Assembly (NCBI GenBank): GCA_028718785.1
Contig: JAQULB010000001.1
Location: 104,214 to 168,213 of the forward strand
Reading direction: 5' to 3'
DNA from: Minisyncoccota bacterium
GTDB lineage: Bacteria > Patescibacteriota > Minisyncoccia > Minisyncoccales > CG1-02-41-26
Length of the DNA: 64,000 nucleotides
Shown: piece by piece, positions 1-64,000 of the stretch
Position numbering within the stretch: position 1 is the stretch's first letter
Layout of the letters: each line of letters opens with the position of its first letter
Translations under genes and position numbers: made by a program
Notes under the pieces: generated by a model
Seen by the model: only the letters and a program-made list of their open reading frames with translations
What the model was told of the DNA's origin: nothing
Databases searched by the model: none

Positions 1-365
1 GTATTGGTATTTTTTCCTTTATATATAACTTGATACCTACTTGAAAGCTCTGGGGCAACTGCCTGAACAAAAGACACTTCTTGAGCAATGGCAGTGGCGT
101 CTTCTGTAGTGAGGTTTTGGGCCGAACCAGCTCCTTGACTCACCTGCATTCCAACCCCTCGCTGAGCGCCTGGCATTATCATAACCAAATTAGCGCCAAG
201 CGATTGAATATTTGATTGAATAGCGCTTTGAGATCCTTGGCCAATAGCAATCATGGCAATAACCGAACCAATGCCAATCACAATGCCCAAAGCTGTTAGC
301 CCAGACCTAACTTTGTTTGCCAATAACGCTGCGATTGTTTCTTTAAATAAATCTGTCGCCTTCAT
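1..365 (-). CDS. MacB/FtsX-family ABC permease, N-terminal part (gene continues past window start)
   Basis: Minus-strand ATG at 365 gives [44 protein letters not shown]..., a typical MacB N-terminal TM1 plus start of the periplasmic domain. It directly follows the ATPase gene. Confidence 0.75.
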   Translation of the reverse strand, partial: MKATDLFKETIAALLANKVRSGLTALGIVIGIGSVIAMIAIGQGSQSAIQSNIQSLGANLVMIMPGAQRGVGMQVSQGAGSAQNLTTEDATAIAQEVSFVQAVAPELSSRYQVIYKGKNTN

Positions 366-1062
366 ACTTTTTTTCGTCTTTAATTATTTGCCCGTCTTTA
401 ATTTGGATAATCCTGTTAGCGTAATTAGCCACTGACATTTCATGGGTAATAAGCACAATGGTGTGGCCTTGTTCTTTGTTTAGCGATTGAAAGGTTGATA
501 AAACAATCTCCCCGGTTTTGGTATCTAAGTTTCCTGTTGGCTCATCCGCCAAAATTAAAGAAGGATTGTTAACCAAAGCTCTTGCAATTGCCACTCTTTG
601 CATTTGCCCGCCAGAAAGCTGGTTGGAAAGATGATAAAAATGGTCTTCCTCTAATCCAGCATTTTTTAAAGCAACCTTAGCTTGCTCCTCTCTTTTTTCT
701 TTGGGAACATTAGCGTAAACAAGCGGAAGCATAACATTTCGTAAAACCGTTGCTCTGGGCAGCAAATTAAACGCTTGAAAAACAAACCCGATTTTATTTT
801 TTCTAACATCCGCTAACTCGTCATCAGAGAAATCAGCCACATTTTTTCCATCAAAAAAATATTCTCCGCTTGTTGGGGTGTCCAAAGCGCCCAAAATATG
901 CATTAAAGTTGACTTGCCCGAGCCCGATGGCCCAATAATTGCCACAAACTCACCCTCATTGATCTTAAAAGAAACTCCTTTTAACACAAGGTTTTCTATC
1001 GCCTGCCCCGAGCCCGTTGAGGGGCTTTTATAATTTTTAGAAACATTTTTACATTCAATCAT
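343..1062 (-). CDS. ABC transporter ATP-binding protein (MacB/LolD type)
   Basis: Walker [10 protein letters not shown], signature LSGGQMQR, Walker [14 protein letters not shown]-loop ITHE. The internal Met MIECKNV is taken as the start. Confidence 0.9.
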
Positions 1063-1096
1063 ATACCTAATACATAAAAAATTTAGGCGGGTAAAT

Positions 1097-2815
1097 TTAC
1101 CTTCCAAAATTTCCCCCTCCTGTTTGTATTCTCACTGCTCCAGCTCCTCCTGTTGCTCTTCCCCCTGCTGTTTGCAATAAGCTTTGTCCTTGAGCTTGAG
1201 TTGTGGCAGTTGTGGGGGCAATAGTTCTTGTTATCACTTGATCTCCTTCTTTTAATCCGTTAACAACTTCTGTAACCGAATCATTGCTCAGCCCAACCTC
1301 AATTTGTTGCTGGACTGGAGGAGTTTTAGAAGAAACTCCTGTGTTGCTTGATGTATTTCCCAAAATATCGCTTGCTGTTAACATTTCCACATAAGACACA
1401 TCTCCTGATAATTTCAAAGCAGAATTGGGAATTGTTAAAACATCTTGCTTAACATCAACCACAATGGAGGCGGTAACGCTCATACTTGGCTTTATTCTGT
1501 CATCTTGAGTATCAAAACTAATTTTAGCTGTGTAGCTAACAACCCCTTGACTCACACTGCCCAAAGAGCTCACATCAAAAACCGAACCCGTAATGCTCAG
1601 CCCGTCAATAGCGTAAAAAGTTAAAGTGGCTTTTTGTCCAACTTTAACATTGGAAGCGTCCACTTCATTAAGAGAAACTTCTGCTATTTTTTGTTTAGTG
1701 ATTAAAGTTGCCAATGTAGTACCAGAAGAAACCGTATCTCCTTTTTCCACATTAACATTTGTGATAATGCCACTAAACGGAGCGTAAACATAATAATCAG
1801 CTAATTTATCTTTAGCGTCTTGCAAAGTATCTTTTGCTGTTTGTACTTTTGTTTCTTGGTCTTGAATATCATAACTGGTGTTTATTAAAGCTTCCTTGTC
1901 TGAAGATATTGAATCGATCAACGAAGACAACGATGAAATATAGCCATTTGTTTGGCTGGTATAACTGCTCAAATTTGATAAATGGGTATTTGAAAGAGTT
2001 TGGGGTTTTAAGTTTCTTGAAGTGAGCTTGTCTTGATAAAATTGAATTAAATCATTAGAGCTTTTAATTGCTTCTGATATATCTTCTATTGTTTGATAGG
2101 TTTCGCTTATTAAGGCCTCTATTGTTGGGTCATCTGAAGACCGGCTAACCAATTTATAATCTTTTAAATTTTGGTCGTAGGCAGCTCTGGCTGTTTGGTA
2201 TTTATTATAAGCGTCTGTTCTGTAAATATCTGCCTCATAATCATAAGCTCTTATCATATCATTGTAGTAGTCAATATTCCATTGGCCTGAGTTGAAGTCG
2301 TAAGAAAACAAAATATTAGAAAGCCCAGACATTGTGCTTGGCAAATTTAAAAAAATATTAGACACAGTATTAAAACCACTATCATAAGTTGAATTAAGGT
2401 TGTCTTGGGCTTTTTCTTTTACTCCCCTTAAAACGCCTTCTGGGGTGGTAGTGCCATTCATTTTATCTAAATCAAGCTGGGCTTGCTGTAGACTTGCTTG
2501 ATCGTTAGCTATTTCTTTTTCAAGAGAAGTTGTGTCAATTTTAGCCAACAAAGCGCCCTTGCTCACCAACGCCCCTTCAGTAAGTCCCAAAAAAACAATC
2601 TCTCCTGAGGCCTTTGGTTTTACATCAACCTGATCTAAAGATAAAACCTGGCCAGTCCCCTCCACAGAAACCACAATTGTTCCTTTTGTGACAGGAGATA
2701 AAACATACTTTGTTACATTAGAGCCACCTTTAAATGCTTTATATCCAAAATATCCCCCAACAACCAAAATAATAACAATTGCCCCAAAAATAATTTTCTT
2801 GTTTGTTTTTTTCAT
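1097..2815 (-). CDS. HlyD/MacA-family periplasmic adaptor with long coiled coil
   Basis: N-terminal TM, barrel-sandwich motifs (VKPKASGEI..., APFSGIITNVNVEKGD), long Q/L/D-rich coiled coil. Operon with the ABC ATPase and permease. Confidence 0.8.
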   Translation of the reverse strand: MKKTNKKIIFGAIVIILVVGGYFGYKAFKGGSNVTKYVLSPVTKGTIVVSVEGTGQVLSLDQVDVKPKASGEIVFLGLTEGALVSKGALLAKIDTTSLEKEIANDQASLQQAQLDLDKMNGTTTPEGVLRGVKEKAQDNLNSTYDSGFNTVSNIFLNLPSTMSGLSNILFSYDFNSGQWNIDYYNDMIRAYDYEADIYRTDAYNKYQTARAAYDQNLKDYKLVSRSSDDPTIEALISETYQTIEDISEAIKSSNDLIQFYQDKLTSRNLKPQTLSNTHLSNLSSYTSQTNGYISSLSSLIDSISSDKEALINTSYDIQDQETKVQTAKDTLQDAKDKLADYYVYAPFSGIITNVNVEKGDTVSSGTTLATLITKQKIAEVSLNEVDASNVKVGQKATLTFYAIDGLSITGSVFDVSSLGSVSQGVVSYTAKISFDTQDDRIKPSMSVTASIVVDVKQDVLTIPNSALKLSGDVSYVEMLTASDILGNTSSNTGVSSKTPPVQQQIEVGLSNDSVTEVVNGLKEGDQVITRTIAPTTATTQAQGQSLLQTAGGRATGGAGAVRIQTGGGNFGR

Positions 2816-2822
2816 ATCTTAA

Positions 2823-2908
2823 AAGTCGTTAATGAACGAAGTAAATTTACGAATTTTTAGATCCTGTTAAACGCTCTCTCAAAAAGCGTTTAATCGGGAA
2901 TTCCGATT
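2823..2908 (-). repeat. Structured leader element, copy A (immediately upstream of the adaptor gene start codon)
   Basis: Homologous to 31507-31667 and, in opposite orientation, to 16413-16481. Contains hairpins TTAAACGCT/AGCGTTTAA and AATCGG/CCGATT. Confidence 0.55.
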
Positions 2909-3401
2909 AATTCCGTTCTATTTTATTTCTGTTTGGCCCTAAAAAACCAACCGGAGGAACTGGCATCACCCTAATAAGCTTGGCTTCAATTTGACCTTGA
3001 TTATTTCCTTGGCCAATTACCACCAGCATATCATCAACTTTTAAATCGCTTATTTGAATAGTTTGATTTAAGCTATTAATGGTTGTGCTGGCTGTAATTA
3101 CCACAATTTTTTCAATATCTCCCCTACCCTTTATAGATATAGTTGAAGTTCCAAGCTGAATTATCTGCCCAACCACTCCATTAGCTTCTATAAAGTCCCT
3201 ATCTCCAAAACCCTGCATAAAACCCTGTCTTGGCCCGCCAAAATTTTGATGGTAATTATTGCTCCATCGACAAGAGAAATCCGCCTTTTTTATTCCCACA
3301 ATTTCTCCCACCTTAAAAACAAAAACTAAAATCAAAAAACCCAAAAGCCCAAAAAGAAAACCTTTAAACAAGCTTGATTGAAATATTTTGTTTGTATTCA
3401 T
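2907..3401 (-). CDS. Hypothetical membrane-anchored protein
   Basis: ORF with an N-terminal TM helix. Third gene of the sigma/anti-sigma-like operon. Confidence 0.5.
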   Translation of the reverse strand: MNTNKIFQSSLFKGFLFGLLGFLILVFVFKVGEIVGIKKADFSCRWSNNYHQNFGGPRQGFMQGFGDRDFIEANGVVGQIIQLGTSTISIKGRGDIEKIVVITASTTINSLNQTIQISDLKVDDMLVVIGQGNNQGQIEAKLIRVMPVPPVGFLGPNRNKIERN

Positions 3402-3747
3402 AGTTTTTTAAATTATTAAATAAAAATTTAAGCGAGCTCAAAAACACAACTGACAAAACCCCAGTTATTAAAATTTCGTTAAGAGGCAATGTTTCCAAAA
3501 GCGATAAAACAAAATTTTGCCAAAAACCCATAATTAAAAAAGTGTCAGAAAATATCAAAGAAAAAAGCGAGGTAAATCCTGAATCAGCAAAGCCAGAATA
3601 AACCGCCCTGCTTGCTGGAATAAGACACACAAAAGAAATAGCCAACATAACAGAAAAAATAGCGATTTTTCGCTTTATCGCTATTTTATTTTTCTCCATC
3701 CCAATCCTCAACATTATTTTTTCAAACAAAATTTTCTCGTTCATCAT
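3364..3747 (-). CDS. Putative anti-sigma-like membrane protein
   Basis: Short cytoplasmic N-terminus (MMNEKILFEKIMLRI...) followed by TM helices. Lies directly downstream of an ECF sigma gene. No recognisable ZAS motif. Confidence 0.45.
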   Translation of the reverse strand: MMNEKILFEKIMLRIGMEKNKIAIKRKIAIFSVMLAISFVCLIPASRAVYSGFADSGFTSLFSLIFSDTFLIMGFWQNFVLSLLETLPLNEILITGVLSVVFLSSLKFLFNNLKNYEYKQNISIKLV

Positions 3748-3804
3748 ATTATTAATACGCGAAAGACGCGCCAAATGGTGCGTCTTTTCCTTTTTGATTA
3801 TTAA

Positions 3805-4338
3805 TTATTTTTGGTAAAGCAGATCCTTTAAAATAAATATCGCCCGCCGATACCGGCTTTTAATGGTGTTAATTGGTTCGTTTAACTCTTTGGCAATTTC
3901 TTTAAAAGTTAAATTACTTTCATCCTTTAACAAAACAATCGCTTGGTAGCTTGGAGACAATTTTTTTAAAGCATTATGGATTTCTTTTATAGTTTCTCTT
4001 TGCTCAATGCCTTCAGTAAAACCGCTTTTTTCAGATGACAAATCATCATTAAAAGAAACAGTGGCTATTTTCTTTTTTCGCAAAAAGTCAATTGAAGAAT
4101 TTTTGGCAATTGTGAATAGCCAATTTTTGAATTTCTTTTCTTTGTTAAACCTTTTAATGTTTTTCCAAACCTTCACAAATACTTCTTGAGTTATATCTTC
4201 TGCAACAGCCCGGTTGCCGATGTTTTTATAAACAAAACTGTAAATTGGTTTTAAATATCTTTTAATCAAAATCTCCAGCGATTTTTCATCTCCTTCTAAG
4301 TACTGGCTAATAAGTTGTTCGTCAGTTTGTTCTGTCAT
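3805..4338 (-). CDS. RNA polymerase sigma-70 family, ECF-type
   Basis: Region 2 (DITQEVFVKVWKNIKRF, WLFTIAKNSSIDFLRKK) and region 4 (NLTFKEIAKELNEPINTIKSRYRRA). Confidence 0.85.
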   Translation of the reverse strand: MTEQTDEQLISQYLEGDEKSLEILIKRYLKPIYSFVYKNIGNRAVAEDITQEVFVKVWKNIKRFNKEKKFKNWLFTIAKNSSIDFLRKKKIATVSFNDDLSSEKSGFTEGIEQRETIKEIHNALKKLSPSYQAIVLLKDESNLTFKEIAKELNEPINTIKSRYRRAIFILKDLLYQK

Positions 4339-4380
4339 TGTGAAATTATATTATCATTTTCCATTAAAAATTAAAAGTTT

Positions 4381-4422
4381 AAAATACAATGGCGTTTTAG
4401 AGAATAATCTCCAAAACGCCAT
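4381..4422 (-). terminator. Rho-independent terminator after the small-peptide trio
   Basis: Stem ATGGCGTTTTAGAG / CTCCAAAACGCCAT with one mismatch, followed by a T-run on the minus strand. Confidence 0.55.
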
Positions 4423-4428
4423 ATTGTG

Positions 4429-4596
4429 TTAAACATTTTTATACTCCCTGCCGTTTCGCAAAAATAAAATAGAACTCAAAGCAAATAAAGCAACAGCAAT
4501 TAAGCCAACAGAAAGAATAATTGGCCAATTGCAACGCCACAAAAACGGCAAGCTCAATAAACTATCTGCCACATCTCCAAGCCATTCTGCTACCAT
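4429..4596 (-). CDS. Small single-pass membrane peptide (55 aa)
   Basis: MVAEWLGDVADSLLSLPFLWRCNWPIILSVGLIAVALFALSSILFLRNGREYKNV. Preceded by a perfect SD (TAAGGAGGTGTGAA-ATG). Below the ORF-track size cutoff. Confidence 0.5.
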   Translation of the reverse strand: MVAEWLGDVADSLLSLPFLWRCNWPIILSVGLIAVALFALSSILFLRNGREYKNV

Positions 4597-4607
4597 TTCA
4601 CACCTCC

Positions 4608-4766
4608 TTATGTGTGTTTATGATGCAAAACCCAGCGAGCGAAATAAATAGTTATAATTATTAGCGTTATAATTATAACTGCCCAACCGCTCGCAGTGCA
4701 AAAAAGCCCTTTTAATCCATACTTTATTTCTTCACAAACACTCTTAAAAATAATATCCTCAAGCAT
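4608..4766 (-). CDS. Small single-pass membrane peptide (52 aa)
   Basis: MLEDIIFKSVCEEIKYGLKGLFCTASGWAVIIITLIIITIYFARWVLHHKHT. SD is GGAAGGAGGAAGAAAA-ATG. The start overlaps the stop of the previous peptide (ATGCTTGA). Confidence 0.5.
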   Translation of the reverse strand: MLEDIIFKSVCEEIKYGLKGLFCTASGWAVIIITLIIITIYFARWVLHHKHT

Positions 4767-4866
4767 TTTTCTTCCTCCTTCCCTTCAATTCTACAATAAA
4801 AACAACCAAACCATAAGGGATATATAGTAAAAAATCGTAAAAGAAAATATTTTTAAAAATTTCCAT
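4759..4866 (-). CDS. Small hydrophobic peptide (35 aa)
   Basis: MEIFKNIFFYDFLLYIPYGLVVFIVELKGRRKKNA. SD is AAGGGGGAGGGAAA-ATG. Lies 30 nt downstream of the M50 protease gene. Confidence 0.4.
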   Translation of the reverse strand: MEIFKNIFFYDFLLYIPYGLVVFIVELKGRRKKNA

Positions 4867-4896
4867 TTTCCCTCCCCCTTCTGGACAATTTAATAA

Positions 4897-5520
4897 TTAA
4901 AGAACTTTTACCCCAACTAACAGCTGGAACAGCTGCATTAAATACATTCCCAAATATGGAAAAACAAAATATAAAAATATTAACAAAAAGAAAATTCCAA
5001 ACTGATTTAAAAAAACTTTTACCTCATTATATTTTTCGCCCAAAAAAGCAAACAATATGTGCGATCCGTCCAAGGGCGGAATTGGCACTAAATTAAAAAA
5101 CGCCAAAAGTAAATTAATCCACACAATTTCTTGCAAAATCATTCCCAAATTTTGATAAAATAAAGAACCACCAAACGGAACAATTCGCAAAACAAAAACA
5201 AAAAGCAAAGCCACCGAAATATTGGCCAATGGACCTGCTATTGCCACTTTTGCCTCCCCATATTTTCTATCCTGCAAAGCATAAGGATTTATTGGCACTG
5301 GCTTTGCCCAGCCAATTAACATACTGCTTCTCATTACAACCAAAAGCAAAGGCACAATTATTGAGCCAAACAAATCAATGTGTTTTATGGGGTTTAAAGT
5401 TATTCTCCCCATATCTCTGGCGGTTTTATCACCCAATCTTTCAGCCATAGCCCCATGAGCCACTTCGTGGATAATAATGGAAAAAACCAAAATAATTATG
5501 CTAAAAATAATATCAATCAT
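4897..5520 (-). CDS. Site-2 protease family (peptidase M50) membrane metalloprotease
   Basis: HEVAHG zinc motif in TM1 and the second motif NLVPIPPLDGSH. Polytopic membrane protein. Confidence 0.85.
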   Translation of the reverse strand: MIDIIFSIIILVFSIIIHEVAHGAMAERLGDKTARDMGRITLNPIKHIDLFGSIIVPLLLVVMRSSMLIGWAKPVPINPYALQDRKYGEAKVAIAGPLANISVALLFVFVLRIVPFGGSLFYQNLGMILQEIVWINLLLAFFNLVPIPPLDGSHILFAFLGEKYNEVKVFLNQFGIFFLLIFLYFVFPYLGMYLMQLFQLLVGVKVL

Positions 5521-5590
5521 TGCTTTATAGCTTGATAAAAAGCTGTTTATCGTATATTATACCAATATAATTAAAACTACAAATTAAAGA

Positions 5591-5767
5591 GGAGTTACCC
5601 CAGCTCAAATTTTGCGAAATGATGCAGGGGCAACCCGCTTCGCCCACCGCCAGCTGGCGGTAGGGGATGGGGCTATTCGCCCCACGCGGGTTGCAAAAGT
5701 TTTTTAAGTTTAATTAAATTTTAGAATAAAGTGGTGTTAGCGGAGGCAAAATTTGAGCGGGGTGCTC
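5591..5767 (+). other. GC-rich nested stem structure upstream of rpmB
   Basis: Outer inverted repeat GAGTTACCCCAGCTCAAATTTTGC / GCAAAATTTGAGCGGGGTGCTC. Inner stem GCAACCCGC/GCGGGTTGC encloses the hairpins CCGCCAGCTGGCGG and GGGGC..GCCCC. Confidence 0.4.
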
Positions 5768-5797
5768 ATTTTGTTAATTCGCTTCGCTCAAAACAAA

Positions 5798-6082
5798 ATG
5801 GCAAAAGTATGTACAATATGTGGCAAGGGCTCGTTAATGTTTGGAAAACTTAACAAATTAAGGGGAAAATATAATCCAGCCCCAAGAATAAGAAAATATC
5901 CAAACCTTCAATGGCTCACTGTGCCAAAAGATGTTCGCAACAAAAAATTTACAAAATTTGCTGGCCAACGAATAGAGGCCTGCGCCAAGTGCATAAAAAC
6001 TTTATCAAAACCCGCCCGACAAAAAAAGCAGAAAGAAACTCCAAAAGAAGGGGTTAAAGAAACTCCAAAAACCGAAGCCTAA
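5798..6082 (+). CDS. rpmB: 50S ribosomal protein bL28
   Basis: MAKVCTICGKGSLMFGKLNKLRGKYNPAPRIRKYPNLQW... matches the bL28 pattern (MAKVCxICGK ... PNLQ), with a lysine-rich tail. The ATG at 5798 is preferred over the longer ORF. Confidence 0.75.
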   Translation: MAKVCTICGKGSLMFGKLNKLRGKYNPAPRIRKYPNLQWLTVPKDVRNKKFTKFAGQRIEACAKCIKTLSKPARQKKQKETPKEGVKETPKTEA

Positions 6083-6088
6083 AACAAG

Positions 6089-6164
6089 CGGGCTGTAGTA
6101 TAATAGTAGTATACCGTTTCGGGGGAGCGGCGGTTCCAGTGCGATTCCCTGGACAGCCCGACCA
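6089..6164 (+). tRNA. tRNA-like gene (possibly tRNA-Pro, GGG/CGG-type loop) with atypical arms and an encoded CCA
   Basis: Acceptor CGGGCTG/CAGCCCG + A + CCA. D stem GTAT/ATAC. T stem TCCAG/CTGGA, but with a 9-nt loop TGCGATTCC. The anticodon arm register is ambiguous (loop region TTTCGGGGG). Confidence 0.4.
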
Positions 6165-6172
6165 CCTAACCC

Positions 6173-6198
6173 AAAAAGACGGCGTCAGCCGTCTTTTT
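6173..6198 (+). terminator. Rho-independent terminator
   Basis: AAAAAGACGGC-GTCA-GCCGTCTTTTT. Confidence 0.75.
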
Positions 6199-6244
6199 GG
6201 TTGATTTTTTGAAATAATAAAGCAATGATGATTGTAATAAGTTT

Positions 6245-6796
6245 ATGGGCGAAGAATCCGACGAACAGTTAGCATTGGCAACACAAAATGGTGATACAAA
6301 CGCTTTTGGTTTTTTGGTTGAAAAATATGAAGAAAAAATAAAAAGATATATTAAAAAATTTATACAAGGAGCAGAAGCAGAAGATATAACGCAAGATATT
6401 TTTTTAAAAGCTTTTAAAAATATTAACTCCTTCAAGGTTGAGCTAAAATTCTCCCCTTGGCTTTATCGCATCAGCCATAATGAGATGGTAAATTTTTTGA
6501 AAAAAAAGAAAACCTTGCCCCTTTTTGATTTTGATGTTTTCTTACCTCATTACCATGTAAGCCAAAAAGAAATGGAAAATGAAGCCGATAAAAAAGAAGA
6601 ATTAGAGCAATTTAAAAAATGTCTGGATAGGATAGAGCCCAAATATAAAGAAGTGGTTGTTCTCTATTATTTTGAAAACTTATCTTATCAAGAAATAGCA
6701 ACTATCACCCACTCACCCGTTTCCACGGTGGGAGTGAAAATAAAAAGAGCAAAAGAAAAATTAAAACAAATATGCCACAAACAAATAACACTCTAA
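6245..6796 (+). CDS. RNA polymerase sigma-70 family, ECF-type
   Basis: Region 2 (DITQDIFLKAFKNINSF, WLYRISHNEMVNFLKKKK) and region 4 (LSYQEIATITHSPVSTVGVKIKRAKEKL). Confidence 0.85.
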   Translation: MGEESDEQLALATQNGDTNAFGFLVEKYEEKIKRYIKKFIQGAEAEDITQDIFLKAFKNINSFKVELKFSPWLYRISHNEMVNFLKKKKTLPLFDFDVFLPHYHVSQKEMENEADKKEELEQFKKCLDRIEPKYKEVVVLYYFENLSYQEIATITHSPVSTVGVKIKRAKEKLKQICHKQITL

Positions 6797-7269
6797 CAGA
6801 AAAAATATTAAGCAAAATAAATTCAGGTGAAATAAAGGCCAAGCCAAAAATTTTCTTTTTAGTAAAAACTATTGGCTTTATTGTTTTATCTATTTTTTCT
6901 TTTTTAATTGCAATATTTACAGCAAGCTTTGTGGCTTTTGCCTTGCCACTTGGAGGGCCTTCTTTACTTTTAACAATTTTGGGATTTACTGTTTTAATAT
7001 CTGTTATGCTAAACATCTTTTTAGCGAAAAAATTTCCTTCTTTTTATAAAAAGCCATTAATTTTTAACTTGCTTATTTTTATTATTTTAACCCTTCTTGC
7101 TTCTCTTTTAATTTTAAAAACACCCCTTCATTCAAAAATGTTGGAACTTTCCAAACAAAAAGATATCCCTATTGTTAGCCCCTTGTACAAACATGGTTGT
7201 GGTTGCAATGCTCAAAAAACTTGTGGTTGCACAAAAGCAAACGGGCAATGTAATATGAATATGAAATAA
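6772..7269 (+). CDS. Anti-sigma-like polytopic membrane protein with Cys-rich C-terminal tail
   Basis: Overlaps the sigma gene stop. N-terminus LTEKILSKINSGEIKAKPKIFF resembles the partner in the other sigma operon. Tail is KHGCGCNAQKTCGCTKANGQCNMNMK. Confidence 0.55.
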   Translation: MPQTNNTLTEKILSKINSGEIKAKPKIFFLVKTIGFIVLSIFSFLIAIFTASFVAFALPLGGPSLLLTILGFTVLISVMLNIFLAKKFPSFYKKPLIFNLLIFIILTLLASLLILKTPLHSKMLELSKQKDIPIVSPLYKHGCGCNAQKTCGCTKANGQCNMNMK

Positions 7270-7343
7270 TTTTTGACCTAAGTTGTAATAATAAGCATAA
7301 AGGTCAAAAAAATAATCCTTCGATAGACTCAAGATAAAAAATT

Positions 7344-7619
7344 ATGTCAAAAAATCTTGTTCTTGCTCTTGCAGTTCTAATCGCTACTGTAGCAGTTTCG
7401 GGAGGAGTTATTATGGCCCAGCAATATCAAGCCAATAACTCAGCTAATGCTACGCCTACTCTCTCAACACCAACCTGCCCATGCGGTGGTGGCTGCGATT
7501 GCACTGCCAATGGCCAACCTTGCTCTTGTGGCCAAAACGGCGCAACCTGTGGCTGTGGAGCCAACAAAGCGGGAGGCGCTTCTGCTGGCCAATGCCACAA
7601 AGCAGTTCCTACTCCATAG
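7344..7619 (+). CDS. Secreted or membrane-anchored Cys/Gly-rich mini-protein (metallothionein-like composition)
   Basis: Signal/TM MSKNLVLALAVLIATVAVSGG, then PTCPCGGGCDCTANGQPCSCGQNGATCGCGANKAGGASAGQCH. Local GC spike. Confidence 0.6.
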   Translation: MSKNLVLALAVLIATVAVSGGVIMAQQYQANNSANATPTLSTPTCPCGGGCDCTANGQPCSCGQNGATCGCGANKAGGASAGQCHKAVPTP

Positions 7620-7642
7620 TTTCAAAACAAAAATCCTCTGAC

Positions 7643-8341
7643 TTAAGCAGAGGATTTTTGCATATAGGCCAGCCAATAATTTCTTTTATAGCTTTGATTT
7701 TGAAATTTAGCATAGCCAGATTTTTTAAACAATTTTTTAATTTTAAAATATTTTCCATAAAGTTCTTTAAAATCTTTTTCACTAAAAACTCTCTCCACTA
7801 AGTTTAATTCTTTTATAATGTAAGTATCGTTTTCTTTTCCGGGAGAAAACTTTAACAGATTTTTAGCGTTTTTATCTCCGTCTTTGCATAATGCCCTCAC
7901 AAAAAAATACCCACCATCCTTAAGTGCCCTATAAACTTCTTTAATATAAATATCTCTTTCTTTTTCATTTAATGAATTCGAAGAAGTAATGTCTAAAATT
8001 AAATCAAAATAATTATCGCCAAATGGATAGCTTGCTCCAATATCCCCAACAACATAACTTACATTATCACTCACCTGCATTTCACCAGCCCGATTTTTTG
8101 CTATATCAATGGCTGTTTTTGATATATCCACACCCACAACTTTATTGCCAAGCCCGGCTAAGTAATTAGAATTTCTGCCCGTTCCACAGCCCAAGTCCAA
8201 AATATTTAACCCACTCAACTCTTTTTTCTCCTCTTTTTTTAAATACTTAAAAAACCGCAAAACATCTTTTTGAGGTTCTGGGTTTTTAGTTATTAATTGA
8301 GAGCTCCTATATTCATTTTCCCATGCCTGATATTGCCCCAT
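7643..8341 (-). CDS. Class I SAM-dependent methyltransferase
   Basis: Motif I ILDLGCGTGRNS, post-I VVGVDIS, motif II/III region. Confidence 0.85.
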   Translation of the reverse strand: MGQYQAWENEYRSSQLITKNPEPQKDVLRFFKYLKKEEKKELSGLNILDLGCGTGRNSNYLAGLGNKVVGVDISKTAIDIAKNRAGEMQVSDNVSYVVGDIGASYPFGDNYFDLILDITSSNSLNEKERDIYIKEVYRALKDGGYFFVRALCKDGDKNAKNLLKFSPGKENDTYIIKELNLVERVFSEKDFKELYGKYFKIKKLFKKSGYAKFQNQSYKRNYWLAYMQKSSA

Positions 8342-16481: not shown

Positions 16482-17720
16482 ATGACATTCAAAAACTCTC
16501 TAAAAACAGCGGTAAAGGGCTTGCGGGCAAATAAATCCCGCTCAGCTTTGACTATTTTGGGTATTGTTATTGGCATTACCTCTATTATTTTAATTATGTC
16601 TTTGGGTAAAGGCGCTCAAGAGCTTATCCTAAACCAAGTAAGGGGGCTTGGCTCTGCCACCATAATTATTGAACCAGGTAGAGAGGCGCAAGGCCCCTCT
16701 GACTTTGGTTCTTTATTTACTGATTCTTTAAAAGACCGAGAGGTCGAGGCGCTATCAAAACTATCCAATGCGCCTGGCATTGAGGATTTAACTCCAATGG
16801 TTGTTTTGTCAACCACTGTTGCTTTTGAAAACGAGGTTGACTCTTTTATGATTTTAGGAGCATCACCGTTAGTTGCTGAAATCGTGGATGTATACCCTGA
16901 ATTTGGCCAGTTTTTTACAGACGAACAAGTTCAGCAATTATCAGCTGTGGCTGTTATTGGCTCTGAGGTTAAAGAAAAACTTTTTGGACCATCTGAAGCT
17001 TTAAACCAAAATATTAAAATAAAAAATAAAGTTTTTAAGGTGATCGGCATTTCTCCAAAAAAAGGGCAGGTTGGCATGCTTGATGTTGACAATTCAATTA
17101 TTGTGCCATATACCACTGCTTTAAAATATCTTTCAGGAATGAACTACTATCATCAAATTCTCGTTAAAGCAAAATCCGAACAAATTGTTCCCCAAACCGT
17201 GGAGGATATAAAAGCAACCTTAAGAGAATTACATAATATAACTGACCCAAAAAAAGACGATTTTCAAGTAGCCACCCAAGAAGATATTGCTAAAAGAGTG
17301 GGCACAGTTACTTCTGTTTTAACTATATTTTTAGCGGCAATAGCGGCCATTTCTTTGGTGGTTGGGGGTATTGGCATTATGAATATTATGCTTGTGTCTG
17401 TTACCGAACGCACCAGAGAAATTGGTTTGCGCAAAGCCCTGGGAGCCACCACCAAAAATATTTTAACCCAATTTTTAATGGAATCGATTATTTTAACTTT
17501 GCTTGGAGGGCTTGTTGGCATTATTCTTGGAATTTCTGATTCTTTTATTGCTTCTTTAATATTAACCAAAGCGCTTGGTTCAAATTGGCAATTTACCATT
17601 TCCATTCAAGCCATTCTTTTGGGCTTGGGGGTTTCCGCTTTTGTGGGAGTTGTTTTTGGCTTGTACCCTGCCCAACAGGCCTCTAAAAAATCCCCTATTG
17701 AAGCTTTAAGGTACGAATAA
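16482..17720 (+). CDS. MacB/FtsX-family ABC permease
   Basis: N-terminal TM, periplasmic domain, C-terminal FtsX 3-TM bundle with TERTREIGLRKALGA. Confidence 0.9.
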   Translation: MTFKNSLKTAVKGLRANKSRSALTILGIVIGITSIILIMSLGKGAQELILNQVRGLGSATIIIEPGREAQGPSDFGSLFTDSLKDREVEALSKLSNAPGIEDLTPMVVLSTTVAFENEVDSFMILGASPLVAEIVDVYPEFGQFFTDEQVQQLSAVAVIGSEVKEKLFGPSEALNQNIKIKNKVFKVIGISPKKGQVGMLDVDNSIIVPYTTALKYLSGMNYYHQILVKAKSEQIVPQTVEDIKATLRELHNITDPKKDDFQVATQEDIAKRVGTVTSVLTIFLAAIAAISLVVGGIGIMNIMLVSVTERTREIGLRKALGATTKNILTQFLMESIILTLLGGLVGIILGISDSFIASLILTKALGSNWQFTISIQAILLGLGVSAFVGVVFGLYPAQQASKKSPIEALRYE

Positions 17721-17771
17721 AGTTGTTGGTATCGGATTTCGGGGAGCCCTTGAAATCCGATACCAACAACT
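17721..17771. promoter_or_regulatory. Perfect 20-bp stem hairpin filling the permease-dedA gap
   Basis: AGTTGTTGGTATCGGATTTC - 11 nt - GAAATCCGATACCAACAACT. Starts 1 nt after the permease stop and ends 2 nt before the dedA ATG. No T-run. Confidence 0.6.
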
Positions 17772-17773
17772 TT

Positions 17774-18403
17774 ATGGTAATAACAGAAACAATAATTCAA
17801 TACATAACCACCTTGATTTCCTCTGGGGGATATTTTTTTGTTTTCTTTTTAATGATTTTAGAAAGCACTGCCTTGCCAGTGCCCAGCGAAGCTGTTATGC
17901 CTTTTGCTGGGTTTTTAATTTTCACGGGCCAGTTTTCTTTTTTGGGAGTAATAGTTTTTAGCGCTTTGGGCAGTATTGTTGGCTCTTTAATCTCTTACTA
18001 TATTGGTTTTTATGAAGGCAAACCATTTATTTTAAAATTTGGCAAATACTTTTTATTAAAACCGCGCGATTTAGTAAAAGCTGAAAACTTTTTTGGCAAG
18101 CATGGTGAAAAAACAATTTTTATTAGCCGGTTTATTCCAATTATTAGGCATTTAATTTCTTTGCCTGCTGGAGCTGCCAAAATGAAAATTTTTAAATTTT
18201 CTATTTACACAATAACTGGAGCCACTCTTTGGAACACATTTTTAGCTTGGGCTGGTTTTTCTTTAAAACAAAACTGGCAAAAATTTGACCAATACGCAAA
18301 ATACTTTGACTATATATTTTTAATAGCCATCATAATTTTTTTAACAATTTTTATCTACAAGCGCAAAAAATCAAAATATAAAAAAATAGACCCATCTTAT
18401 TGA
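17774..18403 (+). CDS. dedA: DedA-family membrane protein
   Basis: LESTALPVPSEAVMPFAGF and FISRFIPIIRHLISLPAG motifs. Confidence 0.85.
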   Translation: MVITETIIQYITTLISSGGYFFVFFLMILESTALPVPSEAVMPFAGFLIFTGQFSFLGVIVFSALGSIVGSLISYYIGFYEGKPFILKFGKYFLLKPRDLVKAENFFGKHGEKTIFISRFIPIIRHLISLPAGAAKMKIFKFSIYTITGATLWNTFLAWAGFSLKQNWQKFDQYAKYFDYIFLIAIIIFLTIFIYKRKKSKYKKIDPSY

Positions 18404-18436
18404 TGGTATCTATTTTGCTACCCGCCAAAAGAGGAA

Positions 18437-18793
18437 TTATTCCTCTCCTTTTTTATTTAATTCATCCTCTATGGCGTTGCCTATGTCGTCCATTCTAAAT
18501 GGTTTTGGAAAAAACCTATCGAATCCTTCAACCCTTTCATCGCTCGTTGCTAAAAAATATATCGTTTCTTTCGGCAAAAATTGCGAGAGGAAAATCCTGA
18601 GAGATCCCCCGTCAAATCCTCCTCCGATATTAAAGTCCAGAATACATATATCAAAGGTGTTACCATCATCGACAATCGAGATAGCGTTTACCCCGTTTGA
18701 ACAAATAGTTACTTGATGTCCCCTACCTTCAAGGTATTTTAACAATAATTTTCTAATTAGTTCATCATCATCAACCACCAAAATTTTAGCCAT
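18437..18793 (-). CDS. Stand-alone response-regulator receiver domain protein
   Basis: ILVVDDD, acceptor Asp in ICILDFNIGG, and conserved T/K positions (LATSD, FPKPF). No output domain and no adjacent kinase. Confidence 0.8.
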   Translation of the reverse strand: MAKILVVDDDELIRKLLLKYLEGRGHQVTICSNGVNAISIVDDGNTFDICILDFNIGGGFDGGSLRIFLSQFLPKETIYFLATSDERVEGFDRFFPKPFRMDDIGNAIEDELNKKGEE

Positions 18794-18915
18794 TTTGTCC
18801 CTCCTAAATTAAAAATTCAGCTTTACCATAAAGCTGAAAACTGATTATTTTATACCACAAATATTTAAAAAAAGCAACCCCCACTTAAAAATTTAGTGTA
18901 GAGGCAAGCCCAAAA

Positions 18916-18959
18916 GTGTATCAAAGTTAGCCGATCGGCACGGATTGATACGCTTTTTT
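18916..18959. repeat. Palindromic terminator-like element, copy 1
   Basis: GTGTATCAAAGTTAGCCGATCGGCACGGATTGATACGC+T-run. Near-identical copy at 37109-37150. Confidence 0.55.
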
Positions 18960-19734
18960 ATTCAATAAAATAAACCTTCATTGCCAACATTAACAAAATT
19001 CCAAGGATAAACACGCAAAAATATCCAAATGACTTTTTAAAAGAAAGGTCTTTTTTAATTTCTGGAATTAAGTCCGAGCAAGCAATGTAAATAAAATTTC
19101 CAGCGGCAAACGGCAATAAATAAACAATATTGCTGCCAATTTTCTCTGCCAAAAAAAATCCAACCAATCCCCCCAACACTGCCAACAAAGCTGATAAAAA
19201 GTTAAAAAGCAAGGCCTTGCCTTTTTTAAACCCCCCATAAAGCAAAACTCCAAAATCCCCTAATTCTTGGGGTATTTCGTGTAAAGCAACGGCTATTGTT
19301 GTTGTAATGCCGGTAATTGGGGAAATAACAAAACTGCCAGCAATTATCAACCCGTCCAAAAAATTATGTAAACTATCAGAAAGCAAAATTAAATAAGAAA
19401 ATGGGTGAATGCCCTTATCGCAATACTCTTCACCCGTGTGGCGCGTTGAATGGTGGTGGTGCCATTTTATAAACTCTTCTAAAATATAAAACAAACAAAA
19501 ACCAATTAAAGCAAAAATAAAAATTTTTAAAATATTTTCCACGCCCGCTTTTTCAACGGCTTCGGGCAATAAATGCAAAAAAGCGCCCCCCAACAAAGCG
19601 CCTGCAGAAAATGCCACCAAAAATAAAAGAATTTTGTTTAAAAAATTTTCTTTTAAAAATAAAGTTAAAGCGCCAACAAAAGAAATTAAACTCACCAATA
19701 AAGCGCTTAATAGAATGAAAAATAAAATAGCCAT
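18958..19734 (-). CDS. zupT: ZIP-family metal (zinc) transporter
   Basis: HEIPQELGDFGVL motif, His-rich loop WHHHHSTRH, 8 TM helices. Confidence 0.85.
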   Translation of the reverse strand: MAILFFILLSALLVSLISFVGALTLFLKENFLNKILLFLVAFSAGALLGGAFLHLLPEAVEKAGVENILKIFIFALIGFCLFYILEEFIKWHHHHSTRHTGEEYCDKGIHPFSYLILLSDSLHNFLDGLIIAGSFVISPITGITTTIAVALHEIPQELGDFGVLLYGGFKKGKALLFNFLSALLAVLGGLVGFFLAEKIGSNIVYLLPFAAGNFIYIACSDLIPEIKKDLSFKKSFGYFCVFILGILLMLAMKVYFIE

Positions 19735-19919
19735 AAATAAATAGCCCTGAGTGTTTCCAGTAATATATTTGGGACTTAAATCCAAGTGGGTTTCCTATTG
19801 CCCTGCCTAATTTTTGCCTAATTTTTTCGGAAAAAATTAGGCAGGGTAAAAAACAGAATCCCAAAACAAATATTTTGTTCCTCAATTAAACTGGAAATCT
19901 CAAGGCCACCCTCATTATA

Positions 19920-20990
19920 CTACTTTAAGCCCAGCGCTTCAACTAATTGTTTTATCAAGGAAACCACAACCGCTGGGGGCATTAAGCTATACGAAACAAC
20001 TCCTTCATCATCATTTACCTGCCAAGGTTTTTCTCCCACTTTAATTTCTTCACCCTCTAATTGGTAGGTATACTCTGGGGTTATTTCATAGCTATCAAGC
20101 AATTCGATAGCTTTATCAACTGGCACAGAATTTCGCAAAAATATTTTTGGCACGCCATAAAGAGTCATTGCTTGTTTCATCAATTCCTCATCAGTTTTCA
20201 GCCGCTCTTTTATTGGCTCAATTCCAAGTTCATCGCCCTCTTTTGTTTCCATTTTTGCTCCCGGGCATTCTGGATTATCACAATTCAAATAAAACTTGTC
20301 TGCTTGTTTATCATAACCGGGCTTTGTGGTGGCTAACAACTTTAAGTTTCTTGATGTTTTGCATAATGGACAAATCAACCTATATTTTATTCGCTCATCA
20401 ATTACCGCTTCTGGCACATCAATCATCACAAAAACATCTGGATCATCTCGATAACCCATCAAGTCGCGGAAGAATAAAGAATAAGAAACTTGGTCCATAC
20501 TTCTTGGAAAGCCATCAATAAAAATGGCTTTCTTTGGCATGTCAGCTATTTTCTTTTTAACCAAAGCCAAAATAAGTTCTGATGGTAAAAGCACTTTCGT
20601 GCTTCTCCCCTCCAAAGCCGCCATAATTTCATCTAAATGCAAATAGCCCCGATAATTTTTTTTCAAAAACTCCACCAACTCTTTTCTTTTTTCTGGGTCA
20701 GCAACAACTTCATCAAGGTCTCTTATCATATCCCCAACCGACAAATGGACAATTTTGTCATTGCCCACAATTTCAGCCAACATTTTAGCGTAAGTGCCTT
20801 TGCCAGAATTTTTTTTGCCAAGCAAATAAGCAATAAAACTATTTTCTTGCAAAAAATCTTGAAGTTTTTTTATTTCATTTCCAGCTTTGGCTTGGAAATA
20901 TTCTTTCCGGCCTTCTGGGAAAGTTATATCAAACTTTTTATCGAGCCCCTCAACTTTTGTTTTAAACAAAGGAAAATTTAGTGAAGACAT
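19920..20990 (-). CDS. Adenylate-kinase-family protein with long N/C extensions
   Basis: P-loop GKKNSGKGTYA, DGFPRSMDQV, zinc lid CPLCK...CDNPECPG. At 356 aa it is longer than canonical Adk. Confidence 0.7.
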   Translation of the reverse strand: MSSLNFPLFKTKVEGLDKKFDITFPEGRKEYFQAKAGNEIKKLQDFLQENSFIAYLLGKKNSGKGTYAKMLAEIVGNDKIVHLSVGDMIRDLDEVVADPEKRKELVEFLKKNYRGYLHLDEIMAALEGRSTKVLLPSELILALVKKKIADMPKKAIFIDGFPRSMDQVSYSLFFRDLMGYRDDPDVFVMIDVPEAVIDERIKYRLICPLCKTSRNLKLLATTKPGYDKQADKFYLNCDNPECPGAKMETKEGDELGIEPIKERLKTDEELMKQAMTLYGVPKIFLRNSVPVDKAIELLDSYEITPEYTYQLEGEEIKVGEKPWQVNDDEGVVSYSLMPPAVVVSLIKQLVEALGLK

Positions 20991-20998
20991 AAAAAAAA

Positions 20999-21125
20999 TT
21001 GACCTAATTAACCTAATTATACTAATTAACCTAAATAAGTCCCAATGAACAATTCCCCAATTGGGGCTTGGTGCTTATTTAGAATAATTAGAGCAATTAG
21101 AATAATTAGAATAATTAAATTTAGA
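20999..21125. repeat. MITE-like element with heptamer-array inverted arms
   Basis: Left arm CCTAATTAACCTAATTATACTAATTAACCTAAATAAG. Right arm CTTATTTAGAATAATTAGAGCAATTAGAATAATTAG. Confidence 0.45.
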
Positions 21126-21130
21126 TAACT

Positions 21131-22018
21131 TTATTCTATGCTTTTGACATCATTACCATTTGATAATATTGTAATATCTCCCATTTTATCCGTTCTTTTT
21201 ACCTTTATACCAAATTCTGCTAAATTACTCAACACCTCTTGATGCGGATGACCATACGAATTATTTGCCCCAACCGAGATGACTGCCACTTCGGGGCCAA
21301 CATTGGCTAAAAACTCTTTACTCGTGGCGCTTTTGCTTCCATGATGGGATACTTTTAAAACATTGCTCTCAATATTTTCATTATTAACAATAACGGCCTG
21401 TTCTGCTTCCCTGTTGGCGTCTCCCGTGAACATAAACGCTGTTTGCCCAAAAACCATTCTAATCACAATTGAGCTGTCGTTGTTATTTTTTGAATCCTGC
21501 TTTGGCAATTCCATTGGATATAAAATATCAATTTCTACTTGCCCCCGCACCAAATTTGGTGTGGAGGCGAACCCAGCTATTATTTTTGCGGGCGCTTTTG
21601 CCAAAAAAATGTTAGCTCCTTCTTTTTGTATTTTTTCTTGCCAACTCTCAAATGTTTTACCCTCGCCTAACTCACCTGTCCACAAAATATTTTTTACTTG
21701 ATAATTGTCTAAAACATCTAAAAGCCCCCTTAAATGGTCGTAATCTGGATGGGTTAAAATAACTAAATCAATTGTTTTGTCCCAAAATGGCATTTCTTGC
21801 CCCAGTTTTTCCACCACCTTGCTACTTGGGCCTCCGTCAATTAAAATTTGGTGCTTTTGAGAGGTTTCAATAAAAATACTATCTCCTTGGCCAATATCAA
21901 AAACTACCACTTTTAAATTTCCGTTTAGCCCAAAAACAAACCCCCAAACAAAAATATTTGCCAATCCCAAAACAAAAATCGCCAACAAGTAATATTTTAT
22001 GCTTGTATTTTGCCCCAT
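21131..22018 (-). CDS. ComEC/Rec2-related metallo-beta-lactamase-fold protein
   Basis: N-terminal TM. FDIGQGDS, ILTHPDYDHLRGL, HHGS motifs. Confidence 0.8.
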   Translation of the reverse strand: MGQNTSIKYYLLAIFVLGLANIFVWGFVFGLNGNLKVVVFDIGQGDSIFIETSQKHQILIDGGPSSKVVEKLGQEMPFWDKTIDLVILTHPDYDHLRGLLDVLDNYQVKNILWTGELGEGKTFESWQEKIQKEGANIFLAKAPAKIIAGFASTPNLVRGQVEIDILYPMELPKQDSKNNNDSSIVIRMVFGQTAFMFTGDANREAEQAVIVNNENIESNVLKVSHHGSKSATSKEFLANVGPEVAVISVGANNSYGHPHQEVLSNLAEFGIKVKRTDKMGDITILSNGNDVKSIE

Positions 22019-22083
22019 AAAATGTTAAATAAAAAGTGTCTGCTCGCTAAAAATGTAATTACAACATTAATAAGGAGTGAAAA

Positions 22084-22299
22084 ATGGGATTAAGAGTTGG
22101 ACACCGAATAAAAATTAAGCCAGGAACCTACCCACAAAAAGCAAAAAGGGGGGAACAACTCCCTTCTGTGCAGGTCAAAGAAGTTGGTTCAAGGGTAAAA
22201 TTACTAGAAATTAGTAGTTCCTTAGTAATAGTACAATATGGGACACTGATCCTTGTAGTTCCTGTGAACAAAATTGAAGAGGATGAGGAGGAAAAATGA
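22084..22299 (+). CDS. Hypothetical small protein (paralog pair, 1 of 2)
   Basis: SD TAAGGAGTGAAAA-ATG. Shares I-x-(I/L)-KPG-x-Y with the next ORF. Stop/start overlap ATGA. Confidence 0.45.
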   Translation: MGLRVGHRIKIKPGTYPQKAKRGEQLPSVQVKEVGSRVKLLEISSSLVIVQYGTLILVVPVNKIEEDEEEK

Positions 22300-22514
22300 C
22301 TAAATCTTATCTATCGGGCGAGAAGATTTCTTTAAAACCCGGAGCATACTCTTGTTTAGATGATCCCCACCTGAAGTTTTTTATTGAAAAAGTCGCCACT
22401 CCTGTAAAAGTTACTATTATTGAGGCACTTCCAAATGTAGTAATCGCCAACGCCTCAAACTCAAAAAAAAACTCTGTTAGAATTGCGGTGAGAGATGATA
22501 GTGTTATCGCTTAA
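22296..22514 (+). CDS. Hypothetical small protein (paralog pair, 2 of 2)
   Basis: Translationally coupled to the previous ORF. Confidence 0.45.
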   Translation: MTKSYLSGEKISLKPGAYSCLDDPHLKFFIEKVATPVKVTIIEALPNVVIANASNSKKNSVRIAVRDDSVIA

Positions 22515-22542
22515 TTCTAACACCATAAACCAACCCTTCTAT

Positions 22543-22755
22543 TTATTTTTTAGAAGGGCTGATTTTATTTAAATCCTCCAATAATTTTTTAAGGTCAATT
22601 CCATACATTTTGCAAACATCTCCAATTTTCAAATCTTGCAATTCAAACTGCGCCATCGGGCAAGTTAAACAGGGCACTCTGTGTTTTGCTAAAATAGCTT
22701 TAGCGCTTTCTTTTTGCATAATTTCCGCCAATGTCGTATCTTTTGTTATTTTCAT
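22543..22755 (-). CDS. DUF1858-like small redox protein
   Basis: MKITKDTTLAEIMQK...PCLTCPMAQFE...GDVCKMYGIDL matches the DUF1858 pattern from memory. Confidence 0.6.
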   Translation of the reverse strand: MKITKDTTLAEIMQKESAKAILAKHRVPCLTCPMAQFELQDLKIGDVCKMYGIDLKKLLEDLNKISPSKK

Positions 22756-24023
22756 ATTATTTCTATTTTGCTCTGTTTGAGCGCATTCTTTATTAATTTT
22801 TTTAATTTTAGCTTTTTTTCTTCTTTTTTAACATCTTTTAAATTGGCTTTGGTGGCTGGGTGTTCGGGAACAAACATTGAACAACAGTCCAAGTGAGGCA
22901 AAATGGAAATTTCATAAGTTCCAATTTTTTTAGCCAAATCCATTATTTCTTGCTTGTCCCACCCAGACAAAGGCCGTAAAACCGGCAAACTAACTGCATC
23001 TTCAATAGCCAACATATTGTCTAAAGTTTGGCTGGCCACTTGCCCCACACTCTCCCCAGTTATTAAGGCCTTGGCTTTTTCTTGCTCTGCAATTTCGTTA
23101 GCTATCAAAAACATTACTCGTCGGTACAGCACCACCCTAAAATCGGCTTTTGTTTTTAAAACAATTTCTTTTTGGATATCCAAAAGAGGCACAAAATATA
23201 CTTTTATTTTTTCTTGATATTTTTTTAAAACTCGCAATATATCTCTTACTTTTTCAAGGGATTGCTCATAGCCCTGTTGATTGGAATAAAAATGAACAAA
23301 AATATTTTCCACCCCCCTTTTCATCATTAAGTAGCTTGCCACTGGAGAATCAATTCCTCCAGAAATTAAAGAAACAGCTTTTCCACTAACCCCCAAAGGC
23401 AACCCGCCAGGTCCTGCAAACTTTTTTGTATAAAGAAACGCGTATTTCTCTGCAATCTCTATGTATAAAATAATATCTGGATTATGCAAATCCACCTTAA
23501 CGCAATTTAACCGATCGGCAGAATTGCGCATAGATGATATTTTATTTAAAATTTCTTCCCCTAATTGCTCGTTTATTTGCTGGCTGGTTAAAGCAAAATT
23601 TTTATTGCCTCTTTTTGTTTCCACTTTAAAACTACTAAAAGTTTCTTTTTTTAAAATTTCAATGGCTTTATCTTTCAAACATTCAATGTCTTGCCCTGAA
23701 CTTGTCGAAGGGTCCTGTCCTGAACTTGTTGAGGGGTAAACCTCTTGAGCAAATACAAAATAAGTTATGCCAAAAACTTTTTGCAACGCATTTTTAACTT
23801 TTTCTTGCAAGGAGTTAAACTCCTTTGATTGGGGAAGGAGTTTTTCTCCTTCCTCTTCTTGTTTTAATTCAACTAAAATCCGACCGGAAATTCGCTTTAC
23901 ATAGTTAAAAAGAACCCTATTTTGTTGTAGGGATTTTTTTATATTTTCAACCAATTTCTCTTCAAAAAATTTTCTGTTATCTCCCTTTAAAGCAATTTCT
24001 CCATAATGACAAATAACCAGCAT
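22752..24023 (-). CDS. thiI: tRNA 4-thiouridine synthase
   Basis: THUMP-like N-terminus and PP-loop SGGIDSPVA. Contains the tandem in-frame insert PSTSSGQDPSTSSGQD. Confidence 0.9.
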   Translation of the reverse strand: MLVICHYGEIALKGDNRKFFEEKLVENIKKSLQQNRVLFNYVKRISGRILVELKQEEEGEKLLPQSKEFNSLQEKVKNALQKVFGITYFVFAQEVYPSTSSGQDPSTSSGQDIECLKDKAIEILKKETFSSFKVETKRGNKNFALTSQQINEQLGEEILNKISSMRNSADRLNCVKVDLHNPDIILYIEIAEKYAFLYTKKFAGPGGLPLGVSGKAVSLISGGIDSPVASYLMMKRGVENIFVHFYSNQQGYEQSLEKVRDILRVLKKYQEKIKVYFVPLLDIQKEIVLKTKADFRVVLYRRVMFLIANEIAEQEKAKALITGESVGQVASQTLDNMLAIEDAVSLPVLRPLSGWDKQEIMDLAKKIGTYEISILPHLDCCSMFVPEHPATKANLKDVKKEEKKLKLKKLIKNALKQSKIEII

Positions 24024-24024
24024 A

Positions 24025-24597
24025 TTATTCTTTTATTAACTCAAGAGCTTTTAAGTTTAGTTCCCAGAATTTTTCTGGCATTGTTTCTTTTATTGCCTCT
24101 ATGATTTCTTCTTTAGTTAAAGGCAACGCCTGTTTTTCAATGGCGAAACCAAGCATTGCCACACCAACAACCACTGAATTGTCTAATTCTTTTTCACAAA
24201 TTGATAAAAACGGCATTGTGAATATTTTATTAGTGGCTAATTTAATGTTATCCTCAACCTGTTTCAAAGAAGCGCTCTCTCCCAATGTTGGGGTTTGATA
24301 ATTATTAATAACAAAAACCGTATTTTTATTGGCAAACTCAAGCCCGCCCAAGGCCTCTTGAAATTCTAAAGCCAAAACCAAATTTGCCTGCGTTTTTGGC
24401 ACCATTGGAGAATAAACTTTTTTACCAAACCTTATATAAACACCAACAGACCCTCCTCGCTGGCTTAAACCATGAAGTTCTGATGTTTTAATATCAAGTC
24501 CCTTGTTAAAAGCGGCCTTGGAAATAACATCCAAAAGCGTTATCAGCCCCTGTCCCCCAACTCCTGTTATAACAATATTAAAATTTTTGTTTGCCAT
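24025..24597 (-). CDS. iorB: Indolepyruvate:ferredoxin oxidoreductase beta subunit
   Basis: NIVITGVGGQGLITL motif, immediately downstream of iorA. Internal Met start chosen. Confidence 0.8.
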   Translation of the reverse strand: MANKNFNIVITGVGGQGLITLLDVISKAAFNKGLDIKTSELHGLSQRGGSVGVYIRFGKKVYSPMVPKTQANLVLALEFQEALGGLEFANKNTVFVINNYQTPTLGESASLKQVEDNIKLATNKIFTMPFLSICEKELDNSVVVGVAMLGFAIEKQALPLTKEEIIEAIKETMPEKFWELNLKALELIKE

Positions 24598-24601
24598 AAA
24601 T

Positions 24602-26344
24602 TTAATCTTTTTTTGCTTTTTCTTGCCTTTTAGCCAACAAACCGCAAATATGTCGAGCAATAATCACCGAGGTTTCTCCTGAATTAACAAACTCTTTAAT
24701 AGTGGCCACTAATTGATTATAGTTTTCCTCTTGGTCAATAACGGCTATATTTTTTACATTTAAGGCCTTCACAATATTCTCAATTTTCACGGGCTCTATT
24801 TCCTCTCCCGAACTATCTTTTCCCATTGATGGATTCACTTGATGGCCTGTCATAGCGGTTATGCTGTTGTCTAAAATAATCAACAAAAGTCCTGATTTAT
24901 TGTAAACAGAATTCATTAAGCCCGAGATTCCTGCGTGCAAAAAAGTGCCATCTCCAATAAAAGCAATTACTTTTTGCTTTTGAGCCTGGCCAGAACTTAT
25001 TTGAAGGGCTTTTTTTACTCCATGCCCAATCCCCACCCCAGAACCCATAGAAATTAAATAATCATACAAGCTATGCGGTGGCAAAGCAGCAATCATATAA
25101 CAACCAATATCACCTCCAAATACTGTTCCTTGAGGAGCGGCTTGCTTAACAGCGGCATAAAGCTTCCAATAAGGACAGGTTGGCCAGCCAGTGCAAAACC
25201 TTGGCAAGTGTTTTAATTTTTTTGTTGGTTGAATAATCTTTGGATTATAAGTTTTGCCAAATAATTTTGCCACGCCAATCGCCGTATTGTCTGGATTTAG
25301 CTCACCAACCTCTGGCAAAACATTTTTGCCAAAAATTTGCAATTTGGGATTAACAATCCTTGCAAGGCGTTCAACTTCTTTTTCCAAATAAGGGTCAAGT
25401 TCTTCCACTATTAAAACCTTTTTTAAGGGTTTAATAAATTTTTTAATTTTTTCTTCAGGCAAAGGATAAAAAAATCCAAGCTTTAAAATTGGCGCCTCCA
25501 TGCCAACTAAATCCATTGCTTCTCTTGTGTGGAGATAAGCCACTCCACTCGTTATTATGCCTGCGTTCTTTGCCTCCCCATCTTTGATTTTTGATTTGTA
25601 TTTTTGATTTTTGATTTTTGATTTTTGATTTATAGTAATGTTTACAATACTGGTTTCTGCGTGCTTTTGAATATCTTTAATTTTCTGCAGTAATTCCTGG
25701 TGCATCTCCAAAACCCTGGGGGGCATTGTTACAAATCTTTTTTGATTGCGAACAAACTTGGCCAAAAACGCTTTTGGTTTTGGTAAGACGCCCAACACGA
25801 CAGGCATTTTTTGATGCGCCACCCTGGTGGTTAGCCGAACCATTATTGGAGTTTTAAACTTTAGCGATAGTTGAAAAGCTAATTTTGTAAAATCCTTGCA
25901 TTCTTGAGCGTCTGATGGTTCAAGTGTTGGAATGTGTCCCAAATAGCTAAATCCTCTGGAATTCTCTTCTGACTGAGCAGAAGAATGGCACTGGGGGTCA
26001 TCAGCCGCTAAAATAACAGTTGGCCCTTTTGAGCCAGTATATAAAAAAGGCAACAAGCTATCGCTTGCCACATTTAAACCAAAATTTTTCATTGCCACCA
26101 AACACTTTAAACCAGCAAAAGAAGCGCCCATTGTTGCCTCCATTGCCACTTTTTCGTTAGTGGAAAACTCAAAATAAACATTGGCTTGTTTAGCTATTTT
26201 ATAAAACGAATTGCCAATTTCTGAAGCCGGCGTGCCCGGATAAGTTGACACAAATTGCAACCCTGCCTCCAAAGCGCCCCTAATAATTGCTTCATTGCCC
26301 AATAGAATTGCTTTCCCATTTGATTTTAATAAATCCTGAATCAT
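24602..26344 (-). CDS. iorA: Indolepyruvate:ferredoxin oxidoreductase alpha subunit
   Basis: GNEAIIRGALEAG..YPGTPASEI and TPP-binding GDGTFLHAG. Carries low-complexity in-frame inserts. Confidence 0.85.
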   Translation of the reverse strand: MIQDLLKSNGKAILLGNEAIIRGALEAGLQFVSTYPGTPASEIGNSFYKIAKQANVYFEFSTNEKVAMEATMGASFAGLKCLVAMKNFGLNVASDSLLPFLYTGSKGPTVILAADDPQCHSSAQSEENSRGFSYLGHIPTLEPSDAQECKDFTKLAFQLSLKFKTPIMVRLTTRVAHQKMPVVLGVLPKPKAFLAKFVRNQKRFVTMPPRVLEMHQELLQKIKDIQKHAETSIVNITINQKSKIKNQKYKSKIKDGEAKNAGIITSGVAYLHTREAMDLVGMEAPILKLGFFYPLPEEKIKKFIKPLKKVLIVEELDPYLEKEVERLARIVNPKLQIFGKNVLPEVGELNPDNTAIGVAKLFGKTYNPKIIQPTKKLKHLPRFCTGWPTCPYWKLYAAVKQAAPQGTVFGGDIGCYMIAALPPHSLYDYLISMGSGVGIGHGVKKALQISSGQAQKQKVIAFIGDGTFLHAGISGLMNSVYNKSGLLLIILDNSITAMTGHQVNPSMGKDSSGEEIEPVKIENIVKALNVKNIAVIDQEENYNQLVATIKEFVNSGETSVIIARHICGLLAKRQEKAKKD

Positions 26345-26400
26345 AGATATTTTATTATTTTACCACAACTTTTTTAAAAACCCAACCCTAAAAACAAAAA

Positions 26401-26438
26401 GTTCGCAGTTTGGATTTATATGAATCCAAACTGCGAAC
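26401..26438 (-). terminator. Rho-independent terminator
   Basis: 16-bp stem GTTCGCAGTTTGGATT/AATCCAAACTGCGAAC with a T-run on the minus strand. Confidence 0.7.
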
Positions 26439-26440
26439 CC

Positions 26441-27271
26441 CTATTTAATTGCCAAAAAAAATCCATATTGCCATAATTTTTGCATTAATGCTATATACTG
26501 ATAGCGTGCGGCAATAATGTTCTTATTTTGAACTTCTGTCCTGACTCTAATGAACTTAGCTATCTTTCCCAAAAAAGACGCTGGAAAAGATAACTTATAT
26601 AATCTCTTTGATGACGGTATCACATTATTAGTAACGTCGGTAAAAAATACAGAAGAAAAGCCAACCTCCTGAGCAAAATTTTTAAAATTTTCTGCTGTTT
26701 CTAAAGAATCCACTCCCCAACCAGAAAGCCAATTTTGCATTTCCTCGGTTTGGTTGTAGTGATCTTTAACCACAAAACCATCAGCAATTAACAACCTTCC
26801 TCCACTTTTTAATGCTCTAAATGCATTTTTAACAAAAGTTTTCTTACTTCGGGCGTGACAAGCACTCTCAATCGCCAATACCACATCGAAAGTACTTTCA
26901 AAATCCATTCTTTCAAAATCCATCTGGAAAAAACTTGTAAGGTTTTGAACACCCAATCGTTTTGCGTTTTCTCGTGATTCTATTACTTGATTTTCACCCA
27001 AGGCAATGCCCGTCACCTTGCAATTAAAACTCTTTGCTAAAAAAATTGCAGTCCCACCAACTCCACACCCAGCATCTAAAACCGTCTCAAATTTTTTTAT
27101 TTTTGCTATTTGAGACAATACTTGATTCTCTCTCGCGAGAGATTGAGAAAGATTTGATACCGTTTCATCCCAGTATCCAAGGTGCATTGCAAGCGATTTT
27201 TTAAGGTTCCAAACCAACCTATAATCAATTTCGGTTTCATCATAATACCTTACTATTTCTGATTGATGCAT
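26441..27271 (-). CDS. Class I SAM-dependent methyltransferase
   Basis: VLDAGCGVGGTAIFLAK motif I, plus further motifs GGRLLIAD. Confidence 0.8.
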   Translation of the reverse strand: MHQSEIVRYYDETEIDYRLVWNLKKSLAMHLGYWDETVSNLSQSLARENQVLSQIAKIKKFETVLDAGCGVGGTAIFLAKSFNCKVTGIALGENQVIESRENAKRLGVQNLTSFFQMDFERMDFESTFDVVLAIESACHARSKKTFVKNAFRALKSGGRLLIADGFVVKDHYNQTEEMQNWLSGWGVDSLETAENFKNFAQEVGFSSVFFTDVTNNVIPSSKRLYKLSFPASFLGKIAKFIRVRTEVQNKNIIAARYQYIALMQKLWQYGFFLAIK

Positions 27272-27391
27272 AATAAACCCCCTTTATTAAATTGTTTACA
27301 TAAATATCTTTCTTGCACTTTTACTTGTACTTATTTAATACCACCAAAATTTCGGTCTGTCAAACAATTTTTCATTTTTTATTTTAAATTT

Positions 27392-28549
27392 TTAATTTGC
27401 AATTATTCCACCACCCAAGAGTTCATTGGCTTTTCCGTAGAAAACAACAGATTGGCCGGGAGTTATGGCTCGTTGGGGTTTGGTAAAAACAATTTTATAT
27501 TTTTTGAAACCAAGCTTCTCTTTTACCACAGCAATTGATGGCTCTGAGCCATATCTTACTTTAGCTAAAACTTTTAAGGGCAACAATGGCTCAACCCCTG
27601 AAATCCAATTAACTCCTTTGGCGATTAATTCTTTTTTAAATAAATCTTTTTCGTTTTTGGAAACCACTAAAGTATTTTTCTTTAAATCTTTTTCAACCAC
27701 AAAATAAGGCCCGCCCGATAGCTCTATGCCTTTTCGCTGGCCAATGGTGTAAAACCAAAGCCCTTTATGCTCGCCAAGTATTTTACCTTTTACATCCACA
27801 ATTTTCCCAATTTGCGGCAACCCGGTTGCCGCAATAAATTTTTCTTGAGTTACATTGGTTAAAAAGCAAACATCGTTTGATTCTTTAGTTTTATAAGTTG
27901 GCAAACCAAACTTTTTAGCCATTTCCCTCACTTTTTGCTTGCTTTCCATTTCCCCAAGAGGAAACAGGGTTTTGGCTAATTGCCTTTGAGTTAATTTCCA
28001 AAGAAAATAACTTTGATCTTTTTCTTTGCACTTCGCTTGCATTAATTTAACAATTCCTTCTTTCTTGTTTAGGGTTTCGGGTTTAGGATTTAGGATTTCC
28101 CGCCAAAGGCGGGTGTAGTGTCCCGTGGCTAAATAATCACACCCCATTTCTTTAGCTTTTTCAAATAACAAACCAAATTTAATTTTAGCATTGCAAACCA
28201 CACAGGGGTTTGGAGTTATCCCCCTTTTATAGCTACCAACAAAATAATCAACCACTATTTTTTTAAAATCTTTTTGAAAATCAAAAATTTTAATTGGAAT
28301 ATCCAAAACCGCCCCAATTTCTTTGATTCGCTTTTCGGTTTCTATTTGCTGATTTTTATTTGGCTTTTCTTTCCATAAACGCATATGCAATCCAACCACC
28401 TCAATCCTTCGGGTTCCCTCAGGACAGGCTCCCTGTTTTAATAAAGCAGCAACCACTGAAGAATCAACTCCCCCAGATAATGCCACCCCCACTTTTTTAC
28501 CCCCGCACCAAATAAAGTCATGATGCAGGGGTGAACTTTTGTTTATCAT
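27392..28549 (-). CDS. mnmA: tRNA 2-thiouridine(34) synthase
   Basis: PP-loop VALSGGVDSSV, catalytic Cys motifs (NPCVVCN, DQSYFL). Confidence 0.9.
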   Translation of the reverse strand: MINKSSPLHHDFIWCGGKKVGVALSGGVDSSVVAALLKQGACPEGTRRIEVVGLHMRLWKEKPNKNQQIETEKRIKEIGAVLDIPIKIFDFQKDFKKIVVDYFVGSYKRGITPNPCVVCNAKIKFGLLFEKAKEMGCDYLATGHYTRLWREILNPKPETLNKKEGIVKLMQAKCKEKDQSYFLWKLTQRQLAKTLFPLGEMESKQKVREMAKKFGLPTYKTKESNDVCFLTNVTQEKFIAATGLPQIGKIVDVKGKILGEHKGLWFYTIGQRKGIELSGGPYFVVEKDLKKNTLVVSKNEKDLFKKELIAKGVNWISGVEPLLPLKVLAKVRYGSEPSIAVVKEKLGFKKYKIVFTKPQRAITPGQSVVFYGKANELLGGGIIAN

Positions 28550-28588
28550 AAAAATGCCATATAATTAAATCAACATAACAAAATAAAA

Positions 28589-29611
28589 ATGAAAAATCAA
28601 AAATTTCAAAACAATCTTTTTTTTATAATTTTAGCAAGCGTGGTTGTTTTAACAATTTTTTTATTAAAATCATATGTTGGCATTATTATTGTGAGCGGAG
28701 CTTTGGCAATTGTTTTTAAACCCGCTTACAATAAAATTTTAAAATTAGTTGGCAAAAGAAAAATTACTGCTTCTTTAATATCTGTTTTTCTGGTAATTTT
28801 AATTGTTTTAATTCCCTTATTTTTAATTGGCTTTCAAGTTTACAAAGAAGCGTCTTCGCTTTATGCTGGGCTTTCTGGTGACAACTTTAGCCAGTTTAAT
28901 AGTTTGTTAAATAAATTTGAAAAAACCGCTCAAACATTATCCCCGGGGTTTTCTTTAAATTTAAACGCTCAAGAAATTTTATCCCCTATTTTAAGCTTTA
29001 CAGTAAAACATATGGGAGGGATTTTTTCTGGAGCAGCCAAAATTTTACTTAACGCTTCCTTGGGCTTGATTGCTTTATTTTACTTTTTTAAAGAGGGTGG
29101 GGAAATTAAAAAATATATCGCAAACTTAAGCCCTCTTTCCTCAAAAAATAATGATAATATTTTTATCGCTCTTAAAAAAACTATCAACGCTTCCATTAGG
29201 GGCGGTTTGTTGGTGGCTATTTTACAAGGACTTTCATTGGGGGTTGGCTTTATAATTTTTGGCGTGCCAAACGCCGCTTTATGGGGAGCGGTTTGCGTGG
29301 TGGCTTCTTTTGTTCCCGGAGTGGGAATTGCTTTGTTGATAATTCCAGCTACTATTTATTTAATTGTTGAAAGTAATTTTTTAATGGCTTTGGGGTTTTT
29401 GATTTGGGCTTTAAGCACCAACGCTTTCTTAGATTATTTAATTAGCCCAAAATTAAAAAAAGGCGCTGGATTGCACCCTTTGCTTATTTTATTTTCGGTT
29501 TTGGGAGGAATTTCCTTATTTGGAGCAATGGGAATTATTATTGGCCCAATGATAGTTAGTTTGTTAGTTGTTTTGTTAAAAATTCTTCCCGAAGTTATTG
29601 GAAAAAATTAA
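28589..29611 (+). CDS. AI-2E family transporter (PerM-like)
   Basis: 340 aa, about 8 TM helices, typical AI-2E topology and motifs. Confidence 0.8.
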   Translation: MKNQKFQNNLFFIILASVVVLTIFLLKSYVGIIIVSGALAIVFKPAYNKILKLVGKRKITASLISVFLVILIVLIPLFLIGFQVYKEASSLYAGLSGDNFSQFNSLLNKFEKTAQTLSPGFSLNLNAQEILSPILSFTVKHMGGIFSGAAKILLNASLGLIALFYFFKEGGEIKKYIANLSPLSSKNNDNIFIALKKTINASIRGGLLVAILQGLSLGVGFIIFGVPNAALWGAVCVVASFVPGVGIALLIIPATIYLIVESNFLMALGFLIWALSTNAFLDYLISPKLKKGAGLHPLLILFSVLGGISLFGAMGIIIGPMIVSLLVVLLKILPEVIGKN

Positions 29612-29614
29612 AAA

Positions 29615-29664
29615 ATAAAAAACTGCAATTTTGAAACAATTAAACAAAAATTGCAGTTTTTTAT
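29615..29664. terminator. Bidirectional terminator hairpin
   Basis: AACTGCAATTTT ... AAAATTGCAGTT flanked by A/T runs, between convergent genes. Confidence 0.65.
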
Positions 29665-29674
29665 TGCCAATTTT

Positions 29675-30142
29675 TTAGTGGGTTTCTTTTATTTCTTGTT
29701 TTTCTTTGGCCAATTGCTGATGGCGTTTGTTAAGGGCTTGGGGGATTGGTTTTTTATTTTTAGTTAAGTAGCTGTGTATTGCCTCAATTAAAGCGTCTCC
29801 AGCCAAAACCGAGCAATGAATTTTAATGGGAGGCAATGAGCCCAACCCCTCAACAATTTCTTTTCTATCAAAGCTAATAGCTTGCTCTAATGTTTTTCCT
29901 TTTACCAAATCAGTAAGCATGCTTGAGGACGCAATTGCGGCCAAACACCCAAATGTTTCAAAAGAAATATCTTTTATAATATCTTGGCCCTTTTTGTTTT
30001 GGCCAACTTTAATATAAAGCTTCATAACATCGCCACAAATAATGTTGCCGACCTCCCCAATTCCATCGGGATTTTTCATTTTCCCATAATTATGGGGCTT
30101 GTTAAAATGTTGAATAACCTTTTTTGAATAAGGTAATGGCAT
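29675..30142 (-). CDS. iscU: Fe-S cluster scaffold protein (IscU/NifU N-terminal type)
   Basis: CGDVMKL, GCLAAIASS and HCSVLA Cys motifs. Confidence 0.85.
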   Translation of the reverse strand: MPLPYSKKVIQHFNKPHNYGKMKNPDGIGEVGNIICGDVMKLYIKVGQNKKGQDIIKDISFETFGCLAAIASSSMLTDLVKGKTLEQAISFDRKEIVEGLGSLPPIKIHCSVLAGDALIEAIHSYLTKNKKPIPQALNKRHQQLAKEKQEIKETH

Positions 30143-30146
30143 AAAT

Positions 30147-30300
30147 TATAATAAATTCTAAATTCTAACATCTAAACTCTAAACAATGTCAAAATTCAAA
30201 TGCTTTAAATTCAAAACGGCTCAATGTGTATTTTTTGTTTTGAGTTTTGCGTTTTGGTTATTTGGATTTGTTTAGGATTTAGGGTTTAGTGCTTAGAATT
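30147..30300. repeat. MITE-like element with heptamer-array inverted arms
   Basis: Arms ATTCTAAATTCTAACATCTAAACTCTAAACA / TGTTTAGGATTTAGGGTTTAGTGCTTAGAAT. Core is shared (inverted) with 12310-12353. Confidence 0.55.
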
Positions 30301-31497
30301 TTACTTTAGTGGTGATATTTTTCTTAATTTTTCAATAATTCCTGGTAATATTTTTAAAACATAATCAATTTCTTTTTCCGTATTATATTTTCCCAAAGTG
30401 AATCTAATTGAACTGTGCGCTCTTTCAACACCCACCCCCAAAGCCATTAAAACATGGCTTGGATCTAAATTGCCCGAAGCGCAAGCCGAACCCGTGGAAA
30501 CAGCCACGCCTTTTTGATCTAAAGCCATTAAAATACTTTCTCCCTCGACTCCGCTAAAACTTATGTTTGCGTTATTGGGTAAGCGATTTTCTCGAGAACC
30601 ATTTAGGGAAGTTCCGGATATTGAGTTGAGTATTCCATCTATTAGTTTATTTCGTAATTCCTCTATTTTTGAAACTTGAAACTTGAAACTTGAAACTTGT
30701 TGAATCGCTTTGCCAAGCCCAACGATGGTGGTGGTGTTTTCCGTGCCAGGCATTAAACCCCGCTCTTGATGCCCGCCAAAAATAATGGGCTCTATTTCAA
30801 CACCCTTTCTTTTATATAAAACGCCGATGCCTTTTGGCCCGTATATTTTATGGCCAGACAAAGTTAGCAAATCAACACCCAATTTATCAACATTACAGTC
30901 AAGATAATTCGCCCCCTGAACCGCATCTATATGAAACAAAACCTTGGAACTTGGAACTCGCAACTTGAAACTTTTTATCACTTTCGCAATTTCGGCGATC
31001 GGCTGAATTACGCCAATTTCATTATTGGCATACATTATTGAAACCAAAATTGTATTCTCTTTAATGGCTTTTTCAACATCTTCTATTTTTACCACTCCTT
31101 CCCTGTTAACTGGCAAATAAGTGGCTTCAATTTGCCCATCTTTTTCCAAATGCTCAACCAACTCCAAAACCGCTGGGTGCTCAATTTGGCTAGTTATAAT
31201 ATGGGGCTTTTTTTGCGCCTGCCCTGAATTTTGCCGAAGGGCCTGCTTCACCACGCCCATAATAGCTAAATTATCGCTAATAGTGGCAGAGTCAATAAAA
31301 AATACCTCTAAAAAATTACAACCCAAAAAGTCAGCCACTTGCTGTCTTGACTTGGTTATGGCTTCGTGGGCATTTTGACCAAACCAATGCAAAGACGAGG
31401 CATTGCCAAAGTCCTGTTTTAAATATGGCTCCATTGCCCTAAAAACCTTTTTATCAATCTTGGTGGTAGCTGAATTGTCTAGATATATTCTTTGCAT
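30301..31497 (-). CDS. iscS: Cysteine desulfurase (NifS/IscS type)
   Basis: PLP Lys in SGHKIYGPKG and active-site STGSACASG. Carries three in-frame repeat inserts. Confidence 0.9.
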   Translation of the reverse strand: MQRIYLDNSATTKIDKKVFRAMEPYLKQDFGNASSLHWFGQNAHEAITKSRQQVADFLGCNFLEVFFIDSATISDNLAIMGVVKQALRQNSGQAQKKPHIITSQIEHPAVLELVEHLEKDGQIEATYLPVNREGVVKIEDVEKAIKENTILVSIMYANNEIGVIQPIAEIAKVIKSFKLRVPSSKVLFHIDAVQGANYLDCNVDKLGVDLLTLSGHKIYGPKGIGVLYKRKGVEIEPIIFGGHQERGLMPGTENTTTIVGLGKAIQQVSSFKFQVSKIEELRNKLIDGILNSISGTSLNGSRENRLPNNANISFSGVEGESILMALDQKGVAVSTGSACASGNLDPSHVLMALGVGVERAHSSIRFTLGKYNTEKEIDYVLKILPGIIEKLRKISPLK

Positions 31498-31506
31498 AAC
31501 TCTTAG

Positions 31507-31667
31507 AAGTCGTTAATGAACGAAGTGAATTTACGGATTCTTACCTGCCCGCAGTGCTACCCGCCAGCAATGCTTCGCCATAGCGATGCGGGCTGACAGC
31601 GTTGCAGGCGGGGATCCTGTTAAACGCTTCTCTCACAAAGCGTTTAATCGGGATATTCCTATATCCC
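31507..31667 (-). repeat. Structured leader element, copy B (immediately upstream of the iscS start codon)
   Basis: Same ends as copy A, plus an approximately 75-nt GC-rich internal insert at 31545-31613. Confidence 0.55.
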
Positions 31668-31755
31668 TTATAGCAAATTTTAACCAAATAAAAAAGCGTT
31701 AGGTAATGGAGATCTTACCTAACACCTAATTTCATAGTTAAAGTTAATCTATTTT

Positions 31756-32052
31756 TTATTCCAGACATGACAGATAGTAGTAAGAGACAGGAATCTCATT
31801 TTTTTTGTTTATCCTTACCGGCTTTCCGTTTTGCTCCAAAAGCGATGCGCTTTTTCCGTTCCAAATATACATATAAAATGTTGTGTTATCGGGGAGAGTA
31901 ACCAACATTAAAAAGCTTTTGTAAATTTCATTTTTCTCCAATATTTGAGGCAAGATGTGTTCTGCCTCTTCTTTTGTTAATCCATCCTTTTTCACGCGAA
32001 AATTAGTTTCTGAATCTTTCCACCACGAACCAAAATCTTCCATGATTTTCAC
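31756..32052 (-). CDS. Hypothetical protein
   Basis: 98-aa ORF with no recognisable motif. Confidence 0.4.
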   Translation of the reverse strand: MKIMEDFGSWWKDSETNFRVKKDGLTKEEAEHILPQILEKNEIYKSFLMLVTLPDNTTFYMYIWNGKSASLLEQNGKPVRINKKNEIPVSYYYLSCLE

Positions 32053-32121
32053 CTACTTTTTTTAAGTTGCTAATATAATAACTCTACCAATTAAAACGAA
32101 TTAGAAACCTTAACAAAAAAA

Positions 32122-32976
32122 CTATGGCAAGTCAATCTTTCTGGCAATAATCGGTTTACCGAAGAATTGGGTGCCGAGGGTTTGGAATTCAGTGGTTAAG
32201 TCAGTGGTTAAAAAAACGTGCTGGCTTTTTTTGCTCAATTGCTTTTCAATTTCAGGGTGCCTCTGCAAGTAATCCGCCAACTTTTCTGCCACTACTTTGC
32301 CTTCTGAAATAACCTGAACATCTCTGCCAACCTGTCCTGAGTTTTGCCGAAGGATTTCCTTTGTCTGTTTTTCTAAAATTCCATAATGCGTGCAACCCAA
32401 AATTAAAGTATCTATTTTTTTAGCTACAAGCGGTTTTAAATATTTTTGCAAAGCCATTTTGGCAATTTCTGAGTTGTGCTCTCCCGCCTCCACAATTGGC
32501 GCTAAAAGCGGAGCTGGTGTTTGAAAAACTTTTACTTTTGGATTTCTTTTTTTTATCTCTCGAGTAAAAGCCCCTGACTTAATTGTGCCTTCTGTGGCAA
32601 TAACCCCCACTCTGTTATTTTTAGTTATTTCAATTGCCTCCTCAACTGCTGGAATAATTACCCCTAAAACTTTTTTGTCTGGATATTTTTTAGACAAGCA
32701 TTCCTGCTGGATTTTTCGCAAGGCCTCACTTGAAGCAGTGTTGCAAGCTAAAATTACCAAAGGACAATTTTTTTTAAGTAAAAAATCCACGGCTTGTTTT
32801 GTAAAATTAAAAATAACTTCTTGGCTTCGCGAGCCATAAGGTGTTCTGGCAGTATCGCCCAAATAGATAAAATCATATTGGGGCAGTTCTTTAGCAATGT
32901 GCTTGGCAATTTCCAATCCCCCAAACCCAGAATCAAAAATGCCAATTGGCCCCTTTTTGTATGTTTCAAGTTTCAT
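32122..32976 (-). CDS. murI: Glutamate racemase
   Basis: FDSGFGGL, ACNTAS and GCTHY motifs. Confidence 0.9.
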   Translation of the reverse strand: MKLETYKKGPIGIFDSGFGGLEIAKHIAKELPQYDFIYLGDTARTPYGSRSQEVIFNFTKQAVDFLLKKNCPLVILACNTASSEALRKIQQECLSKKYPDKKVLGVIIPAVEEAIEITKNNRVGVIATEGTIKSGAFTREIKKRNPKVKVFQTPAPLLAPIVEAGEHNSEIAKMALQKYLKPLVAKKIDTLILGCTHYGILEKQTKEILRQNSGQVGRDVQVISEGKVVAEKLADYLQRHPEIEKQLSKKSQHVFLTTDLTTEFQTLGTQFFGKPIIARKIDLP

Positions 32977-34111
32977 GTTTTATATTGTGAGCCAACTGTC
33001 CACAAGCCCCTTTTATGTCTTCCCCAAATTTATAGCGCTGAACTGCGTCAACACCCTGCTTTTTTAATATCTCTTTAAACATTGCTATTTTTTCCTTGCT
33101 TGATGGCTTAAACTCCAAAATGTCTTGGCTTTTAAAATCATTATAAGCAATTAAATTAACAAAATAAAAATTCTTGCCTGCTCTAAAATTAACAGGCGCT
33201 TTAAATTGTTTTACAAACACAGCCAAATCAAAAGCGTCTTTTTCTGAATCATTAATGCCTTTTAACATTAAGTATTCAAATATTATTCTTTGGTTTGTTT
33301 GTTTGATATAAAAATCAATGGCGCGGGATAATTCTGTTAAATCGTGATTTTTGGCTATGGGCATTAGTTTTGCCCGCAAGGTTTGATTGGCTGTGTGTAA
33401 AGAAAACGCTAAGTTTGGCCAGCCCGCATTGGCTACGCCAGAAGCGTTGCTGACGGGTTTAATTTTTTCTTTAGCTAATTTTTTAATGGCCCAGGGAATA
33501 CCCACTGTGGAAATGGAAATTTTGCGCATTGAAATATTAAAACAATTCTTGTTGTTTAAAATATTTATTGCCTCAATAACATTGTCATAGTTAAGCAACG
33601 GCTCTCCCATACCCATAAAAACTATGTTGGTTATCCTTCGACTTCGCTCAGGACAGGCCTTTCGATCCTGCTCAGAATCTTCTAATTTCAATAATCGTTC
33701 AAAAAACAAAACTTGCTGAATAATCTCCCAGGCCGTTAAACTTCGTTTTAACCCGCTTTTTCCAGTTAAACAAAATAAACAACCCATTGAGCAACCAACC
33801 TGCGAGGAAACACAAACCGTATTTCTTTCCCTTCGACTTTGCTCAGAACCTTTGGCTTTATGCTTCATCAAAACAGCTTCAGCTTTTAAGCCGTCTTTTA
33901 ACAATAAAGCAATTTTAACAGAATTACTTTTTGCAGAAACCAAAACATCCGCTTTTATTTCAAGCGGAAGTTCTTTGTTGAGTTTATCTCTCAAGGTTTT
34001 TGGCAAATTGCTTGCCTTGTCCCAGTTGCTTATTGAATCCTGAAAAATCGCTTTTTGCGCCTGCTCAACCCTGAAAGCTGGTTCGTTGCTTAAAATTTTT
34101 TCTAACTCCAT
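32966..34111 (-). CDS. rlmN: 23S rRNA/tRNA adenine-C2 methyltransferase (radical SAM)
   Basis: CSMGCLFCLTG radical-SAM cluster, GMGEPLLN, C-terminal GACGQL. Confidence 0.9.
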   Translation of the reverse strand: MELEKILSNEPAFRVEQAQKAIFQDSISNWDKASNLPKTLRDKLNKELPLEIKADVLVSAKSNSVKIALLLKDGLKAEAVLMKHKAKGSEQSRRERNTVCVSSQVGCSMGCLFCLTGKSGLKRSLTAWEIIQQVLFFERLLKLEDSEQDRKACPERSRRITNIVFMGMGEPLLNYDNVIEAINILNNKNCFNISMRKISISTVGIPWAIKKLAKEKIKPVSNASGVANAGWPNLAFSLHTANQTLRAKLMPIAKNHDLTELSRAIDFYIKQTNQRIIFEYLMLKGINDSEKDAFDLAVFVKQFKAPVNFRAGKNFYFVNLIAYNDFKSQDILEFKPSSKEKIAMFKEILKKQGVDAVQRYKFGEDIKGACGQLAHNIKHET

Positions 34112-43168: not shown

Positions 43169-43178
43169 ATTTTTTATT

Positions 43179-43376
43179 TTATTGAAGCAACCCCCCATAG
43201 CTTGTAATAGTGGATATAAACTGGGGTATAACAAACAAAAGCCCAACTAAAGGCACAATAAAAAGAACCGCTGTGATAATAAGCGTCCAAAGGAAAATTT
43301 TATTGAGTTTGTCAATTGACTTTTGTAGCTTGTCAATTTTTTGCTCTAACGCTTGTTGTGAATTTTGTTGTTCCAT
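43179..43376 (-). CDS. Small membrane protein
   Basis: 65 aa, coiled N-terminus plus one or two TM helices. Confidence 0.4.
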   Translation of the reverse strand: MEQQNSQQALEQKIDKLQKSIDKLNKIFLWTLIITAVLFIVPLVGLLFVIPQFISTITSYGGLLQ

Positions 43377-43388
43377 ATTTTTTATTTA

Positions 43389-43811
43389 TTATACACCTTT
43401 CTTTCTTATTTTCCCGTTAATAAATGAGAAGGTTTCTTTTTTATGAGCCCAGGCCAAAATACCGTATTGGGGCTTTAGATCTTTCATCTTTTCGTGCAAA
43501 GCATCTCTCGATAACGCAATTTCTGTTAACGATGGCTTGTCTCTTAAAAACTGGGCAATTAAAAATGGTTTATCATTTTTAAAGGCCACTAAATCCACAG
43601 AGCCCAAAATTTCATATTTTGGCCCCTCAAAATCTATTTTTATATCTTTCATTTCATAGCCGTGATTTTCTAATAAATCCACTAAAAATTTAGCTTTAGT
43701 TTCCTCTCTCTCTAACCGATTGTTTTGGTTCTTGGTTGAAGAATTATACAGAGTATCGCTTTCGTCAGCGATAAAAAAGAAAAATTGTTTTTGAGTTATT
43801 ATTTGTTGCAT
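43389..43811 (-). CDS. Hypothetical protein
   Basis: 140-aa ORF upstream of radC-adjacent genes. A weak resemblance to restriction-endonuclease-like folds could not be substantiated. Confidence 0.35.
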   Translation of the reverse strand: MQQIITQKQFFFFIADESDTLYNSSTKNQNNRLEREETKAKFLVDLLENHGYEMKDIKIDFEGPKYEILGSVDLVAFKNDKPFLIAQFLRDKPSLTEIALSRDALHEKMKDLKPQYGILAWAHKKETFSFINGKIRKKGV

Positions 43812-43842
43812 AAATTGTTTGTTATTAGTTTTTTATTATTTG

Positions 43843-44520
43843 TTATATAAGTCCGTTTTCTTTAAAACTAAACACTTTAATTTTAGTTATAATAATGTGG
43901 TCTAATGCCTCAATGCCCATTATTTTTCCCGCCTCGACCAGGCGTTTGTTTATTTCTAAATCAGCTTGTGAGGGCTGTTCGTTGCCCGATGGATGATTGT
44001 GGCAAAAAATCACAAAAGCCGCGTTTTGTTTTATGGCCTCCCCAAAAATTTCCCGAGGATGAACGATATTGGCATTTAATGTACCAACAAACATTGGCTT
44101 TTTAAAAATTAACTCATTGCGAGCGTTTAAATACAAAACCATAAAATGCTCTCTTTGCTTATCTTTCATATAGATAGCTTGAGCAACAACATCGTCAACG
44201 GTTTTTATAACAGGAGTAATTTCTTCTTTAACTTCTAATGCCCGCTTTATAAACTCAGCACAAGCCAACAACAAACAGGCCTTTGTTGGGCCAATCCCCT
44301 TAATCACCGAAAGCTCTTTAAAATTAAGATTTAAAATTTCTCTTTTAGAGTACTGATTTAAAATCCGCAAAGCCACCTGTAAAACATCTTCCCCAGCAAT
44401 GCCAGTATTCAACAAAATTGCCAACAATTCAGCATCTTTTAAATTTTGAACGCCTTTAGCTATAAGTTTTTCTCTTGGCCTGTCCACTTTTGGCAATTGT
44501 TTAATAGTTTGTTTCTCCAT
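43843..44520 (-). CDS. radC: RadC-family JAB-domain protein
   Basis: HhH region (GIGPTKA) and JAMM motif HNHPSG..PSQAD. Confidence 0.85.
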   Translation of the reverse strand: MEKQTIKQLPKVDRPREKLIAKGVQNLKDAELLAILLNTGIAGEDVLQVALRILNQYSKREILNLNFKELSVIKGIGPTKACLLLACAEFIKRALEVKEEITPVIKTVDDVVAQAIYMKDKQREHFMVLYLNARNELIFKKPMFVGTLNANIVHPREIFGEAIKQNAAFVIFCHNHPSGNEQPSQADLEINKRLVEAGKIMGIEALDHIIITKIKVFSFKENGLI

Positions 44521-44523
44521 ATT

Positions 44524-44784
44524 TCAATAAACACCTTGGCGATGACCAATGTTTAAAATATAAATAACAGCCCGCTTTTCATCTACTTCATACAAAATCC
44601 TATAAGGCCAGATTCGCACCTTTCTTTTTTTGTCTAACTCGCCCCACATTTTTGCACCCAAAAATGGATTTTGCGACATTGCGTCAATCACCTCAACAAT
44701 TCTTGCTTGCCAAGGCATTGGTATTTTTTTTAGATTATGCCTTGCTCGGCTTGAAAGATTAATTTGAAATCTTTTTTGCATTTT
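44524..44784 (-). CDS. RelE/ParE-family type II toxin
   Basis: C-terminal RILYEVDEKRAVIYILNIGHRQGVY. Overlaps the antitoxin stop. Confidence 0.8.
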   Translation of the reverse strand, partial: KMQKRFQINLSSRARHNLKKIPMPWQARIVEVIDAMSQNPFLGAKMWGELDKKRKVRIWPYRILYEVDEKRAVIYILNIGHRQGVY

Positions 44785-45130
44785 TTTTCCTTTGTTTTGG
44801 CTGATATTTTTCTCTGCCTGCATCGGCTATCACCGAGGATCCGCTTTGAGCAAAAGCAAGCTCATTTTTAACAGAATCCCAGCTAAAAACCTTGCCTGCC
44901 TTTATTTCTTGCTCTGCTTTTTGCAACTCATTTAAAGCGCCAGGTTCACTTAAAAAATTAATGGTTTCCAAAATAGAGTCGTATTCGTTAAAAGACATCA
45001 AAACCGCCTCTGGTTTGCCATCAATAGTTAAGGTGTAAAAAACGCCTGGATTTTGCACATCCGCAATAATTTTAAAAAAGTTTTTTCTTGCCTCGGTGGC
45101 TGGAATTATTTTTTGATTATTTTTGCTCAT
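44759..45130 (-). CDS. Phd/YefM-family type II antitoxin
   Basis: IIPATEARKNFFKIIADV...PEAVLMSFNEYDSILET. Confidence 0.8.
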   Translation of the reverse strand: MSKNNQKIIPATEARKNFFKIIADVQNPGVFYTLTIDGKPEAVLMSFNEYDSILETINFLSEPGALNELQKAEQEIKAGKVFSWDSVKNELAFAQSGSSVIADAGREKYQPKQRKKNAKKISN

Positions 45131-45135
45131 ATATT

Positions 45136-45357
45136 TTAATTGTGTGAGATTTTAGGCTTAACTATTTTATATTTTTTATTTCTATAAACAACTCTGACCT
45201 TGCTTATGTCTTTTTCAATATACTTTTGCTCTGTTTTAGTTTTATAATCTTCTCGCTCAACATAACAATGGCCCCAAATTTTCATCTGACTATTTTTCTT
45301 TTCATCAAAGAAAATTTCTGCCAATTTATTATTCACAATAGCAAAACACCAGCACAT
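45136..45357 (-). CDS. Hypothetical small protein
   Basis: 73-aa ORF, no motif. Confidence 0.35.
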   Translation of the reverse strand: MCWCFAIVNNKLAEIFFDEKKNSQMKIWGHCYVEREDYKTKTEQKYIEKDISKVRVVYRNKKYKIVKPKISHN

Positions 45358-45402
45358 AGATTTATTTTTATTTTATTATGTACATTATAACGGACATTGA
45401 AA

Positions 45403-47088
45403 TTACTTGTCAATGCCAAAAGCTAAAAATAACCTGGCCAAACGCAGTTCGTCAAAAGAGTATTGGCCTTGAAATTTTTCAAAAACTGGCTGGAGTTTAT
45501 CTGTGTCTAATTCACGAAACACCTTGCTTATTTCTGGCATTCTCAAGATCAATCTTTCGTCAATTAATTGTTCCAAAGTTTCATAGCTGATTTTATCTTT
45601 TAAAACCAGGTTTTCCAAATGGCTAATGATTGTTCCTTTGGTTAATTTTCTTGCTCTAATAATTTCTTCAATATTTTTTCCCTCTGCAATTAAAGCCAAT
45701 GTTTTATCATAAGTGCTGGTTTTTTCTTTTTTGTTTTGGGCCTGCCCTGATACTTGCCGAAGGGCCTGTTTTTCTATCGCTCCCCCGCAGGCCTTTAAAA
45801 AGTTATTTTGTTTTTCCAAAATTTTTTCTTTTGGAATTAAAGAAAAATTCTTTTGGGCTTGTTGTGATTGTTCCCTAAAAACCTGGTCTTGTTGTTGCAT
45901 TTGAGGATGCGTTAAAAAGGCCTTTTGATTGTGCCCCAAAAGATAAAGCCCGGATAATCTTCGCACCCTTGATAAAGCAACGTAGCCCTGGCCAAACTCA
46001 AATGTTTTTTGCAAATCAATAACCGCCCCCTCCAAACTCATACCTTGGCTTTTATGAATGGTAATGGCCCAAGCCAATCGCAGTGGCACTTGAGCAATTC
46101 TGGCTTTAATGCTCCCCCCGTCTTCAATAGTCCACTCCATTGGAGATACTTCAATTTGCTCCCCAGTTGCTATTTCAACAATTGGGTAATTGTTTTCTTC
46201 ATTAAACCCAATAACCTTGCCAATTGTGCCATTAACAAAGCCCTCTTTGATGTTGTTTTTAGTGAACATCACGCAAGCGTCTTTTTTTAACTCTAATGTT
46301 TCAGGTGATAAACAGCCCTTTTTTAAATTTTCCACAAAATTTCTCTGGCCTCGAGAAAACATATAAAAAAACTCTGGCTTGCCTGGTAGCTGGCTTAATT
46401 CTTGACTGTTAACTCTATCCACATCCATATTATGAGAAAAAATTCGAGTAATATTTTTTGGCGTTTTTTCAAACTCAACAACTCTATTTTTGATAACTTG
46501 CAAATGCTTATTGTCAAAACTGTTAGTTCTAATAGCTGAAAGCATTGTTAAAAAACTTGCGTCATCTTGTCTGTATTGCTCAGTTAAATAACAAACCGCG
46601 AAATTGGCTTTTTCCCAAGCAGGAGACGCAAAAGCAAATTGCGCTTGGTTGCCAATTGGGGGCAATTGAAAAAAATCTCCCACCACCACAACCTGCAAAC
46701 CCCCAAAAGGTTCTTTATTTTCCAAAATTTGCTTGCAAACCAAATCAACCATTGTAAAAGTGCCGGCCTCCAGCATTGAAATTTCATCAATAATCAAAAC
46801 TTTGGCTTTTAACACGCGCTTTTTAACATATGAGGTTTTGGCAATTTTTTCTAAATCTCTTTTGCTAAGATGCTCTTTTATGCCAATTCCCGCCCACGAG
46901 TGGATAGTTATGCCGTTCAAATGAGTGGCGGCAATACCAGTTGAGGCGGTTATGGCTGGAGCAATGCCATGCTCTCTTAAATAATCAGCATATTGATTAA
47001 CCGTGTGTGTCTTGCCAGAACCCGGCTCCCCGGTTAAAAAAACATTAACTCCGGTTTTTAAAATTTCTAAAGCTTGCTCTTGTGTCAT
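45403..47088 (-). CDS. Pif1/RecD-like SF1 helicase with C-terminal HTH-like extension
   Basis: Walker A GEPGSGKTH, Walker B LIIDEISM, QLPPI, TIHKSQG, ALSRVR motifs. Confidence 0.85.
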   Translation of the reverse strand: MTQEQALEILKTGVNVFLTGEPGSGKTHTVNQYADYLREHGIAPAITASTGIAATHLNGITIHSWAGIGIKEHLSKRDLEKIAKTSYVKKRVLKAKVLIIDEISMLEAGTFTMVDLVCKQILENKEPFGGLQVVVVGDFFQLPPIGNQAQFAFASPAWEKANFAVCYLTEQYRQDDASFLTMLSAIRTNSFDNKHLQVIKNRVVEFEKTPKNITRIFSHNMDVDRVNSQELSQLPGKPEFFYMFSRGQRNFVENLKKGCLSPETLELKKDACVMFTKNNIKEGFVNGTIGKVIGFNEENNYPIVEIATGEQIEVSPMEWTIEDGGSIKARIAQVPLRLAWAITIHKSQGMSLEGAVIDLQKTFEFGQGYVALSRVRRLSGLYLLGHNQKAFLTHPQMQQQDQVFREQSQQAQKNFSLIPKEKILEKQNNFLKACGGAIEKQALRQVSGQAQNKKEKTSTYDKTLALIAEGKNIEEIIRARKLTKGTIISHLENLVLKDKISYETLEQLIDERLILRMPEISKVFRELDTDKLQPVFEKFQGQYSFDELRLARLFLAFGIDK

Positions 47089-47214
47089 AAATATGTGTTT
47101 TTATTATACAACTTTCACATTATAACTTCTAATTTTAATCCCAAAATTTAAGCATTTAAAAAGGCATAGTTTATACAAACAACTATGCCTTTTACTTTTA
47201 TTTAAATAGTTAAG

Positions 47215-47646
47215 CTAAGGCGCTGGGCCCAAAAAAACTTCAGGCAATCCATCCTTGCCACTAAATAAAACATTGGCCTGCAAAACTGCCTTTTCAACGC
47301 CCTCTGTGTCTCTAATAATAAATATGTCTCCCCCAGTAAAATCAAGGTACTTTTTTTCACCAGGATTAAGCTCTATAATTCTAATCGGAATTTTATTAAT
47401 CTGCTTAATGCCCAATAACCTTTCTTGCTTGATATTTACAGGAAAGATATTCCCGTTAGTAATAAAGCCAGTGGCTTTATAGTAAAAACCATAAAAATAG
47501 CGGTTCATGCTTGTATAGGAACCGAATGAACCCTCAACACTAACTCCGTAGTTTTTAGATTTACAATAATAATCTGCTGAGGAACAACCCATAAGCTGAA
47601 AAATTATTAGAAAAAGGATAAGCGCATAAAGAGCTCTGCTCATCAC
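47215..47646 (-). CDS. Putative lipoprotein
   Basis: Lipobox LMGCSS. Confidence 0.55.
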   Translation of the reverse strand: MMSRALYALILFLIIFQLMGCSSADYYCKSKNYGVSVEGSFGSYTSMNRYFYGFYYKATGFITNGNIFPVNIKQERLLGIKQINKIPIRIIELNPGEKKYLDFTGGDIFIIRDTEGVEKAVLQANVLFSGKDGLPEVFLGPAP

Positions 47647-47783
47647 CCGTTACCTCCAACTATGTTGAATTGTTAATAATACAAAGCTTAATCAATTCCT
47701 ATCTTAAGCTCTTTACTCTAAAATTGCAAGATTAAATTATTTGTGTTATAATTTTGGGGTTATTAAAACCCTGAAAATAAACT

Positions 47784-49574
47784 ATGGAAATTAGAAATAT
47801 CGCCATTATTGCTCATGTGGACCATGGCAAAACCAGCTTAACTGACGCTTTAATGCGCCAGACAGGTTTTGCTATAGAAGGAACAACAATGGACTCAAAC
47901 GCCTTAGAGCTTGAGCGGGGCATTACAATTTATTCCAAAAACGCTTCAATTTATTACAAAGACACAAAAATAAATATTGTGGACACTCCGGGGCACGCTG
48001 ACTTTGGCTCGGAAGTGGAGCGAGTGCTCCGTTCCATTGACTCGGTACTTTTGGTGGTTGACGCTGGGGAAGGACCAATGCCTCAAACAAAGTTTGTTTT
48101 AAAAAAGTCATTAGAGCTTGGTTTAAAACCAATTTTAGTTATTAATAAAATTGACAAACCAGCCGCCAGACCTGACTGGGTGCACGACAAGGTTTTTGAG
48201 CTTTTTTATGATTTAGGCGCCACCGAAGAACAGCTAAACTTTACCTGCGTTTACACGATAGCTAAACAAGGCATTGCCAAGCTTAATTTAGCAGACACCT
48301 CAACTGACTTAACCCCTCTTTTGGATATTATTTTAGAAAAAATACCTTCGTCTTCAAGTGATGCGTTAAACGAACAGCCATTAAGAATCCAACCCTTTAA
48401 CTTGGGTTATGACAATTTTATGGGCCGTTTGGCGATTGGTAGAATCTATGAAGGCACAGCTAAAACAAACAGCAATGTTTTTATAAAAACACCAACTGGT
48501 GAAACAAGAACTGGAAAAATAGCTAAAATATTTTCTTTTTCTGGATTAAAAAGAGAAGAAGCGCAAACGGCTGTGGCAGGAGATATTATTATGATTGCTG
48601 GACTCCCCAATATTTATATTGGCGAAACAATCTGCGTTGATAAAGACCAAATGGCTTTACCCTCAATTAACATTGACGAGCCAACTATTTCTTTAAATTT
48701 TTTAGTTAACAGCTCCCCTTTTGCAGGAAGAGAAGGAAAATTTGTAACAATTAGACAAATTAGAGAACGATTAGAAAGAGAGCTTGAAGTTAATGTGGGC
48801 TTAAAGGTGGATTTTACAGAAATGGATTATTTTACGGTTTCAGGCCGGGGCGAATTACACATTGCCATACTATTGGAAAATATGAGGCGAGAGGGCTATG
48901 AACTTCAAGTTTCTCAACCCCAAGTTATTATTAAAGAAGAAAACGGCCTAAAAACAGAACCGTTTGAAGAAGCAACAATTGATGTGCCAAATGACTCAGC
49001 TGGAGTTGTTATTGAAAAGCTTTCCAAAAGAAAAGGCCAAATGATAGAAATGCGCCCCGAGCAAAACCACACCCGTTTAATTTTTGAAATACCCACCCGT
49101 GGCTTATTGGGCTATAGGGGCGAGTTTGTTATTGCCACAAAAGGCGAGGGCATACTTTGCAGTCAATTTATTGGCTTTAAACCTTATGTTGGTGAAATTG
49201 AAAAACAAGATGTTGGCTCAATGGCTTCAATGGCAACGGGCAAAGCGTTGGGATTTGCTTTGTGGAATTTGCAAGAAAGAGGTGTTTTATACATCGGAGC
49301 TGGCACTGAGGTTTATGAAGGAATGGTTATTGGCAACACATCCAAAGGCAATGATATGGCTGTTAACCCCACCAAGGGCAAGCAATTAAGCAATATGCGA
49401 GCCAGCGGATCTGATGAAGCAATCACCCTTGTGCCTCCTTTTAATCTTTCTTTGGAACGAGCTTTAGAAATAATGAAAGATGATGAATATTTAGAAGTAA
49501 CGCCAAAAAATATCCGCTTACGCAAAAAATTCTTAACCGAACTTGATAGAAAACGGGACTCTCGCAAAAAATAG
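47784..49574 (+). CDS. typA: Translational GTPase TypA/BipA
   Basis: [25 protein letters not shown]-like domains and BipA C-terminus. Confidence 0.95.
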
Positions 49575-49672
49575 TCAAGCTCCGACCTTGACCTAATTAC
49601 AAAAGAAAAAACCCTTCAATGCTTCAGGGCTTATTCTGAATTTATTGAATGGTTTTTTATTTAAATAATTTT
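49512..49672. repeat. Direct repeat copy 1 (typA 3-prime end + intergenic + obg 3-prime end)
   Basis: 49563-49668 matches 50591-50696 at about 90 percent. 49512-49530 matches 50582-50600. Confidence 0.8.
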
Positions 49673-50335
49673 TTACCTTGTGATATCTTTTTTTATCTTT
49701 CGAGCTTCCTCCATAAAAAATTCCTGCCACTTTTTTGGGTTAACTTCCTTTATCATTTTTGGATAGTCCTTCACCTGTTCAGCTTGTAAAAGTTGACTGC
49801 CCCATTGCAATAAATCAATATGCCAATCAAATTTCACCCGAGCTTTTTTCAATAATTCGCCTATATTCCAAGCAGTTTTTTGAATAATAAAATAAATATC
49901 AATATAATCACGGGCTCTTGGTTTTTGATAAATAGTAAAAATTTTATTAACCGCTATGTCTAACAAGCTATCTACGCTCAAATTATCTCTTAATAGTCCC
50001 TTTTCTACTCTTGAGAAGGGAAAATAAGTGAACTCAGTTTTTATGATTTCATCTGAAAAATGCAAAAAAAATAAATTGCGGTTAAAACTTTGCTGGCTAT
50101 CTATTTTCTCAAAACCTACTTTTTCCTTAACACTCTTTAAAAAAGAAAAAATTGACTGAGGGTCAACTTCATTTTCAGAAAAAAAATCTAAATCCTCAGA
50201 AAAGCGATGCTGTAAGTAAAATTCAGCTAAAGCTGTGCCACCAGTTAAATAAAAATTAGAGCAAACATCCTTGCTTTGACTAATAACTTCTAATACTTTT
50301 GCCTGATTTTCGCTTAAAATTGCTTTTTGGGCCAT
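49673..50335 (-). CDS. AbiEii/AbiGii-family nucleotidyltransferase toxin
   Basis: YLTGGTALAEFYLQHRFSEDLDFF motif. Confidence 0.8.
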   Translation of the reverse strand: MAQKAILSENQAKVLEVISQSKDVCSNFYLTGGTALAEFYLQHRFSEDLDFFSENEVDPQSIFSFLKSVKEKVGFEKIDSQQSFNRNLFFLHFSDEIIKTEFTYFPFSRVEKGLLRDNLSVDSLLDIAVNKIFTIYQKPRARDYIDIYFIIQKTAWNIGELLKKARVKFDWHIDLLQWGSQLLQAEQVKDYPKMIKEVNPKKWQEFFMEEARKIKKDITR

Positions 50336-50520
50336 AAGAGAAAGGAAAGATATCTTTTTTTATTTGGGTCTAAATTAAGCAAATTCCAATACTTTTTTAG
50401 TTCAGATTGCTTAATTTTTTCTTTTCCCAAGCCAAAATTAATTAACTGCTCCAGTTGCCAAATTTTATACTTCTTTTTATCTTTTTTTAGTTCTTTTATA
50501 TCAACAGACCAATTGTGCAT
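50314..50520 (-). CDS. Small putative cognate antitoxin
   Basis: 68-aa ORF overlapping the start of the AbiEii-like gene. Not a canonical AbiEi. Confidence 0.45.
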   Translation of the reverse strand: MHNWSVDIKELKKDKKKYKIWQLEQLINFGLGKEKIKQSELKKYWNLLNLDPNKKRYLSFLLWPKKQF

Positions 50521-50581
50521 ATTTATTATTTTATATCCCTATCTTACCATAAAATTAAGCATACTTCCAGCCACCGAAAAC

Positions 50582-50697
50582 ATCCGCTTACGCAAAAAAT
50601 AGTCAAACCCCGACCTTGACCTAATTACAAAACAAAAAACCCTTCAACACTTCAGGGCTTGCTCTGAATTTATTGAATGGTTTTTTGTTTAATAAGT
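50582..50697. repeat. Direct repeat copy 2
   Basis: See 49512-49672. Carries a remnant of the typA end (NIRLRKK-stop) with a 42-nt deletion between two CGCAAAAAAT microrepeats. Confidence 0.8.
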
Positions 50698-51641
50698 TCG
50701 CGCAATATTTCTTTTACTTTTTCAAGAGAAATATCATCAATCACGGAAATTGGAATTATTTGCTTGTTTAGTGGTTTTAGCTGTTTTAGCTTTTTCGCAA
50801 CCTCTTCTTTGCTCAGTAAATCAATTTTGCTTAAAAAAATATACTCTGCTCTTTCCAATAACTCTGGATTAAAAGCGCAAAGCTCGTTTCTAATAATCTT
50901 ATAATCTTTTAAGGGATCTTGTGATTCTGCGGAAATAAAATGAAAAAGGGTTTTTGTTCTTTCAATGTGGCGTAAAAATTTTATGCCAAGCCCCTTGCCC
51001 TCGCTTGCCCCCTCAATCAGCCCGGGAATGTCAGCTAAAATCAATTCAAAATAAACTCCAAGGTTTGGCTCAAGTGTTGTGAAAGCGTAATTTGCCACTT
51101 TGCTTTTAGCGTTGGTTAAAACATTTAACAAGCTTGACTTGCCAACATTTGGCAAACCCACAAACCCAACATCAGCAATCAACTTTAATTCCAACCTTAA
51201 TTCGCATTCTGTTCCTGCTAATCCATACTGAAATTTAGTGGGACTGGTGTTTCTTGATGAGCGAAACATAAAATTCCCCTTTCCGCCCCTGCCCCCTTTT
51301 GCCACTAATAATTGCTGGCCAATAGCTGTTATTTCTGTGATTTCGTTTGTTGTTAAATTGTGAACAATTGTGCCAACAGGCGCTTTAAAAATTAAGTCCT
51401 CTCCATTGGCTCCATCTTTCATTTGCTTGCCTCCTTTTTCTCCATTTTCCCCAACCAACTCTTTTTTATAACGAAACTGAATTAAAGCGCCCAAATCAGC
51501 CACGCCTTCAAAATAAATACTTCCGCCATTTCCTCCTCGCCCGCCCGTTGGACCCAAAGACATTTTGGCATTATTAAAAGCCACATTGCCGTCCCCACCC
51601 CTGCCTGCTTTTACTTTAATTTTTACATCATCAATAAACAT
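50670..51641 (-). CDS. obg: GTPase Obg/CgtA
   Basis: Glycine-rich Obg fold (GGRGGDG, GGRGGNGG), G1 GLPNVGKSS, G3 DIPGLIEGA. Confidence 0.9.
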   Translation of the reverse strand: MFIDDVKIKVKAGRGGDGNVAFNNAKMSLGPTGGRGGNGGSIYFEGVADLGALIQFRYKKELVGENGEKGGKQMKDGANGEDLIFKAPVGTIVHNLTTNEITEITAIGQQLLVAKGGRGGKGNFMFRSSRNTSPTKFQYGLAGTECELRLELKLIADVGFVGLPNVGKSSLLNVLTNAKSKVANYAFTTLEPNLGVYFELILADIPGLIEGASEGKGLGIKFLRHIERTKTLFHFISAESQDPLKDYKIIRNELCAFNPELLERAEYIFLSKIDLLSKEEVAKKLKQLKPLNKQIIPISVIDDISLEKVKEILRELIKQKTIQ

Positions 51642-51661
51642 ATTTTATTTATATTAACACA

Positions 51662-51696
51662 TCCAAACAAAAAAGCTCCCAGGAAAGGAGCTTTTT
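51662..51696 (-). terminator. Rho-independent terminator of csp
   Basis: AAAAGCTCC...GGAGCTTTT. Confidence 0.6.
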
Positions 51697-51712
51697 TGTT
51701 AAACTCAAAGGA

Positions 51713-51961
51713 TTATACCTCCTCTGTTTCTTCTACTTCCTCTGCATCACCGGCATTATCGCCTGAAGCAAGAGATACATTCACTGCGTTTGGTCCTTTT
51801 GGAGAGTCAGCTTTTTCGAAAGTGACTTTGTCTCCAACTTTCAAATCTTCGTAGCTCACGCCTTTTAATTCATTGCCGTGAAAGAATAAATCTTTTTCTT
51901 CGCCTTCAACGGTAATAAATCCAAATCCTTTTTCTGTAAGGGTTTTAATTACACCTTCCAT
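51713..51961 (-). CDS. Cold-shock domain protein with acidic tail
   Basis: RNP1 KGFGFI, RNP2 LFFH. Confidence 0.9.
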   Translation of the reverse strand: MEGVIKTLTEKGFGFITVEGEEKDLFFHGNELKGVSYEDLKVGDKVTFEKADSPKGPNAVNVSLASGDNAGDAEEVEETEEV

Positions 51962-52194
51962 ATTTAAAAAGTTAGTTAATTTAATTTTTTTAAGGCCTGC
52001 TCAGTTAAATACTAAACTGGTCCTAAAGATTAGCTCCTTAAATAAACTCGACACCTTTACCAAGAAACCACCTTATTCTTATATTACCATAAAAAACCAA
52101 TAAATCAAGCCCTTCATCATATTTTGATTGATTTTTTGACTCGCCCTAAACTTAAAATAAAAACAAAAAACCAAAATTTTAAAAATTTTTTATT

Positions 52195-53400
52195 TTACTC
52201 AATAAAAGTTAAGGCCTTGCCAACCTTGCCACAACGACCTGTTCGGCCAATGCGATGGATATAATCCTCATAAGTGTTGGGAAGTTCATAATTGATTACA
52301 TGGCTAACATTGGGAATATCCAAACCCCGAGCCGCCACATCTGTGGCCACCAAAATTTGGCTTTTGTTTTCTTTAAACTTGCTTAAGGCCTTTTGTCTTT
52401 GAGTATGGTTTTTATTTCCATGAATTGACTCTGCCTTAAATCCGCGGATAACAAGCATTTCTGATAATCTTTCCACTCCATGTTTTGTTTTCCCAAAAAT
52501 CAAAACCTTATTAAATTCGGGCTTGGCTAACAAGTTATGTAAAACTTCAATTTTTACTTCGTTTCTAATGTAAACTACATCTTGGTCAACGCCTTTGGCG
52601 GTATCGCCAGTTTTAACGGAAATGCTAACTGGGTCTTTTAAAAACTCGTTGATAAGTTTTTTAATGTCAAAAGATATTGTGGCTGAAAACAAAAGAGTTT
52701 GATGAGTTTTTGGCATAGCTGTTACTAAAAATCGCATATCATTAACAAAGCCCATATCAAGCATGCGATCGGCCTCGTCTAAAACAATTGTTTGAAAATT
52801 ATTTAACTTTAAACAGCCCCTATCACTAAGGTCTTTAATTCGCCCGGGAGTGCCAATAACAAAATTATAACCTCTTCGCAGGTCATTTATTTGACGGAAT
52901 ACAGGCATACCTCCCACACAACAAACAGAAAAAGCGCCCAAACCAAAACCAAACTTTTTTAATTCTTGGTCAATTTGAATGGCCAGCTCTCTGGTTGGGG
53001 CAACTATCAACACATTCTGTTTTTTATCTTTTGCCACTTTATCTAAAAGCGGAACAATAAAAGCAGCGGTTTTTCCTGTCCCGGTGTTTGCCACCCCCAC
53101 AATGTCTTTCCCCGCTAAAATATAAGGGATAGCTTGATCTTGAATGGGTGTTGGGGTGATATAGCCAGCTCTTAAAATATTTTTTTTCAACCGTTCATCA
53201 ACACTAAAGCCAGCAAAAGAATTCACAGCCACATAGGGCTTGCTTTCTGCTGTTGAGTTAGCTTTGTTAACAAATTTTGAAATGTCTTTAAATTGCCCAA
53301 ACCTTGACTGAGACGCGCGAGGTTTTTGTTTAAAGGAAAATTTACCAACACTTGAACGCTTGGCGAAGTTTTGGCTTCGGCCATTTTGTTTTCTATACAT
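52195..53400 (-). CDS. DEAD-box ATP-dependent RNA helicase
   Basis: Q motif, ANTGTGKT, PTRELA, DEAD (VLDEADRM), SAT, HRIGRTGR. Confidence 0.9.
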   Translation of the reverse strand: MYRKQNGRSQNFAKRSSVGKFSFKQKPRASQSRFGQFKDISKFVNKANSTAESKPYVAVNSFAGFSVDERLKKNILRAGYITPTPIQDQAIPYILAGKDIVGVANTGTGKTAAFIVPLLDKVAKDKKQNVLIVAPTRELAIQIDQELKKFGFGLGAFSVCCVGGMPVFRQINDLRRGYNFVIGTPGRIKDLSDRGCLKLNNFQTIVLDEADRMLDMGFVNDMRFLVTAMPKTHQTLLFSATISFDIKKLINEFLKDPVSISVKTGDTAKGVDQDVVYIRNEVKIEVLHNLLAKPEFNKVLIFGKTKHGVERLSEMLVIRGFKAESIHGNKNHTQRQKALSKFKENKSQILVATDVAARGLDIPNVSHVINYELPNTYEDYIHRIGRTGRCGKVGKALTFIE

Positions 53401-53542
53401 ATATATTTTTCTTCCAGTCTAAGGGATTGATTAAAACCATCCCCAGTAATTAAGAGATAAGCCGACTAGAGATCTCTTAATTTCCAAAAAATATATATGG
53501 GAAACGAGAGATAAAACTTATGCCATAAGCATACTACAATAT

Positions 53543-53797
53543 CTACGAATTGTCAAACTCTTTTTTGTTTTTCTCTAAAGATAAAGAAGTAAGCCAAATA
53601 AGAAAGGGTCTTCTAAATTTATCTATTGGCCAGTCATCGCTATGAAAAAGCGAGGCCTTTTCAATTCTAAAACGAGAGAGCAAAGAAGTGGTGGCCTGCA
53701 AACTTTCAGGGGACATTTTATTATGCTGTTCCAAAAATTGCTCCTTTTTTAAGTGAGGGTTTGGAACTTCTTTAAATTTTTTAAATCTGGGGATCAT
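53543..53797 (-). CDS. Hypothetical protein
   Basis: 84-aa ORF, no motif. Confidence 0.35.
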   Translation of the reverse strand: MIPRFKKFKEVPNPHLKKEQFLEQHNKMSPESLQATTSLLSRFRIEKASLFHSDDWPIDKFRRPFLIWLTSLSLEKNKKEFDNS

Positions 53798-54206
53798 TGA
53801 TTTAAGTTATTATAATAAAAACAACTCATAAAAAATGAGTCGCAAATAATATTGCTCGTTTTTTTAAAAATTATTTGTAGATCAAAACTCTCTGCTTAAT
53901 TCAAGTATACACTTTTTTACCCCAAAAAACAACTTAATTGCGCTTTTTGCTTTGCTTTTCTTTTTTTACAGCAAGCATAGCTCTTTTTATTTCTAATCGT
54001 TTTTTAGTTTTATGAGAATGAGTTTTGCGCGCTTTTCCAACTCCATTTTTTCTTTTAGCCATATATTTTTTATTTAATTACTTCTTGAGTATAGCAGAAA
54101 ATTACAGCAAAAGAAAATACAGCGTATTCAACATGCTAAAATCTGACCGAAAGGCCGTTGATTAAGCAATTTAAAATCTGACTGAAATAATATAATAGCA
54201 AAAACC

Positions 54207-54319
54207 GCCCTGAGTTTATCAAGGGCGGTCCTCGACAGGTTCTAACATCGTCCAATGAGCTCCGCTCGCTGGCTGACAACCCGTCCTGAGTTTATTGAAG
54301 GATTAGAACCTGTTTTATA
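54207..54319 (+). ncRNA. Candidate structured element or sRNA built from the CCTGAG..GAAGG repeat family
   Basis: TATAAT at 54195-54200. Hairpin ACCGCCC/GGGCGGT. Long-range stem ACAGGTTCTAA/TTAGAACCTGT followed by TTTT. Confidence 0.3.
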
Positions 54320-54378
54320 AAAAATAGCCGTAATAATTTTCTACTACGGCTATATTTTCTCCTCTCTTTATATATTAG

Positions 54379-54819
54379 TTAATCGGCAAAAATTTTTCCC
54401 ATTGGTCCCCTGTCTTTGTCTTGCACAATCATGACCTGCATTAACATAGCCAAACGTCTGCACTGATCATAAAAAACAGGGTCCCATTCTTTCTCTACCT
54501 CGAGGTCTGTCTGTCCCTCAAATCCTTTTGAAATAGAAATGACGGCTTTTTCGTCGTCTACCCTCACTTGGAATCCTCCGCTTGCTGCGATCCTATCCTC
54601 GAACCATGTGATAGAGGCTTTGATGTTTTCAGGTTGAATTTCGATATCCTCATCCAACACATCGTTCCAATTAGCCAAATCTTTTAAAACTAATAACACA
54701 TCGGATTTCATCTGTTTAATATTTGGAGGAACCTCACAACCAAATTCGAAATGTATGCTATCGCTAATCTCAACAGGTCTAATTTCGCCAGTTTCCTTAT
54801 TCTTGACTTTGAATCTCAT
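54379..54819 (-). CDS. Hypothetical acidic protein (147 aa)
   Basis: SD AGGAGGTAATTAAA-ATG. Follows the PQ-loop-like gene by 5 nt. Higher GC than the flanks. Confidence 0.5.
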   Translation of the reverse strand: MRFKVKNKETGEIRPVEISDSIHFEFGCEVPPNIKQMKSDVLLVLKDLANWNDVLDEDIEIQPENIKASITWFEDRIAASGGFQVRVDDEKAVISISKGFEGQTDLEVEKEWDPVFYDQCRRLAMLMQVMIVQDKDRGPMGKIFAD

Positions 54820-54824
54820 TTTAA

Positions 54825-55448
54825 TTACCTCCTGTATTTTATCCAAACAACTAAACTTATAAATAATGATACACAAGCTGATAAAGAAACTGCTTGCAAT
54901 ACCCAGCCACCCTTTTCTGAAGCAAATGCGTAAAATATCCAGAAGGCATTGCCGAAGATGTAAAGAATAATAATCTCTACCCTGACCAAGCCAATGCTTT
55001 TGTTCCTATATATCTCGTATGGTTGCCTCAGGGTTACCAAAGCCATACCAACAGAAACTATGAGGAATATAATCCCCTTCTTGGGGTAGAAGTAGGCAAA
55101 AATGGTAAACAAGAAAAGCAAAATGAACACAATTTTTTCCGTTTTACTAAACCCCTTCCTTTTCCATAATCCCAATATAAGAGGAATATGCGCTAATGTC
55201 CTAACTATCCCATTAACCTTAATAGGAGTGCTACCAATATTATAGGCGTATATTATGGTAATAACGGATAAAAAGAACATATAAGAAAACCATATTACGG
55301 AAACTGATTTTCCTTTTTCTTCTTTTTTAAGCCATACTAGAACTGTTTGCAAAACTAACGGACCAGCCCCGATAAAAGCAAAAATAACAATACCCCAAGA
55401 GGCTATTTCCTCAGAATTTATTTGAAACCACTCAAGCATCCTCCTCAC
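54825..55448 (-). CDS. 7-TM PQ-loop/SWEET-like membrane protein
   Basis: 3+1+3 TM layout with two PQ-like segments (GPLVLQTVLVWLKKEEKGKS and LRQPYEIYRNKSIG). Confidence 0.5.
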   Translation of the reverse strand: MRRMLEWFQINSEEIASWGIVIFAFIGAGPLVLQTVLVWLKKEEKGKSVSVIWFSYMFFLSVITIIYAYNIGSTPIKVNGIVRTLAHIPLILGLWKRKGFSKTEKIVFILLFLFTIFAYFYPKKGIIFLIVSVGMALVTLRQPYEIYRNKSIGLVRVEIIILYIFGNAFWIFYAFASEKGGWVLQAVSLSACVSLFISLVVWIKYRR

Positions 55449-55587
55449 CTCTCTTTCTATTTGTTGCTTATTCTACTATTAATGACCAAAATTTCAGCTT
55501 ACCTTCCACACTACTCCGCATTTTTAAAAAATCAAATAAAAAGTTCAAATTCTATTCGGGGTATAGCCCCTTCGGCCATGTTCAGAG

Positions 55588-55768
55588 CAAACAAAAAGCC
55601 CCTATAAAAAAAGGCCTTTTAAGGGTGCCTGCGCTGAGGGCTTCGACTGAGCTCAGCCGAAAGTCCTTGTCGAAGTGCTCCGCCTGTTGGACGAAGTTCG
55701 AACATTTTATCTCCCCCACACCACGAGTTGCGCTGGTGAAACACACAACTGGTTTTTCCAAAATTTTA
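55588..55768. repeat. Island repeat block X1
   Basis: 55588-55680 matches 58291-58385. 55677-55768 matches 59494-59584. Confidence 0.8.
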
Positions 55769-55888
55769 ATAATTTATAAAAAATTCCCCTTACCTTAAAA
55801 AGGAGGGGGAATTTACTTTTTGGAACAAAAAGTTTTAAATATTTTGAAGGCACGATCCTCTCACAATCGTACCTTCAACTTTTTAATA

Positions 55889-56479
55889 TTATTTTGTTAC
55901 TATGTTTTTACCCCATTTTGACTCATCGCCAATTACGATATCTTTCAAATAAGGACTTAGCGGATATGGGGATACTACTATTTCTGGCTCAATATATATA
56001 GGTCGAGGTTTGCCAGTTTCTGGATCAATAGATATTACCCATGTTGCTGTTGATGACACTGGCATAAAAAGACCATTTGGGTCAGCCTGGGGTAGGGTCA
56101 TTGGATAATTAACACGCCCCGGGAGATCATAGCCAAGTTGCTGATCTCCCTGAACTACTTTCTCTGGATTGGTAAATTGAGCTGAAAAGGGAATACCGTA
56201 CCCTATGCTTTTACACATAAAAATTAATTTTCCCATATAATCAGCCTTAATGTATGTGTAAGTAATAAGGTCCTCTCTATCAGCTAATTCATAAATCCAT
56301 TTCATCATTTTACGCTGTTGAAAATTAACAATAGTGGGCATCCCTATTTGTCTTTGAGCTTCCGAAAGAGACTCTTCTGTTTGTTTTGCTTGCTGGCTGT
56401 CAGAGTTGCTCGCCTCGCCACAGGCGAAAAAATTAGTTACCACCACAAAACTCAAAATAACAATCAAAATTTTCCTCAT
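55889..56479 (-). CDS. Putative lipoprotein (196 aa)
   Basis: Lipobox FFAC. Confidence 0.6.
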   Translation of the reverse strand: MRKILIVILSFVVVTNFFACGEASNSDSQQAKQTEESLSEAQRQIGMPTIVNFQQRKMMKWIYELADREDLITYTYIKADYMGKLIFMCKSIGYGIPFSAQFTNPEKVVQGDQQLGYDLPGRVNYPMTLPQADPNGLFMPVSSTATWVISIDPETGKPRPIYIEPEIVVSPYPLSPYLKDIVIGDESKWGKNIVTK

Positions 56480-56507
56480 GATTCTTCTCCCTTCTCAATG
56501 ATTGTTT

Positions 56508-56846
56508 TTAATATCCCCTCATAGATATCAAAAATTTCCTTAAATTAACATCAACAACTTTGTTAGAGTCGAACTGAGCAAACTGTTGGATAATTAATTG
56601 CTTAATTGCCTCTTTCGCGGCTATGTCGTCTGTTTTCTGATACTCGTTATGGTACTTCGACAAATCTTGAATTTTCCCCTGTACATAACTTTGTGATTCT
56701 TCGAATACCTGACGGTCAACTGCCGCATGTCTTGGGGCAAAAATCATTTTATACGCAAGACCTGCCCCACCTAATATAAACACTATCACAACAACAAGAA
56801 CAACCCAACTTACGGCTATTCCAAAAACTCTCACTTCATCTTTCAT
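56508..56846 (-). CDS. Single-pass membrane protein (113 aa)
   Basis: SD AAAGGAGAAACAGC-ATG. N-terminal TM then a helical domain. Confidence 0.5.
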   Translation of the reverse strand: MKDEVRVFGIAVSWVVLVVVIVFILGGAGLAYKMIFAPRHAAVDRQVFEESQSYVQGKIQDLSKYHNEYQKTDDIAAKEAIKQLIIQQFAQFDSNKVVDVNLRKFLISMRGY

Positions 56847-56972
56847 GCTGTTTCTCCTTTCAAATATAACCCCCCAAGAGGGGTGTTTGTTAATAATACA
56901 AAACTTTGAATTACCCCCCATACTATACTTATTCCCCTAAAAATCAAGTATTTTACCTTTTAAAACCAAAAA

Positions 56973-57001
56973 GCCGTGGGGTTTTTGGCCCCACGGCTTT
57001 T
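56973..57001. terminator. Terminator hairpin (recurs at 60693-60717)
   Basis: GCCGTGGGG-N7-CCCCACGGC flanked by A/T runs. Confidence 0.65.
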
Positions 57002-57023
57002 GTTTTATTTGCTAATTATTTGT

Positions 57024-57161
57024 CTATTCCGTAATCTTTTCCGGGTATAGAGCGATTAGGTTCTCTCCCTGCTTTCTGGCTTCTTCGTCAGAGATTTCCT
57101 CTCTGAATTTCTCTTTATAAATTTGTTTGTATTTCTCAATTGCTTCTTTGCTTAATGCCAT
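57024..57161 (-). CDS. Small charged helical protein (45 aa) downstream of the Fic gene
   Basis: MALSKEAIEKYKQIYKEKFREEISDEEARKQGENLIALYPEKITE. A truncated duplicate of its 5-prime end is at 60717-60752. Confidence 0.45.
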   Translation of the reverse strand: MALSKEAIEKYKQIYKEKFREEISDEEARKQGENLIALYPEKITE

Positions 57162-57175
57162 TATTCTATCTTACT

Positions 57176-58234
57176 CTATTTCTTTGTCGCGTAATTTTCG
57201 GCTGCAAAATTATATTGATCAATGAATATTTTTTTCATTGGAATAATTGAGTTTATCTCGTAAAATACTAACATAGCAGATCGATACTCTTCTTCGTCAA
57301 TACTACGATACGAAAGCGGGGCAAGGGAGTGGGAAATTAAAAGCCCATTGGTCATAAGTCGAGCCGTTCTTTTGTTACCATCTTCAAATGGCTGGATATA
57401 ACTTATACCCAGAAGAGCCAGCAACGCTTTAGCATAAGCTGTTTTATTCTGTGAGATAACTTTTGAAAGATCCTCCACCGCCTCGGTAATCTGATAGACA
57501 TTATCAAGCGGGCGATAAATTGACCCAATGACACCAACGGGTTTTGTTCTAATCCCCAGATTAACATTTAAATCTTTAACGATTACGGAGTGCAATTCTT
57601 CTAAATTTTTTCTTGTTATTGTTTTAAATTGAGATGAGTATTCGCGAATATAATTAAAAGCGTCTTTATGATTTAAAATCATTTGTGTCTCGGTTTTGCT
57701 GTGTCCTAACGCTTCCTTATTTTCTAAAATTAATTTTTCTGTATCCAAGAGCGTGTAAGTGTTGCCTTCAATTTTTGACGATTTCCAAGAGAGTTCAATA
57801 ACTAATCGTTCCAGCTCCTTTTTTTGGATAGTTGTCGACAAATTAGCAGTTCTCTTATTGTATTCATTTGTCGAGGTCTCTAATCTATTCAATTCTTCAT
57901 CTGTAAAAATATCGTCTGGAAATGATTTTAATAAATCAAAATTATAACGGCGTAGGCCGTAGCGATTATCGGGTTCAATTGCTGTGTATTGTTTAGAATC
58001 AATATCTGCGAAAACACGGCCCCTTGAGCTTATATCATAAATTGTTGACCGCCCCGAACCCGACACTTCTAAAATTCCCTCCTTAGCCATTTCTGACAAT
58101 GCTCTTTTAGTAGTAACCAAAGAAGTATCTTCGCCATTTTTGATTATTTCACTGTGCGCTTGCGATGATTGCATTTTCCCCTTTATAAGAAAAATTTGAA
58201 CAATGTTTTGTTGTTTTTGGGTTAATTTATTCAT
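57176..58234 (-). CDS. Fic/Doc-family protein with N-terminal wHTH and a non-canonical active-site motif
   Basis: Fic_N-type inhibitory motif SSKIEGN. Core motif reads QPFEDGNKRTAR instead of HPFxxGNGRxxR. Confidence 0.8.
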   Translation of the reverse strand: MNKLTQKQQNIVQIFLIKGKMQSSQAHSEIIKNGEDTSLVTTKRALSEMAKEGILEVSGSGRSTIYDISSRGRVFADIDSKQYTAIEPDNRYGLRRYNFDLLKSFPDDIFTDEELNRLETSTNEYNKRTANLSTTIQKKELERLVIELSWKSSKIEGNTYTLLDTEKLILENKEALGHSKTETQMILNHKDAFNYIREYSSQFKTITRKNLEELHSVIVKDLNVNLGIRTKPVGVIGSIYRPLDNVYQITEAVEDLSKVISQNKTAYAKALLALLGISYIQPFEDGNKRTARLMTNGLLISHSLAPLSYRSIDEEEYRSAMLVFYEINSIIPMKKIFIDQYNFAAENYATKK

Positions 58235-58290
58235 TTCCGTATCATTTAATTAAAATAATTGTATCATATTGATACGATTCCGCAAACCGC

Positions 58291-58385
58291 CAAACAAAAA
58301 GCCCTTATAAATAAAGGCCTTTTATCGGTGCTCGCACTGAGGGCTTCGACTGAGCTCAGCCGAAAGTCCTTGCCGAAGTGCTCCC
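58291..58385. repeat. Island repeat block X2
   Basis: About 90 percent identical to 55588-55680. Confidence 0.8.
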
Positions 58386-58728
58386 CTCACCGCAGTAACT
58401 AGTTTGCAATCTCTAAGCATAGAAAATGTACCTGAATTAAAATGTAAAAAATGCAACAGAGTGCTTGGCACGCCTTATATTTTTGAAAAAGAAAAGCGAA
58501 AAGCTTTTCGCTTGTACCAAGACGCAGTTATTAAACGAGTAAGAAAACTGAGTGAGTAATAAACTATCTCCCAGTGTCAGACATATGCCTGACACCACTT
58601 ATTCACATTGACAAACCAGCTCAATTTGCTACTATAACAGTGTGCTTGTGGGGCGTCAGCCCTATTCGGCTAATTCCTAAGCTGAAGGCAGGCATAACAA
58701 AGCCACCGCAATAAGCGGTGTTTTTGTT

Positions 58729-59202
58729 TTAATCCAACGATAAATCGCCCTTGGCAGTTGATATCATTTTTATGCCGTTGTAATAGCGAATAGTCCATGC
58801 TGGAATAACGCTATAAAAATGTTTTTGTCCATTCCCCACTTGCCTAACAATTACCTTAACACGACAATTTTTAATAATAGCCACTAATCCCCAATATTTG
58901 ACTTTAACTGACTCATTTACTCTCTTTTTAAATTTTTTCTTTTGAATATTAACAAGCCCCTCGTCATATTCTTGATAAGTAGTTGTAACCCCAACAATTT
59001 CCTTAGCAATAGTCAAAAGCTTAAGTTTAGTTATTTGATCGTCTTTAGACCGCTCTCCTCCCCTCTTATAAATTAAGTGATTAAAACCATCTGAATTAAA
59101 AACAACTGGTTCGTTAAACACGGGGCAAAACAAACGGCCTATTTCTTTATAAAATTTCTCCGCTGTTTCTTTAATTTGTTGGTAATTTGGAATGTCCTCC
59201 AT
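58729..59202 (-). CDS. Hypothetical protein (157 aa)
   Basis: Single ORF. The sequence pattern (FN..GFNHL...R....K, C-terminal KVIVRQ..NG..FYSVIP) loosely recalls Barnase/EndoU/RelE-like nuclease families. Not verified. Confidence 0.5.
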   Translation of the reverse strand: MEDIPNYQQIKETAEKFYKEIGRLFCPVFNEPVVFNSDGFNHLIYKRGGERSKDDQITKLKLLTIAKEIVGVTTTYQEYDEGLVNIQKKKFKKRVNESVKVKYWGLVAIIKNCRVKVIVRQVGNGQKHFYSVIPAWTIRYYNGIKMISTAKGDLSLD

Positions 59203-59289
59203 AAATTATTTTTTAGTATATTTCATTATACTACAACAATAGCTAATTAAAATAAAACCCCCTTTTAGGGGATTTTATTTTAAAACAAA

Positions 59290-59720
59290 ATTTTATTCCT
59301 GCGCTCCGCGGGTAGGCTCCCGATTTCTTATACGGTACTCCGTATGTTGAAATCGCAGTCCCTTGGGAAATTCGAAGAGTTTGCCCGAAGATATTGCTCC
59401 CTCGCCTGCTGGCTCGGGACAATTCGGGAATAGGTTCTCATAACACGCCTCACAGAGCAACCAAAAACCTCCTTTGATAGGAGGATTTTGTTTGCTCCGC
59501 CTGCTGGACGAAGTTCGAACCTTGTATCTCCCCTGCGCCACGAGTTGTGCTGGTGAAACATCTAACTGGTTTTTCCCAAATTTTGAGGAATAAAAAAACC
59601 ACTCTTTCGAGTAATCTTCCTCCCACATCTAAACCCACAAATAATTTATGAACTTAGATATAGGTAAGTGGCTAATTTTTCATTTTCTGAAAAAATTAAC
59701 CACTTACAAAATTTTTAATT
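59290..59720. repeat. Cluster of nested GC-rich repeat elements (block X3 + twin-hairpin module copy c)
   Basis: 59494-59584 matches 55677-55768. 59623-59708 is the twin-hairpin module. GAGCCAGCAGGCGA is shared with 16318-16331. Confidence 0.7.
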
Positions 59721-59766
59721 GACGGCAGGTGTTGTTTTGCTTCTACGACCGCCAACTACTACGAAC

Positions 59767-60426
59767 TTAAGACAAAGATGCTTTTGCTTTGTCTACAAGC
59801 TCGTCGATTTTTCGGTATCGAGCCACCGGAGCGTCAATACTCATAGAAAATTTCCTTACTGCTTGAGGAAATAGTTCTATAATATACCCTAGATCCTCTA
59901 TCCCCAGTTCATCTATTTTGCAGATGGACTGGAAACGATAAATCTGATCGCTCCCCGGCTTCAGAGTAAACTTAGACCCTAAGCCCTTGAAAGAGCTCTT
60001 GCCACTAATCTCTGCATCCTCCAAGTGTCTAAAGGATGTAGTTAGTTGGCTCCATTCCTGCAAGAGGATACTAAGCCCTTCTTTAGCGGCTTTTTTGGCT
60101 TCTTCTGTCAGTAGAGCTGCTTGGGTGATTTTTGCTTTCAATCCAAAGCCAATTCTACCTTTTTTGCCGAGAGCCTTCAGTATCTTGATCACCAATTGTG
60201 GAGTGATTTCTCCATCCTCATTAATAATTTTCCTGAAGCTATTCTCGGCCTCGGTTAAAGCCGTAGCGCCATAGGCCTTTGTTGACCAATGTATCACAGC
60301 CCGAAGGTTGCCTTTTTCATCCACTAGCTCCGTAGAATAGGGACCAGCAACATCATCGGTTTCGCGATAATTAACCATCAATAACCCTGCCCATCTCGCC
60401 CCGATACCAACCTTTACTCTTTCCAT
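59767..60426 (-). CDS. Hypothetical protein (219 aa)
   Basis: SD AAGGGGAGAAAAA-ATG. Higher GC than the genome background. No motif recognised. Confidence 0.5.
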   Translation of the reverse strand: MERVKVGIGARWAGLLMVNYRETDDVAGPYSTELVDEKGNLRAVIHWSTKAYGATALTEAENSFRKIINEDGEITPQLVIKILKALGKKGRIGFGLKAKITQAALLTEEAKKAAKEGLSILLQEWSQLTTSFRHLEDAEISGKSSFKGLGSKFTLKPGSDQIYRFQSICKIDELGIEDLGYIIELFPQAVRKFSMSIDAPVARYRKIDELVDKAKASLS

Positions 60427-60683
60427 TTTTTCTCCCCTTGAACACATATGCGCTCAAATAAAGTTCAAGATTGGTAACCAATCTTGGTTGTCGATCAGGA
60501 CAACCCCTCTCTAGGGATTAAAATTAACATGGACTTCTCTATCTTACTCAAACGAATCGAAAACCCCTCTATAAGGATTAATTAAATGAAGTCCATAACT
60601 TTTTTGGAGAAAAAAATCATTCAAAGAACAATGGCAATATAATAACACTATTATTACGATATGTCAATATATTTTGCCCCAAA

Positions 60684-60752
60684 AACCAAAAAGCCGTGGG
60701 GTTTTAGCGCCACGGCTTAAAATTCGTCAATTGATTCTTTGCTTAACGCCAT
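60684..60752 (-). pseudogene. Remnant of the terminator + 45-aa gene module
   Basis: 60684-60718 matches 56964-56999. The remnant ORF MALSKESIDEF-stop matches the start of the 57161 gene. Confidence 0.6.
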
Positions 60753-60864
60753 TATTATATTCTACCCCATTTCTTTCCCCTTTCCCAACCCTAGGCCTAC
60801 CCTTAGTGCTTCGACTTTGCTCAGCATAAACTCCTCGAAGGGTTCGAACATTGTCCAGATCTTT

Positions 60865-61644
60865 TTATGGTTTCATCTTTAATTCTATCTTGAGTAGTTT
60901 TTCGATCATATTTTCTATTTCCTCAATTTCTTGGTTATACTTTTTTTCTGCATTAAAAAACTTTAAGTATTCTTCAATATTAATTTTTCTAAATTTATAT
61001 AGTTTAATCCAAGAATTTTTTCCACGACCAAGAAGCAATTTCTTTAACTCAAACAAAGAACTTCTAAGCATAGTGCCTGCCAAACGATAATTTTTTAAAT
61101 TTTCATAGTTATAGGCAGCTGTTAAAAACCAATAAAAACTTACATCTGGAAAATTTGCTTGCCTACAGATAATTGCTAGAGATCTTGCTGTCTCTGATCT
61201 TAATTCAAACTCAAGACTCTTAAATTTTTTATCTATTTCTCTAATTCTTTCTTCTTGTTGCTCCAAGAACCACCTCCCCAAGTCGTCAGTTTTCTCATCT
61301 ATCTTATTTTGAAAATCGGTGGTTAGCTCTTGCCTCAAAAATTCTATTTTATTACTTTGGTTCTTTAATATCTCCTCTTGTTTACTAATTTTTTTAAGAT
61401 AGGGACCTAAATTAAACACATAAAAAAGACCACCAGTTGCAAGAATGATTGTGACCGCTAAACCTAAATAAATCGCCTGAGTATTAATTAAATTTTGTTG
61501 TATCTCTAAAATATCTTTTCTTTCTATAAAATCTCCTGTGCTCGTTGAGGCACTAACAAACAAAAAACTGCCAATCCAAAAAAATAACACTGCAGTCTCA
61601 AGTGCTAAAAGTTGAACAGTCTTGCGTTTAATCCCATCTTTCAT
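60865..61644 (-). CDS. Two-TM membrane protein with cytoplasmic coiled-coil/helical domain (259 aa)
   Basis: TM helices near residues 15-35 and 60-80, then heptad-rich sequence. Downstream of the large ATPase. Confidence 0.5.
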   Translation of the reverse strand: MKDGIKRKTVQLLALETAVLFFWIGSFLFVSASTSTGDFIERKDILEIQQNLINTQAIYLGLAVTIILATGGLFYVFNLGPYLKKISKQEEILKNQSNKIEFLRQELTTDFQNKIDEKTDDLGRWFLEQQEERIREIDKKFKSLEFELRSETARSLAIICRQANFPDVSFYWFLTAAYNYENLKNYRLAGTMLRSSLFELKKLLLGRGKNSWIKLYKFRKINIEEYLKFFNAEKKYNQEIEEIENMIEKLLKIELKMKP

Positions 61645-61665
61645 AAAATAATTTTTGTTGATTTT

Positions 61666-61703
61666 TCAAGGCGTGGAAAATTGCTTAAACAAGCAATTTT
61701 CCA
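61666..61703. other. Perfect 17-bp hairpin between the ATPase and the membrane-protein gene
   Basis: GGCGTGGAAAATTGCTT-AAAC-AAGCAATTTTCCACGCC. Confidence 0.7.
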
Positions 61704-61824
61704 CGCCAAAAAAAGGTTGGCTCCGAGCTGTGAGAGAACTTAGAACTATTATTTTAAGCGGTTGGAAGTCCTACGAACTGGACGCAGCCGTAGATATGCT
61801 GGAAGGAAAATTCCCAGTAAATAT

Positions 61825-64000: not shown

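Follow-up and report, generated by a model that had tools for sequence, protein, structure and literature searches.

The thiI gene in this stretch of DNA holds two tandem copies of a short GC-rich motif without losing its reading frame, and the motif recurs in other genes nearby, which raises the question of what this repeat is and how it came to lie within conserved enzymes. The window, i.e. the whole 64,000-nt stretch analysed here, belongs to an AT-rich CPR genome (Candidatus Pacebacteria) with 36% GC; the repeat itself is GC-rich.

Form and distribution of the unit in the window

The unit consists of Y-CCTTCGRC, 4–5 variable bases that mostly end in GC, and TCAGGRCAGG(C), with a length of 23–25 nt. 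Using YCCTTCGRC-N4/5-TCAGGRCAGG(C) with up to three mismatches, we detected 10 matches in the 64-kb window against 0.07 expected (6 + 4 against 0.02 + 0.05), a count equalled in none of 100 shuffles, while CTCAGGACAGG with up to one mismatch gave 6 matches against 0.18 expected; a loose pattern yields about 5 chance matches per shuffled window. The motif described in the initial annotation was present where it had been placed, far above chance. When degenerate copies are counted, the window contains 11 units in eight genes and about six more between genes. At least ten host genes had been proposed; insertion into eight of them holds, their identities having been checked by Pfam and PDB searches. 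The coding copies are as follows:

1001..1024 (-), unit in an ABC-transporter ATPase (Pfam ABC_tran), aa 29–36, PSTGSGQA, 3 mismatches
23690..23737 (-), two tandem units with a 24-nt period in ThiI, aa 97–112, PSTSSGQD twice (the focal site)
24984..25008 (-), unit in an IorA-like 2-oxoacid:ferredoxin oxidoreductase (Pfam POR_N, TPP_enzyme_C), aa 446–454, LQISSGQA
28404..28429 (+), unit in MnmA, antisense to the gene (gene on the - strand), aa 41–48, ACPEGTRR
31217..31242 (-), unit in IscS, aa 86–94, LRQNSGQA, CAGGC at both flanks, 0 mismatches
32331..32354 (-), unit in the glutamate racemase MurI (Pfam Asp_Glu_race), aa 208–216, LRQNSGQV, 0 mismatches
33635..33679 (+), RlmN site 2, two tandem antisense units, aa 145–159, DSEQDRKA + CPERSRRI
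33829..33850 (+), RlmN site 1, degenerate antisense unit (the third in this gene), aa 88–95, GSEQSRRE
45740..45765 (-), linker unit in a Pif1-like helicase, aa 442–450, LRQVSGQA, 0 mismatches

A segment of a NuoF-like protein that had also been counted as a copy (10404–10421; ILQQVQGK at 10404..10425, + strand) has 4 mismatches and aligns without gaps to solved NuoF/HydB, so its likeness to the motif is due to chance and nothing was inserted there. The following copies or derivatives were found between genes:

35793..35842 (+), composite copy with left and right arms and a 27-nt gap holding an inverted motif-like piece (nested)
49609..49665 (+), pair of inverted motif-like halves that fold into a terminator-like hairpin, with a run of T after it (-13.5 kcal/mol, z = -4.2)
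50637–50693, 92%-identical copy of the inverted pair at 49609–49665
54203–54229, hairpin-forming unit variant (-10 kcal/mol, z = -5.1)
54276..54305 (-), unit ATCCTTCAATAAACTCAGGACGGG, a motif match
55566..55591 (+), degenerate unit CCTTCGGCCATGTTCAGAGCAAA, 3 mismatches

Among the intergenic regions proposed earlier, 35793–35842 and 54207–54319 are acceptable as copies or derivatives, and 55621–55676, 58321–58385 and 60800–60853 are not: these three share only a TTCGAC..GCTCAG core and are parts of another repeat, about 190 nt long. Acceptable copies or derivatives that had not been listed lie at 49609–49665, 50637–50693 and 55566–55591.

Rfam returned no match in the window at gathering thresholds, and at permissive thresholds nothing meaningful for a tandem array or tRNA-like region. 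The motif may resemble the 5' end of 16S rRNA (GCTCAGGACGAACG) and the T and D arms of tRNA, a likeness on which no weight is placed; an origin of the unit from tRNA was considered and set aside, ARAGORN detecting 0 tRNAs in the window. Literature searches with the peptide and DNA strings of the unit, and on palindromic or in-frame elements in CPR, returned nothing relevant.

Reading frame, protein context and close relatives

Translation bore out how the coding copies had been described. All are stop-free and keep the frame (11 of 11 units), with SGQ-type peptides in the sense orientation (PSTSSGQD twice, PSTGSGQA, LQISSGQA, LRQNSGQA, LRQNSGQV and LRQVSGQA) and peptides of the CPE..RR type in the antisense orientation (ACPEGTRR, ACPERSRR, DSEQDRKA and GSEQSRRE); predicted peptides spanning the unit junctions are, for example, VYPSTSSGQDPSTSSGQDIECLK in ThiI and QALRQNSGQAQK in IscS. 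Five of the six frames of the unit are open, the remaining one containing TGA, and all five open frames and both orientations are used among coding copies. The SGQ frame accounts for 32 of 78 coding copies (chi-square p = 1e-4), and the suspected reading-frame bias thus exists. The 24-nt form, with a 5-nt spacer, makes up 54% of coding and 44% of non-coding copies (p = 0.35). Given that the 23- and 24-nt forms are equally common in both settings, the in-frame property is no inherent feature of the unit, and additional bases at the junctions have to be assumed. A preference for genes was not borne out: of 17 copies, 12 lie in coding sequence, which makes up 82% of the window (p = 0.22), so the unit is not enriched in genes.

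Gaps of 5–16 aa in homologues of solved structure fall exactly at the units. They measure 5–6 aa in the ABC ATPase when aligned to MJ0796 structures, 7 aa in MnmA against solved MnmA structures (likewise against the relatives L001 and L002), 7 aa in IscS against solved IscS and 7 aa at RlmN site 1 against Cfr/RlmN structures. In agreement with the proposed location in surface loops, the AlphaFold models of ThiI and RlmN place the units in low-pLDDT coil (about 50 or below) between secondary-structure elements. The ThiI units form coil with pLDDT of about 50 between strand 88–94 and helix 113–124, RlmN site 1 is coil with pLDDT <50 at residues 89–92, and RlmN site 2 lies in low-confidence structure beyond helix 127–143. 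The Pif1 unit sits between the PIF1 and HTH_40 domains and is otherwise found only in P0247.

Between them, the relatives compared (L001, L002, L124–L126 and L249) lack the IscS, MnmA, IorA, MurI, ThiI and RlmN site 1 units and the second RlmN site-2 unit, and in the syntenic relatives, at about 80–85% protein identity, most of the window's units are missing. The ThiI units are missing in the 84%-identical orthologues of L001 and L002, while ThiI of L249 has one canonical unit, CCTTCGACAGGCTCAGGGCAGG, at the junction matching the tandem pair. For IorA, L001 and L002 show an exact 24-nt (8-codon) gap, the empty site reading AAAAAAGCC followed directly by ACAAAG, and MurI of L002 has a 7-codon gap. 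At RlmN site 2, the older unit (33635–33658) is common to the window, L126 and L125, and the second, degenerate unit (33659–33679) is window-specific; L124 carries a canonical unit in the same loop in the opposite orientation, so this loop was hit independently. The unit at RlmN site 1 is present in L125, and not in L126 or L124. As had been anticipated from the single genome, these alignments, together with the gaps in solved structures, support the reading of the coding segments as lineage-specific insertions and not ancestral residues.

Simple in-frame addition, the form of insertion first envisaged, describes some sites, such as the exact gap in IorA, and not others. In Pif1, IscS and ThiI, part of the unit stands in place of loop residues instead of adding a plain 8 aa: IscS differs from L001 and L002 by a net +4 aa with some residues replaced, and the net +2 aa in Pif1 means that a variable linker was replaced. 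At several such sites, patchy gene conversion would also give a pattern of this kind.

The block from ThiI to RlmN holds 9 units in the window against 0–1 in L001/L126 and L002. Overall, the 64 kb of the window contain 13–14 copies (about 0.2 per kb), whereas 30 kb of L001/L126 hold about 2 and 21 kb of L002 none, i.e. about 0–0.07 per kb in sister genomes. Judged from these genome comparisons, the unit has expanded in the Pacebacteria lineage of the window relative to its closest sequenced relatives; recent movement is read here from genomes that are 15–20% diverged, a distance at which junctions blur.

Occurrence across phyla and insertion behaviour

The unit is not confined to the genome of the window, a point absent from the initial annotation, but recurs nearly unchanged across many phyla and phages. 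Among the matches listed, more than 15 bacterial phyla are represented, along with phage contigs, the carriers including Acidobacteriota, Chloroflexota, Bacteroidota, the PVC group, Nitrospirota, Proteobacteria and CPR, as well as their phages. Cultured isolates are among them (L005, L027, L061 and L067), and Edaphobacter aggregans, Gelidibacter mesophilus and Leeuwenhoekiella aestuarii are cultured carriers. No match was found in 28 Gb of complete E. coli genomes, and none of the at least 120 genome matches listed was cyanobacterial. Matches of 20 nt in Pseudomonas phage tail-fibre genes were set aside, as they look like one chance match inherited within a clade. In 128 copies taken from genomes other than that of the window, C or T stands at position -1 in 97% and C at position +1 in 87%; the unspecified spacer closes with GC, and the sequence farther out looks random. 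Position -1 covaries with R, which would extend a 4-bp stem, although this covariation could reflect subfamilies instead of a base pair. A purely selfish, decaying element would not readily account for the near-identity of the unit across phyla of 32–70% GC.

Empty and filled sites differ by exactly 23–25 nt, with a duplication of never more than 1 nt. Such pairs include IorA, a repeat of Acidobacteria in L077, the group II intron of L061 and about 15 more, which span hairpin loops (L057/L006, L071, L119 and L171), heptamer tracts (L019, L013, L216, L234 and L228) and units nested in one another (L034, L202 and L210); the window has a nested copy at 35793–35842. Tandem arrays have a 24–25-nt period (L046, L096, L164 and the window's ThiI and RlmN). 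Genuine genes from other phyla carry in-frame units as well, as does a plasmid transposase; a terminase-bearing contig (L130) holds 5 copies. At the level of sequence comparison, these pairs show that the unit enters DNA as a sharply bounded block and leaves no duplication of the target site. The sites likewise show the unit landing in genes, in hairpin loops, in heptamer tracts and in the middle of its own relatives, after which it can duplicate in tandem.

No gene that could mobilize the unit was detected in the window, where the ORFs at 54–64 kb encode a Fic protein, an SMC-like ATPase and unknowns, nor in the copy-rich phage loci, which hold terminase, DUF1376 and a beta-helix protein. Similarly, a search for a long master element, with arms 0.03–5 kb apart in 124 loci, returned only two variants with 21-nt spacing and one 81-nt case.

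Known repeats, rival explanations and a possible mechanism

By the published description of small dispersed repeats (SDRs) of cyanobacteria, the unit is best read as closest to these. Like the unit, SDRs are not known to encode an enzyme, and to our knowledge, systematic in-frame residence in CPR housekeeping enzymes is not part of their description. SDR1–8 of Nostocaceae, the subject of Elhai et al. 2008 (Genome Res 18:1484; see also PMC4390886 and PMC5861425), are reportedly 21–27 nt long and precisely inserted as blocks without target duplication, and are said to include nested copies and units within tandem heptamer repeats. [quoted passage not shown] It differs in its presence in more than 15 other phyla and phages, SDRs having been reported as confined to Nostocaceae.

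In its behaviour, the unit is best read as similar to Rickettsia palindromic elements (RPEs; Ogata et al. 2000, 2002). RPE-1 is about 105–146 bp long and palindromic, elements of the RPE-1 type (about 100–150 bp) encode 30–50 aa, and RPEs are genus-restricted. The unit, in contrast, measures 23–25 nt (7–8 aa), does not fold, has no long stem and crosses phyla; the hallmark of RPEs, a stable palindromic hairpin, was not found in single units (z ~0 against shuffles). Both are repeats that reside in frame in still-functional genes of a small AT-rich genome and lie on the surface of the protein (PMC3184786, PMC3733652). The RPE reading of the initial annotation thus stands for in-frame insertion into genes and fails for membership in the palindromic RPE/REP group. 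REPs and REPINs are likewise short, GC-rich and dispersed, with inverted dimers between convergent genes and some copies in genes. REPs are imperfect palindromes of 20–40 nt in which a long stem encloses a short loop, whereas the unit lacks the 8–9-bp stem and apparently also a consistent GTAG or CGTC tag. Its reverse strand begins with (G)CCTG[C/T]CC, CGTC or TGTC occurring in some copies only, and most copies are single or in direct tandem, the inverted pairs being those at 49609–49665 and 50637–50693 and in a Sphingobium plasmid (L128). MITEs are 50–400 bp long and IS-derived, with terminal inverted repeats and target-site duplications. The unit resembles MITEs (Correia/NEMIS, RUP, Nezha) and BRE repeats, which have copies within genes, in being non-autonomous, in its copy bursts in single lineages and in occasional in-frame gene fusion, and differs in having neither terminal inverted repeats nor target-site duplication and in being shorter than 50 bp.

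The motif is probably a very small non-autonomous dispersed mobile repeat, a "nano-element" of 23–25 nt. The most substantial rival, which we nonetheless regard as improbable, is a REP/RPE-type palindrome, i.e. a stable hairpin moved by a RAYT, as proposed for GTAG REPs, or, in a variant, one of the CGTC REPs (including Rickettsia RPE-4 and RPE-6), which are similar hairpins lacking a known dedicated transposase (Di Nocera et al. 2013, PMC3733652). Being short, GC-rich and dispersed, the unit would fit; so would the inverted doublets between genes, the REPIN-like doublet in the Sphingobium plasmid, the copies ending in CGTC or TGTC (e.g. 54280) and the stem-extending covariation, and REPs within genes are documented (PMC3733652). 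However, the folding energies of single units, -0.7 to -4.7 kcal/mol, do not surpass those of shuffles (z -0.25 to +1.1), and the units have at most a stem of 4–5 bp with a loop of 11–12 nt, against 8–9 bp and 4–5 nt in CGTC REPs (PMC3733652). Neither a RAYT (Y1/HUH transposase) nor another transposase was seen among the ORFs scanned in the 64-kb window, and REP families are species-specific, while the unit is conserved across phyla. The unit was even found inserted in the loop of a CGTC-type REP (L171), which marks it as a different entity.

Three further readings are less probable still. That the motif is an uptake-signal-like or recombination-signal motif, piled up by biased uptake or gene conversion as with the DUS/USS of Neisseria and Haemophilus, is very unlikely, since a whole block of 23–25 nt is missing at orthologous sites with no point-substitution origin, whereas DUS/USS arise by substitution at about 1 per kb lineage-wide. 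The density of about 0.2 per kb, with nearly none in sister genomes at 80–85% identity, the tandem and nested copies and the shared specificity factor that an identical motif in many phyla would require speak against it as well, even though occurrence on both strands, preferred frames, location in variable protein segments, inverted pairs acting as terminators and sites that look like loop-residue replacement would all suit it. The presence of the unit within the RNA gene of a group II intron and in hairpin loops that are transcribed might suggest tiny intervening sequences that are removed from RNA or skipped, so that the proteins lack them. Frame keeping, placement only in loops and a frame usage leaning to polar, flexible peptides would be needless if the units were excised, and yet all coding units stay in frame and free of stops although one frame has TGA, and they do so although 23- and 25-nt forms are common outside genes; we give this reading hardly any credence. 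Least credible, and largely refuted, is that the segments are ancestral or selected peptide modules (e.g. an SGQA linker), chance matches or assembly artefacts. The NuoF-like site is indeed ancestral sequence resembling the motif, and the SGQ frame is over-used, but the units are missing from close orthologues, use both orientations and all five open frames, are often non-coding or within RNA genes and far exceed the number expected by chance, and diverged orthologous copies occur in independent assemblies (L125, L126 and L249) as well as in cultured isolates.

For the mobile repeat preferred here, we propose that insertion is roughly random with respect to genes. Copies in essential genes would survive where the net change is a multiple of three and the site is a tolerant surface loop or linker, and would be translated as short polar peptides, the SGQ frame being the best tolerated; they could persist under these conditions because five of the six frames are open. 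AT-biased decay, small compensating deletions and tandem duplication may later reshape the copies, and intergenic inverted pairs may double as terminator-like hairpins. As for movement, the unit might be mobilized in trans by an enzyme acting on single-stranded DNA or RNA or, alternatively, arise where replication stalls, through templated copying of an abundant donor, and phages and group II introns might ferry it between lineages. A broader reading, which we offer only tentatively and consider somewhat less likely than its opposite, is that the unit represents a pan-bacterial, sequence-conserved class of "nano-transposons" of 23–25 nt that enter exposed single-stranded sites without target duplication, via trans-acting machinery (ssDNA/RNA) or templated copying. 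The unit would target hairpin loops, beside the 5' stem arm, as well as heptamer tracts, its own centre and DNA that codes for mRNA, and, if this is true, it would be a general means by which bacterial proteins acquire loop insertions.

If the mobile repeat is confirmed, the lower size bound of mobile DNA outside cyanobacteria would drop to about 24 nt, and a new mobilization mechanism working in very different bacteria would be indicated. Short lineage-specific insertions in the loops of conserved enzymes are a prominent feature of CPR proteins, and the unit offers a concrete source for many of them. Its copies also serve as a natural guide to where IscS, MnmA, ThiI, RlmN and MurI tolerate insertions. 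It might also be used as a strain marker or as a tracer of phage–host exchange. In practice, the unit can confound alignments and gene calling, and the motif accounts for peptides that recur spuriously in metagenome annotation, such as ..FDKLR.., ..LRLRSGQA.. and ..PELVEG...

The repeat unit in the window and its host genes

The short GC-rich motif proposed by the initial annotation was recovered at its reported positions, and the finding is real and wider than first proposed. In sense orientation the unit reads Y-CCTTCGRC, 4–5 bases, TCAGGRCAGG(C), within a window of 36% GC whose ThiI protein shows 100% identity to one encoded on a 175-kb contig of a Candidatus Pacebacteria (candidate phyla radiation/Patescibacteria) genome bin. 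The 11-mer CTCAGGACAGG occurs six times with at most one mismatch, against 0.18 expected, and the full pattern at up to three mismatches gives 6 + 4 matches where 0.02 + 0.05 would be expected, a count attained by none of the shuffled windows. A profile made from unit copies recovered 13–14 window sites. Three sites are referred to repeatedly:

23690..23737 (-), two tandem units in ThiI (focal site)
33829..33850, antisense to the gene, unit in RlmN (site 1)
33635..33679, antisense to the gene, units in RlmN (site 2)

Eleven units lie in eight genes of confirmed identity: an ABC ATPase, ThiI, an IorA-like oxidoreductase, MnmA, IscS, MurI, RlmN and a Pif1-like helicase. The claim of at least ten coding sequences with unbroken frame thus stands for the frame, as all 11 units lack stops and preserve it, but not for the number of genes. 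The predicted peptides were also found, the seven sense units all being read in the SGQ frame and the four antisense ones all in the CPE frame. The proposed copy in the NuoF-like gene (10404-10421) was rejected as a chance resemblance, having four mismatches and aligning without gaps to solved NuoF/HydB proteins. Coding copies (12 of 17, against a window coding fraction of 82%; p = 0.22) show no preference for genes.

Insertion into proteins and frame preservation

Alignments to solved structures and to relatives show gaps or absence at the units, which are therefore lineage-specific insertions and not ancestral residues. Relative to solved structures, the gap at the unit is 7 aa in IscS and MnmA, 7 and 16 aa in RlmN and 5–6 aa in the ABC ATPase. 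In IscS and ThiI, loop residues were partly replaced by the unit, and in the Pif1-like helicase it occupies a variable linker, whose net gain is only +2 aa. The expected location in loops was borne out by AlphaFold models of ThiI (mean pLDDT 81) and RlmN (mean pLDDT 84, pTM 0.87), where all sites are low-confidence coil: ThiI residues 95-112, between strand 88-94 and helix 113-124, and RlmN residues 88-95, 144-161 and 217-232.

Three relatives with conserved gene order and 80–85% protein identity (L001/L126, L002/L003 and L125) lack units in IscS, MnmA, IorA, MurI and ThiI. Empty and filled IorA differ by exactly 24 nt (AAAAAAGCC|ACAAAG vs AAAAAAGCC[CTTCAAATAAGTTCTGGCCAGGCT]CAAAAG). At the focal ThiI junction, another genome (L249) carries a single canonical unit (CCTTCGACAGGCTCAGGGCAGG) and the window two units, AT-decayed and spaced with a 24-nt period, which indicates that the pair arose by one insertion, later duplicated in tandem. 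The empty ThiI site of the relatives (GAA|GCTCAGCAAGAT) is similar to the right arm of the unit, a likeness that would fit a habit of nested insertion. At RlmN site 2, one unit is common to the window, L126 and L125 and a second is present in the window alone, while the same loop in a further locus, L124, holds a canonical unit pointing the other way; the site 1 unit occurs in the window and in L125 but in neither L126 nor L124. The window holds 13–14 units in 64 kb, whereas L001/L126 has about 2 in 30 kb and L002 none in 21 kb.

Five of the six unit frames are open, and the sixth reads CTG-YCC-TGA. Among 272 exact-pattern instances listed from other genomes' loci and viral contigs, 78 fall within a dominant ORF whose length is 250 aa or more, distributed over the SGQ (32), P[VA]LS (15), AQ[GD]R (13), CPE (10) and LR[AT]G (8) frames. 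This usage is uneven, in agreement with the suggested frame bias (chi-square p = 1e-4), though GC-rich long ORFs may be spurious. Since coding copies show no excess of the 24-nt form, frame preservation is a product of survival and not of unit length. In a gene-dense genome, the unit would persist at places that can accommodate a short polar peptide.

Distribution and manner of insertion

When each species was represented by one genome, a scan with the exact pattern returned at least 120 loci, a count uninformative by itself because we estimate about 140 chance matches in 596 Gb. The loci listed come mainly from Acidobacteriota and Chloroflexota, and also from Bacteroidota (including cultured Gelidibacter, Leeuwenhoekiella, Aequorivita and Seonamhaeicola), Verrucomicrobiota, Planctomycetota, Nitrospirota, Proteobacteria, Myxococcota, several candidate phyla and eight lineages of the candidate phyla radiation (CPR). 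No unit was found in 28 Gb of complete E. coli genomes. Among the matches listed, the positions left free by the pattern depart strongly from randomness: C or T stands at position -1 in 97% and C at position +1 in 87%, the spacer is mostly AAGC, AGGC, TTCGC or TCCGC, and only bases farther from the unit ends appear random. The base at position -1 and the internal R covary in these matches (72 C-G, 22 T-A, 27 C-A, 4 T-G; p = 1.4e-7), which may reflect subfamily linkage. The unit is conserved across phyla. Other low-GC genomes carry it in frame within genuine genes (HsdM, LepA, ATP-dependent DNA ligase, CCA-adding enzyme, a radical-SAM protein, a secretion ATPase and NUDIX). Phage contigs among those listed hold as many as 11 copies within 14 kb, with tandem arrays of 24-nt period, and one copy-bearing contig encodes a terminase. 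Sphingobium and Trichlorobacter plasmids also bear the unit, in the latter in frame within an IS91-like transposase.

In a Leeuwenhoekiella group II intron, covariance-model alignment reveals the unit as a clean insertion of 25 nt. An Acidobacteria locus contains empty and filled copies of another repeat differing by exactly one unit, and a systematic flank-to-flank search gave about 15 further pairs differing by 23–25 nt, in which any target duplication is at most 1 nt long. The left flank tends to end in GA and the right to begin with CT. Three classes of site recur: hairpin loops, usually immediately following the 5' arm of the stem (L057/L006, L071, L119 and a CGTC-type REP in L171); tandem heptamer repeats (L019, L013, L216, L234, L228); and the centre of related units (L034, L202, L210). 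This pattern of loops, heptamers and self-targeting suggests, as a guess, a mobilising route that acts on single-stranded nucleic acid or copies from a template at stall sites. No mobiliser was found among the window ORFs examined or in copy-rich phage loci, and an arm-pair search of 124 loci found no long master copy.

These features fit a very small non-autonomous mobile repeat expanded in this lineage, its movement being deduced from presence/absence and empty/filled sites and not directly seen. The initial annotation likened it to Rickettsia palindromic elements (RPEs). Its protein-level behaviour, with in-frame residence, does resemble that of RPEs and intragenic REPs (PMC3184786, PMC3733652), but it does not belong with the palindromic REP/RPE elements, as a single unit is not palindromic and its predicted fold is no more stable than that of shuffled sequence (z about 0). 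Strong folding is confined to intergenic inverted pairs (49600-49670, z = -4.2; 54200-54232, z = -5.1). The closest description known to us is that of cyanobacterial small dispersed repeats (SDRs), reportedly given by Elhai in 2008, with which the unit has size, precise insertion, nesting and heptamer context in common. SDRs have been reported as confined to Nostocaceae (PMC4390886, PMC5861425). Literature text searches for the motif and its encoded peptides found no earlier description.

Within a Bacteroidota group II intron lineage (L061 6146-6395; L050), the 24–25-nt unit occupies the same domain 1 position in two genera, suggesting that mobile introns can ferry it.

Other repeats and RNA-like genes

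A second short repeat, AAGGAGTT(T/A)AACTCCTT, is truly palindromic and also occurs in frame, at 23808-23852 in ThiI and 12681-12725 in an ECF-transporter S component ORF (12387-12935). Its ThiI copy encodes EGEKLLPQSKEFNSLQ, modelled by AlphaFold as low-confidence coil, and ThiI orthologues vary in related KLLP/KEFNSFQ segments. A third, GC-rich family (GCCAGC..GCGTTGC..GGCTGGC) forms an RlmN loop insert (VSNASGVANAGW; 33407-33457, aa 219-230) that is longer in L126 and absent in L124, and the intergenic region separating IscS from MurI contains a palindromic relative of 79 nt (31542-31620). Tandem heptamers of TTTAGGA/TTTAGAA type and TTTTTGA occupy 12244-12385, 30147-30302, 28065-28098 and 25580-25624, the last encoding a 10-aa insert in IorA (KSKIKNQKYK) absent in relatives. 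In other genomes, heptamer tracts are among the sites that the 24-nt unit favours, and a ThiI orthologue (P0011) has a GIRNQES repeat with a 7-aa period.

Many further lineage-specific loop inserts occur in CPR orthologues of ThiI, RlmN and Pif1 (P0012, P0019, P0024, P0132, P0205, P0213, P0242, P0250 and others), with recurring peptide themes (GLPCPVGSPAGDPF, FAKASAGK, PIRNLPGSNKAG, LSEVEG, and SGQA at other sites). From this recurrence, CPR proteins in general appear to carry in-frame inserts derived from repeats.

At 13059-13152 (+) and about 35538-35630 (-) lie two paralogous RNA-like genes, each about 95 nt long, which have in common an acceptor-type stem of 7 bp, a T-arm-like hairpin (GCGGG-N7-CCCGC), a 3' end whose ACCA is encoded and a middle hairpin with compensatory changes. 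Neither was called by ARAGORN or Rfam, and no tRNA was called in the 64-kb window. An intergenic module of about 190 nt, containing a perfect palindrome (CTTCGACTGAGCTCAGCCGAAAG) and a GTTCGAAC box, is repeated at 55588-55781, 58291-58384, 59493-59598 and 60800-60855, adjoining small ORFs and a Fic-domain gene.
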